Of a stretch of 64,000 bases of DNA, positions 1 through 64,000 are shown one piece after another. Each line of letters opens with the position of its first letter. The first letter of the stretch is position 1. The translations under genes and the position numbers were made by a program. Under the pieces are notes generated by a model, which made no database searches, was not told the DNA's origin, and worked only from the letters and a program-made list of their open reading frames with translations. Source of the stretch: an uncultured virus (IMG/VR IMGVR_UViG_3300044715_000653) (lineage: Duplodnaviria > Heunggongvirae > Uroviricota > Caudoviricetes); IMG/VR virus record IMGVR_UViG_3300044715_000653, one strand, 5' to 3'.

Positions 1-193
1 GTGTTGATTCTATGTTACCTACCATTAGGTCCCATAGTTTTTCTTCGGCAACTTCCTTAGTTTGGCGGTTAAGCCATGCTACTGTTGTACTGCCAGTGTT
101 ATACTGTTTAGCATCATCTAGCGGTTTGATACCATTAACCTGATCTGGGCTATCAATCCACTTACAAGCAAAGCCTATGCGTTTAGTATTCAT
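1..193 (-). CDS. uvsE: UV-damage endonuclease (UvsE/UVDE), N-terminal part; runs off the window
   Basis: Own translation from ATG at 193: MNTKRIGFACKWIDSPDQVNG...; the RIG(F/Y)AC start is typical of the UVDE family. Confidence 0.7.
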   Translation of the reverse strand, partial: MNTKRIGFACKWIDSPDQVNGIKPLDDAKQYNTGSTTVAWLNRQTKEVAEEKLWDLMVGNIEST

Positions 194-208
194 AAGATTA
201 TTATACAA

Positions 209-430
209 TCATTTAATTAAAATGTCAACGACTTTAAACACACTGTCTTTTAAAGGAATTTTTACAAACTTACGGCCGCGCTTGTCGAACTTGGCTTTGT
301 GATTGAAGTAGATAGGAAGACCTTCGCCCCATTTTTGATAGCCAATAACCCGTTCGCCACTCATTAGGTAAACATGGTTTGGCTGTCGGTAATCAACCTT
401 CCATTCAGTTACTTCTCGTATAACTTCCAT
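209..430 (-). CDS. hypothetical phage protein
   Basis: ORF track 209..469; likely start at ATG 430 (MEVIREVTEW), abutting the upstream stop. Confidence 0.6.
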   Translation of the reverse strand: MEVIREVTEWKVDYRQPNHVYLMSGERVIGYQKWGEGLPIYFNHKAKFDKRGRKFVKIPLKDSVFKVVDILIK

Positions 431-431
431 A

Positions 432-752
432 CTAGTCAGCACGTGAACCAGCATAAGCACGGAAACCATATTTGCTTAATACTTCTGCATAAGCACGAGC
501 ACCTTCTTCTAACACATCCATACTTTGACCATTGTAGTTACCTGGCTTCCACATGTTTAAGCATTTAGGACGATAGTCTTTCTTAAAACCAATATCCATT
601 AAACCTTTAGCTTCTTTTGAGTTAGTACGATCTACGTACACGTTAACCCATGCAAAACCACAGTATGCACGTTCACCGTATTGAGCTAGGTAAGCGTTTT
701 CTGCGTTAACTGCTGCTTGATATGCTTCGTTGTGAATAGCTTGTAAGTTCAT
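432..752 (-). CDS. hypothetical early phage protein
   Basis: 106-aa ORF with GGAG RBS downstream of a consensus sigma70 promoter. Confidence 0.75.
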   Translation of the reverse strand: MNLQAIHNEAYQAAVNAENAYLAQYGERAYCGFAWVNVYVDRTNSKEAKGLMDIGFKKDYRPKCLNMWKPGNYNGQSMDVLEEGARAYAEVLSKYGFRAYAGSRAD

Positions 753-785
753 TTATTGCTCCTGTGTTGTTAGTGTATGTGTAAC

Positions 786-814
786 ATTATACAGTCATTT
801 TACCAAAAAGTCAA
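786..814 (-). promoter_or_regulatory. early sigma70-type promoter (repeat family copy 1)
   Basis: Minus strand TTGACT-17 nt-TATAAT. Confidence 0.8.
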
Positions 815-822
815 CCAAAATC

Positions 823-1107
823 TTACATACTCCAATAAGTTTCTGAGCTAACATCACAACTTAATGGAGTGTTAACACTTTGACGAACTTGTTTACCCGA
901 CATTAAGTTAGTAACATTTTCATATTTTTCAATGTTAGCTCGAAAGTTACCAATTTCTGCCACTGCAAAGTCTTCTTTACGATAGCCCATTTTAACCATA
1001 CGTGTTAAGAACGCTTTAGCGGCAGCTTCTGTGGCATAGTATTCTTTACCGTATGCTTTAGCTCGTATTGTTTTAGTTGTTTCTTTGTTGTAGACTACGT
1101 ATGCCAT
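823..1107 (-). CDS. hypothetical early phage protein
   Basis: 94-aa ORF with AAGGA RBS and its own sigma70 promoter. Confidence 0.75.
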   Translation of the reverse strand: MAYVVYNKETTKTIRAKAYGKEYYATEAAAKAFLTRMVKMGYRKEDFAVAEIGNFRANIEKYENVTNLMSGKQVRQSVNTPLSCDVSSETYWSM

Positions 1108-1139
1108 TTGTTCTTCCTTATTAACAGTTTATGTATAGC

Positions 1140-1168
1140 ATTATACAGCCATCTAACCAAAAAGTCAA
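1140..1168 (-). promoter_or_regulatory. early sigma70-type promoter (repeat family copy 2)
   Basis: Minus strand TTGACT-17 nt-TATAAT with the same flanks as copy 1. Confidence 0.8.
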
Positions 1169-1176
1169 CCAAAATC

Positions 1177-1184
1177 TATAAATA
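1177..1184 (+). promoter_or_regulatory. T4-type late promoter
   Basis: Exact TATAAATA upstream of the plus-strand membrane/lipase operon. Confidence 0.6.
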
Positions 1185-1219
1185 CTTGTACAATAATAAC
1201 AAAATTCAAGGAGCAGTTA

Positions 1220-1501
1220 ATGGGCGACATCTTCAAACTAATTGGCGATCTGGGCTTCCCCGTTGCAATGGCATTAGCCGGCGGGTACTTTGTTTATCTT
1301 ACTATCAAACTACTATTAGCTGGCGTACTTGGTTCTATTAAAGGTATGGCTGGCATCATCACTGCATTGGACAATCGCGTTAAAACTATGAACCATGATG
1401 TTATCCGTATTGATACTATCGTCAGTAATGCTTTAGGTTTAAAACCAGACACAGACCGTATTGCACGTGCAGACGGTAAAAATGACGCTCGACGCGACTA
1501 G
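1220..1501 (+). CDS. small membrane protein (GFP-motif TM helix plus coiled coil); paralogue of 2986..3318
   Basis: AAGGAG RBS; LGFPVAMA TM segment, then ALDNRVKTMNHDVIRID. Confidence 0.75.
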   Translation: MGDIFKLIGDLGFPVAMALAGGYFVYLTIKLLLAGVLGSIKGMAGIITALDNRVKTMNHDVIRIDTIVSNALGLKPDTDRIARADGKNDARRD

Positions 1502-1509
1502 GAGATAAT

Positions 1510-1662
1510 ATGTTTAAATTACCACATCAAGTATGGTTAGAAAAGCAACCCGAACACACTCAAGAATGGTTGAAGAAACAGGCAGTTTGGCATGATGCCG
1601 ACTTGTTTAGATTTTTTGTAGTGGGTATGTTAGTAGGATTTTTAATAGGAATAGCAATATGA
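1510..1662 (+). CDS. 50-aa protein with C-terminal TM helix (not in ORF track)
   Basis: GGAG RBS; MFKLPHQVWLEKQPEHTQEWLKKQAVWHDADLFRFFVVGMLVGFLIGIAI; ATGA overlap with the lipase gene. Confidence 0.7.
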   Translation: MFKLPHQVWLEKQPEHTQEWLKKQAVWHDADLFRFFVVGMLVGFLIGIAI

Positions 1663-2438
1663 CAACAGCGTTAAATATGAGACCTTTCACCGAGCAAGCC
1701 TGGTTGTTTGCTAAGATTAGCGAACTTGCTTATTTAGATGAAGCAGAAGGTAAGAAAGAATTTAAACAATTAGGTTTTAAAGCAACCTTAATTGATGTTA
1801 AGGGTAGTCAAGCATACTGGTTAGAAAACAAAACTGATCTAGTTATTGCCTGCCGCGGCACACAACCAACAGAGTTCGCTGATATTGCTAGTGACCTAAA
1901 AGCTCGCCCAGTAAAAAGTGCGTCAGGTGTAAAATGGATACATCGTGGATTTAAAGAATCAGTTGATAATATTTGGCCTAAACTAAAAGACCTTGCTGAT
2001 GATCATGGTAAATCACGTACGGTATGGTGTACTGGACACAGTCTAGGAGCCGCAATGGCTACATTGGTTGCTTATCGTCTGCAGTATTCAGAAGATTGCC
2101 CCAGTCCGCAGGCCTTGTTTACCTATGGTAGTCCAAAAGTAGGCACTAAAAATTACATCAATAAAATTGAAGCAACAGGTGTACTACACTTCCGCTTTGT
2201 AAACAATGCTGATATCGTAGCCCGTGTTCCGCCCTGGCCATACAAACACTTTGGTGGTATGTACTATATGAATCACTATGGTCACTTACGTGCTCCAACA
2301 GCGTGGCAGGTTACTAAAGACGTGTGGCGTGGGTTCTTAGTAGGACTTAAACGTAAAGAAATTAACTTCTTTACTAATCACAGCATTACACGCTATGCTG
2401 AAATCTTAGAGCGTTGGAAGAATGGGGACAATGGATAA
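1659..2438 (+). CDS. class 3 lipase (alpha/beta hydrolase)
   Basis: IACRGT, HRGF, GHSLG nucleophile elbow, TYGSPKVG, RFVNNADIVARVP. Confidence 0.9.
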   Translation: MTTALNMRPFTEQAWLFAKISELAYLDEAEGKKEFKQLGFKATLIDVKGSQAYWLENKTDLVIACRGTQPTEFADIASDLKARPVKSASGVKWIHRGFKESVDNIWPKLKDLADDHGKSRTVWCTGHSLGAAMATLVAYRLQYSEDCPSPQALFTYGSPKVGTKNYINKIEATGVLHFRFVNNADIVARVPPWPYKHFGGMYYMNHYGHLRAPTAWQVTKDVWRGFLVGLKRKEINFFTNHSITRYAEILERWKNGDNG

Positions 2439-2995
2439 TGGCATTACACGATACAGTAATCAAGATGGTAACACGTCAAAAGAAAGACGGTGTTGAAGAA
2501 GATGTTTCAGCAACTGAAAAGTTAATTAAATCAAAAGCTGGTTTAGTTATCAACATCTTTGCGGCATTGTTAGCATTTAACATGTGGCTACAGGGTAGTC
2601 TAAACAGTAAAGTAATGAACAACACTATTCAGGCCAATGACATCTGGGCGTTCTACCAAGCTAAAAGCATTAAGCAAACACAGTATGAACTAGCTGCACA
2701 ACAAATCGCAGATCCTGCTAAAGCTAAGAAGTTTACTGACAAAGCCGCTAGTTACGAGTTAGGTGAAGAAGGTAAACCAGCATTGTTTGCTCAGGCTAAA
2801 GCATTAGAAGCAGATCGTGACCATTACAAACAACAACTACCATGGGTAGGTTATGCGTCAACAGCATACCAACTAAGCATTGTGTTGCTATCAGCTAGTA
2901 TCTTAAGTGTTAGCATGGCCCTTTTCTGGGGTAGCTTTTTTATGGCAGGCGCAGGTGTATTCTTAATGTTACAAGGGATTTTATTATGGATGTAG
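2438..2995 (+). CDS. DUF4337-like membrane protein
   Basis: ANDIWAFYQAKSIKQ motif; one N-terminal and two C-terminal TM segments; start moved to ATG 2438. Confidence 0.7.
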   Translation: MALHDTVIKMVTRQKKDGVEEDVSATEKLIKSKAGLVINIFAALLAFNMWLQGSLNSKVMNNTIQANDIWAFYQAKSIKQTQYELAAQQIADPAKAKKFTDKAASYELGEEGKPALFAQAKALEADRDHYKQQLPWVGYASTAYQLSIVLLSASILSVSMALFWGSFFMAGAGVFLMLQGILLWM

Positions 2996-3318
2996 TAGAT
3001 TTAGTAAACAAATATGGCTTTCCCATTGTTATGGCAGTGGGTATGGGATTCATTATCAAATACGTATGGGAATGGGCCACAAAAGAGGTAAAACCAGTCA
3101 TTTCAGACGCAAATACTGTGCTTATTGCCTTGATAGATCGCATACGTATGTTAGACAATGATCTTATACGTTTGAATCAAAAAGTAAACACTGTCCTACA
3201 CCTACGTGGTAAAACAATTGAGTATGAACGTGTCGAAGCTGAAAAAGAAATTAACGATCTAAGCAAACACAAGAAGAAATCGGAAGATGACAACGCCGCT
3301 AGTGGCGGTAGTGACTAA
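2986..3318 (+). CDS. small membrane protein; paralogue of 1220..1501
   Basis: YGFPIVMA TM segment, then ALIDRIRMLDNDLIRLN. Confidence 0.75.
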   Translation: MDVVDLVNKYGFPIVMAVGMGFIIKYVWEWATKEVKPVISDANTVLIALIDRIRMLDNDLIRLNQKVNTVLHLRGKTIEYERVEAEKEINDLSKHKKKSEDDNAASGGSD

Positions 3319-4115
3319 TCAACATCAATATCGCTGTGGCTTACTGTTACAGCGATTTTTTGTGCTTCTGGGAATCTAGTACGAGTATTCTTACTGCCAA
3401 GTAACACAATCACACGTTGTCCTAGTTCAGTATCAAGTAGCATAACCACACAGCCACCACTTTCATTTATATAACCAGTCTTACTTACTCGTACATCATT
3501 GGTATTTCTAACCAGTGGATTAGTGTTGCCGAACTGCCACCAGCGGCGTTTAACTTTTATACTTACTTGAGGTTTACCACTTGCTTCGGTAATCTCTGTA
3601 TATTCGTTTGCGGCTAGAACTAATTTGCCTAGGTCACGGGCATTACTAACATTGTTTGCATCTAACCCTGTTGGGTCGGCAAATGTTGTACTGGACATAC
3701 CTAGCACAAATGCAATGTGATTCATTTCAGCTATACAACGAGCTAGCCCACCTGGATAGTTAGCGCCTAGGGTATACGCGGCAAGGTTATCACTCTTAAC
3801 AATAGCAAGGTCAATTAGTTCACCACGAGTCAGTTGTTTAACACTACGAGGCAATCGAGTGTGATACTTACCAACTAATTTACGATCTAGAGTAATCATC
3901 TCATCTAAGTTTTGATTAGCATCTAAAACCACCATTACAGTCATTAGTTTAGTAATACTAGCAATAGGTTGTACTCGGTCGGCATTCTTTTCTAATATAA
4001 CTTCGCCACTAGTGTCAGATACTAAGAAACTTTTGGCAGTAATAGGCTTTGCAGTTGCTGTACCTATACAAAGCAACATGCCGATAAATAAAATTTTATT
4101 CAAATTTAATAACAT
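3315..4115 (-). CDS. D-alanyl-D-alanine endo/carboxypeptidase (peptidase S11, PBP7-like)
   Basis: Signal peptide; SxxK (ASITK), SDN and KTG motifs. Confidence 0.9.
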   Translation of the reverse strand: MLLNLNKILFIGMLLCIGTATAKPITAKSFLVSDTSGEVILEKNADRVQPIASITKLMTVMVVLDANQNLDEMITLDRKLVGKYHTRLPRSVKQLTRGELIDLAIVKSDNLAAYTLGANYPGGLARCIAEMNHIAFVLGMSSTTFADPTGLDANNVSNARDLGKLVLAANEYTEITEASGKPQVSIKVKRRWWQFGNTNPLVRNTNDVRVSKTGYINESGGCVVMLLDTELGQRVIVLLGSKNTRTRFPEAQKIAVTVSHSDIDVD

Positions 4116-5253
4116 CAGTCACAACATTCCTTGCAATTAATTCTTTAAAATCTTCGATAGTATGAGCCTTAGGCGCACAGTACCCACATTTACATAGATG
4201 TTTTGCACATTGTATTACTGGCATCGACTTAGTCTCGAATTGTGTTTGCAATGTAGTTAATATTTCCGCAGTATTAGATAAATTACCAATAGGTTCAACT
4301 CGATTATTCAACGACATACGACAATCTTTATTGAAATAAACATTGCCAGTTACCTGTTGAACAAATAAAAAAAACCAGTTAACGCTACAACTCCATCCGT
4401 AAAATCCTTGCCTAGGTATAAAAGTGACCGAAGATTTTAAATCATTATTTAAAGATAATTTGCGGCCACCACAACAGGCACGGCCTTCGCATATACTCAC
4501 TACTTTTTCTGTAATGCCTATGGTTTTTAAATTTTTTGTCGAACTATCAACATTTTTAGATGGTGTATTTTTAATCCAAAAACTTTTTAAATAATCAAAT
4601 TGCTCAGTGGTGTATGATAGATCTTCATTATCAAACGGCTTTGCTACGTGTTTGATGTCATGGTCTTTACAAAATTCAATTGTATTAATAGACTTGCCCC
4701 ATAACTCAAATTGATTGTGCATCATTACTACACACTTAACTCGTTTATTATGTGACTTTAATAATAATAGATTATCAAAGAACAATTTTTCTTGTTTAGG
4801 TAAATTTTCAGCATGATAACTAACCGTAAATTCATCTATCAATGGTACAATTTTTGCCCATATGCTTTTATTAATTACTGCATTTGTTGTAGTGGTTATG
4901 GTTAAATGCCATCGATCTGCATAGTTATTGTGTTTTTCGTGACACGCTTGTAAAATTTTAACAATGTCAGGATGAAATAAACTTTCGCCCCCGTAGACAT
5001 TTAATATAACTTTGCGCTGAGTTGGTTTTTTGTTCTGCATGTATAAATCCACATACTCATACAAAAAATCAATTGTAGACAAACATTCGTCTAATGGCGG
5101 GTGTGGAATACTATTATCATGACCACCTTCGATTCCAATATCACAATAACTACAATCTAAATTACATTTCTTAGTAAGTTCCCAGTCTAATAGAAAAGAT
5201 GGAGTTCCTGCGGGGTCTAATGCAAATCCAATTGATTTGATTTGATTTTTCAT
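4096..5253 (-). CDS. radical SAM protein with Cys-rich C-terminus
   Basis: CNLDCSYC, GGE motif, C-terminal CAKHLCKCGYC. Confidence 0.85.
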   Translation of the reverse strand: MKNQIKSIGFALDPAGTPSFLLDWELTKKCNLDCSYCDIGIEGGHDNSIPHPPLDECLSTIDFLYEYVDLYMQNKKPTQRKVILNVYGGESLFHPDIVKILQACHEKHNNYADRWHLTITTTTNAVINKSIWAKIVPLIDEFTVSYHAENLPKQEKLFFDNLLLLKSHNKRVKCVVMMHNQFELWGKSINTIEFCKDHDIKHVAKPFDNEDLSYTTEQFDYLKSFWIKNTPSKNVDSSTKNLKTIGITEKVVSICEGRACCGGRKLSLNNDLKSSVTFIPRQGFYGWSCSVNWFFLFVQQVTGNVYFNKDCRMSLNNRVEPIGNLSNTAEILTTLQTQFETKSMPVIQCAKHLCKCGYCAPKAHTIEDFKELIARNVVTDVIKFE

Positions 5254-5256
5254 TTA

Positions 5257-7281
5257 TTATTTACTTGTAGCATGATATGTTCCGTCCCAGTTTGCAGGAA
5301 CACCCTGTTCCATGCGTTCAATCATTAGTTCATAGTAATGTTTAATGTCAACATCATCATTGTTAACTAACTTTTTAGCCCATACAATAGCCTTACTCCA
5401 TGAACCTCGAGTATATTCTTTACGATATTCTTCATGCATATAAAGATTAGTACGGCCAACTGTGTAAATGTCTAGACCAATTGTTTTGCCTTTAACAGCA
5501 ATGTTGTCTAACCATACTACAGGGAACGCATCTTTACAGTATTCAGCAGTCTTAGGACCAATGATTAGTAATACACCATATGATTTAGTCTGTCCTTCTA
5601 ACCGTGCCGCAGTACTTACACTGTCACCTAAGACATCATAGCCAAACTTGCTCTTAGCACCAATATTACCAATTAAGGTTTCACCTGTGTTAACACCTGC
5701 ACCCATACCAACCGGCGGTCGACCACTAGCTGTAAGTTCTACGTTAAAGTCTTCAATGGCTTTGATCATTTCAAGTGCTGTCTTAACCGCAGTCTTAGCG
5801 TGGTCAACATCGTCTAATGGAGCACCATGTACGTGTAAACTAGCATCACCAATAAACTTAATTAAAGTACCATCATTCTTAAGCACAGGAATACTCAATG
5901 CGGTCATGTAGTCGTTCATGATCTGTGTAAGTCCTTCTACATCATCACCAAACGATTCACCTAATGTAGTAAAGCCACGTAGGTCAGTCATAACAATTGA
6001 AAGTTCTTTACGTTCGCCGCCTAGTTTAATCAGCTCTGGATTCTTTTGTAAACGTTCAACAATAGTAGGGTTGACATAACTACCAAATTGTTTCTTGATC
6101 TGTTGTTTCTGTAAGAACTCGCTGATGAATTTAACACCATAAGCGTGTAGCATAACCAGTACACCACCTGCTGTGGGCACAATAGCATCAAACAAGAAGT
6201 TATAGTGTGCAAACGCATACATTGTTACAGGTGTAATTGCCGCAAGCAATACAACACCAACTCCTAAGCCAACATATACCCAACGGCTTAAGATTAAAAT
6301 AATAAGTGAGATAACAATAAGAGCTAACAGTTCGGCGTTGTCTGCCCAGAATGGACGTTCAATGTTTACGTTGTTAGCAAGTGTGCCAATAACAGCGGCC
6401 TGCATGTCTTGTGGCCATACACTACCGATACTAGTTGGCACAGGATTAGCTAAACCTGCGGCACTTAGGCCTACAATAACCACAGCACCACCAAAGTCTT
6501 TAGGTAAATTAACTGCTGATACCTGTGTCGACTTTTGACTCCAGTCTACCCAGATACGACCCAAACTGTCTGTGCTAATAGGACGGAAACTTGGTATGCG
6601 CATTTTCTCTACACCAAATTCATTTAACTTAACTTGGAAAGTTGAGTCCTGTGATATAACACGTAATACTTCTAATGGAATACTTGGATATACGTTATTG
6701 TCATAACCAACAAACAATGGTAGTCGACGATTAACACCATCCACTTCTGGAAACGTATTAGCAATACCAACACCTGCGGCATTACGTTCTAGTTCCGGAA
6801 TGTTAGCAATAATACCTGGATAGGTGATAATTGTGTCGCTGTATTCATCACCAATAACAGCACTGCCTGGTTTACGTGGAATGTTTTTAGTTGTTTGACT
6901 TGGCATGTTAGTTAAGATAACTGGATGATCTTCTAACTCTAATGCTAAGGCCGCATCGCCACCTTGACGATCTGCTTCTGGCATCATAACAGTCCAAACA
7001 ACTAGGCCGGCGCCATGTTTGTACAGGTCATCAATTAGGTTGGCATACTTGTCACGTTTGAATGGCCATTGTCCATACTTGTCTAATGTAGCTTCATCTA
7101 TGTTTACAGTATAGATATTATTTTCTGTAGGAGCCTTGCCGCCAATGAGGGTGTCAAAGTATCTAAGTCTAACTGACTCTACAAACGTAGGTCCTTGTAG
7201 GATTACTACCACAATAACAGCTAATGTAATTAATGCAGTCCACGGACTGACTAGGAGTTTTTTAAGTTTATTTTTCATCAT
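5257..7281 (-). CDS. CHASE2-domain class III adenylate cyclase
   Basis: N-terminal TM, CHASE2 (NIDEATLDKYGQWP, DGVNRRLPL), TM bundle, cyclase motifs TDLRGFT, KFIGDA, GDSVSTAARLEG. Confidence 0.92.
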   Translation of the reverse strand: MMKNKLKKLLVSPWTALITLAVIVVVILQGPTFVESVRLRYFDTLIGGKAPTENNIYTVNIDEATLDKYGQWPFKRDKYANLIDDLYKHGAGLVVWTVMMPEADRQGGDAALALELEDHPVILTNMPSQTTKNIPRKPGSAVIGDEYSDTIITYPGIIANIPELERNAAGVGIANTFPEVDGVNRRLPLFVGYDNNVYPSIPLEVLRVISQDSTFQVKLNEFGVEKMRIPSFRPISTDSLGRIWVDWSQKSTQVSAVNLPKDFGGAVVIVGLSAAGLANPVPTSIGSVWPQDMQAAVIGTLANNVNIERPFWADNAELLALIVISLIILILSRWVYVGLGVGVVLLAAITPVTMYAFAHYNFLFDAIVPTAGGVLVMLHAYGVKFISEFLQKQQIKKQFGSYVNPTIVERLQKNPELIKLGGERKELSIVMTDLRGFTTLGESFGDDVEGLTQIMNDYMTALSIPVLKNDGTLIKFIGDASLHVHGAPLDDVDHAKTAVKTALEMIKAIEDFNVELTASGRPPVGMGAGVNTGETLIGNIGAKSKFGYDVLGDSVSTAARLEGQTKSYGVLLIIGPKTAEYCKDAFPVVWLDNIAVKGKTIGLDIYTVGRTNLYMHEEYRKEYTRGSWSKAIVWAKKLVNNDDVDIKHYYELMIERMEQGVPANWDGTYHATSK

Positions 7282-7400
7282 ATTACTATTATTTACTCTT
7301 TTGGGTTTTTTGTCAAGAGAAATTCAATCAAAAAAAATAAACTTCTTTCTTACATAGATGTTAAATACTATGCAGGTACAATTTTTATGAAAGGATCAAA

Positions 7401-7700
7401 ATGAAAACTATTTTAGCAGTATTATTATTAGGTAGTTGTATCACAGCAAATGCTAATCAGGCATTGGCACAGAAAAGTGGCTGTTTAGCTTGCCACGCAG
7501 TTGATAAAAAAATATTAGGTCCGGCGTATCGAGATGTTGCTGCCAAATATAAAGGTCAAGCTGACGCAGAGGCTAAACTTATAGCCAAAGTTAAGAAAGG
7601 TGGTAGTGGAGTATGGGGTCCTATTCCAATGCCGCCAATGAGTCCACAGATCAAAGACGAGGATATTAAAACGCTCGTTAAATGGGTGTTGACGCAGTAA
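7401..7700 (+). CDS. periplasmic cytochrome c (c551/c552 class)
   Basis: Signal peptide, CLACH haem motif, GPAY, WGPIPMPP axial Met. Confidence 0.92.
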   Translation: MKTILAVLLLGSCITANANQALAQKSGCLACHAVDKKILGPAYRDVAAKYKGQADAEAKLIAKVKKGGSGVWGPIPMPPMSPQIKDEDIKTLVKWVLTQ

Positions 7701-7701
7701 T

Positions 7702-7728
7702 AAAAAAGCCCCTTAATTGGGGCTTTTT
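7702..7728. terminator. bidirectional intrinsic terminator
   Basis: AAAAAAGCCCC-TTAATT-GGGGCTTTTT between convergent genes. Confidence 0.85.
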
Positions 7729-7731
7729 GTT

Positions 7732-8298
7732 TTATAGTTTACCTACTAAATCCAAACTTGGTGCTAGTGTAGCACTTCCTTCTTGCCATTTAGCCGGGCA
7801 TACTTCACCTGGATGTTCACGTGTGTATTTTGCTGCTTTAACTTTACGTAGCAACTCTTTAGCATCGCGACCTACACCACCTGGATTGATCTCAATGATC
7901 TGTACTACACCATCTGGATCAATAACAAACGTACCGCGGTCGGCTAAGCCTTCGCTTTCAATTAGCACACCAAATTGACGAGCCAACTGATGGTTAGCAT
8001 CACCAATCATTGTGTAGGTGATGTTACGGATTGTGTCTGTAGCATCTGCCCATGCTTTGTGTACAAAGTGTGTGTCTGTGCTTACACTGTATACTTCAAC
8101 GCCTAAGCCTTTGAAGTCACTTGCGTATACGTCTTGTAGGTCTGCTAATTCTGTTGGGCAGACAAATGTAAAGTCTGCTGGATAAAAGAATAACACACTC
8201 CATTTACCTTTTAAGTCTTGCTCTGATACTTCTACAAACTTACCCTGTTGGTATGCTTGTGCTTTAAATTCTTCTACTTGTTTTCCGATTAAACTCAT
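7732..8298 (-). CDS. ahpC: alkyl hydroperoxide reductase C (2-Cys peroxiredoxin)
   Basis: [13 protein letters not shown] and GEVCPAKW motifs. Confidence 0.95.
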
Positions 8299-8322
8299 TT
8301 ATTTCTCCTTGATTAAAATTAT

Positions 8323-8388
8323 ATACTACACTTATTAACTTCACTTGTCTAATTAAATTTTCTTATACCTATCATTAAAAAAATTTAT
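8323..8388 (-). promoter_or_regulatory. ahpC promoter with OxyR-like box abutting the -35
   Basis: TAGACA-17-TAGTAT preceded by ATAA-N7-TAAT-N7-ATAA-N7-TAAT (8352-8388). Confidence 0.5.
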
Positions 8389-8403
8389 AACCCGTATTCG
8401 TGA

Positions 8404-8425
8404 CAAAAGCCCCGAAGGGCTTTTG
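8404..8425 (-). terminator. intrinsic terminator downstream of pqqA
   Basis: CAAAAGCCC-CGAA-GGGCTTTTG; UUCG loop on the minus strand. Confidence 0.85.
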
Positions 8426-8448
8426 TTATTGCAGTACGGAACAATAAA

Positions 8449-8520
8449 TTACTTGTTCATTACATACATAGTTACTTCAAAACCGAAACGCATTTCAGTA
8501 GCTGCTGGTTTAGTCCACAT
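8449..8520 (-). CDS. pqqA: PQQ precursor peptide (not in ORF track)
   Basis: MWTKPAATEMRFGFEVTMYVMNK with the ExxxY core; AGGAG RBS; terminator follows. Confidence 0.93.
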   Translation of the reverse strand: MWTKPAATEMRFGFEVTMYVMNK

Positions 8521-8654
8521 AGTATTTCTCCTAGTAAATTATTAAAAAGTACCACAACATGTTTTGTTGTTACTAGTACTTATACATATAGTAGCACCTA
8601 AAACGGTGAAAAAACATACGTAAAATCATTAAAGACAGCTAAATTTCTCGTATT

Positions 8655-8723
8655 TTAGTGAAATATTGCTACAATCATTACTATTATACCAATTACCATT
8701 ACTGATATTAATGATCCTATCAT
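8655..8723 (-). CDS. 22-aa hydrophobic micropeptide
   Basis: MIGSLISVMVIGIIVMIVAIFH; TAATG overlap with the upstream stop. Confidence 0.4.
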   Translation of the reverse strand: MIGSLISVMVIGIIVMIVAIFH

Positions 8724-9514
8724 TATTCATCCCTCATTAACTTGTTTGCTTGTATAGCTGCATCAAGTACAGACAACGGTATATTATACGGTTTTGCCAT
8801 TGTAGCAAATGCCGCAGTGTCTTTTGGAAAGCATGCTCCGCCAAATCCAGCTTGTCCATCTGGACCAGGCACTGCCCAATGTGTATTACCTAGTCTTGAG
8901 TCAGTTGCAGCAATACGAGCAACTTCATTCCACTCTACATCTAAGGCACTGGCTAATACACTAAACTCATTGTTTAATACAACTTTAATGGCCAACATAT
9001 TGTTAGCAAAATATTTAAAAAAACTAGCAGTGGCAATGTCACAGTATTCAATATTAACACGGTCAAAGTTGATAGCACTGGCCATTAATACTTCAGCAAC
9101 TTCGTCGCGTAACTTTTTCTTACAGCCAACTACTATTTTATGTGGATTAACATAATCATACTTTGCACGTGCCTGTGTTAAAAATTCTGGAACATGCACA
9201 AGTTTAAGAGCTAGGTCTGTTTCAAGTCTTGTATATACATTGGGTGGTGCTGTACATTTGCAAATTACCAAACCATCGTAGCCCACTAGTCCTTGTAATA
9301 CCGATTCCAATATGCTGGTGTTGCAGGTGCCATCATCCGATTGCGGAGTAGGTACGCAGACAAATATCACACGACACTTTTTCATAAGTGTTTCATAACT
9401 GATTGAAGTATCTGGATATTTGTACGGGTCGTTGATTAATATTCGTTCGTTGGCATAGCTACTTGCGACTGCGCCGCCTACATAACCAAAGCCTATAATT
9501 CCGATATGTTTCAT
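8723..9514 (-). CDS. UDP-glucose/GDP-mannose dehydrogenase family, lacking the C-terminal domain
   Basis: GFGYVG Rossmann motif, FVCVPTP, PEFL, GFGGACFPKD; only 263 aa. Confidence 0.85.
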   Translation of the reverse strand: MKHIGIIGFGYVGGAVASSYANERILINDPYKYPDTSISYETLMKKCRVIFVCVPTPQSDDGTCNTSILESVLQGLVGYDGLVICKCTAPPNVYTRLETDLALKLVHVPEFLTQARAKYDYVNPHKIVVGCKKKLRDEVAEVLMASAINFDRVNIEYCDIATASFFKYFANNMLAIKVVLNNEFSVLASALDVEWNEVARIAATDSRLGNTHWAVPGPDGQAGFGGACFPKDTAAFATMAKPYNIPLSVLDAAIQANKLMRDE

Positions 9515-9562
9515 ACAGTTATTTTATACTCTTATTTGTCCGTTGTCTACTATTTAATCCAA

Positions 9563-9594
9563 TAAAAAGCCCCTTTCGGGGCAATTTATTAAAA
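9563..9594. repeat. 32-bp direct repeat copy A, containing a terminator
   Basis: TAAAAAGCCCCTTTCGGGGCAATTTATTAAAA, identical to 11951-11982. Confidence 0.9.
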
Positions 9595-11016
9595 GTTATA
9601 CTGTAGCTGAACCCGTAAAGCATCTGCTTTAAAGTTAGCATAGTCTTGTTTTACTAGTGTAGTAGCTGATGCGCCTGTTACTAAATTGCTACGGTTCATC
9701 ATATGATAGTAAGCCACAAGTTCAACTTCTGGAGCAATTTGCCATTCAGCACCCAACTCCCAATCGTTAACTTTGTTCATTGGTGAGTTAGTTTCTGCTT
9801 TTGACGCACCATCAAAGTATTGCCATCTAACAAATGGAATTAATGTACCATTGGTATCTAACACCTTGAAGTTATCAATTTTATACATAGTTTGAATGTA
9901 GCCACCGTTTAAATTAGTTTCTTTAATAATGCCGTCAGTACTAGCAGCAGTATCTAAGCCAGGAGTTTTACCCCAGTTCCACTCACCTTGCAAACCGAAA
10001 GGCATAGGGTACATCATAAAACTCACACCCACACGCTCATCTTTAAATCCAGTTGTATTGCCTGGTTCTAATGTTGGTGTTTTAGTTGCGTAGACATTGT
10101 TGCCCATATTTTTTCTATAAGCACTGCCTGTTCTTACATACTTGCCTGTATAACCCTGTACACCAGCTTCGTAAATTTGACCGCTTTCAGTTTTCCATGG
10201 GTAAGTAGCACGTGCCACTACATGGTAGTTGTCGTTACGATCTTGTTGGTTAGCACCTTGGCCGTTATATATACCTAAACCAAACATACCGTAGTTGCCT
10301 GAGTGTTTTAGTCCGCCATCTTGAATTTCTTTAAAGAGTTTTTGCACATTATCCGGTGTGTAGTAGTAAAACGCACCCAAGTCACGTTCATCACGTACCG
10401 CACTATTAAATGCGTCAGCACGATCAAGTGCTAGACGATTTTGTGAAGACTGTAAGTTTTCAAAGCCATATGGTACTTTACTTTGTCCAACACGAACGCG
10501 GTGGACTTTGTCTTTGGTCAAGTTGACATCACCATAAGCATCGCGTAATTGCGCTACGTTACCTGTAGTACCTGCTGTACTAGCAAAGTCAGGTTGAATG
10601 TAGTAATCTAAACGGTCACCGGCAGAACCAGAAATAATCACACGTGCTCGACGAATTAAGAAATTTTTGTCTTGATCAGCAAGAGAGTTTTTATCACCTA
10701 CAGATCGATCTGACCAAAGGTTAACTCCTTCATCACCACTGAGCATAGTAGTGTTACGCATTTGTAAATAGCCACGAATGCTCATTTTACTAGCCGCATG
10801 AACAGTAGTGTCTTTTTCTTTTTTAGCAGCGCCTGTTTCTCCACTGTGTCCTTTATTTAATAATGCGCCTTCTTCTTCTGTAAGTACACCTTTCATAACT
10901 AGTGCGTTAACAATGTCAGTGGTGCTGTCGGCATGCGCTTGCTTTAACCCTGCCATTGATAGCGCAAATGCTATTACTACATAATACATTATTGATTTAA
11001 CCTGTTGTATCGTCAT
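9589..11016 (-). CDS. phosphate-selective porin, OprO/OprP family
   Basis: Signal peptide, LVMKGVLT helix, FLIRRARV, LRDAY, GQSKVPYGFENLQSS, C-terminal Phe. Confidence 0.85.
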   Translation of the reverse strand: MTIQQVKSIMYYVVIAFALSMAGLKQAHADSTTDIVNALVMKGVLTEEEGALLNKGHSGETGAAKKEKDTTVHAASKMSIRGYLQMRNTTMLSGDEGVNLWSDRSVGDKNSLADQDKNFLIRRARVIISGSAGDRLDYYIQPDFASTAGTTGNVAQLRDAYGDVNLTKDKVHRVRVGQSKVPYGFENLQSSQNRLALDRADAFNSAVRDERDLGAFYYYTPDNVQKLFKEIQDGGLKHSGNYGMFGLGIYNGQGANQQDRNDNYHVVARATYPWKTESGQIYEAGVQGYTGKYVRTGSAYRKNMGNNVYATKTPTLEPGNTTGFKDERVGVSFMMYPMPFGLQGEWNWGKTPGLDTAASTDGIIKETNLNGGYIQTMYKIDNFKVLDTNGTLIPFVRWQYFDGASKAETNSPMNKVNDWELGAEWQIAPEVELVAYYHMMNRSNLVTGASATTLVKQDYANFKADALRVQLQYNF

Positions 11017-11027
11017 TCATCTTTCTC

Positions 11028-11777
11028 CTATTTGATTTCATTCCAATATATAATATCCCAGCGTCCTTCATAATCTTCTACCAGGGCACTACAACTTTCA
11101 ACCCAATCGCCGTCATTCATATAAATCATGCCGTTGATGTGTTTAATTTCGGGTGTGTGTATGTGTCCGCAGATAACACCATCGTATCCACGTTTTTGTG
11201 CGTACTGTAACATAGTAAGCTCAAACTTAAACACAAACCCCATTGCTTTTTTAACACGAGCTTTTAAAAACTTACTCAGACTCCAATAACCAAACCCTAA
11301 TTTTCTACGGGCAAAGTTAAAGTAGTTATTAAACCACAAAGCAACATCATACATCTTGTCACCTAAAAATCCTAACCACGGTGCTAGTCTAGTAACACCA
11401 TCAAACAAGTCGCCGTGTGTGATAAGAAATAGTTCCCCATCGATACTACGGTATTCTGCCTGATTGGCCATACGAATATTACCTAGATTAAAACCATGAC
11501 TAACTAACGGACGAAGGAATTCGTCATGGTTGCCAGTTATATAGGTTACATTGCATCCTCGTTTACTATAGCCTAATATCCTACGTATTACATTAGTATG
11601 GCTTTGATGCCAACGCCATTTGTTCTGCTGTATTTTCCAGCCGTCGATTATGTCACCTACAAGAAATAAATTTTCGCAGGTGTGATGTTTAAGGAAATTG
11701 TTTAATAGATCGGCCTTGGCATCTTTAGTGCCAAGATGGAAGTCGGATATACAAATGGTCTTATATCTTGTGGTCAT
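11028..11777 (-). CDS. metallophosphoesterase, PlcP/LpxH-like (probable phospholipase C)
   Basis: SDFHLG, GDIIDGW, GNHD, HGD, CGHIH, NDGDWVES motifs; start at ATG 11777. Confidence 0.85.
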   Translation of the reverse strand: MTTRYKTICISDFHLGTKDAKADLLNNFLKHHTCENLFLVGDIIDGWKIQQNKWRWHQSHTNVIRRILGYSKRGCNVTYITGNHDEFLRPLVSHGFNLGNIRMANQAEYRSIDGELFLITHGDLFDGVTRLAPWLGFLGDKMYDVALWFNNYFNFARRKLGFGYWSLSKFLKARVKKAMGFVFKFELTMLQYAQKRGYDGVICGHIHTPEIKHINGMIYMNDGDWVESCSALVEDYEGRWDIIYWNEIK

Positions 11778-11799
11778 AATTATATTTAAACACACAAAG

Positions 11800-11839
11800 A
11801 TTACAGTAGCGTTACAAACAGATTAAATTTTTGTTACAG
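11800..11839 (-). promoter_or_regulatory. Pho box-like array
   Basis: Four heptamers at exact 11-bp period: CTGTAAC, ATTTAAT, TTGTAAC, CTGTAAT. Confidence 0.7.
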
Positions 11840-11932
11840 TTGGATTAGTTGTTCTATGTAGGGGATAGAAAACACAAGGGTGAAGAAAAGGACAATTTCA
11901 AAGAAAATAATACGTTCGCGCCATGTATACAT
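11834..11932 (-). CDS. 32-aa hydrophobic micropeptide
   Basis: MYTWRERIIFFEIVLFFTLVFSIPYIEQLIQL, directly after TATAAATA (11938-11945). Confidence 0.4.
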   Translation of the reverse strand: MYTWRERIIFFEIVLFFTLVFSIPYIEQLIQL

Positions 11933-11950
11933 AATAGTATTTATAGTTAT

Positions 11951-11982
11951 TAAAAAGCCCCTTTCGGGGCAATTTATTAAAA
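11951..11982. repeat. 32-bp direct repeat copy B, containing a terminator
   Basis: Identical to 9563-9594. Confidence 0.9.
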
Positions 11983-14025
11983 ATCTATCTTACCTTGCAA
12001 ACCAATTTGGTTAGTTGACAAGTCCTTATGTTCCTGTCTACTTGCTGTTATGCTAATTCTGCTACGTGCATTAACTAGATAACTTACTTCACCTTTAATA
12101 TCTTTGTAGCTATCACTAGAAACACCTGCTTCGCCCGACAATATTAGTTTATTAATGGTCTTATCATAGCGCACACCAATTTCGCTGTAGTCATTGGTGT
12201 CAGTTACACTGGCCACAGTTCTAGCACTTTGTATACTACCTGTTTCAGTGTAAGCATCACGTTTATCTTTACCATATGTATAACCTGCGTATGGGCGGAA
12301 GCCGTTTAAGCTAGGAGTATAAACACGGTTACTTAACCACCAATCGTTTCCATCAGTACTGCTGGCATTGTAGAATAAACCCGCTACGTTGCGATTTGAT
12401 TTAAGACTGTTATCAGCTAGACCCAAATCTGTTTTTAAGATCCAATTATTTTTAGTTAAGATACTATAAGCACCCAAGTGATTTTTGTTTTGTTTAGTGG
12501 CACTGTCAACACCTGTTAATGATGTATTAACATTGGTATATTGAGCACCTAACGTCCAGTAGGCTTTAACATCTTTTTCAACGCCAATGTTAAATTTATC
12601 TGACTTAGCATCATAGCCGTTACCTGCGCCGCTGTCTAAATGTGCAACACCCATGTACATTCTGTAACCCTTTCCATCAACCATATCTTTACGGAATAGT
12701 TGTGAGTTTAAGCCACGATTGATACCTGTGTTTAGTTCTGCTAATTGTGTGTATTGATCAACACGACCACCGAAGCTAGCATTAGCTACTGAAGTTGCTA
12801 CGCTGTTCGATACTGTAACATCAGTCACAGGAGCCGCATCAACGAATGTGGTTGTACTATCACTCCATGTGCTGGTTGTACGTACTTTAGTTACTAATGT
12901 ACGTTCCATTGGAGTTGTTACGTTAGTAGTTGTTTCACGTGCAATTGTTTGTACACCTGCGGCTTCTGTAGCATCATGGTGTGCTAGGCTCGCTGTAATA
13001 ACTGGTAATGTTGCACTTATCGCAGTAACATCGCTAATAGTAATAGTTGATGTGCTTGTGCCTGTTACTGTTGGAGCAGGAGGAGGTGTTGGTGTACCCG
13101 ACGCTGCATCTGTTGCTGAACCTACGTCAACTAGCGTGCCGCCTCCAGGAACAGTGCCAGGAGTACCACCACCAGCGCCACCACTAACTGCCGAAGTAGC
13201 CGCACCAAATGCGCTTGGTCCAAAGATATAAGCATAGTTAAAGTGTACAATGTCACCTGCACTTACGCCACTCATTAAGAAACCTAAACCAATTGTATGA
13301 TCTCCGTTACCTACATTGTATCCGCCAACGTTTGTGTAGTAGTCCTTAGGATTAGTTGTCCACATAGGGCTAATACCTGTACCCACGTTAGTTGCTGATG
13401 AGTATAAACCTAATGCGTAACGGCTTACTGTTGCTTCGCTAAACACTACGTTTGTAGTTGGAATTGCACCGTAGCCACGTGCATTGTCTGTAGCACTCGT
13501 ATCACCTGGCATAGGCATAGCATCAGGATCAATAAAGCGGCCAAACCATAGTTTAGGTATAGCTATACTTGCTGTAATCTGTGTGTCAATTTCAATATAC
13601 TTTTGACCAGCCGGTAAGCTGTAGGTATTTTGAATACCAAAGTCACTGGTAGTTGCAGCCCATACAGCACTGTCAGCAGTTGGAGTAGTTACCCAAGCAC
13701 CGCCGGAAATTTGTGCACCACCGGTATTGTTATTTGTATATGAACGGATTAGTGTACCATCAGCTTCTTCTAATCTAACTGTGTAACCTTCAAATGGGCT
13801 ACCCGGTGTTAGATAGTCGCCTTGGCTACTGTTGCCGGGCCAAGTACTTGTACCTGTATTGTCATACTGTAGACCCGGACGTGTGCCACCACCAGATCCT
13901 AGTGTACCTGTACTTTCGTTTACACCTGCTCTTACGTATTCATTTTCGATGATTGCATTTGCGGCCATTGCTTGATTCAAACCAAATACACCCGCTAGCA
14001 TCAATGCTAATGTTATTTTCTTCAT
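11977..14025 (-). CDS. autotransporter-like outer-membrane beta-barrel protein
   Basis: Signal peptide, beta-rich passenger, Gly/Pro/Thr linker, amphipathic C-terminal strands ending in Phe. Confidence 0.7.
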   Translation of the reverse strand: MKKITLALMLAGVFGLNQAMAANAIIENEYVRAGVNESTGTLGSGGGTRPGLQYDNTGTSTWPGNSSQGDYLTPGSPFEGYTVRLEEADGTLIRSYTNNNTGGAQISGGAWVTTPTADSAVWAATTSDFGIQNTYSLPAGQKYIEIDTQITASIAIPKLWFGRFIDPDAMPMPGDTSATDNARGYGAIPTTNVVFSEATVSRYALGLYSSATNVGTGISPMWTTNPKDYYTNVGGYNVGNGDHTIGLGFLMSGVSAGDIVHFNYAYIFGPSAFGAATSAVSGGAGGGTPGTVPGGGTLVDVGSATDAASGTPTPPPAPTVTGTSTSTITISDVTAISATLPVITASLAHHDATEAAGVQTIARETTTNVTTPMERTLVTKVRTTSTWSDSTTTFVDAAPVTDVTVSNSVATSVANASFGGRVDQYTQLAELNTGINRGLNSQLFRKDMVDGKGYRMYMGVAHLDSGAGNGYDAKSDKFNIGVEKDVKAYWTLGAQYTNVNTSLTGVDSATKQNKNHLGAYSILTKNNWILKTDLGLADNSLKSNRNVAGLFYNASSTDGNDWWLSNRVYTPSLNGFRPYAGYTYGKDKRDAYTETGSIQSARTVASVTDTNDYSEIGVRYDKTINKLILSGEAGVSSDSYKDIKGEVSYLVNARSRISITASRQEHKDLSTNQIGLQGKIDF

Positions 14026-14094
14026 AGACTTGCTCCTTACGATCTTAATGTCGTTTTTAATATTTAAACTTAATAATTGCTAAGTTAAGTGCTG

Positions 14095-15231
14095 TTATTG
14101 CCCCTGTATTACTGTTATAGCTTGACAACTACTAGCACAACTACTATTGATACTATAAAATTGTTGTACTGCACCTTGCTGATTTAAGTTTAAACTTCTA
14201 GCACCAGCACCGCTTAATGTAATGTCGGCCATGTGATTAGCACTGCCCTGTTGAGTTATGTCCACTGTCTTATTACCACCACTCAAGTTTAAGTTTAAGT
14301 AAGCATTACCACTGTCTTTTTGTAAGACTGTGACATTATTATTGTCATCGTTAACTGTAGCGTAGATACCTTTAGCACCGCCTGTACTCTGCTGTGTTAG
14401 ATTTACTGTATTACTATCACCGTTGACATTTAGTTCTACATAGTTTGCTGTTGTTGAACTATTACCAGTTTGTGAGATATTAACGGTATTGAAACTACCA
14501 CCACCATTGTATTCTGTGTAGTTATTTTTAGTACCCGTTTGATCAACTGTAATCTCATTGTCATTACCAATTTGGTCTATGTAGACTTGACTGTCATTGG
14601 TATTCCTTGTGGCGTATGACTGTACTTTTGTTACATTAGATGGACTAGCATTAAAACTTGACGAACTACCCCCACAGCATAGTGCAGGAGCTGCAGGCGC
14701 CCAATAGGTATTATCGGTGGCTGTTGACGCTGTGGGTACCATAGCCCATGCTGTTGCTCCCGGAGTGTACCACTGAAAGTTAACCATTTGTCCGCCACCG
14801 TTCTCGTAAAACATCACTTCCACAGCAACAACACCTGCGGCTAATGTAATAGAACTACTTTGTCTAAATGCTCCGCCACTTTCAATCCAACTGTCGACTA
14901 CAGAAACACCATCAACTTTAATACGTATACCGTCGTCGGCTTGTCCGCCAAAGTAGTAGGTGCCTGCTGTTGCGATATTAATGTAACCATAGAAACGAAC
15001 AATAAAGCCATCACTGCGAGTAGGCAAGCCTGCCCCACTACTAGTGGTTAATCCTACTGTGTTTACAGTTCCAGTACTTAATAGTGTGCGATTGGTGATG
15101 TTACCGTTGGCATCTTGAGTATACGAGGGTTGCGCACCGCCTGCGGCATAATTTTGATAATTAAGACCCGTAATTCCTGCTGCCCGGGTATCGGAACAAA
15201 CTAACAATAAGATTAAAAGGAGTCGTTTCAT
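14095..15231 (-). CDS. secreted PA14-domain protein with curlin-like repeats
   Basis: Signal peptide; PA14 (ADDGIRIKVDG, FYENGGG); repeats such as IDQIGNDNEITVDQTG. Confidence 0.75.
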   Translation of the reverse strand: MKRLLLILLLVCSDTRAAGITGLNYQNYAAGGAQPSYTQDANGNITNRTLLSTGTVNTVGLTTSSGAGLPTRSDGFIVRFYGYINIATAGTYYFGGQADDGIRIKVDGVSVVDSWIESGGAFRQSSSITLAAGVVAVEVMFYENGGGQMVNFQWYTPGATAWAMVPTASTATDNTYWAPAAPALCCGGSSSSFNASPSNVTKVQSYATRNTNDSQVYIDQIGNDNEITVDQTGTKNNYTEYNGGGSFNTVNISQTGNSSTTANYVELNVNGDSNTVNLTQQSTGGAKGIYATVNDDNNNVTVLQKDSGNAYLNLNLSGGNKTVDITQQGSANHMADITLSGAGARSLNLNQQGAVQQFYSINSSCASSCQAITVIQGQ

Positions 15232-16319
15232 TGTCGTCTTAACACTCCAGAATTCTGTTTGATACGTACTACATTACCACCTGGATCGCCTGAGCCAATT
15301 GTAGCTGAAGCAATATTATCATCATGTGTTATTTCAATCGACGTATTACTTTCGTAGCCCTGTGTTTTAACTTCCGCATAGTGATCTTCACTTTGACGAA
15401 ACGCTATTCCTCGACCTTTGGCCTGTAGACTGTCGCCATCAGGATTTTCCCACTTGACGCAGACGTTAATTGATGGATTACATCCTGATTTACCACTGTC
15501 AAAACTGTAAGGCATTACCGTAGCTTTAGCTTCGCCTTCTTTGGCTATACGTTGAGCAAGTTGACTTGCTTGGATAGCTTCTAATTCTTCTTGTTCTAGA
15601 TCACGTTTGCTTTTACCTGCTTCTTTACTAGCCTTGACAATTTCAGGTGGGCGGGTGATAATAAGACTGTTACCAATCTTACTTTCAATTGTGTTAATAA
15701 TAGCTGGAGGACTAGGCATCATGTTAGCCGATGTAACATAGGTACCTTCAAATGCTTTATCTAACGTAACTATACCAGCCAGTGTACTAACTTCAATCTT
15801 ACCCACTTTACATAAGTTTTCTTCTAGTTCATATTCTTTGATCTTTTCACCGTCTTTACAACTAGGCACAAGAATTACCAAACTCTGACCGGCTTCGTCT
15901 ACAGTCATGTTAAAGTCTGTACCACGAACAGCAATACTGGCTGTGGGAGTTTTAATGTCTACTCGTTGTGGATTATTCTTAGCAATTTGACCGCTGGCAT
16001 AGCGCACTGTGCCCATGCCTACTTTAAGTGCTAGTTTGCCTGCGTCAGATTTTTTAGGATCGAAGACAAAGTCGTCTATCATTAGTCGACTGTTTTCTGT
16101 TATTTTTACTTTGGTGTCATCTTTAAATGTAATGTTGCTAACACAGCCGCCTGTAACATAGGTATCCATACTTTCTATGGAGGCACCTTTGTTGCCAGGC
16201 AGGGTCTGTTTAGCACGCTCTATTGAACAAGCGGTACCTTTAGTATCGCTTACAGTTCCAATGCCCGCCCAACTGTTGGTATATGCTAATAAGCATACCA
16301 CGGCAAGCAATAGTTTCAT
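15228..16319 (-). CDS. FecR-domain periplasmic protein
   Basis: Signal peptide; FKDDTKVKITENSRL and IKTPTASIAVRGTDF motifs. Confidence 0.85.
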   Translation of the reverse strand: MKLLLAVVCLLAYTNSWAGIGTVSDTKGTACSIERAKQTLPGNKGASIESMDTYVTGGCVSNITFKDDTKVKITENSRLMIDDFVFDPKKSDAGKLALKVGMGTVRYASGQIAKNNPQRVDIKTPTASIAVRGTDFNMTVDEAGQSLVILVPSCKDGEKIKEYELEENLCKVGKIEVSTLAGIVTLDKAFEGTYVTSANMMPSPPAIINTIESKIGNSLIITRPPEIVKASKEAGKSKRDLEQEELEAIQASQLAQRIAKEGEAKATVMPYSFDSGKSGCNPSINVCVKWENPDGDSLQAKGRGIAFRQSEDHYAEVKTQGYESNTSIEITHDDNIASATIGSGDPGGNVVRIKQNSGVLRRQ

Positions 16320-16322
16320 TGA

Positions 16323-17114
16323 CTATCTCACTATTGCTGATACTGGGCTTACTATAGCACCGCTGCTTGAACGTACTGTAATCGTATTATGATCACCAGT
16401 TGTACTAATGTTCAATGTAGTATCATTTGTACCTTGTTGCTGTGTGGTAATACTGTTGTAGTCACCTGTAGTTGATGTAATTAAACTATGACCAGCACTG
16501 CCTGCAGCATCAATTTGTTGTATATTAAATATATTGTTGCTACCACTAATAGTGTTAGTAATATCGGCATTGCTAGTAGTTACACCAATGGTTAATTGGT
16601 TATTATCGCCGCCAATAGTAGTTGATAACGCATTATCACTGCCAACAATATTAGTAATCAACATATTAGTACTACCTGTAACTGACTCAGTAACAGTATT
16701 ACGCATACCGTTAGTGTTGGTGTTACCAATAGTAAGTTTATTTTGATTGCCGCTACCAGTTACAGTACTTGTATAGGTGTTAGTACCACCTTTAATATTA
16801 TACTGCGCTTGGTTATCATCACCAGTTTGCGTTATAGTAACACCATTATTGCTACCGTTGATTGTAGCATAGTTACTAGTACTTGGTGCTGTTACTGTTA
16901 GTGTACTTAGACCTGTTGCGTCAACTGCTACACTACCAGCAGTACCACCAACATCGTTAGTTCCGCCAACCTGTTCAATTGTAACATTATTGGTGTTACC
17001 CAATTGTTCAATGTAAACACGGTTAGGGCCTGTTGGACCTGCGGCTATTACCGACGTTGACAAAGCTAAAAACATCATACTTACCGTTGCTTTTAAATTA
17101 TATTTCATTGTCAT
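16323..17114 (-). CDS. curlin-like beta-repeat secreted protein
   Basis: Signal peptide; repeated x-Q-x-G-x-x-N units; Asn/Thr/Gly-rich. Confidence 0.7.
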   Translation of the reverse strand: MTMKYNLKATVSMMFLALSTSVIAAGPTGPNRVYIEQLGNTNNVTIEQVGGTNDVGGTAGSVAVDATGLSTLTVTAPSTSNYATINGSNNGVTITQTGDDNQAQYNIKGGTNTYTSTVTGSGNQNKLTIGNTNTNGMRNTVTESVTGSTNMLITNIVGSDNALSTTIGGDNNQLTIGVTTSNADITNTISGSNNIFNIQQIDAAGSAGHSLITSTTGDYNSITTQQQGTNDTTLNISTTGDHNTITVRSSSGAIVSPVSAIVR

Positions 17115-17138
17115 GCTCCTTGGATTTTTAAAATCCTA

Positions 17139-18005
17139 TTATTGTTTTTTTGTTTCTAACAGCGGATATGTTATACCATCTGTTTGTACTACAGGCTTAG
17201 GCTCTTCCTTAAATGCCCAATGCCCTTTTCGAACTCCTTCTCGAATAGTAGCAACCACAGCTGCTTTGACTGCTAGATTAGTTGCCTTATTGACACTTTC
17301 GTTAATACTCATACCAGATTCAGCTTCAATGGCTTTTGTGCCTTCTTCAACAAACTTTAATATACCAAATTTATCCATGTAGCTTAATACTGTTTTAGTA
17401 ACTGTTACAGTTGTTAATACTTCACCTGTATTAACGCTTACTGTTCTTAGAGTAACTGTAACCGTGTCACTTTGGTATTGTGTTTGAGCTCCTATACCCA
17501 AAATACGCATACCACTACCACCTGTAAGCAGGTTACTATCGTAGCCTGTTACACTTCCCTCAACAATAACACCAGCAAACATCATTGGTGGTAATGACTT
17601 GGCTTCTCTACCTTGATATTGTTCACGCATCTGACGAATCATCTGACGTTCTTTAATCAAGTTGTCTAACCCTACACGTTCTAACACAGTAAACCAACGT
17701 TGGTCGCCTACATCTTGTAAGGCGCCGATTAAGTATGCTTCTGCACCCTGCGATACTGCTGTACTAAAACTAGCCACGTTAGGTATATTCTTACGTTGTC
17801 CTGTTTTATCTAAGAAACTATACACTGCTATAGGAACAGGACCGCCTGCTGGAGGCAATACTCTATTCTCCGGTTTAGTAAAGTATGTTTCACGTACTAC
17901 TTCAGGTTTATCAAATTGTTCACCTGTGACTTTTTCACGAATCACACTACCCGTGGCACATCCGCCTAATGTTACTGCTAATAAAAGAATTAATAACTTT
18001 TTCAT
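17139..18005 (-). CDS. csgG: curli secretion channel CsgG-like lipoprotein
   Basis: Lipobox LGGC; AVYSFLDKTGQRK, FSTAVSQG, WFTVLERVGLDNLIKERQMIR. Confidence 0.9.
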   Translation of the reverse strand: MKKLLILLLAVTLGGCATGSVIREKVTGEQFDKPEVVRETYFTKPENRVLPPAGGPVPIAVYSFLDKTGQRKNIPNVASFSTAVSQGAEAYLIGALQDVGDQRWFTVLERVGLDNLIKERQMIRQMREQYQGREAKSLPPMMFAGVIVEGSVTGYDSNLLTGGSGMRILGIGAQTQYQSDTVTVTLRTVSVNTGEVLTTVTVTKTVLSYMDKFGILKFVEEGTKAIEAESGMSINESVNKATNLAVKAAVVATIREGVRKGHWAFKEEPKPVVQTDGITYPLLETKKQ

Positions 18006-18502
18006 TAGAAGTAAAAGGTCCCTGCTGGCACTTTCATTGTTGTTACATTATCAACATTAGCCAGATCCTGTATAGTAATAATAATTAATCCACTATCGCT
18101 ACCTGCGCCTAGACTCCACTCGATACTGTTACCGCCCAGGTTTGGTATATTACCGCATACCACTCCTGCTGTAGTACAGGTAGCACCTTCACCAAACATG
18201 CTGTCAGTTAGCTGTTTTGCTAGTTGACTATAAATTCTTGATTCTAAGTTAGCAATGAATCTAGCCTGCGGAGTATTCAATGCAGCAGATTCTGCTTTGG
18301 CCTGTATAGCTTCTGCCGCAGATTCACGCTTGTCCTTGGCCTGATCTTCTAATTGTTTAATCGTAAGGGCATGTATTCCAAAGCCCTGTCCGCTGAATGC
18401 CGGGCTACTGAATGTGTGCACCATTTCGCCAGCCTTGGCAATATTAACGCTAGCAGTCAACGTGACGACCAATAAAAGATTGCAGACCATACGTTTGTTC
18501 AT
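18005..18502 (-). CDS. csgF: curli assembly CsgF-like protein
   Basis: Signal peptide then GEMVHTFSSPAFSG; FIANLESRIYSQL; directly upstream of csgG. Confidence 0.75.
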   Translation of the reverse strand: MNKRMVCNLLLVVTLTASVNIAKAGEMVHTFSSPAFSGQGFGIHALTIKQLEDQAKDKRESAAEAIQAKAESAALNTPQARFIANLESRIYSQLAKQLTDSMFGEGATCTTAGVVCGNIPNLGGNSIEWSLGAGSDSGLIIITIQDLANVDNVTTMKVPAGTFYF

Positions 18503-18507
18503 GCGAA

Positions 18508-18537
18508 AGCCCCGGTTATTATTATTTAACGGGGGCT
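18508..18537 (-). promoter_or_regulatory. hairpin with an embedded late promoter upstream of csgF
   Basis: AGCCCC...GGGGCT stem enclosing TAAATA (18523-18528). Confidence 0.55.
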
Positions 18538-18559
18538 CTGATATAATTAACTTATAGTA

Positions 18560-18880
18560 TTACTTTGGAGGGTCTTCTAGATCAATTCTACGTAGTATTT
18601 CTTCATAGAATGTATCAACTTCACCGGAGAACTTACCCATTAGGTAAGTGATGCACTGACGACAGTAGTCGTAGTGTTTATTCTTATAACCTTGTAAAAA
18701 TTCTGCATGTAGATTAGTGTATTGTTCTAGCGTAGGCAAATCACCTAGGCTAATTTTATCAGCAGGAATTAGGCAAAATACTTCAAGACTTGCACCATCT
18801 CGCTCAACTGTTTCTAAATCTAATACAGTGTACTTTTCACGCAGTTTTTCTGCGTTTTCTCTACCAAATATAATTTCCAC
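18560..18880 (-). CDS. stand-alone homologue of the adenylate cyclase C-terminal region
   Basis: Aligns by eye with the last ~95 aa of 5257..7281 (see findings). Confidence 0.6.
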   Translation of the reverse strand: MEIIFGRENAEKLREKYTVLDLETVERDGASLEVFCLIPADKISLGDLPTLEQYTNLHAEFLQGYKNKHYDYCRQCITYLMGKFSGEVDTFYEEILRRIDLEDPPK

Positions 18881-19419
18881 TATCGTTTCTCCGTAATTCC
18901 GGCTTGTTTAAACACGTACTGGACTGCCTGCGCTTGACTGACTGCATCTTCTAATGCATTATGCAGGCCTGCTTTGTTCTTTTCACGTGGGTCACCTAGA
19001 CTACTTAACAAAGTACGACTATCACGGATCTGCCAGAACTGCCATGGACAAGGTTTGCCCAATCGTCTGTATAAGTTTTCTAAAATAACAATATCAAACA
19101 CCGGACCTTGTGCCCAAATATTGTCAGCACCTACTAGGAAACGATTTAAGTTTTGTGTGAACTCTTCTAGGCTAATACGGTTCTCAGGACTAAGTGCTTC
19201 TTCACGCACATCTTCTGCTTGGGTGCCCCACCATGCTACAGTGTTTTCGTCTACATGGCTACCTAACTCAATTTGTTCATCAACATTAATACGATAGTAG
19301 ATACCATCTGTCATAGGCTCTTGATTGTATGGGCTAAACTTAATAGCGCCAAATGTTAAGATAGTTGCTTCTGGGCGGGTACTTAGTGTTTCTAAATCAA
19401 GCATAACCGAAAAACTCAT
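18880..19419 (-). CDS. DEDDh 3'-5' exonuclease
   Basis: MLDLETL, WAQGPVFD, RDSRT, HNALEDA. Confidence 0.88.
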   Translation of the reverse strand: MSFSVMLDLETLSTRPEATILTFGAIKFSPYNQEPMTDGIYYRINVDEQIELGSHVDENTVAWWGTQAEDVREEALSPENRISLEEFTQNLNRFLVGADNIWAQGPVFDIVILENLYRRLGKPCPWQFWQIRDSRTLLSSLGDPREKNKAGLHNALEDAVSQAQAVQYVFKQAGITEKR

Positions 19420-19504
19420 TTTATTCCTTTATGAGATAAATAATAATGTAGTTCGCGATATGGGGATATCCAACTACTCTATAACTGAAAAGGAGTTACA
19501 GCAA

Positions 19505-20212
19505 ATGTATTTACAAAATAAATATTCTAAGTATTATTTTAACATAGTATCTAACGCAAAGTCAAGAACTTTATCACCAGAAACATATATAGAACGCCAT
19601 CATATTATACCAAAAAGTTTAGGTGGCAATAATTCTAAAGATAACTTAGTAAGCCTAACAGCACGAGAACACTTTGTTTGTCATTTATTACTACCAAAAA
19701 TGACTACAGGCCAGGCACAAATTAAAATGTTTCACGCGGCTTGGCGTATGTGCTGTAAAGGTAAGAACAGCAAACACGACTACAAAATGACATCTACTAT
19801 ATACGAAAAACTTAAATCACAACGAGCAGAATATCTTAAAACTTTAACAGGTCCGCTCAATCCTAACTACGGTAGAAAAACAGGACGCACATCAGAAGAT
19901 TTTACTCTCGAATGGAGAGAAAAGTTATCATTATCAAGGCAAGGGCAATCAAGTTGGAATAAAGGTATTGCTCGAACAGATGAAGAAGTATCTAAAATAT
20001 CTGTTACTCGCAAACTACGAGCAGGAACTCCTGGGTGGAATGTTCGCCCACCTTGCTCAGACGAAAAAGCGGAAAAGATTAAACAATCACTTATTGGCAA
20101 ACGCTGGGTACATAACAAGGAAACATGTGATAGAAAATACATATCACCTGAGTTATTTAACGAGTATATTAGTTTAGGTTGGATACCCGGATTAGGACCT
20201 AGAACTAAGTAA
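19505..20212 (+). mobile_element. free-standing HNH homing endonuclease with NUMOD3-like tail
   Basis: ERHHIIPKSLGGNNSKDNLVSLTAREHFVCHLLL; NPNYG and SWNKG repeats; AAGGAG RBS supports ATG 19505; opposite strand to neighbours. Confidence 0.85.
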
Positions 20213-20213
20213 G

Positions 20214-20402
20214 TTATCTCTTCTGCATCAACTTTCTACATTGTTCTTTAACAGTTTGCGGAACATCTGGGCTAATTTCTGCAATAGCACAATCATATTT
20301 CATAGTGATGTGTTCTACACTTGAACCATACACTGCCCACACTAATGCAAGCCATGCAATGATCATTAATAAACCAATTTTAATATTACCCATTATGCTC
20401 AT
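20214..20402 (-). CDS. small membrane protein
   Basis: TM helix plus YDCAIAEISPDVP..VKEQCRK. Confidence 0.6.
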   Translation of the reverse strand: MSIMGNIKIGLLMIIAWLALVWAVYGSSVEHITMKYDCAIAEISPDVPQTVKEQCRKLMQKR

Positions 20403-20871
20403 CCTTTAATAGTTTAATTGTTTCAGCATGTGCTACACGCTTACGCAAACTTGAACTAGAGAAACTATGGTCACGTCCATTAAATACCAATTCAATGTTA
20501 CGCATCATACATTCCTCTCGCCCTGTAAACTCTTCGTGTTCATATTCAACACCTAAGACACGCACATCCAATGGTAAGATTAGCAACAGGTCAATTAGGT
20601 CTTGTTCTGTTTGGTAGATAACTACTTCATCTACATAGCGACAAGCGGCTAGCTGGATCTGACGTTCAACAATACTTTGAATAGGTTTATTCTTAGTATC
20701 GGGACGATCAATAGTTGGATCTGTTTGTAGACCACAAATTAGGTAATCACAATGATTTTTAGCTTCGCTTAACATAGCTATATGGCCAGCATGTAGCATG
20801 TCAAACGTACTAAAAGTTATACCAATTTTCTTACCTTCTTGCTTGAGTTCTTTAATTTTATTAAAAATCAA
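20386..20871 (-). CDS. cytidylyltransferase (TagD-like)
   Basis: FDMLHAGH motif; RDHSFSSS. Confidence 0.88.
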   Translation of the reverse strand: MIFNKIKELKQEGKKIGITFSTFDMLHAGHIAMLSEAKNHCDYLICGLQTDPTIDRPDTKNKPIQSIVERQIQLAACRYVDEVVIYQTEQDLIDLLLILPLDVRVLGVEYEHEEFTGREECMMRNIELVFNGRDHSFSSSSLRKRVAHAETIKLLKDEHNG

Positions 20872-21485
20872 AATTGTAATTCCCGAGTTTCATTCTGCCA
20901 ATTAGTGGTTGTATTAACTATTTCAAATAACATGTTTGCAATTTTTAAATTATTTTCTGTGCTGAAATGGTTGTTTCTAGTATCATATATGAATTTGTTA
21001 CAATCGGTAAGTTCTCTTAAACTTAAATCGTACAATGTCGTTCTATCAACTTTAACTCCGTTTAACTTATTAAAATATTTAGAAGTTAAAGGAAAATTTT
21101 GAACATGTATTACTTTTTTGTCCGCTAATAGATTATTTAATTCTTTGAACCATTGTCGACAACACCAATCATTGAATTTAAGATTTTGTAATTTTGTCAA
21201 ATAAAGTTTAATAACATCCGGATCGTCATCTCCTATGCGTAAGGTACCATCAGTACCAATAATCCTATTTGGGTCAGTGTGACAATATACAATAAGATCA
21301 GTTTTTTTAAATTCATCCGATGTATAAATTTTCATAAAATGTTCTCTTATGAACCACCAAGATTCGCCAGGTAAACCGGCACCAATTAAATTTAAATTTA
21401 ATAGGTTCGACAAATACACAGGCCAGTCTGTATCTATATATCTGTGATCACAAAAACTATCACCTATTACTAACAAGTTTCTCAT
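20868..21485 (-). CDS. SGNH/GDSL-like hydrolase
   Basis: IGDSF block I, C-terminal NHF; AT-rich. Confidence 0.6.
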   Translation of the reverse strand: MRNLLVIGDSFCDHRYIDTDWPVYLSNLLNLNLIGAGLPGESWWFIREHFMKIYTSDEFKKTDLIVYCHTDPNRIIGTDGTLRIGDDDPDVIKLYLTKLQNLKFNDWCCRQWFKELNNLLADKKVIHVQNFPLTSKYFNKLNGVKVDRTTLYDLSLRELTDCNKFIYDTRNNHFSTENNLKIANMLFEIVNTTTNWQNETRELQF

Positions 21486-21787
21486 GCAGCAGGTTCAAGT
21501 TTAATTACAAGTGGAAAGCCATTTGCTCTAGCAAGTTGTGTTGCTTCAACACCTTTTTGTTCTGCCATTTCATAAGGTAACACAATAACTGTTGCACTGC
21601 CTTCTTCGTGAATAGTTTGTGTAATTTCAATTGCAGTGTCAACGGCAATATCAAATACCACACGCAGACTTTCAATAACAAATTCCATAGTTGTTACATT
21701 ATCATTGATATAAATGACCTTGTACATACTGGGTTCTTTGACTGATAAGTTTGGTGTTGTTTTAACTTTTGCAATTGCCTTGGCCAT
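21482..21787 (-). CDS. clpS: ClpS N-degron adaptor
   Basis: PSMYKVIYINDNVTTMEFV, IHEEG, YEMAEQK, ANGFPL; start at ATG 21787. Confidence 0.9.
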   Translation of the reverse strand: MAKAIAKVKTTPNLSVKEPSMYKVIYINDNVTTMEFVIESLRVVFDIAVDTAIEITQTIHEEGSATVIVLPYEMAEQKGVEATQLARANGFPLVIKLEPAA

Positions 21788-21817
21788 ATCTTCTCTCTTT
21801 GTATTTTTGTTGAGGAT

Positions 21818-21837
21818 GGGTGGAGTTTCCTCCACCC
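21818..21837 (-). other. intergenic GC hairpin between hsp20 and clpS
   Basis: GGGTGGAG-GAAA-CTCCACCC with no U tract; probably mRNA stabilising or attenuating. Confidence 0.55.
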
Positions 21838-21851
21838 TTATTACTATACTA

Positions 21852-22316
21852 CTACTTTTCGAAAGAAATTGCAACCTTTTGTTTAACTGGTTCAGGTGTG
21901 AATTGTTCCAATTTAACTGTTAGGATACCGTTCTTAACGTGTGCTGAGTTAACTTCTACACCCTCGGCTAACTTGATGCGTTTAACAAAGTCACGAGCCG
22001 CAATACCACGATGGATATACTCAACTGGATTATGTTCAAGGTCATGAAGAGCTTCTTCTAAGCTGACTTCACGGTTAGTGCCGCGGATAACTAATTCACC
22101 GTTTTCAATTTCTACATCTAATTCATCTTCAGCAAAACCAGCTACTGCTAATTCAATGGCGTAGTTAGTTTCGTTTAGTTTAATTAGATTAAACGGTGGG
22201 TAGCCCGAATCCTTACCGCGTTGCTCTAAGTGTTGCAGTTGTGAAAATAACTCATCGAAGCCGATAGCAAACTTATAGATGCTAGGGATGTCAAGGGTTG
22301 TGTAAACTTGTTTCAT
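21852..22316 (-). CDS. small heat-shock protein (Hsp20/IbpA family)
   Basis: IGFD, YPPFNL, ELAVAGF, YIHRGIAARDF, NGILTV. Confidence 0.93.
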   Translation of the reverse strand: MKQVYTTLDIPSIYKFAIGFDELFSQLQHLEQRGKDSGYPPFNLIKLNETNYAIELAVAGFAEDELDVEIENGELVIRGTNREVSLEEALHDLEHNPVEYIHRGIAARDFVKRIKLAEGVEVNSAHVKNGILTVKLEQFTPEPVKQKVAISFEK

Positions 22317-24232
22317 TATTTACTCTCCTTGTCAACTTCTGTAAATTCAGCATCAACAACACCATCTTGCGCATCTGAAGCTGTTTGTGCACCAGGCTCA
22401 ACTGTTGCTGACTCTTGTGCTTGTTTAGCTTGATAGATTGGTGCTACTGGTTCTGCTAATTTTACCATTGCTGATTTAATAGCTTCTACATCATCACCCT
22501 TGATGGCTTCTTCAACCGCGGTAATTGCATCATTGATTGCAGTATGCTGTTCAGCAGTTACCGCGTCACCAGCTTCTTCTACAGTTTTCTTAACATCGTG
22601 AACCTGTGCTTCAGCTTGGTTACGTGCATCAACTAATTCACGCAATTTTTTATCTGCATCAGCATTAACTTCTGCATCACGTACCATTGCATCAATTTCT
22701 TCTTCGGTTAGACCTGAGTTAGCTTTGATAGTAATCTTGTTTTCTTTGCCAGTTGCTTTATCTTTAGCACTTACTTTAAGAATACCGTTAGCATCGATGT
22801 CAAGTGTAATTTCAATCTGCGGTTGGCCACGACGTTGTGGTTCGATACCTTCTAAATTGAACTGACCAAGTACTTTGTTGTCCTTGACAAACTCACGCTC
22901 ACCCTGTGCTACCATAACAGTCACAGCTGGTTGATTGTCTTCTGCTGTGGAGAATGTTTGGCTTGCTTTGGTTGGGATAGTTGTATTTTTCTTAATCAGC
23001 TTGGTCATAATACCACCCATTGTTTCAATACCCAATGATAGTGGAGTTACGTCTAGTAACAATACATCAGTCTTATCGCCACCCAATACCGCACCTTGAA
23101 TTGCCGCACCAACTGCCACAGCTTCATCTGGGTTAACGTCTTTACGTGGTGCACGACCAAAGAATGCTTCAACAGCTTCTTGTACTTTAGGCATACGTGT
23201 CTGACCACCGACTAAGATAACATCGTCAATGTCACTGATGTTAATACCAGAGTCTTTAACAGCAATTTTACATGGGTCAATCGAACGTTTAATTAAATCT
23301 TCAACTAAACTTTCAAACTTACTACGTGTTAGTTTAACTGACAAGTGTTTAGGACCGGTTGCATCAGCAGTGATGTAAGGTAAGTTTACATCTGTCTGTG
23401 TTGAACTTGACAATTCAATTTTAGCTTTTTCAGCTGATTCTTTAAGACGTTGTAGGGCTAGCATATCTTGTTTTAAGTCAATGCCAGACTCTTTCTTAAA
23501 CTCATCTACCAAGTATTCCATAATACGTTGGTCAAAGTCTTCACCGCCTAGGAATGTATCACCATTGGTAGATAATACTTCAAATTGTTTTTCGCCGTCG
23601 ATGTCGCTGATTTCAATGATACTGATATCAAATGTACCACCACCTAGGTCATACACAGCAATCTTACGGTCTTTCTTATCACCTTTATCGCAACCAAATG
23701 CCAGTGCGGCCGCAGTAGGCTCGTTAATAATACGGAGTACTTCCAAGCCGGCAATCTTACCAGCATCTTTAGTAGCTTGTCTTTGACTGTCGTTAAAGTA
23801 CGCAGGGACTGTGATAACTGCCTGCGTTACACTGTAACCTAAATAGTCTTCTGCTGTCAATTTCATTTTGCGCAGAACTTCTGCTGAAATTTGTGGAGGT
23901 GCTAGTTTGTCACCGTTGACTTCAACCCATGCATCACCATTTTCGTTTTTAACGATCTTGTAAGGCATTAGGTCAATGTCTTTTTGTACAGCGTCTTCAT
24001 CAAACTTACGACCAATAAGTCGTTTGCTGGCGTAGATTGTGTTTTTTGGATTAGTAACTGCTTGACGTTTAGCACTAGCACCTACAATAATTTCATCGCC
24101 GTAGGCAACGATACTTGGTGTAGTACGAGCACCTTCGTTATTTTCAATTACACGTGATTTGTTATTTTCAAGAATGGCCACACAAGAATTAGTGGTGCCT
24201 AGGTCAATACCTATGATTGTATTTTTGCTCAT
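22316..24232 (-). CDS. dnaK: Hsp70 chaperone DnaK
   Basis: [33 protein letters not shown]-terminal DAEFTEV. Confidence 0.97.
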
Positions 24233-24238
24233 TGTTTT

Positions 24239-24294
24239 CTCCTTATAAAAAGCAAGTAGTAGTTGTAGACCCTAATTAGGCATCTACATAACTA
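24239..24294 (-). promoter_or_regulatory. ROSE-like RNA thermometer in the dnaK leader
   Basis: CUUGCUU-loop-AAGGAG hairpin with bulged G over the SD, preceded by a longer 5' hairpin. Confidence 0.6.
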
Positions 24295-24348
24295 TTTATC
24301 ATAATACACTATACTACATTAGTTGTCAAGTAGTTTGACAAGTAATTC

Positions 24349-24585
24349 TTAATAAAGTTTTGCTGGAAGTGTTTGACTGGATAATTTCTTTTTCCAGCGT
24401 TGTTTTGCCGCAGCCGCTTTGCGTTTGCGTTTAAGTGTAGGCTTTTCATATGATTCACGAGCACGTAAATCTAATATTAGTCCGCTGTCTTGAATGTTCT
24501 TTTTGAACTTGCGCATTGCCTGTTCTACGTTGTCATTCTTAACGTAGACTGTGTTGCCTCTTACCATTGAATCGTGTTGTGCCAT
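24349..24585 (-). CDS. rpsU: ribosomal protein bS21
   Basis: VYVKNDNVEQAMRKFKK...RESYEKPTLKRKRKAAAAKQR. Confidence 0.88.
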   Translation of the reverse strand: MAQHDSMVRGNTVYVKNDNVEQAMRKFKKNIQDSGLILDLRARESYEKPTLKRKRKAAAAKQRWKKKLSSQTLPAKLY

Positions 24586-24627
24586 TGATCGCTATCTTCC
24601 TTATTGAAATGTATTTATATGCGTTGT

Positions 24628-26229
24628 TTATTGAGGATTATTTTTAATATACTGTTGAATTTGTTCTTGCTCTGCTGGTGTAAGTAATTCCACATCATAC
24701 TCACCAGATGCTATTTTATTTGTTAGATGTTTGATATACTCTGTATCATATGAATATACATCAGTTGTAGTTTTGTCTACTTCGATCCACTTGATATCAT
24801 TCCATTTGTATAATCGACTAGGTAAATAGTCAACTCTTAGATAAAGATCACCCTTGACTGGAGCTTTTGGGAAGGTTGTACCAAATCCAGCACTTACACT
24901 ATTACCATCAAGTTCAGCATTGATACTTAAATCTGGTGCGATAACCTGTTGTGGTTGTGGATAATATGTGGCAATTGGATTGCCCAAATGGTCTGTTAGG
25001 GTAACTGGATCAACTGATTTAATCTGTGCCAATTCTTCGTGTTTAGCATCATGCTCTGCTTGTAGCACATCTAACTTAGCCTGCATTTCTGCAATTAAAC
25101 TAATAGCATTGTCTAAGTCTTGTTTACTAGTGTCTGTATCAATAGCCTCTTGAGCCCACATTTCTTCACCTTCTGGTATAGGAATATCTAAAGGATCTTC
25201 GTCAACTGGTTGTTGTTTAGGTACTAGTCCTTCATCTGAAGTACGTTCGGGCCAAACCCAAGGAGTATGCAAATATGCTTGTGTGCTAGCATAATTATTA
25301 GGTAAACGACCATCGTTGTCATCAATTGACTTGGCTAGTTCTTTGCCATCATCAAAGAACTTTTGCATTGCAATGTAATCGTCAACATCGGCTTCTTGCT
25401 TAATTTTTTCGTATTGTTCGTCGGTTAGCTGTCCATCGTCTAGTTCGTATTCATCTTCTTTCTTACGCTTGTCTTCTCTAGCCCACATAATAGTTTGCTC
25501 TGCGGCCAGGATAAGGATAAGTGCCAATGGGTCAAATACAAACACTAGTAGGATAATTACCCAACGTACAGCACGTTCTAGTAAGTTTGCATCTGGGTTA
25601 TCACCGTAGATAAGTGCGGCTATGTAACGGATAGGTCCGACTTCTGCTTCAATCTTACGATTCTGTGCGGCCAGTGGAGCACGTTCTGCTTGTAATGCTG
25701 ATATATTCTTTTGTGCGGCTGAGATGTCTGCTTGCAATGATTTACGTTCTTTGGCTTGATTCTTACGTATTTGTACAGCACGGTTGGCACCCCGATCGTC
25801 TGTGGTACGACCCAACATTTGGTCCACTTGTGCGTCCATTTGTTGTAGGGCTCGTTTGTTTACGCTGATATTATCCTGTTCTGTTTTAATCTTTTCATCT
25901 AAGATCTGCACCTGAGCGGCACTATCGCCTACTGTAATGTTTTGATCCATGTGGGCCTTGCTCAAAAATCCGAAGATCCCCATTGAGGTAATCAGCATCA
26001 GCACTAAAATGGCAGGAACAAGATAAAGTTTAAACTGTATGTTAGCACGATGCCAAAATTTATGTAGCCATACAGTAGCGGCAATTTTACCTACTTCGAG
26101 TACAGCACCCATAATGATAATAGGCACTACTGCCGCGGCAAAAATAGCTGTTAATCCAGCTATGGAATAGTATGCGGCCACGGCTGAAATGCTTAAAGCC
26201 ACCGCTAAGATGAATAATCCAAATAACAT
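24628..26229 (-). CDS. membrane-anchored coiled-coil phage protein
   Basis: Three N-terminal TM segments, coiled coil, EVGPIRYIA, VFDPLA TM, acidic tail. Confidence 0.7.
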   Translation of the reverse strand: MLFGLFILAVALSISAVAAYYSIAGLTAIFAAAVVPIIIMGAVLEVGKIAATVWLHKFWHRANIQFKLYLVPAILVLMLITSMGIFGFLSKAHMDQNITVGDSAAQVQILDEKIKTEQDNISVNKRALQQMDAQVDQMLGRTTDDRGANRAVQIRKNQAKERKSLQADISAAQKNISALQAERAPLAAQNRKIEAEVGPIRYIAALIYGDNPDANLLERAVRWVIILLVFVFDPLALILILAAEQTIMWAREDKRKKEDEYELDDGQLTDEQYEKIKQEADVDDYIAMQKFFDDGKELAKSIDDNDGRLPNNYASTQAYLHTPWVWPERTSDEGLVPKQQPVDEDPLDIPIPEGEEMWAQEAIDTDTSKQDLDNAISLIAEMQAKLDVLQAEHDAKHEELAQIKSVDPVTLTDHLGNPIATYYPQPQQVIAPDLSINAELDGNSVSAGFGTTFPKAPVKGDLYLRVDYLPSRLYKWNDIKWIEVDKTTTDVYSYDTEYIKHLTNKIASGEYDVELLTPAEQEQIQQYIKNNPQ

Positions 26230-26293
26230 AGTTAATTATTTATTGAGTTGTAACTGATAGTTTAACATGGTAGTTTATAATAGTCAAGAAAAA

Positions 26294-27193
26294 TTACGCA
26301 ATTTGATTAACATAAACGATAACCCCGGGTGTCTTTGGTCTGATTGGGCTAGTCTGTTCAGCAAACGTGGTAATAGCAATACCAATATCATCAGTGGCCC
26401 ACATTATTTGTACAGTGTCACTGGCATTAAGGCTAGTAACTATAGGAGTGACTGCTATCAATTTGCCCACGGCGCCACCAGGATTACTATTTCGACTGTG
26501 TATAGTAAATCTACTATTGCTGTCTGGTAAGTTTATATTGTTAATCCTAACCCAAACATCTATATCATGATTAGCATTGTCTGTGTTAGTGAATTGTATG
26601 CTGTATTGTATGTCGTATACTCCACTAGTAGTAACTACAATGTTGCTATTGGATATAGAAACTCCGGAGCTGATCGAAGTATTACCAATTGGCACTTTAT
26701 ACGCTAGGGCAATATTAGATATTGTTTGTGTAGTGATATCATAAAAAGAACCGTAGTCACCACCTATAAAAGTATTACCTGCTGGTCCAACATTCCCCTG
26801 AATGCCTTGTGGTCCAACATTCCCCTGAATGCCTTGTGGTCCAACATTCCCCTGAATGCCTTGTGGTCCAACATTCCCCTGAATGCCTTGTGGTCCAACA
26901 ACATTGCCTGCCCAGATAGCAGAACTGTTACTAAATGTGATTAATAAATTGCCACCAATTACTGTGGCATTTGAAATGCTAACACCATTTGCTCCAGTGG
27001 CTCCTACATTGCCGTTTGCTCCGTCGCATAATGGTAGGCCACCCGCAGTAACTCCGTCACTTAATCTCAAGCAACCTAAGGTAGGGTTATAGAATATTTG
27101 ACCAATTTCACCTACCCATACGTTAGCATTGTAAGGAGTCTTACTGGTCCAAAGTGTTCTTGTGGTATTGTTTATATCAGACTGGATAGACAT
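26294..27193 (-). CDS. collagen-repeat fibre protein with BclA/C1q-like C-terminal domain
   Basis: (GPQGIQGNV)n repeats; SGVYDIQYSIQF. Confidence 0.8.
   Translation of the reverse strand: MSIQSDINNTTRTLWTSKTPYNANVWVGEIGQIFYNPTLGCLRLSDGVTAGGLPLCDGANGNVGATGANGVSISNATVIGGNLLITFSNSSAIWAGNVVGPQGIQGNVGPQGIQGNVGPQGIQGNVGPQGIQGNVGPAGNTFIGGDYGSFYDITTQTISNIALAYKVPIGNTSISSGVSISNSNIVVTTSGVYDIQYSIQFTNTDNANHDIDVWVRINNINLPDSNSRFTIHSRNSNPGGAVGKLIAVTPIVTSLNASDTVQIMWATDDIGIAITTFAEQTSPIRPKTPGVIVYVNQIA
26783..26900. repeat. 27-bp perfect tandem repeat, four copies plus a partial copy
   Basis: Unit TGGTCCAACATTCCCCTGAATGCCTTG. Confidence 0.95.
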
Positions 27194-27207
27194 AGGTATT
27201 ACCTATC

Positions 27208-27462
27208 CTATCCTTCAAAAGGTTCGTCTTCTTCTGCTGTGGTAATTACTGCTATACCAGCGTTGCGTTTGATATGATCAAGTTCATCAGGTTCTTCATC
27301 GTAGACATTGTCTATACCCTGTGAACGTTTAAGTATTTCAATTTTTTGTTGTAGTGGTGGAACCATAACACCGGGTTCATCTGGTGTAATTTCCTGAGAC
27401 TGTGCTTGTTCTTCTTGATCTAACAAGTCAATCATGTGTTTGAATAATTCTGCTATCTTCAT
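27208..27462 (-). CDS. small acidic late protein
   Basis: MKIAELF start; MVPPLQQKIEILK; TAAATA upstream. Confidence 0.7.
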   Translation of the reverse strand: MKIAELFKHMIDLLDQEEQAQSQEITPDEPGVMVPPLQQKIEILKRSQGIDNVYDEEPDELDHIKRNAGIAVITTAEEDEPFEG

Positions 27463-27476
27463 AATATGTATTTACC

Positions 27477-28436
27477 TTAATAGCCTTTGGTTGCTGTGTT
27501 GTATGCCCAGTCTAGGTCTTGACCGTTGTATACTGTAGCACCTGCTGAACTATTAGCAAAGATTTGGAATTGTTCTGCACCACCATGTTCAACAAACGCC
27601 ATGCGCACTGGGTAGTATTTGCCTGCTACTACTGTAATACCATTAGTGCCTGTTCTTGTGCCGCCTGTTTGTGCTAATAGATAGTTAGAGTTAGTTGGTG
27701 CTAAAGCATTTGCTCCAATCCATACCATAATATCATCATCTACATCTACAAAGAAACGCATGTTACCAGTAACCGGTGCTTTAAGATATCCTTTCCACTC
27801 TAAACTGTAGCCATTTTCTGCGCCCAAGTCGCTACGATAGCCAAAGCTAACATAGGTATCAACTTCATATACGGCTTCTGATATAGGTCCGCGTGTCGGA
27901 TCAGCAAACCATGTTGAATCGTAGCTGGACCAATTACCGTAAGTTGATACAACTTTACCAACATATTTGCGACGATATAAGCCATCTGCTTCATTTGAAA
28001 TGCTAGTAAGCGCATCCGCTGATAGATCGTTAAAGGTAATGCCACTTGCTGAATATGCCGGAACACCACGTGCGGCTGCAGTTTTATATTGTGCGCCCGG
28101 TACTGTAGGATTGCTACCACCAGAACCGTTATATGGTTCATTGCGGTCCATGCCAGCTGGCAATGTCCATGCAATATCAGTCCACGGACGTCCTGTTACT
28201 AATACATTACCATCTTGGATGTTATCAACAATTACATTGCCTGAATATTTTGTAGGTAATAGATTAATATCTAATACATTAAGTGTACGTGCAAATGGTT
28301 GACTTGAATTCGCAGACCCGCTAATGGTTCCATCAATGGCTACTAGTTTGCCTTGGCGTTTGGCTTCGGCAATGTCTAGCTTGCCTTCTTGTTTAAGCTG
28401 TTTACTTGCTAATGTTGATATTCCGTTTGCTGACAT
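27477..28436 (-). CDS. probable virion protein with C-terminal PA14 domain
   Basis: WKGYLKAP..GNMRFFVDVDDDIMVWIG, YYPVRMAFVEHGG. Confidence 0.7.
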   Translation of the reverse strand: MSANGISTLASKQLKQEGKLDIAEAKRQGKLVAIDGTISGSANSSQPFARTLNVLDINLLPTKYSGNVIVDNIQDGNVLVTGRPWTDIAWTLPAGMDRNEPYNGSGGSNPTVPGAQYKTAAARGVPAYSASGITFNDLSADALTSISNEADGLYRRKYVGKVVSTYGNWSSYDSTWFADPTRGPISEAVYEVDTYVSFGYRSDLGAENGYSLEWKGYLKAPVTGNMRFFVDVDDDIMVWIGANALAPTNSNYLLAQTGGTRTGTNGITVVAGKYYPVRMAFVEHGGAEQFQIFANSSAGATVYNGQDLDWAYNTATKGY

Positions 28437-28466
28437 AACTATTCTCTTTAGTGTATTTAGTTAATC

Positions 28467-28745
28467 TTATGCTGTACAGCTAGCTTTTACTCCGCCAGCT
28501 TGCTCAGTTATAGTTACTGCTCCAGGTGTGCTGACTGCCTGCACAGCAATACGACTACACTTAACGGGAAAACGCAGTTGTCTACTCTCGCCGGCACGTA
28601 GCAGTGCGCACTTGTTAGGATCAACTACAGGATTTTCACCTACTACAAAATAAATTGATACCGATGAATACAGTATAATAACTCCCTTCTTAAGTACAGG
28701 GCTCTGTTGACTTGTGTTAGTAGCAGTTAGTGAGTATGATGCCAT
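28467..28745 (-). CDS. hypothetical late protein
   Basis: 92-aa ORF, AGGA RBS, TATAAATA at 28764-28771. Confidence 0.65.
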   Translation of the reverse strand: MASYSLTATNTSQQSPVLKKGVIILYSSVSIYFVVGENPVVDPNKCALLRAGESRQLRFPVKCSRIAVQAVSTPGAVTITEQAGGVKASCTA

Positions 28746-28780
28746 TATTGATTCCTAATATAATATTTATAGCCAAAATA

Positions 28781-28800
28781 AAAGGCTCCGAAGAGCCTTT
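28781..28800. terminator. intrinsic terminator
   Basis: AAAGGCTC-CGAA-GAGCCTTT. Confidence 0.8.
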
Positions 28801-28818
28801 GGTTAGATAATACTAGGT

Positions 28819-29028
28819 TTAAATATTGCGCACAGTGTATTCTGAAATCTTACGCTCAATCATGCTGGGAATATTCAGCGCAGGCCATTCGAGTTCAAAT
28901 GGACAAGGAGCATCACCCCATGAACCAGTTGTGATAAACTGTTTGTAAACTGCTAAGTCTGCTTTCTTAGTTGGGTCAAACTTGCGTTTTACAAAAGCAT
29001 TTTGCATCGAATAAAGTGTATTAACCAT
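28819..29028 (-). CDS. hypothetical early protein
   Basis: Start moved to ATG 29028 because a TTGACT-17-TATACT promoter lies at 29059-29087. Confidence 0.6.
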   Translation of the reverse strand: MVNTLYSMQNAFVKRKFDPTKKADLAVYKQFITTGSWGDAPCPFELEWPALNIPSMIERKISEYTVRNI

Positions 29029-29083
29029 TGCTTGTTCCATTGTGTTAGTGTTTAACATAGTATACAGTCCTTTTTGTTGTAAG

Positions 29084-29257
29084 TCAATATGTTTCTTTGG
29101 TAATGTAAAATTCAGTAGTAGGATACTTTTCTTTAAATTCGTCAGTAGCAACGTATTGATTTAACCCAGTCATATTAAAGAATTGTTTATGGAATGCTGT
29201 CTTGTGTGTTTCTTTAACTGATACTGTTAGGTATACCGAAGTTGCTTTGCCTGCCAT
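29084..29257 (-). CDS. 57-aa hypothetical protein (not in ORF track)
   Basis: AAGGAG RBS; MAGKATSVYLTVSVKETHKTAFHKQFFNM... Confidence 0.7.
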   Translation of the reverse strand: MAGKATSVYLTVSVKETHKTAFHKQFFNMTGLNQYVATDEFKEKYPTTEFYITKETY

Positions 29258-29258
29258 T

Positions 29259-29459
29259 TTATTGCTCCTTGTTATCGCGTTCGCGTAAAATTACTAAAAT
29301 AGCCTGTGACATCATTTCTAATTCAACATCATTAAACTCAAACTCTTCCAACCAATTGATGCAGTTGGTAATAGCAGTGTCCTCACCTTGAATTGCAATA
29401 TCAGCATCAAAGATTGCTTGACTGATATTATTAGTAATAATCATATCGTCAATGTTCAT
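29259..29459 (-). CDS. hypothetical protein
   Basis: 66-aa ORF coupled to the upstream gene. Confidence 0.6.
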   Translation of the reverse strand: MNIDDMIITNNISQAIFDADIAIQGEDTAITNCINWLEEFEFNDVELEMMSQAILVILRERDNKEQ

Positions 29460-29731
29460 TATACTGCCTCCAACATACTAGCTGGTACGCGATACGCACC
29501 TAGTGGAGTATCTACAACAATATTTTTAATAGCAAGTTTACGCACCGTGCCTGTAATTGTTTGGCCACTACGTGAACTAGCGAAACGAACTTTGTCACCA
29601 ACAGACAAGCTACGTTTAGTTGCTTTGCCCAAGTTCAAACGAGCATACTTAACAGCATCAACGATACTGGCTAATTCTTCGTTGGTAAAAGTACCTTGGA
29701 TTAAAGCAGTAGTAATTTGTTTAGCGTTCAT
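29459..29731 (-). CDS. hypothetical early protein, possible SH3-like C-terminal fold
   Basis: LSVGDKVRF...ITGTVRK...YRVPASMLE; GGAG RBS. Confidence 0.7.
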   Translation of the reverse strand: MNAKQITTALIQGTFTNEELASIVDAVKYARLNLGKATKRSLSVGDKVRFASSRSGQTITGTVRKLAIKNIVVDTPLGAYRVPASMLEAV

Positions 29732-29764
29732 TTATTGCTCCTGTGTTGTTAGTGTATGTATAGC

Positions 29765-29793
29765 ATTATACAGTCATTTTACCAAAATGTCAA
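29765..29793 (-). promoter_or_regulatory. early sigma70-type promoter (repeat family copy 3)
   Basis: Perfect consensus TTGACA-17-TATAAT. Confidence 0.85.
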
Positions 29794-30185
29794 CCAAAAA
29801 GTGCCAATTCCTGCAATACTTCATCAAATTCTTTAGCATAGCTGTATGGTAGACCTAACTTGTAGCAGATATAATCGCCACCATACATTTTATCTGAATC
29901 CGTAAGAGCCAAACCTTCAACAATCCATCTAATAGATTGTTTGCGTGAGTTACTAATTGACTCCAATGAAACAACGTGTTTTTCAAAGCTATCAATTGCC
30001 TGTTGTTCACGGGTTTGTTCTTCCTTGACTGCAACATCAAGTTCACCCAATAAATGTTCCCAAATCGACTGTTTGCCAGCCGCATCAATGTTGGTCCATT
30101 CTTCCCAAAAGTATTCATCTGGGCGTGAACCACGTGCATCTTTGTGCAGGTCGCTAACTAAGTTTTCATCAAATGTATATGTCAT
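29790..30185 (-). CDS. hypothetical early protein
   Basis: GGAG RBS supports ATG 30185 (MTYTFDENLVSDLHKDARGSRP). Confidence 0.7.
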   Translation of the reverse strand: MTYTFDENLVSDLHKDARGSRPDEYFWEEWTNIDAAGKQSIWEHLLGELDVAVKEEQTREQQAIDSFEKHVVSLESISNSRKQSIRWIVEGLALTDSDKMYGGDYICYKLGLPYSYAKEFDEVLQELALFG

Positions 30186-30217
30186 TGTGTGCTCCATTGC
30201 TTTAGTGTATAAGTGCT

Positions 30218-30288
30218 ATTATACAGCCATTAGATCAAAAAGTCAACCAAAATATTCCATTGACTTTTTCATTAACTGAGTATATAAT
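30218..30288. promoter_or_regulatory. divergent sigma70 promoters (repeat family copy 4 on minus; a second on plus)
   Basis: Minus TTGACT-17-TATAAT at 30218-30246; plus TTGACT-17-TATAAT at 30260-30288. Confidence 0.8.
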
Positions 30289-30294
30289 AACAGT

Positions 30295-30522
30295 ATGAAA
30301 ATCCTATTAGAACAAGATGGTGGGCATTTAGTAATGAGTGTTGAACATACTGATACCGTTGAAAATGCGCTGAATTGGAGTGCTACTATTGATGATATGG
30401 TTCATGAACTTGATAATCGTCGTGGTGTGCGCCGTATGAGCTACGATACTTGGCATTGGGATCTGCGTCGGCGACAAGAAGCAGAAGAATACATAACTTA
30501 CTTTTATCTAAAGCACGAATAA
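30295..30522 (+). CDS. small protein, divergent FxL[RK]W-family member
   Basis: Ends YFYLKHE; ATG 6 nt after the -10 box. Confidence 0.6.
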   Translation: MKILLEQDGGHLVMSVEHTDTVENALNWSATIDDMVHELDNRRGVRRMSYDTWHWDLRRRQEAEEYITYFYLKHE

Positions 30523-30725
30523 TGTACACACGTATACAATTATCTAGACAGCGATATGCAGTTGACAGTGACCTAACTCAACTTGCAGAATATAAATGGT
30601 GTGTTGACACATTTAAATTACCCAGTGATCTGCGTGAGTGGTACGCTAACAGTAGGTGGAGTACAATTGAATTTAATTTTAGAGATCCTGCGCAGGCTAC
30701 AATGTTTGCTTTGAGGTGGGCATGA
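30522..30725 (+). CDS. small FxL[RK]W-family protein
   Basis: Start ATG 30522; ends FNFRDPAQATMFALRWA. Confidence 0.7.
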   Translation: MYTRIQLSRQRYAVDSDLTQLAEYKWCVDTFKLPSDLREWYANSRWSTIEFNFRDPAQATMFALRWA

Positions 30726-31840
30726 TAACAGATTTACATAATACGTGGGGAGTAGCGCAGTACGCAACTCAACCGCAGTTTACCTGCTATGAATCAGTGC
30801 AGGATCAGTTAGACACCTACACAAAAGAACAGTATCTTAAAGATCCAGAAGCAACGGTACAACAGGTATTTGATATCTATCGTAGTATTAATATTACGCC
30901 AATTGTCTACTACACAGAAGAAGGATTACTCGCTGCTATTAAAGACCTATCCAATACTGTGACCAATAGTGTTAAGAATAATGTTATTAACTTAGGCAAC
31001 AATCAAGGACAGGGTATTAATAGATTTTTGTTTCCTAACATGATGACTGCTGAACCCAAAGGTCGTGGCAGTAATAGTCTTAAAGATCGCTTCTTAAATG
31101 ATGCAAAATTACGTCGTGCTATCAACTTATGTTTTGAATACAGAGAAGGTAATAATCTAGTTAGTCCAACAGCACTACGTCGTGCATTAGAGTTAGTCAC
31201 AGGCGAGAATGTACAAAACTTTAAGAGTCTTAATGCACGTGCTATAGTTGAACACTTATGCCCTGTGCTTTGGGGCAGTGTCTACGATTACAGCGCAGGC
31301 TATGGTGGGCGCATGCTGGGTATAACCACTAGTAACATGCGTTATAACTACCAATGTATTGACCCTAACACAGAAACAGTTCGACATTTAACATACTTGA
31401 GTGAGCTGATAGAACAAGCAGTTGGTAACAGAGGTTTAATCACACAGGCAGTATCAGAAGAATACGAACCCACAGATATTGACTTGGCATTTAGTAGTCC
31501 ACCGTACTTTAACTTAGAGAAATATAGTGATGAACCAACACAGTGCATGGTGCGCTACACTACCTTAGATGAGTGGTTCGAGGGCTATGTTGTGCCCACT
31601 ATGCGTAACATCTACAAAGGCCTAAACCCAGACGGTGTGTTTGCTACCAACATTGCAGACTACAAGTCATATGGTAATAAAGAATATTTTGTATGCGAAC
31701 GTTGGATAGCTACTGCTGAGAAGTTAGGCTTTAAACATTCGGGTACGATTAAGATGATGCTTAATACTCGTCCGGGTGTAGGCAACGATAAGACTGCTGG
31801 GCGTGAAAAGTTTGAGGGCGTCTACGTTTTTACACGATGA
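30722..31840 (+). CDS. amino-DNA methyltransferase (N4-C or N6-A)
   Basis: DYSAGYGGR SAM motif, FSSPPYF catalytic motif. Confidence 0.8.
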   Translation: MITDLHNTWGVAQYATQPQFTCYESVQDQLDTYTKEQYLKDPEATVQQVFDIYRSINITPIVYYTEEGLLAAIKDLSNTVTNSVKNNVINLGNNQGQGINRFLFPNMMTAEPKGRGSNSLKDRFLNDAKLRRAINLCFEYREGNNLVSPTALRRALELVTGENVQNFKSLNARAIVEHLCPVLWGSVYDYSAGYGGRMLGITTSNMRYNYQCIDPNTETVRHLTYLSELIEQAVGNRGLITQAVSEEYEPTDIDLAFSSPPYFNLEKYSDEPTQCMVRYTTLDEWFEGYVVPTMRNIYKGLNPDGVFATNIADYKSYGNKEYFVCERWIATAEKLGFKHSGTIKMMLNTRPGVGNDKTAGREKFEGVYVFTR

Positions 31841-32040
31841 AGATTATTAGCATTCGACATTTAAGTTATGGCGACATACAGGACCGTGTAGATTGGTTAG
31901 ATAAAAACGTAGGACCACGTAAGTATGTTCTACACAATCAGACCGGCGGTGTAGGATGGTGGTATCGAAATAATGAAAGAACTATAGAAATAGAAGATGA
32001 ACAGTGGGAACTTATGTACATGCTAAAGTGGGGCGGATAG
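31837..32040 (+). CDS. small FxL[RK]W-family protein
   Basis: WLDKNVG...IEIEDEQWELMYMLKWGG. Confidence 0.7.
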   Translation: MKIISIRHLSYGDIQDRVDWLDKNVGPRKYVLHNQTGGVGWWYRNNERTIEIEDEQWELMYMLKWGG

Positions 32041-32276
32041 TGAGTATATTAGATGGAGCAAATGGTCGCAAGTTTATAGCCTCAGGTCCATTTGATGATG
32101 AAATGCCATGGCACTATCTTGTCATTGCTGATATTAGTTATTGGCTAAAGCATGAACCAGAAATCTACACATGGATGGATGAAAACTTACCTAGAGGTAG
32201 GTTACACCAACAGGGTATGACTTTAGAATTTGAAACTGACGAACAATTAACTTTATTTGTGTTGAGGTGGGCATGA
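32040..32276 (+). CDS. small FxL[RK]W-family protein
   Basis: GTG start at 32040; WMDENL...LEFETDEQLTLFVLRWA. Confidence 0.7.
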   Translation: MSILDGANGRKFIASGPFDDEMPWHYLVIADISYWLKHEPEIYTWMDENLPRGRLHQQGMTLEFETDEQLTLFVLRWA

Positions 32277-32310
32277 CCTTAGTAAATAATGTATACATGG
32301 AACTAACCCA

Positions 32311-33471
32311 ATGGAATTAAATCAATGGTCTCCCGGCGAGCCAAGTAAAATTGTAACCAGCACAGATCGTTATTGGATCAACTATGCTAATGGTGAACGC
32401 CATTTAGATATACATTCCGGTAATTCAGCATTTGTTCTTGGCTACAATGATACTGACATACTTGATAGTATGCGCAATACACCAGTGCAGTTTTTACGTG
32501 GTAACAGTGGCGAAAGTTCTGCAGATAACAACGAATTGGTCGACCTAATATGCAAACAGGGTAATTGGTCTGCGGTTGCATGGGCTGTTAGTGGGTCCGA
32601 TGCAGTGGAAGCGGCTATTGCCATGAATGATACCTACTGGCATAATTTAGGACAAGACAAACCTAAGATTTTATGTTTTTCGCCGGGCTATCACGGAACA
32701 ACAATGTTAGGCAAGCATCTTAGAGGCGAATATCAATACATACGACGTGCTGTTTGTATAACTGCAACAAATTGGAAATTACTTAGTGAGCAAGAAGAAA
32801 ATGAACAAACAATACTTGCTGAAGTTAGACATAAATTAGAATCATACAAAGGTATAGGGTGTATCTTAATGGAAACTATTCCTTGGATGAACACACTAAC
32901 ACCATATAGTATCAATTGGTGGCAAACTATACGTAGTTTGTGTGACGAATTTGGTATTCTAATGATTGTTGACGATGTTGCTGTATGTTGGGGCAAAAAT
33001 GGCACATTGTTTGGCTGGGAACCTTATAAAATACAACCAGACATATCAGCTATAAGCAAAGCGTTAACTGGAGGATATTCTCCCTTAGGTGCCGCTGTGT
33101 GTAACCAAAAAGTTAATGATATATTAACCCTGCATAGTTGGGGACACGGCCACACGTGGGCGCCAAACATGCAAGGAGTAAGTGCCGCACTCACTGCAAC
33201 TAAAAAAATTCAATCATTATTGCATCGTGTGCCTATTATACATAATGAACTGTGCAATATAGCAGATGAATTTAATTTAAATTGGCGTGGCGAAAATTTA
33301 ATTATGTGCTATGACACCGACTTCGATGTTTCCATTGCAGACTTATCTTCTATTGGTAAATTAGCAGGTACAAATATAGGCATTAATTCAATTAAACTAA
33401 TACCACCACTTATCGCAGATGATGAATATTTTACAGCACTGCGAGTGGGGTTGACAAAGGTATTGCGATAA
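32311..33471 (+). CDS. class III PLP-dependent aminotransferase
   Basis: SGSDAVE, YHGTT, IVDDV, PDI..ISKALTGGYSPLGA, HGHT. Confidence 0.88.
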   Translation: MELNQWSPGEPSKIVTSTDRYWINYANGERHLDIHSGNSAFVLGYNDTDILDSMRNTPVQFLRGNSGESSADNNELVDLICKQGNWSAVAWAVSGSDAVEAAIAMNDTYWHNLGQDKPKILCFSPGYHGTTMLGKHLRGEYQYIRRAVCITATNWKLLSEQEENEQTILAEVRHKLESYKGIGCILMETIPWMNTLTPYSINWWQTIRSLCDEFGILMIVDDVAVCWGKNGTLFGWEPYKIQPDISAISKALTGGYSPLGAAVCNQKVNDILTLHSWGHGHTWAPNMQGVSAALTATKKIQSLLHRVPIIHNELCNIADEFNLNWRGENLIMCYDTDFDVSIADLSSIGKLAGTNIGINSIKLIPPLIADDEYFTALRVGLTKVLR

Positions 33472-33722
33472 TGGCAAAAACAATAGCAATGAATGACCGG
33501 CAGTGGGCAAAACTAAAATCTAAAATTGTAGAAGACTACGGACAGGCCACAGTGCTAATCAGTTGGCGACTAAGAGATACTTTAGGATTTACTGTACGTG
33601 AGCATAGAGATTACGCCAACGAAAGCGGGTGGGATAATAGTATACGTTTAGACTTTTGGGACGATTATTTAAATACGATGTTTCTACTGAAATACAGTGA
33701 TTACCTAGCCGCCGAATTTTAG
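33471..33722 (+). CDS. small FxL[RK]W-family protein
   Basis: IRLDFWDDYLNTMFLLKYS. Confidence 0.65.
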   Translation: MAKTIAMNDRQWAKLKSKIVEDYGQATVLISWRLRDTLGFTVREHRDYANESGWDNSIRLDFWDDYLNTMFLLKYSDYLAAEF

Positions 33723-35132
33723 TGGAGCTATACCCTGCGCCATCATTAGGGCTTTATTTTTACCTTCTGCTAAACTTGCTTTGATAGCATCACCACTAGC
33801 ACTTGCAGTGTTGGCCATATTTTTAAGCGCATCAGTAATGCCAGAGCCAGATGTATCAGCACCTATTTTATGTAGATTTGTTGCAAAACTCATTGCACTA
33901 CCCAAACTTGGCATGGGTGGAACAGCTAAATCAATTCCAGCCGATTCTATAAGATTCTGTGATTTAACCAGTGAATCTTCAAGTGCTGTAATCTGCTCAT
34001 CAGTAATAGCACCAGCAGCATTAATTGCAGCTAATTCAGGCCCGCCACTGACAGCATGAGTAAAATCGGTTATGTTAGGTAATCCGTTGGCTCCATTTAG
34101 AGATGAAAGTCCAGATGCTTTTCCTGTCATGTCTGCTATGTTCGATGACATACCACTCATTAATCCACTTAGTGATGGAGCTGCCGATTCTAGATTAGGA
34201 ATAGATGGTATTTCAATTCCTTTTAACATACTTGCTGCGGCCGCTGGACTTGTGAATTTTGCGCCCATGTCGCTAAACTTGCTGGCCATAGCTGACATGT
34301 CGGGTAAATTTGCACCAGTTAATCCAGAACCAGAAGGTGCCAGTTTACTTAAATCTGTCAGGTCCTTAAGGTTAGCAATCTTCCCGCCGGGACTAATACC
34401 TAATTGTTCAGTAACAGTGGATATCACTTTAGGATCAGTAATAGAACCCATAATTTTATCAACCTGCGCTGTGTGTTCAGGCATACTTAAATCTAATCCG
34501 GCGCCCGCAATGGCTCCGTTAATTCCACTGGCGTTGCCTAATTTTACTGTGTTTAATTTATCAATAAGTCCAGCTGATGTGCCAAACTTGGACATATCCT
34601 TTAAATCAAACGCAGGGCCAGCAGCTTCAAATGCCTTAGCGGCATTACCTAAATCACCAAGTGCGCCATCTAATCCTTGTGTAGCCATAGAACTCATGTT
34701 AGTGATGCCCGTGCCGTAATCACTAAATGACGTATTTGATATAAAATCAGTTGCTTTCTTTAATTCTATCGAATCAGCAATATGTCCCTGTGATTGATTT
34801 AAAATTTGTCCAAATGCAGCATGATTGCCCGGAGGCAATAGTTGTGATTGTAGAGCAGTTAAATTTCCTTTTGCTGATGTGATTCTTGCGGCCAATGCTA
34901 GACTAGGTGCTGTGTTGGCAGCTATTAAATCAGTAATTTGACTGTCCATGTTAGCCATAGCACCAGTCACGGTCGGTGCAAGTGTTAATGCCGTGCCTTT
35001 AGCAATACCAACCATAGCAGTAATGGTACTAGGAGTAAGTGCACCGGCAGCAGTAGCTAGAGAAACTTTCATATTCTCTGCTATAACACTGCCTGCTTTT
35101 GCAGTTACTAAACTAATATCATGTTCTGCCAT
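33705..35132 (-). CDS. Ala/Gly/Ser-rich probable virion protein
   Basis: 475-aa ORF; composition only. Confidence 0.55.
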   Translation of the reverse strand: MAEHDISLVTAKAGSVIAENMKVSLATAAGALTPSTITAMVGIAKGTALTLAPTVTGAMANMDSQITDLIAANTAPSLALAARITSAKGNLTALQSQLLPPGNHAAFGQILNQSQGHIADSIELKKATDFISNTSFSDYGTGITNMSSMATQGLDGALGDLGNAAKAFEAAGPAFDLKDMSKFGTSAGLIDKLNTVKLGNASGINGAIAGAGLDLSMPEHTAQVDKIMGSITDPKVISTVTEQLGISPGGKIANLKDLTDLSKLAPSGSGLTGANLPDMSAMASKFSDMGAKFTSPAAAASMLKGIEIPSIPNLESAAPSLSGLMSGMSSNIADMTGKASGLSSLNGANGLPNITDFTHAVSGGPELAAINAAGAITDEQITALEDSLVKSQNLIESAGIDLAVPPMPSLGSAMSFATNLHKIGADTSGSGITDALKNMANTASASGDAIKASLAEGKNKALMMAQGIAPLKFGG

Positions 35133-35140
35133 GCTCGATC

Positions 35141-35452
35141 CTAAGTTATAATACCGCCAGCGCCTGCTGGTTCAATACCCGTTGTTGTTTGTATATAGTG
35201 GTTTACTAATGCACCGCTGGTCTGTGCATGCAACATTACATGACGTTTATCGATGTGTATACTCTTATTTAACTCAGATGTAAATAGGCTCTGCATCAGG
35301 CCAATGCCCTGTGGACTTGGTACTACAATCATTGGTTTAGATACGATGAATTCATCAGCAGTTTCTTCTAATACTTTGGCAATAACTTCATCACCATTTA
35401 CTAGTTTAAATGATACTAATGTATCTTTGTCATACTTATTAGTTACTAGCAC
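35141..35452 (-). CDS. conserved phage protein, possible Sm-like fold
   Basis: VSFKLVNGDEVIAKV...SKP pattern. Confidence 0.6.
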   Translation of the reverse strand: MLVTNKYDKDTLVSFKLVNGDEVIAKVLEETADEFIVSKPMIVVPSPQGIGLMQSLFTSELNKSIHIDKRHVMLHAQTSGALVNHYIQTTTGIEPAGAGGIIT

Positions 35453-35702
35453 TTGTTTCCCCTAACATTTCATTTAATTGTTCGTTGGTTAATTTTTGTA
35501 GTCCTTGGTAGCCACCTGATACAAACAGTTTACCGTCTTGATAAATCTGTGGTACTGTACGATGCCCTTCACTCATGATAAACTCGCGTGCGTCTAAATC
35601 TTCATCAATTTTAATTACTTCAAACGCAATCTTTTTCATTGTTAATAAATTCTTTGCCTGCTCGCAAAAAGGGCAAGAATCTTTTGAATACACAGTTAAC
35701 AT
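35439..35702 (-). CDS. glutaredoxin
   Basis: CPFC, TVPQI, GGY. Confidence 0.93.
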   Translation of the reverse strand: MLTVYSKDSCPFCEQAKNLLTMKKIAFEVIKIDEDLDAREFIMSEGHRTVPQIYQDGKLFVSGGYQGLQKLTNEQLNEMLGETSASN

Positions 35703-35719
35703 ATTGGCTCCTTTTATTA

Positions 35720-36820
35720 TTATAGTGTTGGTAATTCATCATAGTTCATCTCATCACTCATTACGCCAATTACGTAGTTAGTTGACTCTGACTCTTGTAG
35801 TGCTGTTTGTTTCTTACTAGTGTCGCTGTGCTTGTTAAACCAAGGAATAGGTGTTGTTTTAGGCGCAGGTTGGTTGTAGCGTATGCCAATTTGTTTTAGT
35901 GCATCTACGGCTGTATAATCAACAAAATCCTTCAAAATGTTAGCGTTTAAGCCAATAACTGGACCCATTTTGAACAAATAATCAGCCCAAAACTTCTCTT
36001 CACGGATAACATCTAAGTACATAGCATACACTTCATCTTCACATTCTGCTTTGATAGCCGCGAAACGTGGATCTTCTTTTACTACCTGATTGATTAAGAA
36101 CGCAGTCCACTCTTTGTGTAGTAACTCGTCTTGTAGAATTAAACTGATAATGTTACCGTTACCAATAAAGATCTTATTCTCAACCATGGCTAAACTTGTA
36201 GCAAATGATACCATAAAGCGGAATGCTTCTAAACCGTAACTAGCATGTAGGGCCAACCAGATAGCTTTGATGTGTTCTTTTTCTGTAACTTTTTCACCCA
36301 TCTCTTTACGGCAGTTTATTTGATGTAAATCATCATAGTAATTGCCAATAGTACTGGCCATACCTACAATCTCTTGTGTGTCATGAATAGTATTAAATAC
36401 GTCTTTGGGTACATTGTAGATATTACGAATGATGTGACTGTATGATTTACTGTGAATATTAGTTTCAAAGAAACTCCAGTTACTGATCAGTGCTTCTAGT
36501 TCTGGTAAACTAACAACTGGACCAAACACTTGATTAGGAGCGCGGCCCTGCAGGCTATCTAGAGCTGTTTGACGTAACAAATTGCTGGTAAAGATATGTT
36601 TAACTGCATCACTAGCGTCTTTAAAATCGTTAGCATCTTTGCTTAGGCTAACTTCTTCTGGTTGCCAAAAGAACCCTCTAGCAGTAGCTTCAAAGTTAGC
36701 AATCTTATTATACTTAACTTCTTCAAACCGCTGGATAGTCACAGGTCCTGCTGGATCCAAAAACATCTTGCGATGTAGATAGTCTGTTTTAGTACTTAAA
36801 TCGTATTGTTCTTTTGACAT
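35720..36820 (-). CDS. nrdB: class Ia ribonucleotide reductase, beta subunit
   Basis: FFWQPEEV, LDSLQGR, ETNIHSKSY, EAFRF, QDELLH, QESESTNY. Confidence 0.95.
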   Translation of the reverse strand: MSKEQYDLSTKTDYLHRKMFLDPAGPVTIQRFEEVKYNKIANFEATARGFFWQPEEVSLSKDANDFKDASDAVKHIFTSNLLRQTALDSLQGRAPNQVFGPVVSLPELEALISNWSFFETNIHSKSYSHIIRNIYNVPKDVFNTIHDTQEIVGMASTIGNYYDDLHQINCRKEMGEKVTEKEHIKAIWLALHASYGLEAFRFMVSFATSLAMVENKIFIGNGNIISLILQDELLHKEWTAFLINQVVKEDPRFAAIKAECEDEVYAMYLDVIREEKFWADYLFKMGPVIGLNANILKDFVDYTAVDALKQIGIRYNQPAPKTTPIPWFNKHSDTSKKQTALQESESTNYVIGVMSDEMNYDELPTL

Positions 36821-39147
36821 TATAATTTACAGCTTTCGCAGTCCTCTTCTATATATTCTTCTAGTTGTTTTGTTTGTGGTGGTAAGTCTTCTGCTGCTGC
36901 TTTACTACCCTGTTTGTTAATTAAACTATAGTAGAATGTTTTCAATCCCCATAGTTGAGCCTGCATTAAGTTTTTAGCAATTAGTGTAGTGGGCACTTTA
37001 CGATCTGCCCAATGCGCCGGATTGTAGAATGTATTAGTACTGATACTTTGGTCAACGTAGGCAGCTAATACTGCGGCAGTTTTTAAGTAGCCATCACAGT
37101 CCTTTTGTTCCCACATGAGTTGATATTTATTCTTTAACTTGTGATATTCTGGAACAACCTGTATAAATGATCCTGCTTTAGATTCTTTAACTGATATCAA
37201 ACTCATTGGCATTTCGATACCATTAGTACTGTTAATAACAACTGAACTAGATTCAACTGGTGCAATTGCCATTAAGGTAGCGTTACGCACCCCATGCGAT
37301 CGCATATCGCTGCGTAGCTGTTCCCAATCAAGTTCTCGAGTAGGAGTAAAGTCTGCTAGTTCATTAACACCGTTGGCACGTAGTTCCCAGGGAAATATAC
37401 CTTTACCATAACGTGTTTTAGCTGAATCTTTACAAGCACCACGTTCCTTAGCTAGTTCAACTGTGGCTTCTGTTAGGTAGAATGCCTGATGCTCCATCCA
37501 GGTTTTAACTTCTTGTAGGGCATCCTTTTCGCCATACTTGAAGCTACGTTTAGCATGCCAATAAGCCAAGTTAGTAATGCCAACACCCAGTGGTTGGATT
37601 TCATCGTTGCTTAGTTTACTCTGTATGCTTAGGAAATCTTGGTAGTCTAATATGTTACATAAACTACGTTGTAAGATACGGCAAGCACGACGCATATCTT
37701 CTGGGTTACGGAAAGCTCCCCAGTTAATGCTGCCTAATGTACATAGGGCAATACGACCTTCTTCGTCATCTAAGCGTTTAAACGATTTAGTAGGTAATAA
37801 AATTTCACAGCACAGGTTACTTTGATAGATTGTATGATACTCAGGATCAAACGGTCCTTGGTTCATAACATTGTCAATGAACACTAAGTAGATACGTCCA
37901 GTATCTGTGCGTTCTTTTAATATGCCACCTTTGAATACTTCTTCTGCAGCCATTGTTTTCTTACGTAGATCTTTACGCTTTTCATACTTAACATAAAGCT
38001 CTTCAAACAGTGCTGTATCTTTGTAAAACGCTTCGTATAAGTCGGGTACTTCATTGGGATCAAAGAATGTAATCATCTCTTTGTTTTTGAATTTGCGCCA
38101 GAAGAAAGCACTTAGTACAACTCCGTAGTCCATATGACGAACACGGGTTTCTTCTGTTCCTTGATTGTTTTTCAATACAATTAAATCATCAAATTGGTGA
38201 TGCCAGATAGGATAAAACACAGTAGCCGATGCGTTACGTATGCCGCCTTGCGAACAGCTACGCAAATCACCAAACCATTTCTTCAGGAATGGAATCATAC
38301 CCGTGTGCATGATCTCACCGCCACGAATAGGACTACCAAGTGGACGTAGACGTCCTATTTCTAAACCGATACCTGCACGTTTACTAGCATACTTGGCCAT
38401 CATTTCACCCGATGCAAAGATACTGTCTAGGTCATCATCTGCTTTAATTAATACACATGAACTAAATTGTTTAGTCGGTGTGCCTAAGCCGGCGAGAACA
38501 GGCGTTGCTAGTGTGAACAAACTGTCACTTGCACAAGTGTAATATTCTTTGATAAAACGCATACGTGCGCTACCAGGTTCTTCTTTATGAAACACAGTTG
38601 CGGCTGCAACTATATAACGTATCTGCGGAGTTTCATAAATTTGTTTAGTTGCACGATTGCGTACAAGATATTTTTCAATTAATTGCTCAATGGCTGCATA
38701 TGAATAGGTTTCATCTTTGGTATGGTCAACAAAAGAATCCATCTTGTCCCATTCTTCTTCACTATACCATTCTAGTAGTTCTGCTGTATACAAGCCAGTT
38801 GCTACATTTGTCTTGACAATTTCGTATAAGCGAGGAACTTCGTAGTCACCGTAGACATCTTTACGCAGCATACTTAGGCGTTGTTTACCCGCTACATATT
38901 GATAGTTGGTATGCCCTATGTCTGGATTTGATTCTACATCGATTAGATCAACAATAGCTCTAAGTGTAATCTCGTCAATTTCGCGTGTACTAATTCCATC
39001 ATAAAAGTGTGGTTGTGCTTTAATTTCAATCATCGACTGACTTACATCTGCAATTCCAGCACAGACCTTTGCGATCTGGGCTTGCCATTTATCTACTGCC
39101 AAAGGCACACGGCTGCCACTACGTTTTATTACTTGAATAATGCTCAA
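36820..39147 (-). CDS. nrdA: class Ia ribonucleotide reductase, alpha subunit with ATP cone
   Basis: VIKRSG cone, QFSSC, SNLCCEI, KTFYY, C-terminal CESCKL. Confidence 0.96.
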   Translation of the reverse strand: MSIIQVIKRSGSRVPLAVDKWQAQIAKVCAGIADVSQSMIEIKAQPHFYDGISTREIDEITLRAIVDLIDVESNPDIGHTNYQYVAGKQRLSMLRKDVYGDYEVPRLYEIVKTNVATGLYTAELLEWYSEEEWDKMDSFVDHTKDETYSYAAIEQLIEKYLVRNRATKQIYETPQIRYIVAAATVFHKEEPGSARMRFIKEYYTCASDSLFTLATPVLAGLGTPTKQFSSCVLIKADDDLDSIFASGEMMAKYASKRAGIGLEIGRLRPLGSPIRGGEIMHTGMIPFLKKWFGDLRSCSQGGIRNASATVFYPIWHHQFDDLIVLKNNQGTEETRVRHMDYGVVLSAFFWRKFKNKEMITFFDPNEVPDLYEAFYKDTALFEELYVKYEKRKDLRKKTMAAEEVFKGGILKERTDTGRIYLVFIDNVMNQGPFDPEYHTIYQSNLCCEILLPTKSFKRLDDEEGRIALCTLGSINWGAFRNPEDMRRACRILQRSLCNILDYQDFLSIQSKLSNDEIQPLGVGITNLAYWHAKRSFKYGEKDALQEVKTWMEHQAFYLTEATVELAKERGACKDSAKTRYGKGIFPWELRANGVNELADFTPTRELDWEQLRSDMRSHGVRNATLMAIAPVESSSVVINSTNGIEMPMSLISVKESKAGSFIQVVPEYHKLKNKYQLMWEQKDCDGYLKTAAVLAAYVDQSISTNTFYNPAHWADRKVPTTLIAKNLMQAQLWGLKTFYYSLINKQGSKAAAEDLPPQTKQLEEYIEEDCESCKL

Positions 39148-39207
39148 TTTGATAACCTCTTAATTTAGTACTGCTCTAAATTTGTATTGTTGATTGTTGT
39201 TGTATAT

Positions 39208-39223
39208 TTACTATATCTTGTAG
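39208..39223. promoter_or_regulatory. NrdR-box-like site upstream of nrdA
   Basis: TTACTATATCTTGTAG matches the CwAtATaTwGt core at 10/11; only one box seen. Confidence 0.4.
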
Positions 39224-39256
39224 TATACTTGATATTTTAACTTCTTGCAAGTTATA

Positions 39257-39826
39257 TTATAAAAATTCTTTTATATAAAATTTAAATGTTGCGTCACTAC
39301 CAGTGTTAGTAGTTGTGTACTGAAACATATTGCCGGTGAACCCGAATGTAACGCCAACATCGGCGGATTCAGTATACTCATCATCTAATAATGGAACACC
39401 ATTGAGATATGCTCCTTTTAACCAACCAAATCTAGTGGATGAGCCACGAACAATACTATATTCTAAGAACGTAGAAATATTAGTAACTCCAATATTTCCA
39501 TTAGTAGTATTATCAGATAAAGTTATAGTTCGCATTGCTAAATTCGACTGTATATTAGCAACATCGGACTGAATAGTAGTAATATTTGCTGTCATATTAG
39601 CAACATTACTTTCCAAGGATTCAATCAGAGCCAACTCGCTGTACATGCTTTGCGTAGTAAGAATTTCGGTTACACCAGTAGTAGGTGCACCTTCGGCCAA
39701 TGTGCCATTACCAATGAACAATCTTTGTTCGTCAATTGACCAACCCATTTCAGCCGAACTAAGTTGTGGTAAATTCTCTTGCAGTCCTCTGCGGATTTGT
39801 ATTTTGGAAATTTGAGTTACGGCCAT
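39257..39826 (-). CDS. virion protein with Mtd-N/hyaluronidase-like N-terminal module
   Basis: KIQIRRG..LPQLSSAEMGWSIDEQRLFIGNG plus a short coiled coil. Confidence 0.65.
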   Translation of the reverse strand: MAVTQISKIQIRRGLQENLPQLSSAEMGWSIDEQRLFIGNGTLAEGAPTTGVTEILTTQSMYSELALIESLESNVANMTANITTIQSDVANIQSNLAMRTITLSDNTTNGNIGVTNISTFLEYSIVRGSSTRFGWLKGAYLNGVPLLDDEYTESADVGVTFGFTGNMFQYTTTNTGSDATFKFYIKEFL

Positions 39827-39852
39827 ATTATCATCCTATCTATATTTTATAT

Positions 39853-40536
39853 TTAGCTGAGATTATAATACTGTTCCACTCTTTCCAACCATTTTTTCGT
39901 CCACTTATCCCATTCGGCACCCTCAACTGTCCATGTTTGATATTGGAAGTCTTGACTACACATTAGTATAACGCCTTGACGTATGTCAGTTCCGTGAGTT
40001 TCGTTATGTGCTAGTCCATAGGCACATAATTGAAGGAAATAGTCCTGAACCCACTCGGTTTTCTTAGGTTTATTAGTCTGTTTATAGTCTAAAATAGCCG
40101 GTTTTCCCTTGTGTACTCCGCAAGCGTCAGTTGTACCAGCATACAGTCCAGCTACATATAACGGCACTTCAATGCCCCAAACTTCGTCTACATGTACTAA
40201 TCCTTCTTCTACAATCTTCTGGGCCATCCTGTGGCTTTGTATACTGTAGGGATTGGTTCCGGGCTCGCCCATCTCACGATTGTTCTGTACGTAGTCTTCT
40301 AACCATTTGTGCATACGTGTTCCGCGGCTAGCGGCTTCTGTAGTAATTTCCCGAGCTCGTTGTTCGCCCACAGACTTGCGCCAGTTTTCCAAAGCTAACT
40401 TGGCTTCAGCCGGTTTAGTTGCATCGAGGATCGTTGTTACCGAGGGAACCTTACTGCCATCTGGCAAACTGTAAAGTCTTTTTCCATCCACGCTCTGGCG
40501 ATTGATGGGTGTGTAATCATATTTTTGTATAAGCAT
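39853..40536 (-). CDS. PD-(D/E)XK exonuclease
   Basis: PSVTTIL, RGTRMH, EVPL, AGTTD, ILDYKQ, QLCAY. Confidence 0.88.
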   Translation of the reverse strand: MLIQKYDYTPINRQSVDGKRLYSLPDGSKVPSVTTILDATKPAEAKLALENWRKSVGEQRAREITTEAASRGTRMHKWLEDYVQNNREMGEPGTNPYSIQSHRMAQKIVEEGLVHVDEVWGIEVPLYVAGLYAGTTDACGVHKGKPAILDYKQTNKPKKTEWVQDYFLQLCAYGLAHNETHGTDIRQGVILMCSQDFQYQTWTVEGAEWDKWTKKWLERVEQYYNLS

Positions 40537-40567
40537 AATATTATTATATAGTGTTAATTGTCAAAGG

Positions 40568-42265
40568 TCAACTCCAATCCCCAACTGTTTCTACGATTCG
40601 AGATTGATTAATTGTTAACATGTATTCTTTTCTAAATTTATTATTTTTTACTTCGTTGATAAGAAACTTATGGAATGCTGGATCAGTTGCCCACTGTAAG
40701 GTAACAGCATGCGCTGCATCAGCTGAAATTGTTGCCGGAGCACCACCAAACGATAGTGTATAATAAAATTTATCGTTGAGCCAATTGTTGTATAAGTTAT
40801 CTCTTAAATTAATACCCAATGCCGAGTTTAAAAATACATCAACCATTCGGTCTATATCAAAACTACTAGCGTATTCACTAAATGTAAATCTAGCCGCAGT
40901 TAGTAACTGATATATGTGTGACATCACAGTCATATTAACAAAATCAAATTGACTAAAGCTCACACAAGATTGTGCAAATTTAGCTCTAAAAAAATAACTA
41001 TCAGCGGGCGATCTAGAACTAAATCTCTGACTATTACTGTAGGTGAATTTAAATTTACTTTGATAATCAGTATCTCTTGCCGCCGCCGCTGTAGGCAATA
41101 ATTCATTGATGTATATTTGTAGCATAACCGATTGGTTTGATATTTCGTGTAATGTTTTTCGCCATGAGTCCACAGTCTGACCAGGCAATCCCTGTATTAA
41201 TTGTACTTTGGATGGTATATTGGGATAATGTTCTTGTAATTCATTAACAATTTTAATATGTTCATCCCAGGTAATATCTGGTCTATTAATATTTTCTAAT
41301 ACCGTTGGATCGATGTCTTGGCAAGACATAGTAAACCCTTGAGTTAAAAGATTACCAGTGGCCAATAAATGATATATTTTTAAATTATTTTCTTTTTTTA
41401 ATTTACTATAGTTACCAAGGAGATTGAATGTTGCAGCATGTTCTAAGTTTTTCTTAGCAAAGTATGCCACCATATCGATATCTTCGTCATATTGCCCTAC
41501 GTTTGCGTCTGACAGGTATATATCTGATACTCGTAATCTTGCCAATAAATCAATATCGTCTTTATAAGAATTTTTTCGTCTAGTTGTTTTATTACCCAGT
41601 CCGCTATTCCAATCGCAAAAGGTACATGAATATGGACACCCACGAGTTAGTTCATAAGGAACTGCTACATTATACCCAGCAAGTTGTTCCTGTGTGATCA
41701 TTTCGGAAAATATTTCTTCATTATGCATAAATGGACTTGTCTGAGTCATTGTTACATATTGATATTCGGCAACTATTTGCTGTTGTTTTTTGGCGTCATA
41801 CCAGCCAATATTTGATGTATTAAATGCATGTAATTTTGTTTTGTTAACTAAGGTGTCAACTAAATTAGAAAATGCGTGTTCACCCGGTCCGTACACAGCA
41901 TAATCGATAAATGAATATGATTCGAAAAAATGCGGATCAATGTTAATTGTTACACTTGGGCCACCGGTGATAATTTTTGTTTTAGGATTGAGAAATGGAG
42001 TTATTCGTTCTAGCTGTTCTAGTAGAAATTGATTATTCCATATATAATGACTGGTACATAATAGGTCGACGTCGGAGTCATTGCATAATTTAATTAATGC
42101 ATCATCAGATAATGCTCTCTGTTGAGGCATCAGCCAATTTAATTTTGTTGCCAGACTTGGATTATTTTGATCTATATAGGTTTTTAAATATAAATTAGCA
42201 GTACCTAAGAAAAGCCGATTGTTATATTCAACAGGAGATGCATAATAAAATAAAATGTTCATCAT
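40568..42265 (-). CDS. B12-binding-like radical SAM protein
   Basis: YIWN, TGGP and GPGE in the N-domain; RGCPYSCTFCDW; IQGLPGQT. Confidence 0.85.
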   Translation of the reverse strand: MMNILFYYASPVEYNNRLFLGTANLYLKTYIDQNNPSLATKLNWLMPQQRALSDDALIKLCNDSDVDLLCTSHYIWNNQFLLEQLERITPFLNPKTKIITGGPSVTINIDPHFFESYSFIDYAVYGPGEHAFSNLVDTLVNKTKLHAFNTSNIGWYDAKKQQQIVAEYQYVTMTQTSPFMHNEEIFSEMITQEQLAGYNVAVPYELTRGCPYSCTFCDWNSGLGNKTTRRKNSYKDDIDLLARLRVSDIYLSDANVGQYDEDIDMVAYFAKKNLEHAATFNLLGNYSKLKKENNLKIYHLLATGNLLTQGFTMSCQDIDPTVLENINRPDITWDEHIKIVNELQEHYPNIPSKVQLIQGLPGQTVDSWRKTLHEISNQSVMLQIYINELLPTAAAARDTDYQSKFKFTYSNSQRFSSRSPADSYFFRAKFAQSCVSFSQFDFVNMTVMSHIYQLLTAARFTFSEYASSFDIDRMVDVFLNSALGINLRDNLYNNWLNDKFYYTLSFGGAPATISADAAHAVTLQWATDPAFHKFLINEVKNNKFRKEYMLTINQSRIVETVGDWS

Positions 42266-42302
42266 ACTTAGTGTACATTCTTATATCACAAAAATCAAGT
42301 AA

Positions 42303-42659
42303 TTATTCACTACTATGATCTTGTTTAATTTCTCTAACCGTATCCCCGGCTAGTTCTGCTAATGCGTTTTTAAGTTGTGTACGCTTGTATCCTTGGTCTC
42401 GAACTGCTATTGCTATACGGCCAATTTCTTCCAATGGCTGACCGTCGATTCGATTCTTTTTAAAGTCATCTTCCAATGACCAAACATACGCATGATGTTC
42501 GATTAATTCTAATACCAAAATATGCATAGGATTAATATTAACTTCTTTCATCTGCGCTAGATAAAAATCTAATTCTTCTTGATTAGTACCATTGGTTTTT
42601 CTGTGTTTGACTACAGCAATGGTGTAACGATCTACTATTTCAATTACTGGGAATTTCAT
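42303..42659 (-). CDS. hypothetical helical protein
   Basis: Start ATG 42659 (ATGA overlap with iscA); VWSLEDDFK. Confidence 0.6.
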   Translation of the reverse strand: MKFPVIEIVDRYTIAVVKHRKTNGTNQEELDFYLAQMKEVNINPMHILVLELIEHHAYVWSLEDDFKKNRIDGQPLEEIGRIAIAVRDQGYKRTQLKNALAELAGDTVREIKQDHSSE

Positions 42660-42979
42660 ACTGTAAAACTCTCGCCACATCCACATTCACCAGTGGCATT
42701 TGGATTAATAAATTCAAACCCTTCGTTAAGTCCTTCACGACGCCAATCCATTTTCAATCCGTCTACATAGACTAGGTCTTTTGGCGTGGTAAAAATACTA
42801 ACATCGTGACATTTGTATTCAATACTATCTGCTGTAAGTTGATCAACAAACTCAAGTACATAGCTCATACCACTACACCCAGCAGTTTTAACGCCAATTT
42901 TAATACCTAGCGTGTTTGCTCCGCGAGCAGTAATGCTTTTCTTAATTTTCTCTGCGGCTAATTCTGTCAGACTAATCAT
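42656..42979 (-). CDS. iscA: Fe-S cluster carrier IscA
   Basis: GCSGMSY, FINPNA, CGCGESF. Confidence 0.93.
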   Translation of the reverse strand: MISLTELAAEKIKKSITARGANTLGIKIGVKTAGCSGMSYVLEFVDQLTADSIEYKCHDVSIFTTPKDLVYVDGLKMDWRREGLNEGFEFINPNATGECGCGESFTV

Positions 42980-43124
42980 TGAATATCCTATCTAGCACTG
43001 CTTGTTTTTGTTCGTTAGTATAATTGTACCATTCGACTACTTCATCTGTTGTTCTACCACATCCACGGCACACATCATTATCTAAATGACAAACGCCAAT
43101 ACACGGGCTTTCGATATCTTCCAC
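42972..43124 (-). CDS. DUF1289-like Cys-rich small protein (not in ORF track)
   Basis: MEDIESPCIGVCHLDNDVCRGCGRTTDEVVEW...; GGAG RBS, GTG start. Confidence 0.8.
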   Translation of the reverse strand: MEDIESPCIGVCHLDNDVCRGCGRTTDEVVEWYNYTNEQKQAVLDRIFND

Positions 43125-43498
43125 TATTGCTTACTCCTGTAATCGTTTATTGCAGCTTTAATTGCATCTTCTGCCAAGACACTACAGTGTATCTTAACGG
43201 GCGGCAAGGCAAGATCTTCTGCTATTGCTGAATTTTTAATTGTAAACGCTTCGTCTATTGTCATACCTTTAAGCAGTTCTGTTACTAGACTAGAGCTAGC
43301 AATTGCACTACCACAGCCATATGTTTTAAACTTTGCATCTATTATTATACCGTCTTCTACTTGTATTTGCAACTTCATTACATCACCGCACGCCGGTGCG
43401 CCTACCATGCCGGTGCCGACATCAGATGAAGCGGCATCTAATTTACCAACATTTCTAGGGTTTTCGTAGTGATCTAAAACTTGAGCTGAATAAGCCAC
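43124..43498 (-). CDS. iscU: Fe-S scaffold IscU
   Basis: DHYENPRNVG, APACGDVM, GCGSAIASSS, LPPVKIHCS. Confidence 0.96.
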   Translation of the reverse strand: MAYSAQVLDHYENPRNVGKLDAASSDVGTGMVGAPACGDVMKLQIQVEDGIIIDAKFKTYGCGSAIASSSLVTELLKGMTIDEAFTIKNSAIAEDLALPPVKIHCSVLAEDAIKAAINDYRSKQ

Positions 43499-43564
43499 AG
43501 TATTCTCCTATAATAGTATACTAATATACTACACTATTTATGTGGTGATATCAATGTATTTTGA

Positions 43565-44863
43565 TTATTGTGCTTCTTTAGGTTGCATTAGTCTGTAACG
43601 ATCAAAAAATGCGCGGTCATTACTATTCAATAAATTATATAATTTTTTATTATGCTCTGCAAACTTTGCCTTGGTTAAATGATCCCAGGTTGCTGTTTTT
43701 CTTAAATATTCTTTCCATACAGACGGTTGATTTGGCTGAGTAGTTGGACTATTTGCTATTTGAATAATGTTTAACACATTGGCCCTAAATCCAACACAGC
43801 TTCCACTAAGTAATGCAGGATTATTCTCAATGGTAGATAAATCTTCTGCAAGGGCTTGTTTAATATATGTCGGCATATATTGTATATCAAGCCAGTCTGG
43901 ATTATATAACGGAGTGTCTAGGGTATAGATATATGGGATTTCGTGTTCTTCAGCGAACGATTGAAAGAATTTAATCCAATCAGACAAATAGAATATATTA
44001 TTAATTGAAAATACCGGAGTTAATCCAAAATTAAAATTTGGAATAGTCTTTGCATAATGCACAAATGAATTTAAATTTTTATGTATCTTATCCCAGGTGA
44101 CAGGCCAGCGTACATAATAATAATTTTCATATACACTATCAACACTTATTGATAGATGTACAGCTTTAAATTTATCAGTTAATTCTAAAAATAATTCTTC
44201 TTTGTCGACTGAGCCATTTGTATTAATTTGTAGCGTTATTTTCTTATTAAGATTGTTAGCAATCAACCAATCGATTAATTTAAAAAAATCAGTCTGAACT
44301 AAACCTTCTCCGCCGGACACAACAAGAATTACATTATCCTGTGTATTAACTGCGGTAATGATATTGTCTAATAGAGATTGCCATGCATGTGTATTATCGG
44401 ATAATGTTGCCGTTAAACCATCTTTACCAGTCCATATTTTCGCATATAAGCTACTATTTCCCTCATTGCAACTTCGACAGGCCATATTACACAAGCCCGA
44501 TAGTGTACAGTGTACATAAAAATCTGAACCCAATCGACGAGTAGTAACGAAAGTCTTTAATCGATCAACATCCCATACATTCAAAGATCGTATACGTTCA
44601 CTAATTAAGCCTTCCGCTTCACATTTGTAACACAACTTGCAACGTTCGTCAGTCTGCCCGGTTTCAATTGCTTGTTTTAATTCTTGAATAGGAGTGAAGT
44701 AATCAGTTGTAGCAGGTAAACTAAAATTACAACAAGGTTTTACTGCATCGTTGAAAAAGTATTGTAGAGTTGTATATGGTTGCGCACAGATGTGTTTGTT
44801 TTCTTTAGCCCATTCTACAATATTTGTGTTTTCATCGAGCGGAGTATGTGGGATAGGTATCAT
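43565..44863 (-). CDS. radical SAM protein with N-terminal twitch/SPASM-like Cys cluster
   Basis: CAQP..PCC..CKLC; CNMACRSC; GGE; NTNGS. Confidence 0.85.
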   Translation of the reverse strand: MIPIPHTPLDENTNIVEWAKENKHICAQPYTTLQYFFNDAVKPCCNFSLPATTDYFTPIQELKQAIETGQTDERCKLCYKCEAEGLISERIRSLNVWDVDRLKTFVTTRRLGSDFYVHCTLSGLCNMACRSCNEGNSSLYAKIWTGKDGLTATLSDNTHAWQSLLDNIITAVNTQDNVILVVSGGEGLVQTDFFKLIDWLIANNLNKKITLQINTNGSVDKEELFLELTDKFKAVHLSISVDSVYENYYYVRWPVTWDKIHKNLNSFVHYAKTIPNFNFGLTPVFSINNIFYLSDWIKFFQSFAEEHEIPYIYTLDTPLYNPDWLDIQYMPTYIKQALAEDLSTIENNPALLSGSCVGFRANVLNIIQIANSPTTQPNQPSVWKEYLRKTATWDHLTKAKFAEHNKKLYNLLNSNDRAFFDRYRLMQPKEAQ

Positions 44864-44900
44864 AATTTATATTATAGCACAGACTCTGCTAGCTAGTCAA

Positions 44901-45293
44901 TTATTGTGCTACAGGTGCGCCGCGGGTTTTAGCAGCACGTTTGGCCATGCTGCTGACATCGTCTACTGGTGTTTGGAATGTATTTTGTTCCGTACCGCCA
45001 ATATTAGTTGTTGTAGGTTCTTCTTCATTACCGTGCACCGGAGCAAGTACTACTTGATCTTGATTGAAACTTTTAATAAGGTTTTTTACTGCTGGATTGT
45101 TTTCATTAGCATCAACCAATGATTCATAGTCAAATGTGTGATCTGTGTTTAATACAAGATTAATAAGACTTTGTGTACTAATTGTTGCTGGCGACGACTT
45201 ATCTTCTGAACGATGACGTAATAACTCCAGAGCAGTAACTAGGTTAGACTCTGGAGTGTTTGTTGGACCGTGAGCAAATTCACGTAAGCGCAT
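44901..45293 (-). CDS. hypothetical late/head-associated protein
   Basis: MRLREF start; coupled to the upstream gene. Confidence 0.65.
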   Translation of the reverse strand: MRLREFAHGPTNTPESNLVTALELLRHRSEDKSSPATISTQSLINLVLNTDHTFDYESLVDANENNPAVKNLIKSFNQDQVVLAPVHGNEEEPTTTNIGGTEQNTFQTPVDDVSSMAKRAAKTRGAPVAQ

Positions 45294-45970
45294 TAACGCA
45301 GTTCTCTGCCCAATGTTTCGGTTCCGCCAACGGCTGCATCAGTAGCGGCAAAACCATCAGCTGGTTCTTCTGCATCAAAGTCACTTTCTGGTGGTGGAGG
45401 TAATTCACCACCTAGTTCGTCACCTGGCATAGCCATTGGATTATCCACTTGCTCACCGCTTAATACACGTACACCAGTGTCAACACCTTCACGTGCAGAT
45501 TGTAAGTTTTGCATTAGTTGATCTAATGTTGCGCCAACTGCATTTTTAAATGCATCAGCTTGCTCACTACCAATTTGATCACGGATGCTGTCAAGCAATT
45601 GTGGAAGTTGTTCATTTTGCATTTTACCAACTTTCTCAATGGTATCTTGTACTGAATCAACCATATCTTTAGCAGCTAATAGTACTTCTGCATTACCAAC
45701 TTCACCTTCGTTAAGTTGTTGATGTTGTTCAGTAAGCCAAGTGTTTAGGCCTTCTTGTACAGTTAACAATTCCATGTAACGTGGATTTGTTTCTGCTCTG
45801 TGAAAATCCGCACTATGACGGATTTTATTTAAGTTTAATGATATTGTTTCACCTAAGCGTTGTGCTTTGGCAATAGACAAATTATCATAATTAATAGCAA
45901 AGCCAAAGCGGCTTTCTAATACTTTATTAATTTTTTTTGCAGATGTCTGAGACATTTCTGATAGTTTCAT
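45293..45970 (-). CDS. probable prohead core/scaffold-like protein
   Basis: MKLSEM start, LTE and LNE sites, helical body, acidic Pro-rich tail. Confidence 0.55.
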   Translation of the reverse strand: MKLSEMSQTSAKKINKVLESRFGFAINYDNLSIAKAQRLGETISLNLNKIRHSADFHRAETNPRYMELLTVQEGLNTWLTEQHQQLNEGEVGNAEVLLAAKDMVDSVQDTIEKVGKMQNEQLPQLLDSIRDQIGSEQADAFKNAVGATLDQLMQNLQSAREGVDTGVRVLSGEQVDNPMAMPGDELGGELPPPPESDFDAEEPADGFAATDAAVGGTETLGRELR

Positions 45971-45991
45971 GGTTAATTCTTCCTAATGCAA

Positions 45992-46483
45992 TTATTTAAT
46001 ATTATTTATCAAAACAATAGACTTCTTCAATTGTTTCTTTGATTCTTCGATACGTAACATAGTTTCAGTGTATTTATTAGAATATAATGCTATATTCCAA
46101 TCATCGTTCTTCTGTTGTGCCTGTTTATAGCGATATCTATATAATATAGCATCAAATTCAAGTACGCCAATTAAGTTATCGTTAACTCGTACTTCTTGTG
46201 CTAATTCATATTTGTGCTTGTGTAGAGCAATGCAGTAAAATATGGCGTCTTTTCTGTTAAAAAAGTCAAATACCTGTTCATTATCTTTAGTTATTCGCCA
46301 ATTTTTATCCGTAATCTTTACTATTTTATACTTACCAACGATTAATGTATCTGCACCTAGTTGATAGCAGAATGGCAGCGGACCTTTACTATGTTTAGCC
46401 AGCTCTGCTTCTGTAAATCGACGTATTTTTTCAACGTCAATCTCAGTCAATACGTTTTTTGTAGTAGATTTTGCCGGCTTCAT
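45992..46483 (-). CDS. hypothetical protein
   Basis: 163-aa ORF in the late operon. Confidence 0.6.
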   Translation of the reverse strand: MKPAKSTTKNVLTEIDVEKIRRFTEAELAKHSKGPLPFCYQLGADTLIVGKYKIVKITDKNWRITKDNEQVFDFFNRKDAIFYCIALHKHKYELAQEVRVNDNLIGVLEFDAILYRYRYKQAQQKNDDWNIALYSNKYTETMLRIEESKKQLKKSIVLINNIK

Positions 46484-46652
46484 TTGTTCTTAACAGTACA
46501 TCTTTGACTGTGAGTTGATTTGCAATTAGTTGTTCGCGGTCATCTAATTGACTTTTAGCAATAGTATTATCGCCGGTGAACTGTTCTAAGAGTTCGTGTT
46601 CTTCGTTTGTGATTGTTAGTAGTAGTTTGTTTGTAAGTTCAACAATTTTCAT
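46443..46652 (-). CDS. hypothetical late protein
   Basis: MKIVEL start; TAAATA upstream. Confidence 0.65.
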   Translation of the reverse strand: MKIVELTNKLLLTITNEEHELLEQFTGDNTIAKSQLDDREQLIANQLTVKDVLLRTNEAGKIYYKKRID

Positions 46653-46698
46653 GATGTTATCCTATAAAGTATTTATTACAGGATGACATTGCAGAGTT

Positions 46699-46962
46699 TT
46701 ATTTAAATAGTGAATGGGAAATAAAGCCAATAAGTCCAGCTAGTACTACGCCCATCATAGTTGTGAAGATGCTGATGGTTTGTTTGTCGCCACCTGATAT
46801 CTTATCGGTTAGACTGTTTTTAATGTCAATCAGATGGATTTCGAGTTTATCCATTCTCTGTTCTAAGTTGTTTAATTTAGTTTCCAAGCTACCGTACCTT
46901 ACGGCGCATAGTTCGACATGTGCTTCTAAATTTTCTTTCTCAATATCTGTAGGTTTTGCCAT
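46699..46962 (-). CDS. coiled-coil protein with C-terminal TM helix
   Basis: LEAHVELCAVRY, heptad repeats, hydrophobic C-terminus. Confidence 0.7.
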   Translation of the reverse strand: MAKPTDIEKENLEAHVELCAVRYGSLETKLNNLEQRMDKLEIHLIDIKNSLTDKISGGDKQTISIFTTMMGVVLAGLIGFISHSLFK

Positions 46963-47060
46963 TATCGCTCTCTTTTATTAGTAGCGATGCGTATTCGTTG
47001 AGCCTAGTTTATGCCTTAATATGTGCCATGATGATTAGTGTTGCATCTAACTAATATTTA
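46963..47060 (-). promoter_or_regulatory. candidate structured 5' leader
   Basis: TAAATA, mutually exclusive stems and three GGCWYA repeats (see findings). Confidence 0.45.
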
Positions 47061-47077
47061 GTTCTTATGTGGTATTT

Positions 47078-47500
47078 TTAACTACGTGTTTTAAAATAAA
47101 TATTTTTGTCCGCGCCACTGGCGTAGAATAAAGGTAATGGTGGTTGAGCAGTTTCATCTAAGCCAAGTATAATAGGTGCAAGTTTAAAGTCATCTTTGAG
47201 TATACCGTATCTATCGTGATTGAATGCATAGACATCTTCTCGCTCAACTGCAAAGTCAAACGACCAAATATTATGTGTACCGGTATAGTTAATACCAAAT
47301 GAGTACTCGGCTACATCATCAGTGACCACAGATAGATAATTAAATTCCATTAACTGTGCTCGCAAACTTAATAACTGGTTTATTGTTTCCCAATTTCGTT
47401 GTTGATTGCGTTGTTTTTGATTTTCTGCCGATTGTGTTAGTACGTTAGTTTCGGTTATATCTATTAAGGTATATGCGTAATATCGATACAATGTTTCCAT
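47078..47500 (-). CDS. conserved phage protein
   Basis: Start ATG 47500 after TATAAATA (47506-47513); TLIDIT, RNQQRNWET. Confidence 0.65.
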   Translation of the reverse strand: METLYRYYAYTLIDITETNVLTQSAENQKQRNQQRNWETINQLLSLRAQLMEFNYLSVVTDDVAEYSFGINYTGTHNIWSFDFAVEREDVYAFNHDRYGILKDDFKLAPIILGLDETAQPPLPLFYASGADKNIYFKTRS

Positions 47501-47518
47501 AGCAATATTTATAGTCGT

Positions 47519-47549
47519 AAAAAAAGGCAGTAATAAAACTGCCTCTTTT
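47519..47549 (-). terminator. intrinsic terminator
   Basis: AGGCAG stem followed by a U tract on the minus strand. Confidence 0.75.
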
Positions 47550-47564
47550 AATTTACACATTATA

Positions 47565-47882
47565 TTAGAATGTGTATGATGCCACTGTTGTAGTTGCTAC
47601 TGCCGCTGCCAGCAATGTTTGTAATTCACCTGCTGTTTTGTTTGCGCCTGAAATAGCTACACGGAAAGCGTCACCGCCTGGTGTACCTAAAAGTTCAATT
47701 GAACCCACTGTTTCGATTGCACGTACTAATTTTTCAAAGTCGCTATCGATTGCTGAATAATTTGTATGTACACCTGTCAATCCCACAGTGTAAAATGTTA
47801 ATTCACGACCTGTTACTAATGTTTGTCCTACTGAGCCAATTGGAAATGCTCCGCCTTTTGCTCTTGTTAAATCTGTAGCCAT
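47565..47882 (-). CDS. small virion/decoration-like protein, paralogue 1
   Basis: Strong RBS, late promoter, terminator; similar to 47996..48364. Confidence 0.65.
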   Translation of the reverse strand: MATDLTRAKGGAFPIGSVGQTLVTGRELTFYTVGLTGVHTNYSAIDSDFEKLVRAIETVGSIELLGTPGGDAFRVAISGANKTAGELQTLLAAAVATTTVASYTF

Positions 47883-47952
47883 TTTATTTCTCCTAATTTG
47901 TCACGCTAGTTGCGTATAATAGTATTTAGCATAATTTAAGAATACTAGCCAC

Positions 47953-47975
47953 AAAAAAGCACTCCGAAGAGTGCT
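47953..47975 (-). terminator. intrinsic terminator
   Basis: AGCACTC-UUCG-GAGTGCT plus U tract. Confidence 0.85.
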
Positions 47976-47995
47976 ATTTGTTGTTTAATTAATAA

Positions 47996-48364
47996 TTAAA
48001 CTGCAACTACTGCTGCTGTTAAGATAGCAAGTTTAGTTGCGGTAACTGTTGCATTTGAAACATCAACGCCGCCGGTGTTTGTAAGAAGACGGATTGATGC
48101 TTGCAATGTTATACCACCTTGTGGAGTGAACAAGTCACCTTCGATTGCAAAAGTTTGTTGTGTATCACCATCAGCTAATGGGCCAATAGCAACGATTGTG
48201 TGCAATGTTTGGATTGTGTTTAATACTAATTGTTGTGTTTCACCTGGACCATCTGAACCTGATACGTCATTGATGTAGTCAACTGTGAAAAAGCTAATAT
48301 TACGACCTACTTGTTCAACGTTTAAGGTTGTTGATGCTGGATTTATTGCTGCTGGTGTAGCCAT
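47996..48364 (-). CDS. small virion/decoration-like protein, paralogue 2
   Basis: GRNISFFTV versus GRELTFYTV in paralogue 1. Confidence 0.65.
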   Translation of the reverse strand: MATPAAINPASTTLNVEQVGRNISFFTVDYINDVSGSDGPGETQQLVLNTIQTLHTIVAIGPLADGDTQQTFAIEGDLFTPQGGITLQASIRLLTNTGGVDVSNATVTATKLAILTAAVVAV

Positions 48365-48448
48365 GTTATTTCTCCTAATTTATGTTACGCTTTCGCGCAT
48401 ACTTTTATTTATCATCTGCATAAAAATTCTATGCAATAATGTTTGTTT

Positions 48449-49705
48449 TTAGTCACGTCGTAGTGCGTTAGTTCTGCTGAATTCAAGCCTATCGACTAGC
48501 TTAACTGCACCACCGTCATGCCCTATAGCAACAAAGCCTTCTGGTGCAGTTACTTTATAACCGTCGTTGGTTTTTTGGAATGTGCCGATGCTGTCTACCT
48601 GTTGTAGTTTACGCATTAACGCATGTTTAAGTTCAATAACTCGTTTATAAGTAGCCAGTATTGCTAACAAGTTGTTGGCGTTATCTGCTACCCATTGTTC
48701 TTTTTCTTTAATCTTTACTAAACGAGCCTGTGCCGCACGGCCTGCAATTCCGCCGGATAGGTTTTCAATGCCCTTCATTAGTTCGTCGTTGTAGTAATTA
48801 ACAAACTTTTGTAAGAACTGCAATGGCTCGCCCACTTGTGCGCCTTGTCTAACCATTTGATTAATGAATGGTTTGATACTGCGAGCAAAGTCTTTATTAT
48901 TTAGAATAATATCAAAGCGGTCCTGACCAATTTTGGCCATTGTTGCCTGTGCGGCTGCAATTTGCTTTTGTATTTTAGCATTTTCACTCGGAGTTAAACT
49001 AGCAATACCTGTATAATCTTTATAAGTTGCATCATCGAACCATACTGCCGACGTTTGAGTTAACCCACTCACGTTCACACCATAGTTTGCTGACATTGCA
49101 TCCAGTGAATCGCCTTCATAGCTAGTGTGGAATATAATGCCAAGTTTAGCCTTGGCAATACGTTGCCCTAATTGGCTGTTAACTGGTACGGCATAGGTAA
49201 TTGTATTTGGTGTAAACACATAACAATCTTCATTGTTAATAGCCACTATGCTGATATCACCTTCTGTAAACATTAGGTCGCCCTGTACTACACCGCCGAT
49301 ACCCAACTTACTCAGATACTTCAATGATGCTAGTAGTTTAGCTGCAAGCTCTGGCTGTGGTGCATACCATTTTTCAACGTCTTTAGCTGTTTTACAACGT
49401 TTCGGTTCACCTTTAGCAAACACTGATTTAGTACCAACAAAGAATTTACTATCACTAGGGTCAATGCCGCAGATAATTGCTGGACTGCCGTCCCATTTAA
49501 CTGTTAGTTGTGTAGTAGTGCCTGTGCCTTCTGCCAACATCACACGTAGACTTTCTACATAATCCAATGCCGCAAGTGCACCTGCATAGCCACTGTTAAA
49601 GATTAAGTCTTCTAGATGCTCAAGGTGTGGATTTACTGCTTTTGCACCAGCGGCTTCAGCAAGTAACCATTGCGGAGTTTGTTTTTTTATTTCAAATAAT
49701 TTCAT
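48449..49705 (-). CDS. conserved T4-like protein with ligase-type nucleotidyltransferase motifs
   Basis: HLEHLED, TVKWDG, QGDLMF, PEGFV, AVKLVDR. Confidence 0.6.
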   Translation of the reverse strand: MKLFEIKKQTPQWLLAEAAGAKAVNPHLEHLEDLIFNSGYAGALAALDYVESLRVMLAEGTGTTTQLTVKWDGSPAIICGIDPSDSKFFVGTKSVFAKGEPKRCKTAKDVEKWYAPQPELAAKLLASLKYLSKLGIGGVVQGDLMFTEGDISIVAINNEDCYVFTPNTITYAVPVNSQLGQRIAKAKLGIIFHTSYEGDSLDAMSANYGVNVSGLTQTSAVWFDDATYKDYTGIASLTPSENAKIQKQIAAAQATMAKIGQDRFDIILNNKDFARSIKPFINQMVRQGAQVGEPLQFLQKFVNYYNDELMKGIENLSGGIAGRAAQARLVKIKEKEQWVADNANNLLAILATYKRVIELKHALMRKLQQVDSIGTFQKTNDGYKVTAPEGFVAIGHDGGAVKLVDRLEFSRTNALRRD

Positions 49706-50250
49706 TATGCTTGGGTAGCTTTAAGTTTATCAATAATTGCTTTATCACCAGGTTTATTAGGATCTAATTGTTGTCCGCCTATGCTGTATGGTTCATTGGC
49801 TGCAGGTGTCGATGGAGGTGCAGCGACTGGTGCGCCAGTTACTATTACTCCTTGTTGTTGTAATTCTTGAGCAACGTTTCTAATTGCTTCTCTACGTCGT
49901 GTTAGGTCTGCGTATTCACCTTGTTTTGGAATACGTTTTCCTATATCACTCATTGATATAGATCCTTGACGGTCTGCTTGTTGTTTTATTATAGCTATAA
50001 ATCTTGCTCGTTTTGCATCAGTTGCAGCAGCTGCTTTGTCTGCGGCTGAAACTCGATTAGCATTAGGTTTTCTAATTTTAGTCTGACGAACTCCAGTAGC
50101 AAGAGCATTGGCATTTGCGTATGCATCTACTGCATCTGCTCCTTGAGTTGCACCTGCACCCCTAAGGAACGAACCTAACGCACTTCTAGATTGAGTGGGT
50201 GTTGTTGTTCCTGTTAATTTTACTTCGGCTAAAATTTCATTAATCTTCAT
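49705..50250 (-). CDS. basic Ala-rich probable internal head protein
   Basis: MKINEILAE start. Confidence 0.6.
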   Translation of the reverse strand: MKINEILAEVKLTGTTTPTQSRSALGSFLRGAGATQGADAVDAYANANALATGVRQTKIRKPNANRVSAADKAAAATDAKRARFIAIIKQQADRQGSISMSDIGKRIPKQGEYADLTRRREAIRNVAQELQQQGVIVTGAPVAAPPSTPAANEPYSIGGQQLDPNKPGDKAIIDKLKATQA

Positions 50251-50488
50251 CTTTTAATTTCCTAATACCACGGCTGAATTTTGCAGGGTCTTGTCCTTTG
50301 ATTGCATTAAGTAAGCGGCGTTCTAGCTCGCCTGCTTGCTCGGTATCATAGTTTTCACGGATGTGATTAATGAGGTTAATAGCACCATTAATGATGTTAT
50401 TAGCTCTACTTTCAATCAGATTTGCTTTATCCTTGTGTGCTAATAACTCATCTAGCTCGGTAAGGATACTACGTGTACGCTTTTGCAA
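50240..50488 (-). CDS. conserved hypothetical late protein
   Basis: TTG start after TAAATA; TRSILTEL. Confidence 0.65.
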   Translation of the reverse strand: MQKRTRSILTELDELLAHKDKANLIESRANNIINGAINLINHIRENYDTEQAGELERRLLNAIKGQDPAKFSRGIRKLKDED

Positions 50489-50572
50489 AGTTCTACTCCA
50501 GTTTAAAGTATTTATGTGTCTTTGTAATTAATTTTATTTCTTTAAGTTTAGCATAAGATAAGTAAAATTACA

Positions 50573-51046
50573 ATGCACAATGAAGAGATTATAAAATTTG
50601 TCATCGAATTTAAAAGTGAATACTGGGATTTACCTCCAGGTGTTACTATATTCGTAGACGATACAGTTAAATTTGATGGGTTATTAACTGAAGTCGACAC
50701 TGCTGTAAGTTTTGTTCATACTTTAACATTCGATCAACCGCACCAACTGGCGATTAAACGTTATAATAAAGATGATACCCAATGCCAGCATGATGCTGAT
50801 GGCACAGTAAGAGATCAACTGCTAACACTTACTCGAATTATAATCGACGGTATAGATATTAAAAATATAATTCAAACTCATAGTTTTAACGAACCTATAT
50901 ATCCCGAACCCTGGGCCAGTGAACAACAACAAATGGGTATTATACTGGACAAATTAATCATAGCAGAAACTTGCTTTGGGCATAATGGCACGTGGAGATT
51001 AAATTTTACATCTCCATTTTATAAATTTTTATATAAATCAATGTAA
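50573..51046 (+). CDS. hypothetical protein
   Basis: 157-aa AT-rich ORF. Confidence 0.6.
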   Translation: MHNEEIIKFVIEFKSEYWDLPPGVTIFVDDTVKFDGLLTEVDTAVSFVHTLTFDQPHQLAIKRYNKDDTQCQHDADGTVRDQLLTLTRIIIDGIDIKNIIQTHSFNEPIYPEPWASEQQQMGIILDKLIIAETCFGHNGTWRLNFTSPFYKFLYKSM

Positions 51047-51059
51047 GGTATTGTGTAAT

Positions 51060-51887
51060 ATGACTTGGTCGATAGATAATGTAACTAAAAAATTAATTCC
51101 AATCGAAGACGAATTTTTGCACAATCTCAAAGTTGATTGGTTTAGTCAATCACATCAGGTGGTCAACTATGCACAATTTATTCCCTTGGCTGATGAGTGG
51201 TTTCACTCATCTAAACTTAATGATTTACAAGGTTGGGATAAATTTCCCTGTGTAGATGTAATCATGGGTTGTACTCATTTCATTGAATCGTTTGTGCTCA
51301 AGTATGGGTGGGACGGAATGCAAATTCTACCCGGCGAATATTCGTATTATAGTCTAGTAGGTGGCAAACACGGCACTGAATTAGGTGAGCTTGCGCCCAA
51401 TATTCCTTTAATAATTTCAATTCCACACTGGAGATCTGCAGACATACGCACAGAATGGCCTGCGTTATTAAAAGAATGTGAACTTAAAAACATTGATATA
51501 CATATTGATTTCGCATGGATTACTTCAGCTAGAGATATTAATATAGATGTAGGGCACCCCTGTATTAAATCATTTGGTATGAGTATCAGCAAGTATGCTC
51601 TACAATGGAACAGAGTAGGATTGCGCTGGAGTCGTCAACGTACTGCCGATGCAATAACTATGTTTAATCATTATTACGGTGATGTGAACACCAATTTAAC
51701 TTCGTGCGGAGCATTTATGATTAATAATATTCCTAGAGATTATGCATGGGATACCTACGGTACTGCACATTATGATTTATGCAGGACATTAGATTTAAAT
51801 CCGTCTAAATTAGCACATGTTGTCCATGCTAAAGATTATTCATCAGTATTGGGTATAGGCCAAATGTTAAGTAAATTTAATCCTTAG
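51060..51887 (+). CDS. PLP-dependent transferase-like protein
   Basis: HIDFAW, MSISK, RVGLR pattern of fold-type I enzymes. Confidence 0.5.
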   Translation: MTWSIDNVTKKLIPIEDEFLHNLKVDWFSQSHQVVNYAQFIPLADEWFHSSKLNDLQGWDKFPCVDVIMGCTHFIESFVLKYGWDGMQILPGEYSYYSLVGGKHGTELGELAPNIPLIISIPHWRSADIRTEWPALLKECELKNIDIHIDFAWITSARDINIDVGHPCIKSFGMSISKYALQWNRVGLRWSRQRTADAITMFNHYYGDVNTNLTSCGAFMINNIPRDYAWDTYGTAHYDLCRTLDLNPSKLAHVVHAKDYSSVLGIGQMLSKFNP

Positions 51888-52458
51888 TCCATATAGCATA
51901 TAACGAATACCTATTATGGTCTTTGGGCACAGGAGTATCGAGATAATGCATTATACCCAGTTGATTATCCTGCAAATATCCAGAATTTTCTTTATAGTCC
52001 GCTGATATAATAGTATTATTATATTCAAACTTTGTACCTAAATCTTCAGTACCACCAAATAAATAAATTTGAATTGCTAGATCAATTAATGCACGATCTT
52101 TGTGTCGTTCGATTGTATATCCTTCTTGATCTTTCCAAATAGTTATACCAAGAAATTTATTAGACCGATTGAATTGTCGATTTAATTCAGCGGTTAAATT
52201 TTTCATAACAATATGTACTTCCTCGATTACTGTATCTGCTACCCAATTAATTTTCAATCTATTTTTAGTTGCTTGATACGGTTCAATCTGCCACGCTAAA
52301 TCGGTATTAATAATATAATCATTTAGTTTAGATAGTAATATCGGATGTAAAAAAGATTCTAGAAGGAATAAACCGGGAGATACAGTTGTTGTTTTATTCA
52401 ATAGGCGATTTGTTGAATAAACGATACTTTCGTTAATTAATGTAAAATCAAGCGGCAT
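51877..52458 (-). CDS. 2OG-Fe(II) oxygenase
   Basis: HKD, QIYL, GT, distal H, RYSLY. Confidence 0.75.
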   Translation of the reverse strand: MPLDFTLINESIVYSTNRLLNKTTTVSPGLFLLESFLHPILLSKLNDYIINTDLAWQIEPYQATKNRLKINWVADTVIEEVHIVMKNLTAELNRQFNRSNKFLGITIWKDQEGYTIERHKDRALIDLAIQIYLFGGTEDLGTKFEYNNTIISADYKENSGYLQDNQLGIMHYLDTPVPKDHNRYSLYAIWTKD

Positions 52459-52461
52459 AGT

Positions 52462-53466
52462 TTACCCATTAATTCCACAATTATCATTACAACAAATTAA
52501 TTTACCTTCTTTGAAAGACGTTTTTTTCCAGGATTCCTCGACTGCGTTAAACCATCCAATACATTCTTCTAGTGTGTAGACTAATGCATTGTTATTTTTA
52601 ATCATTGGTGCAAGCTGTGAATTAACTGCTTCGAGATATTCCCCATGTCCATATGTTTTTGGGCTGAAGCCGGTCCAGCAACAGGGATAGACTTCCCCAG
52701 TTGAACTAACATAAATCGATTTATTCTTTTTAGTAAAACAGTCTAAATTAGATTTTACTGTACTGACAATATCTTCTACTAGTACCATATTTGTACGTTT
52801 TTTATGAAAGTTTACTTCAAAAGATGTTTCACCTTGGTGCTTGCCCATGACATGTAATAATTTTCCATGTTTATCATAAACAGGGCCAAAATTTCTACCG
52901 TGGTCAAATAGATCAAATTTATCAAACTTTAGCTCTTTTGATAATTCTTCGCAGGCGGCGATCTGATGCTCGTTATGATCAAACTTAATCATTTTCCAAA
53001 TCGCCGAGCCGCCGGCATCTATGAAAATTTTAGCGTTATGTAAGATAGTTTTCCAACTGGTATTTTGTCTATATAGATGATGAGTATCTTCTAATCCGTC
53101 TAGACAAAATGAAATAATTGTTTTTGATTTAGCCAATCGTTGCCAAAATTCTTTGTCTCTAGCTGAACCATTAGTGCTTATTTCTACTACTAGTCTTGAA
53201 TTATGTGATTTAAAATATTCAACTATTTCAGGAGTTTCAGGATTCATAACGGCATCGCCAAAATTACCATTAATCATTAGATGGCGTAATTGACCTATAA
53301 ATTCTGGTGTGAATATACGTTTACAAGATTCTAGTGTTAAATTAGTTTCAATGTAGCCATCATTGTAAGGGTATCCCCGAAAATTACGAGGACACTCAGG
53401 GCAACGTGCATTGCACAGCGACGAAATTTCTAAATGAATAGATCGTATTTCTGAAAGATGTATCAT
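52462..53466 (-). CDS. radical SAM/SPASM protein
   Basis: CNARCPEC; GEVYPCCW; C-terminal CCNDNC. Confidence 0.85.
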   Translation of the reverse strand: MIHLSEIRSIHLEISSLCNARCPECPRNFRGYPYNDGYIETNLTLESCKRIFTPEFIGQLRHLMINGNFGDAVMNPETPEIVEYFKSHNSRLVVEISTNGSARDKEFWQRLAKSKTIISFCLDGLEDTHHLYRQNTSWKTILHNAKIFIDAGGSAIWKMIKFDHNEHQIAACEELSKELKFDKFDLFDHGRNFGPVYDKHGKLLHVMGKHQGETSFEVNFHKKRTNMVLVEDIVSTVKSNLDCFTKKNKSIYVSSTGEVYPCCWTGFSPKTYGHGEYLEAVNSQLAPMIKNNNALVYTLEECIGWFNAVEESWKKTSFKEGKLICCNDNCGING

Positions 53467-54872
53467 TCGTTACTATTCTTTAGACTAGCAAGCATACCTT
53501 TAAGTTTGCTACTATCAACTGTAGCATTAATTTTTGGCATATTTGTAATTTCACCCGTTTCTTTATTAACTGTTGATGTTGATTTAATGTTGTTTAATAC
53601 GTTGTTGATATTGCGACTAGCACCATTACCATCACCTGTAGTTTCTTCACCCTCATCTGTAATGCGCATAGTTTCAATATTATATGTTAGATCCACTTTA
53701 TGTCCTACACCAGTACTACTACGCGATTTCATACATTGTAATTGATATCTGCCACGTTCTTTCATAGCACGACTTGTAAAGATACCAAACACATTATCTG
53801 CTGTGTTGATCTTACTAATACCACCAGCAATATGGCTATGGTCAAATTCAATTTCTTCTACCGCACTACGATTAAGTTGCGAAGCTGTTACCAGCAATAC
53901 ATTAAGTTCTTTGGCTAAGTTACGTAGTTCTTCAGCTACATATTTGTCTTTGATAAACTGGTCATTTGGATTAACTTTAATCGATACAGGCATTACTAAA
54001 TCCAAGTAATCTACCATAACAAAATCAACTTTAATACCTGTTTGTATCTGTACTTCTTTTAAATAACTGCGTATGTCATTTACGTTGCTCTGTGCAGGGA
54101 ATCCTTTAACACGATACTGTCCAGACTTTTTACCCACCATCTTAACTTTAAGTTCAGTTGTTTCAATATCTTTGCGGATGTCTTTTGTACTCATGCCAGT
54201 AAGCATAGCATCTGTACGCAACGAACATAGTTCTTCACTAAGTTCTAATGTTACATATACACCACTAAGTCCAGCTTGTAACCAGCTAAGTGCAATGTTC
54301 ATCATAACCAAAGATTTACCCGAACCAGATCCGCCTGCAAAGATATTAAGTTCACCTCGACTAAAGCCACCGTATAGTATCTTATCCATTTGTGGCCAAC
54401 CAGTACTTACCTGTCCGCCACTGTTAAAGTATTTGTCAATACGAGCACGAGGATCTTCAAAGTATTCTGTACCCATGTCTTTGGTAAGTGATATTTGTAC
54501 AGCATCTTTAATTAGTTTTTCAACTGGGTCATACTCGCCTTTTTCCAACATATCAGCTGCCGCAAGAATCGCACGTTCAAGTTCATTACGTTTAGTAAAA
54601 CCCTCGAACTCTGTCATAAACCAACTGTAGTGATCTTCAGTTAGGTTAGGTACATGTTTAAGCACAACAGTAGTCACTGCCTGTACTTGATCAATAGTGG
54701 GTAGTGTTCTATATTCGTCGCTGTGCTGTTTAATAAATTTAGCGGCTTCACGTAAACTTCTATCAAAGTTTTCGGGATTATAGATGTTTTGTACCCGCAC
54801 ATAACTCTGCGGATCTTGTAGCATCATTTCTAAAAATAACTGTTGTAGGTCTGTTGAATATTCTTTGCTCAT
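53463..54872 (-). CDS. replicative DnaB-like helicase (gp41-like)
   Basis: GGSGSGKS Walker A, VDYLD, TASQLNR, KSR. Confidence 0.93.
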   Translation of the reverse strand: MSKEYSTDLQQLFLEMMLQDPQSYVRVQNIYNPENFDRSLREAAKFIKQHSDEYRTLPTIDQVQAVTTVVLKHVPNLTEDHYSWFMTEFEGFTKRNELERAILAAADMLEKGEYDPVEKLIKDAVQISLTKDMGTEYFEDPRARIDKYFNSGGQVSTGWPQMDKILYGGFSRGELNIFAGGSGSGKSLVMMNIALSWLQAGLSGVYVTLELSEELCSLRTDAMLTGMSTKDIRKDIETTELKVKMVGKKSGQYRVKGFPAQSNVNDIRSYLKEVQIQTGIKVDFVMVDYLDLVMPVSIKVNPNDQFIKDKYVAEELRNLAKELNVLLVTASQLNRSAVEEIEFDHSHIAGGISKINTADNVFGIFTSRAMKERGRYQLQCMKSRSSTGVGHKVDLTYNIETMRITDEGEETTGDGNGASRNINNVLNNIKSTSTVNKETGEITNMPKINATVDSSKLKGMLASLKNSNE

Positions 54873-54875
54873 ATA

Positions 54876-55910
54876 TTAATTATATAGCCTTTTTCTTAAT
54901 AGTTCAATTTTTAACTTGCTCGATTCTTTAGCATCAATAATAGTTTTAAGCACAAATAGCTTGCCGTACTTAACTACAGCATCACTAATATCTTTACAGT
55001 CTAGATCTTCTTGCCAAACTGGAAAGCTAACACTCCAACCATATTTAACAGCCGCATCGACAAGTTTAGCACCGCTTTTATCTGCATCAGCAACAACAAT
55101 AACTTCACGCCCAAGTGCATCAATAATGTCTGCTTGTTGTTCTGCTACTTCATTGCCCAGTACCGCTACACCATCTACGGCCATAGCATCAAATGGTCCT
55201 TCACAGACAATAACAAACTTCCAATCACGCTGTTGATTGTTAGTATTGAACACAAAGTTAGGTTCATAGTGACTGTAATACTTGGGTTTTACTCCATCAG
55301 TAAACGCACGACTTGTGTAGCCGATAGTCTTACCTTCCCAAATCATAGGAATGATTACACGTTGATGTAGGCTATGTTCTGTTGAGTCAGTCCAATAAAA
55401 GTCATACTTGGTATGGTCAATCTTACGAGCCTTGATGTAATCAACTGCTGAATTTAGTAGTGTAGGAACATTATTAAAGTCATCTAATATGTGATGTGTA
55501 AGTAGCTGTTGGAAACTAAGTGCATCTTTAGGTAATTCACGAACCTTAAACTCAATCTTTTCTTCTGGTTCGTCTTTTACCTGTTCCGGTGCTACTAGGT
55601 CTTTGATACGAATAGCTTCAATTACTAAGCGTTTAACATCGCTATCACCTGCGCCCATCCAGGATAATAGTTTACGAAACTTAAATGTTAAGTGCCTACC
55701 CGGTTGATAGCTGGCTTTGAAGTTACAGTTAAAACAGTGATATGATACACTACCATCTGCGTTAGCAGTTAAGCCACCACGACCTCTAGTATCTGCTGAG
55801 TCACCGTTGTGTATACAGCAAGGTGCATTAAAGCTAATCCAACCGCTGGGAGTTGTTTTACGCTTTGCAGGTAAAATACTTTTAATGAAATCAGAGATGA
55901 TGTTCAGCAT
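54876..55910 (-). CDS. DNA primase (gp61-like)
   Basis: Zn finger (CC...HCFNC), TOPRIM EGPFD and DAD. Confidence 0.88.
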   Translation of the reverse strand: MLNIISDFIKSILPAKRKTTPSGWISFNAPCCIHNGDSADTRGRGGLTANADGSVSYHCFNCNFKASYQPGRHLTFKFRKLLSWMGAGDSDVKRLVIEAIRIKDLVAPEQVKDEPEEKIEFKVRELPKDALSFQQLLTHHILDDFNNVPTLLNSAVDYIKARKIDHTKYDFYWTDSTEHSLHQRVIIPMIWEGKTIGYTSRAFTDGVKPKYYSHYEPNFVFNTNNQQRDWKFVIVCEGPFDAMAVDGVAVLGNEVAEQQADIIDALGREVIVVADADKSGAKLVDAAVKYGWSVSFPVWQEDLDCKDISDAVVKYGKLFVLKTIIDAKESSKLKIELLRKRLYN

Positions 55911-55931
55911 ATAGTTATTATATACTAAATC

Positions 55932-56603
55932 TTAGCGTAAGTCAAATAATATTATTTCAGATTTAGCTGTAGGTGCGATAGTAAGCTGTGTTTCTTGCCT
56001 AAATGCGTAGCCATCGCCTTCTATACTAGCTTGCCCGTTAATTGTAGCAGTACCGCTGACTATATAAAGGTAGTATCTACGCTGTGGATTAAGTGTAAAT
56101 TCATAGTCTTCAGTAAAAATTCCACTGTAGAACTTGGCATCTTGGTGTATAGGTAGTACACTGGTTACGTCAAAGAATTTGTTATCACGATCCTGTTCAG
56201 TAAAGGTATAGTTACTGTAGTTGGGTTCAGTATCTTTTACTGCGGTGTCAATCCAAATCTGTATGTAACGATTAGGAACATCGCTGGCATTGCCTTCTGT
56301 GTGCCAAATGCCCGTGCCATTGCTCATGCGCTGTACACTACCAGCGGCTACATCAAAGTCGTTGCCTAGGTTGTCTACATGTCGACATTTTCCTTCAATT
56401 ACATAGCCAAAGATTTCCATGTTTTGATGTAAGTGGCGTGGAACATGATTGTTGGGCTGAACACGATCATCGTTGATAACCTGTAGATCACTGTACTGCA
56501 TATAACGAAAATCTAAATAACTGTTGTTACTGAATGTTCTGTGGGTTTCTATCCAACCATCATCTCGATGAGCACGGGTATTAGAGGGTCTATGGGTAAT
56601 CAT
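55932..56603 (-). CDS. pirin-family bicupin
   Basis: RTFS, VINDD, HLHQNMEI, GTGIWHTE, QIWI; start ATG 56603. Confidence 0.9.
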   Translation of the reverse strand: MITHRPSNTRAHRDDGWIETHRTFSNNSYLDFRYMQYSDLQVINDDRVQPNNHVPRHLHQNMEIFGYVIEGKCRHVDNLGNDFDVAAGSVQRMSNGTGIWHTEGNASDVPNRYIQIWIDTAVKDTEPNYSNYTFTEQDRDNKFFDVTSVLPIHQDAKFYSGIFTEDYEFTLNPQRRYYLYIVSGTATINGQASIEGDGYAFRQETQLTIAPTAKSEIILFDLR

Positions 56604-56608
56604 ACAGA

Positions 56609-56641
56609 TATTTATAGGGCTAGCATACGTCACTATAAATA
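56609..56641. promoter_or_regulatory. back-to-back late promoters
   Basis: TATTTATAG...CTATAAATA inverted pair between divergent genes. Confidence 0.65.
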
Positions 56642-56647
56642 AAACAC

Positions 56648-57097
56648 ATGGATATACACGCAGATCGAGACTACTGGATTAATTTAACTTGGCCAGCGGC
56701 ACCTAATCAAGATGATTATAAGGTGTTTGCTAGCTATTGTCAAGGTCGAGTATTGCTGTTAGGCAGTACTCGATTGCTATTACCGTTGTGTACAGAAGCG
56801 TGGGACTTAGAACCTAAGTACGATGATGCTAAGATTAAAAACAAGGACTGGTTTAGTTTAGATTCTCATTGGGACACAGTTATCGTGGATGGCGCACTAG
56901 CATTTGGTCAAGAATATTGCGAGCAGTTGTTGAAGACAGTTTTGCCCTACTGTGATAGATTAGTTGCACGTGCTTTTCTTAATCCCAACTGGCCTACAAA
57001 GTATGCTTGTTATTACCCTAGAGCAGACGAGCTAACCCCTACGCCAGAAGAACATACAATCAACAAAGTTTATACATTTTATATATGGAACAAATAA
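56648..57097 (+). CDS. hypothetical protein, possibly a degenerate methyltransferase fold
   Basis: VLLLGST, WDLEP, WDTVIVDG. Confidence 0.5.
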   Translation: MDIHADRDYWINLTWPAAPNQDDYKVFASYCQGRVLLLGSTRLLLPLCTEAWDLEPKYDDAKIKNKDWFSLDSHWDTVIVDGALAFGQEYCEQLLKTVLPYCDRLVARAFLNPNWPTKYACYYPRADELTPTPEEHTINKVYTFYIWNK

Positions 57098-57672
57098 TCT
57101 TAGCCATGTACTCGGGCGGCTTAGACAGCCTGGGTATGATATACCTGTTACTTACAGATCCTACGTACAAGGACTATAAGTTACACATTCATCACATACA
57201 CAATCGTAATGTAGAACATAGAGATCAGGCAGAAGCTATTGTAGTACCCTTAGTTCTAAAAGAACTTGAACGATTGGGCTACAGTTTTGTCTATAGTGAA
57301 AGCGAAATAGGTTCACAGCCCTACAATGGGCAGTATATGTACGACACAGACACTATTAACTTCTTTGCTGGCTATATTTGCAGTGTGAATCCTAATATAG
57401 TAAAAGTTGCTATGGGTATGCAGGCCAATGACAGTAATCACAGTTTAGAAGAAAGACGCAAGCGTGCTGACCGGATACTAGCAGCATTTACAGATGTTGA
57501 AAAGATTTATCCTGTGTTAGATATGACCAAGCGTGAGATATATGACAGTCTGCCAGAAAGCCTGCGTAATATGTTTTGGAGTTGTCGACGTCCAGTGTAC
57601 AGTGAAAAAAATATCGCACCTTGTGGATGGTGCGATACTTGTGTTAAACTACGAGATCAAGGTATTCGTTAA
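57085..57672 (+). CDS. QueC-like PP-loop ATPase
   Basis: SGGLDS; WSCRRP...CGWCDTC Zn site. Confidence 0.75.
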   Translation: MEQIILAMYSGGLDSLGMIYLLLTDPTYKDYKLHIHHIHNRNVEHRDQAEAIVVPLVLKELERLGYSFVYSESEIGSQPYNGQYMYDTDTINFFAGYICSVNPNIVKVAMGMQANDSNHSLEERRKRADRILAAFTDVEKIYPVLDMTKREIYDSLPESLRNMFWSCRRPVYSEKNIAPCGWCDTCVKLRDQGIR

Positions 57673-59324
57673 GAACCCCATAATCCGTTGTCTGATTGCC
57701 AACGACCGTCTGTGAATATCATCATTGCTATATCAAGACTTGTGCCGGCTGTAAACGGAACGAAAGAATAATTAGTATAAGTTGATCCATCTACCCTAGC
57801 GTTGCCAACTGTGAGTCTTATACTACCTTCAGATGATCCAGTTTGTCTTACGAGGTGCATGATCTGCCCTTCAGTTCCGTTGGCCAGTGAGTAACCACCA
57901 TCTGCTAGTTTGTTAATAGATTTAGTTAGGTCTAATACTGTTGGTACTAATTCTGAGACATCGATATTTCTAGTTTCTCCCGGCGCTCCACCTAAATCAT
58001 CAGAATCTAAAGTACCAATAACTTGAGTTCTAGTAAAATTTGGGTTTTCGGGAATACTAGTAATAGTGTAACCCGGTGTGCCACTGAGTACCTGTACAGT
58101 AAACACAATACCACTTAATGTAAACGGTCCATAATCGCCATCAACAAGCGGAGTTGTAAACCCTGAATCACCTAGGTAAAGCGGTGTAGTACCAACTGTC
58201 TTAGCAACTGTACCTTGAATCACAGCGCCCGGCAGTGTTGTAGTACCGTTTTTGCCAAATGTCCAAGTGTTATCATATGTTGAACCAGTAGAGGCAGTAT
58301 ATATATTAACTTCTCCGCCGGTGCCGCTTTGTACGCCGTAGCCTGCACGAATGTCTACATTGCCACCTGCACCAAGATCGTAGGTAGTATTACCAGCAGC
58401 AAGTTCTAAGAATCCACCAACACTGCCATTACCACCATTAGCATTACCACTACGTACACGAATGTTGCCGCCGTTAAGTCCGCCAGTAGCGCCGCGAATG
58501 TCAACATTACCCGCAACTCCAGAATAGTTACTGCCTTCACCGCCACGACCCGCCCAAACTAAAACATCACCACCTTGATAACCACCAGATTGCTCCGAGT
58601 TTCCGTAACCTCGTTGACCTTGGATGATTATCTTTGGAGCATTAGGGTAGGATCCATTTGGAGCAGGTCCTGTGATAACAGTTTGATCTATATCTGGGTC
58701 GTTGCCTAACTTTAATGTAGGACCAGTGACTGTAGCTCCTGTATTATCGTAGGTATCTAAAGACGGTAATATTAGTGCTCCAGTGTTGCTAAATTCAAAT
58801 GTCCTTCCGCCCTGTGTGTTGTTCAAATCAACAGTAAGAGCAATACCAGTTTGTGTTAGTTGGAGTTGACTGTAGTGTACATCGTTGGTGTTGCTGACGG
58901 TCTTTATAGTAATATTACCATTACTACCAGCGTGCATGGCAATGATATTAATATCGTTGTCGTAGGAATTGATATTGCCGGGAATTCTAAATTCGCCAGT
59001 ATCTTCAAAACGCCATTGGTAGCCAGTGGTGGCATCGATACTAAATTGATCGTATTGTAGTTCAGTTGAGAAGTAATTAGACCCGTTACCATTATTAATA
59101 GTTTGACTGATACTGACGCCACCTTGGTTAGTGTCAGATACTATAACCTCTATATTGTTATTTACAGCAGTAAGACTGCCACTGCCAACTGGATTGCCGC
59201 CACTTGTACTACCATCGTGTAAGCGTAGACCGTTATCACTGTCCCAGGTTAGTTCACCGTCTCTACCTACGTAGTTAGTTCTAAAATCCTGGCCGTTGCT
59301 TGTGTTGTATCTCTTAAATGGCAT
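57669..59324 (-). CDS. tail fibre-like protein
   Basis: N-terminal GRDGEL..LRLHDG module; Gly-rich GGxVxIxAG repeats. Confidence 0.7.
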   Translation of the reverse strand: MPFKRYNTSNGQDFRTNYVGRDGELTWDSDNGLRLHDGSTSGGNPVGSGSLTAVNNNIEVIVSDTNQGGVSISQTINNGNGSNYFSTELQYDQFSIDATTGYQWRFEDTGEFRIPGNINSYDNDINIIAMHAGSNGNITIKTVSNTNDVHYSQLQLTQTGIALTVDLNNTQGGRTFEFSNTGALILPSLDTYDNTGATVTGPTLKLGNDPDIDQTVITGPAPNGSYPNAPKIIIQGQRGYGNSEQSGGYQGGDVLVWAGRGGEGSNYSGVAGNVDIRGATGGLNGGNIRVRSGNANGGNGSVGGFLELAAGNTTYDLGAGGNVDIRAGYGVQSGTGGEVNIYTASTGSTYDNTWTFGKNGTTTLPGAVIQGTVAKTVGTTPLYLGDSGFTTPLVDGDYGPFTLSGIVFTVQVLSGTPGYTITSIPENPNFTRTQVIGTLDSDDLGGAPGETRNIDVSELVPTVLDLTKSINKLADGGYSLANGTEGQIMHLVRQTGSSEGSIRLTVGNARVDGSTYTNYSFVPFTAGTSLDIAMMIFTDGRWQSDNGLWGS

Positions 59325-59338
59325 TTTCTATTCCTTAA

Positions 59339-61891
59339 TTAGCAGTTATTTTCTTGACCGTAGAACACTCTAGCAGTCCATTGTATTTTAACATCAGCAC
59401 TTTCACCGTCTTTGCCGCGATACATCAAACGAACTTGATTGTAACTGGCCTCGTCAAGAATCCAAGGTTGATTATACATCATGTCGTTGTCATTACCGGT
59501 GTAGTGTTCAGTATGCGTAGCCTCTCCACCTTCATCGTAGAAACCACTACAATGAATTGTGCCAATTTGTGTACCGTAGTATTCGTCATTATAAAGTTGA
59601 TACTCAATGATTACGCCAGTTACTTCCCAGCCGTTTTGTCGACGACCCGGAGCATTGTCTGAGTTAAACCACTCAACATCGTCGTCGCCATTCCAATATA
59701 AGTTCTTGCCACCGTTGTAGATTTCAATACGCATGGTGTCATAGTTGTCACCTTCAAACTCGCTGGCCTGTGACAAAGGTGCAGTAGATATGCTGGTACC
59801 ATCTTCAAATTCTAAATTAGTAACACCTTTAACATATCCTGTGGCTCCCTTACCAAGTGCGGCAGTAACATTTGACACATATCCAAGGTCTATTAGATCT
59901 ACTAGTGCGGTTGTTGGCGTTGTTGTTGTTACCAACATACTAGTCACTTCAATGTACCCATCGTCGTCATTAACTGAAGTAATATTAACTGCGGTATTAG
60001 TAATCCAATCTTGTTCTTGATATACTAGTCCGCCCGATAGCAGACCAGGAGTTGTTCCATCGACTGGTAATTTAACAGTTATTGAACTATCGTTACCTGA
60101 ATAGTTAGTGAATGTTAGATAGTAGTTAGTACCGTCGCAGGCTAGTGCTCTACGTCCACTGTCCCAGGCAAGGGTTTGATCACTACCAAAGGAAATAGCA
60201 CGTTGCCAATTTACAGCACCTGTGTTACTGCTAAATGACATGACTAATATATCGTCATCGTTGCTGATATAACTACCAAACTCACTGGCAACAATAATAT
60301 TGCCTGTTGCGTCAAACACTGGGTTTGTTAAATCGTTAAAGCCCATCGGGTCAGTGCTGTTGCCATCAGTTCCAATGGTTGTTCTCCAGTACATATTACC
60401 AGTTGCGGGATTTAGTTTAGCAACGACACCATAATCATTGTTGGTTTTGGCTGTCACAACAACATTACCAGTAGAGTCTACAGCAATACTTTGTGGATTA
60501 TTGTATTGGCCAAAATCGATAAACTTAGTCCATTGATGTACACCATTGGAATTTAGTTTAACTACACCGGCTCTAGTACTTTCACGATAATCCAAACCAC
60601 TAGAAGCCTCCATGGCTATGTACACATTGCCGCCCGTGTCTGTAGCCACTGCCCGAGCATAATCCCAATCGCTACCACCGATGGTACGTGCCCAATTGTC
60701 GGTGATTACCCAAGTGTTGTCGCTGGTACTTTGTTGTATGTTCCACTGGCGCCCAACGGTATCACCAAAGTCAATACCTGTGTTTTCTTCAAACCAAATT
60801 AATTCTGTTTGTGCTGAGCCAGATAAGGTATAGCTTAAGATACTACCATTACCGTTAACGTTGCCCACTGTGACGGTTAGATCGTTGGTGGTAAGGTTAC
60901 CACCAAGTTCGTTACCATGGATTGTTATCTCATCACCTGTAAGATAATCCTGTCCACCATAGTAGTCACTGACTACGTAAACATTGCTGCGTGGAGTGTA
61001 AGTGATATCCCAATTGGAACCAAAACCATCAGCACTGTCACTGCTGCTTTCATCAACAGAGAAAAAGTTAATGCTGGTAATAGTTGTACCGCTACCTGCA
61101 TCGTTACCAGTGATGCTCCAACCGTTGTTTAATGATGGTAGGGTGTTAGAACCAAACGTTGCGGCAATATTTACGCCTAGATAATGTGTATAACTGCCTG
61201 GGTGTACTGGAACATTGCTATAGATGATAGCGTTACCGTTTTGATGTCCGCCTACTATAACCGTGCTGTCATCTGGCATTAACCCGCTGTCAGCAACATA
61301 TGACCCAGGGTCACCAAGGAAAGAATATTGTCTGCTAGATATAGCAGTTAAGTTAGCGTTAATTTCGTGGCGATGGATTTTATAACTATTAGTTTCGTAT
61401 TGTCCTCCGGCTACTATAATATTACCAGTTGTAGGATTAACTGTTACAGCGCCAGCATAGGCATCACCTTGGTTAGATTCCCAAATAATCTTACTGGCTA
61501 AGACTTCACCAGTTGTGGATATTTTACTAATGACCATTGCATCATTGTTATACCCATCGTCATCATTGGCAAAACTTGAATAAAAACCGCCTGCAAGATA
61601 CAAATTACCAGAGCGCAATACCATAGCATCGTGATAGATATGTCCACTAGTGCTATCGACAATGGATGAAGTTGTTGCCCAACCCTGTACTTCGCGGCTA
61701 ACATCTAAGTTACCGTTGGTTATTCCACTGCCGCCACTAGCATAGTCTAGGTCTACCCAAGCAGTAGAGCCATCACCGTATTTTACTAGGTTGGTGTCGG
61801 TTTCTAGGCCTGGCTCACCTTGTGCTAGTGTAGGGTTAGTTGCTGTCCAATTTGCCGCTGTATCTCGACGAATTTGTATTTTACTTGCCAT
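59339..61891 (-). CDS. tail fibre/receptor-binding protein with Mtd-N-like N-terminus and beta-propeller-like repeats
   Basis: KIQIRRDTAANW..NPTLAQGEPGLETDT..KYGDG; VATDTGGNVY and IAVDSTGNVVV repeats. Confidence 0.75.
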   Translation of the reverse strand: MASKIQIRRDTAANWTATNPTLAQGEPGLETDTNLVKYGDGSTAWVDLDYASGGSGITNGNLDVSREVQGWATTSSIVDSTSGHIYHDAMVLRSGNLYLAGGFYSSFANDDDGYNNDAMVISKISTTGEVLASKIIWESNQGDAYAGAVTVNPTTGNIIVAGGQYETNSYKIHRHEINANLTAISSRQYSFLGDPGSYVADSGLMPDDSTVIVGGHQNGNAIIYSNVPVHPGSYTHYLGVNIAATFGSNTLPSLNNGWSITGNDAGSGTTITSINFFSVDESSSDSADGFGSNWDITYTPRSNVYVVSDYYGGQDYLTGDEITIHGNELGGNLTTNDLTVTVGNVNGNGSILSYTLSGSAQTELIWFEENTGIDFGDTVGRQWNIQQSTSDNTWVITDNWARTIGGSDWDYARAVATDTGGNVYIAMEASSGLDYRESTRAGVVKLNSNGVHQWTKFIDFGQYNNPQSIAVDSTGNVVVTAKTNNDYGVVAKLNPATGNMYWRTTIGTDGNSTDPMGFNDLTNPVFDATGNIIVASEFGSYISNDDDILVMSFSSNTGAVNWQRAISFGSDQTLAWDSGRRALACDGTNYYLTFTNYSGNDSSITVKLPVDGTTPGLLSGGLVYQEQDWITNTAVNITSVNDDDGYIEVTSMLVTTTTPTTALVDLIDLGYVSNVTAALGKGATGYVKGVTNLEFEDGTSISTAPLSQASEFEGDNYDTMRIEIYNGGKNLYWNGDDDVEWFNSDNAPGRRQNGWEVTGVIIEYQLYNDEYYGTQIGTIHCSGFYDEGGEATHTEHYTGNDNDMMYNQPWILDEASYNQVRLMYRGKDGESADVKIQWTARVFYGQENNC

Positions 61892-61934
61892 TTTACTTAA
61901 TCCTTAGTATTATTGTATTTATTGTCTATGTTGA

Positions 61935-62615
61935 TTATGACCATCTTGAATTAGTGGCGTTATAATTTTGTAGTACTTCTGCGTCTGACAGAGCTCGTGT
62001 GTATAGTCTAAATTCGCCAAAGTCTGCTGTCAGTGAGTTACCGTTGCCAAAGTTAGTGGGTGAGAAAGCAAACAGATCAAAATACATGTTTGTGATGTTG
62101 TAGTCTCTTGGGCTGATTTCCTCAGGAAATGTACCGTTGTCTACCATTTGCCCATTGTAATATGTTATTAGTGGTCCGTTGGTTGTATAAGTCACCACAT
62201 AGTGTTGCCACGCATCTCTTGTTATGGGAGTTGTGATTTCTGAATATAACTGCGTTTCTGCCCAGTAACCAGTCACCAGTGTAGTTGCACTGATTTCAAC
62301 TGCACTCACTGTGTAACCGCCCTCGCCAATTTTAGTTAACAATGCGCCACTATTGTTGCCTGTGGTGCGTACCCAAAATTCGTAGGTGTAATCATTGTTG
62401 GTTAGTGTAGTGGTATCAATAGTATCTGTTGTTAGATATTCTGTGCCAGTGAACTCTAAATAGTTTCCCGTTTGTACAGGACTACCTGTGCGTGTGACAC
62501 CTGCCCAGTTGTTCTCACTTGTGGCATTGAATACAGGAGTGTCTACAATCTCTGGAGGTGAACCATACTGAATAAGTCGTACGCCTGATGTAAAATGTCC
62601 GCCGGTGATCTTCAT
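61935..62615 (-). CDS. LamG/concanavalin A-like domain protein
   Basis: YTYEFWV, WQHYVVTY, YYNG, RLYTRALSDAEVLQNY. Confidence 0.85.
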   Translation of the reverse strand: MKITGGHFTSGVRLIQYGSPPEIVDTPVFNATSENNWAGVTRTGSPVQTGNYLEFTGTEYLTTDTIDTTTLTNNDYTYEFWVRTTGNNSGALLTKIGEGGYTVSAVEISATTLVTGYWAETQLYSEITTPITRDAWQHYVVTYTTNGPLITYYNGQMVDNGTFPEEISPRDYNITNMYFDLFAFSPTNFGNGNSLTADFGEFRLYTRALSDAEVLQNYNATNSRWS

Positions 62616-63787
62616 TATATTTTCACTATACTAATATAACCTGCGGCATTGTTATAGATGCCCAGGTTAGTAATACTTGCACCATTAAATGTGCCGCTTA
62701 AATCGTACTGTCCATCACTGGTTGATACGCTGGTAGCATTACTGTCAATGTAACTACCACCGCCGCCTCCTGAGTCAACTGCTGTACCTGCTAGGGCAAA
62801 GCCGCCACCGCCGCCTGACCAACCGCCGCCAGCGCCGCCCACAATAGGTCCAGGACCAGAACCACCACCAAAGCCACCACTACTGGTACTTGGTGGAGGA
62901 TAAGTCGCACTACTAAATGTGCCGCCTATAGCACCATTAGCAAAACTTCCGCCTGCTCCACCAAAGCCAGATGATCCCGAAACAGTATTAAAAGTCCAGG
63001 TAGTGCCATTCCAACTGCGGCCATTGCCATAATATCCGCCACCACCGCCACTGTCATATCCGTTGACACTGATTGTGCCACCTATGCTAACATGTGTGTT
63101 GCCGCCAAATCCGTTTGTGCCGCCCGGAGCACCCACACGGTTTGATGTAATAGTAGCACCACTATTACCGGCACTGTTACCGCCGCGCTGAGTAGTTACA
63201 CCATAGCCACCAGGGAATATTGACGTGTTGCCAGTCCACGCACCAGGTGCTCCACCGCCGCCGGCTACTATTAACGGAGCAACGTTAGCAAATCCTATAC
63301 TAGCTACATTACCTAAGGCTACAAATGTGCCACCTCCGCCGCCAGGCGAACTATAAGTGCTAGGCTGTTGGGTATTAGCACTGGGTTGTCCTACTAATAA
63401 GGTAAGTTTTTGTCCTTGGGTAAGATTAAATATACCCTGTACTACAGCACCACGTCCATGAGCATTAGCAAAAGTTGCGTTGCCAGAAAACGCTGTAATT
63501 ATTCCACTGCGACTACCTGCGGCAGTGATTCGATAACTAGCGGTCTGTGGTACCGTCCATACTTGATATCCTCGCCAGGTAGTTGGTACATCAAAGTACT
63601 CAGTACTCTGTAACCACGTATTACCTGTGTTGCTGTAAAAACTATAGCAGTTGCCTATAGTAGGACCAATATTACCTATAGTGTTAGCAGTTTGGAATGT
63701 AAAGGCTGTAAACTCATACAAGACGTTAACAACCGGGCTTAATAATACCCCACCACCAAATTGAACTCCACTAGATATTGTAGTCAT
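62615..63787 (-). CDS. glycine-rich virion protein (ALK/LTK-like Gly-rich domain)
   Basis: WTVP..YRITAAG, GRGA, LTLLVGQ, GGGGGTFV, PLIVAGGGG, GGGGSY. Confidence 0.75.
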   Translation of the reverse strand: MTTISSGVQFGGGVLLSPVVNVLYEFTAFTFQTANTIGNIGPTIGNCYSFYSNTGNTWLQSTEYFDVPTTWRGYQVWTVPQTASYRITAAGSRSGIITAFSGNATFANAHGRGAVVQGIFNLTQGQKLTLLVGQPSANTQQPSTYSSPGGGGGTFVALGNVASIGFANVAPLIVAGGGGAPGAWTGNTSIFPGGYGVTTQRGGNSAGNSGATITSNRVGAPGGTNGFGGNTHVSIGGTISVNGYDSGGGGGYYGNGRSWNGTTWTFNTVSGSSGFGGAGGSFANGAIGGTFSSATYPPPSTSSGGFGGGSGPGPIVGGAGGGWSGGGGGFALAGTAVDSGGGGGSYIDSNATSVSTSDGQYDLSGTFNGASITNLGIYNNAAGYISIVKI

Positions 63788-64000
63788 TACAGACCTCTAA
63801 GCATACAGCCGTTAAACCAAGTTATAGCAGGGTTATTTACAGCGGTAATAGATAGATTGCCTCCGCTAGTCTGCTGAACATAAATCTCAAAATAGTCACC
63901 TGTTCCGTTAGCCATTGCTTGAGTGCTTATAGTCATTGCTCCTAAAGTTGATGCCCAGTTTACACCAGAAGCATTCCAACCGCGTTTATGTTCAACTCCG
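63787..64000 (-). CDS. C-terminal part of a C1q-like domain fibre protein (5' end outside the window)
   Basis: Own translation ...NGTGDYFEIYVQQTSG...TWFNGCMLRGL*. Confidence 0.6.
   Translation of the reverse strand, partial: GVEHKRGWNASGVNWASTLGAMTISTQAMANGTGDYFEIYVQQTSGGNLSITAVNNPAITWFNGCMLRGL

Follow-up and report, generated by a model that had tools for sequence, protein, structure and literature searches.

We report that a gene of an uncultured jumbo phage encodes, as a protein of its own, what sequence profiles and predicted structures identify as a homologue, over its full length, of the C-terminal ~105 residues of class III cyclases with a CHASE2 domain. The gene (18560-18880, minus strand) lies in the stretch of 64,000 nucleotides analysed here, hereafter the window, and its product of 106 amino acids has no catalytic residues. 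It belongs to a new phage family without annotation that is derived from a known enzyme, and gene-content comparisons among phage genomes show it to be independent of both the phage cyclase and the phage curli (csg) genes.

The window comes from the genome of a jumbo phage, the complete relatives of which measure 315-355 kb. Its gene content includes ribonucleotide reductase, a helicase 47% identical to that of PA5oct/Paride, a primase, tail-fibre-like genes, S21, DnaK, Hsp20 and ClpS. RNA runs holding the stretch come from freshwater; DnaK is 69% identical to that of Ralstonia in a comparison made among plasmids only. Many host-like genes were also seen in three stretches of the window (7401-11795, 42656-43498 and 55932-56633), coding for cytochrome c, AhpC, phosphate porin O/P and a metallophosphoesterase, as well as for IscA-like and IscU-like proteins and pirin.

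The 106-residue frame starts with GTG, 8 nt downstream of a GGAG ribosome-site-like motif (18889-18892, minus strand) that falls within the end of the adjoining upstream gene. The latter, an Rv2179c-like 3'-5' exonuclease (18880-19419, minus strand), overlaps the small gene by 1 nt and is a member of a conserved upstream anchor whose constant part is the pair of Hsp20 and ClpS genes (21482-22316, minus strand). On the other side, 57 nt separate the frame from csgF in a csgF-csgG-curlin-FecR-PA14/curlin cluster (14095-18502, minus strand), a neighbour that is variably present and untied to the small gene; the cyclase gene is 11.3 kb away. A scan for sigma-70 promoters gave matches at background. 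A contig from one RNA library covers 18123-19167 with 119 differences in 1045 nt, which shows by its sequence that a relative was present in that library and is no proof of transcription. An HNH homing endonuclease gene on the opposite strand (19325-20212, plus strand) overlaps the start of the exonuclease gene, and is missing from the relatives found in RNA-library contigs.

The original prediction took the protein to be a stand-alone copy of the cyclase C-terminus, and its stand-alone status was borne out across the family. The open frame upstream of the family genes extended over 0-33 codons in all 26 loci examined, and 148 of the 150 listed representatives matched from residue 6 or earlier, in profile and protein alike. 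A search for fused forms yielded one match among 7999 scored long candidates, which is weak evidence, as real cyclases were not recovered from that set; the match, on a contig of 1.1 kb, is probably chimeric, the other part being an epimerase.

Homology to the cyclase was established by profile comparison, though the pairwise match alone is not significant. The window encodes a class III cyclase of 674 amino acids with CHASE2 and Guanylate_cyc domains (5257-7281, minus strand), and the alignment to this enzyme from which the original prediction started is indeed the top BLASTP alignment, yet at 19 identities in 100 positions and E 0.11 it stays at chance level. An HMM of 83 close homologues gave the window's own cyclase only 7 bits, and matched other CHASE2 cyclases of phages over their C-terminal ~100 residues, with E values as low as 3.7e-13 (9930 ORFs searched). 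The matches between family and cyclase tails were reciprocal, and the tail of the Melnitz cyclase reached E 8e-15 with the family HMM. Profile-profile alignment, one of the checks originally proposed, gave a probability of 99.25 and E 5e-20 over 112 columns (HHalign; 145 family rows against 41 rows of phage cyclase domains). The homologous segment of the window cyclase, residues 570-674 (5257-5574, minus strand), is diverged and has no LxGxFxG loop.

Structure comparison pointed the same way. The AlphaFold model of the small protein (pLDDT 93) shows a strand-helix-strand-strand arrangement, the two last strands forming a hairpin, followed by a bundle of three helices, and the model of the window cyclase ends in the same secondary-structure elements. 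Foldseek aligned the small-protein model to a phage CHASE2 cyclase over 106 columns with TM 0.67 and E 3e-3, and the TM scores to two predicted phage cyclases were 0.67 and 0.66. Among solved structures no clear relative was found by sequence search of the PDB (best E 0.1) or by VIA-align, which returned helical bundles only (best Z 7.8); Foldseek against the PDB gave nothing at E <= 0.001, a 40-column match to Rv1625c ranking 31st with E 1.4. In the ESM Atlas, Guanylate_cyc clusters appeared only at 0.86-0.87, which is a lead. A predicted complex of the small protein with a cyclase domain (residues 30-291 of A4) scored 0.01 and 0.00 (mark 0.32) and counts neither way.

The absence of catalytic motifs, including the VKGK lysine, was likewise upheld. 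The family alignment begins at about cyclase residue 570, past the metal-binding Asp pair, the substrate-specifying Lys/Asp and the catalytic Asn/Arg, so that the small protein starts after the N/R helix. VKG occurred in none of the 145 family rows and KG[KR] in one, and PF00211 (Guanylate_cyc) was not among the 25 of 28 Pfam families listed for the 145 members. The core strands, the dimer arm and the N/R helix are the main dimer-interface elements of class III cyclases. Because the small protein is missing all of them, action as a dimerisation blocker, which had been suggested together with a non-catalytic mimic, is unlikely; the description as a non-catalytic, free-standing derivative of the cyclase C-terminus holds.

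The phage cyclases themselves vary. In the motif VSTAARLE of the window cyclase, Ser occupies the position that in class III cyclases is normally the catalytic Asn, a variant common to many phage cyclases, while others keep VN. The cyclase of HTVC008M (L113:10867-12702) stops directly behind the VKGK hairpin, so that among phage cyclases the helical tail is optional.

The small gene is far from a singular occurrence: 395 of 399 candidates were close homologues, and the family comprises at least 150 clusters at 50% identity. At E <= 0.001 there were 313 representatives; the 150 listed measure 74-144 amino acids and the other 163 may include whole cyclases. No Pfam family matched the 106-residue protein, and no model in Pfam, PHROG or NCBIfam covers the stand-alone family. 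A tblastn search of 50,697 phage records recovered no stand-alone copy, and none of the four cultured relatives Paride, Atu_ph07, Phosso and XaC1 has the gene. Ratios of dN/dS show the frame to be a real gene under purifying selection, with values of 0.069-0.102 for the three closest partners of the window sequence and of 0.048 for one pair that includes a cyclase-less genome; over 134 pairs (pS 0.03-0.6) the median was 0.21 and the maximum 0.91, the maximum coming from distant, near-saturated pairs. A quick tree was built from 202 rows over only 122 columns; in it a single branch with an SH-aLRT of 100 separated every one of the 139 stand-alone rows from 38 phage and 25 bacterial cyclase tails. 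As the stand-alone rows form one clade, this tree argues that the family is an old split of single origin and not a recent copy of the cyclase in the window genome.

Within the family, the N-terminal MxIIFG strand is conserved and the start point fixed, and the structural positions L-E-L-D/E, H58, Y, Y92 and R98 are kept while VKG is lost. The best-conserved loop, G-K-F/W-x-G-E-L-D-S/T-F-Y, is common to about half of the phage cyclases, and most of the 25 sampled cyclases from bacteria have a gap or other residues at this place. Cyclases keep the terminal W of the WDG motif, which is lost in 67 of 145 family rows including that of the window. H58 is invariant in the stand-alone rows and present in 97% of phage cyclases; E87 (88% of stand-alone rows), D89 (93%), C36 (88%) and C73 (86%) are family-specific and differ from the cyclase consensus. 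A disulfide between C36 and C73 was considered and rejected, the two residues not being positively coupled (both in 87 rows, only one in 56, neither in 2, of 145).

The original prediction also held that the small gene links the cyclase to the csg operon, and this did not survive wider sampling. Close relatives of the window share the order exonuclease-small gene-csgF, whereas the constant anchor in the wider sample is the upstream series Hsp20-ClpS-(exonuclease or metallophosphoesterase)-small gene, whatever lies downstream. We chose 80 loci of an abundant freshwater jumbo-phage group by a ClpS motif, left out 21 with less than 5 kb downstream and counted 59. The small gene was present in 36 of these, without csg in 26 and together with csg in 10; two loci had csg only and 21 had neither, counts to be read with the caution that the loci are not independent and that csg might lie beyond the sampled stretch. 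Among the ten near-complete (>= 90%) carrier genomes, four have both the cyclase and CsgG (G003, G050, G051, G484) and six have neither (G052, G053, G482, G483, G487, G488), the copies in these six being 33-51% identical among themselves. A six-frame scan of all 3663 ORFs of G053 detected no cyclase core (best E 0.29), and domain profiles detected no core half in the other five. Conversely, G043 (92% complete) and the two cultured phages Melnitz and HTVC008M have the cyclase and csg genes without the small gene. Since the genomes were found via the small gene, the cyclase or ClpS, these counts show independence and are not frequencies. The six cyclase-less carriers likewise speak against the phage's own cyclase as the main target.

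A different pair of genes, heme oxygenase-like and bilin reductase-like (PcyX/PebS-like), was seen in the slot between ClpS and csgF in twelve loci that lack the small gene (L048, L050, L078, L083, L087, L093, L095, L096, L098, L105, L107, L109); the names were given by reading the sequences and come from no family search. A gene of ~224 amino acids in the slot of carrier-less loci was considered as a diverged copy of the small gene and rejected, its sequence reading as bilin reductase-like.

The junction with csgF carries signals of its own. Between the small gene and csgF lies a hairpin (18506-18539, minus strand) with the csgF ribosome site in its 3' arm and, at its top, a TAAATA late-promoter-like box (18523-18528, minus strand), whose promoter role is inferred from T4. 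TAAATA was found in all 44 distinct small gene-csgF junctions, and upstream of the family genes in 6 of 116 cases, which is the background rate (0.058 per 80 nt). Of the 54-nt stretches around the box, 33 of 39 fold more stably than shuffled sequences (z < -2, median -4), the better-folding box being taken where two occurred; the junction of L001, identical to that of the window, has a folding z of -4.1. The csgF ribosome site is paired in 35 of the 37 stretches that have one. The stems differ in sequence among lineages, so it is the structure that is conserved across diverged phages. Box and hairpin argue for control of csgF separate from that of the small gene, with read-through possible. 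By analogy with T4 we infer late expression for csgF, with the small gene closing an earlier unit; as it has no late box of its own, the small gene is probably made before the late csg genes. A conserved late box and hairpin would imply that the phage curli genes are switched on late and gated at translation, and such timing bears on the question of their role.

In bacteria the tail segment was encountered only as part of whole cyclases. We searched 401 genomes from the phylum to which G077 belongs, taken to be Pseudomonadota, and the family profile had matches in 56 of them. All matches but one lie in frames of 456-3314 amino acids, and all 25 that were checked are cyclase domains of the ordinary signalling type; the lone short frame in the 401 genomes is a broken cyclase with catalytic motifs. 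An exact pattern search of GTDB, which covers part of the family only, gave five matches, three by chance and two real. The two real matches, like one further stand-alone copy from the GTDB bins, are on MAG contigs where they occupy the Hsp20-ClpS block of the phages; all three were read as mis-binned phage, and copies native to bacteria were rejected. Contigs of the phage group occur in GTDB bins labelled Fischerella and Haliscomenobacter (L239, L242, L250), and one bin has two different copies of the gene. Within the scope of these searches the stand-alone form is therefore specific to phages, and likely hosts do possess cyclases with the tail. Three bacterial cyclase-like proteins (L261, L273, L274) have the tail with VKGK and other motifs lost, and are possible full-length pseudo-cyclases.

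What the protein does can be argued from these patterns. Since the gene is kept in genomes without a cyclase, its target is most likely on the host side, and a decoy or regulator of a host cyclase is the part of the original prediction that we continue to favour. The tail subdomain became a separate gene a single time, in the distant past of a clade of uncultured jumbo phages with genomes of ~315-355 kb, and purifying selection has maintained it. The small gene, as last of the Hsp20-ClpS-nuclease block, would be made before the late genes, and its product would act as a decoy of tail-bearing host cyclases, damping cAMP signalling during infection. Two routes can be envisaged. The N-terminal strand, which lies on the core in the cyclase and is left bare in the free protein, might displace the enzyme's own C-terminal segment and so bring in a hairpin without the phosphate-binding lysine; alternatively, the helical bundle might titrate the normal binding partner of the cyclase tail. 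A pre-late decoy that acts on tail-bearing host cyclases or on their partner is our tentative preference, held with somewhat less than even confidence. The narrower proposal that widespread pseudo-cyclase tails shut down host class III adenylate cyclases by segment exchange, removing the phosphate-binding lysine, is unlikely; if true, phages would possess an inhibitor of cAMP signalling in bacteria that is made from a subdomain of its own target, and the little-studied helical tail would prove to be a regulatory handle in many bacterial cyclases. Against a host decoy in general, the conserved GELDSFY-type loop is no simple copy of a host cyclase surface (25 bacterial cyclases), tail matches were confined to 56 of the 401 genomes, and the terminal W, as noted, is often lost.

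An old exapted domain, moreover, need not retain a tie to its parent enzyme. The main rival is an unrelated protein-binding role in the chaperone/protease block, for example as adaptor or co-factor of ClpS, Hsp20 or DnaK, which would use the TPR-like bundle and the acidic GELDSFY loop. We consider this possible, on the unlikely side. The gene stands behind Hsp20-ClpS in nearly all loci regardless of the downstream genes and of the presence of a cyclase, and the family-specific E87, D89, C36 and C73 are unlike the cyclase consensus; on the other hand, 23 of the 59 ClpS-anchored loci have the block without the gene, and gene order is conserved in these phages anyway. Similarity of the bundle to helices of TPR-like and MIT-like type lies at Z 6-7.8, but Z below 8 is usual for any helical bundle; the TPR-like chains (Z 6-7.6) are within this background, and no TPR family was among the 25 of 28 Pfam families listed for members. 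Regulation of the phage's own CHASE2 cyclase, coupling it to the csg cluster, is refuted as sole function by the six near-complete carriers without either, and has a slim chance otherwise. It would fit the position directly upstream of csgF in the window and most close relatives, the loop shared with about half of the phage cyclases and the four near-complete carriers with both genes, but the window cyclase has lost that loop, csgF is equipped with a box and a hairpin of its own, csg is missing from the locus in 26 of the 36 carrier loci that extend at least 5 kb downstream, and three genomes, as described, combine cyclase and csg without the gene.

A role as sensor or sponge for a metal or small ligand, held by H58 together with E87/D89 or with C36/C73, would agree with the strong conservation of these residues; H58 may nonetheless be structural, given its frequency in phage cyclases, and the two cysteines are not positively coupled, which leaves this reading equally improbable. 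Even less probable is an anti-defence decoy against a host immune cyclase of class III fold (Pycsar-like). A phage-only, small and non-catalytic family of patchy distribution within its clade would suit such a role, yet every checked bacterial match was to an ordinary signalling-type cyclase, and the fixed place and strong purifying selection are unlike those of fast-moving anti-defence genes. We know of no such C-terminal tail in PycC. That the protein is half of a split cyclase is very improbable and largely refuted: it begins exactly where a core fragment would end, but the six cyclase-less genomes gave no core half in the searches above and the lysine expected from a complementing half is lost; a dead fragment is excluded by purifying selection. 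If the preferred action on host cyclases is correct, the gene would give phages control over cAMP that requires no enzyme of their own, and its product would be a ready probe for the helical tail of many CHASE2 cyclases of bacteria, a tail to which our structure searches matched no solved structure. Whatever the target, the gene clearly exemplifies an enzyme subdomain that became independent and has outlasted its parent gene.

Among known systems, the closest in gene content is the phage csg-FecR-cyclase module described in pelagiphages (Wittmers 2022, PMC9599517; Zaragoza-Solas 2020, PMC7029224), which, in the portions of these accounts available, comprises the same csgF-csgG-curlin-FecR-curlin-cyclase set as the window and is described with no mention of a stand-alone tail. 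In HTVC008M and Melnitz, which unlike the window lack this tail, two phrog_18771-type small proteins precede csgF. Paralogues of these with a membrane helix and a coiled coil are encoded at 1220-1501 and 2986-3318 (both plus strand) of the window and travel with the csg-cyclase module; they are probably the 'histidine kinase' of PMC9599517, although their length falls short of a complete kinase. The Bacteroidetes bS21 phages, so far as their description was available (PMC9723584), differ from the window in gene context. For csgF, the parallel is with T4 gene e and I-TevI, where a ribosome-site hairpin keeps the mRNA untranslated until the late promoter within it fires (PMC3014915). In these cases and at csgF alike, a late box is embedded in a hairpin which, on read-through RNA, masks the ribosome site; the box is TAAATA at csgF as against TATAAATA in T4, and its promoter role at csgF is a prediction from sequence.

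The literature within reach of our search contained no described phage mimic of a class III cyclase and no stand-alone cyclase tail, with the proviso that supplements could list the gene as hypothetical. Phages do encode non-catalytic mimics or fragments of host proteins, and the small protein resembles these: it is short, confined to phages and devoid of catalytic function, and it is homologous to one part of a host enzyme family. Sinorhizobium meliloti has a related nsrA-cyaK pair, and the tail of its CyaK is shorter, with only 2.8 bits to the family HMM. The C-terminal segment of CHASE2 cyclases (PHROG 35576 type; S. meliloti CyaK) has the same strand-helix-hairpin and three-helix bundle as the small protein and shares with it the H, Y, Y and R residues and, in many cases, the W of WDG. 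Unlike the CHASE2 cyclases, the small protein is free-standing, having shed the sensor, the membrane helices, the metal aspartates, the specificity residues, the N/R pair and the VKGK lysine.
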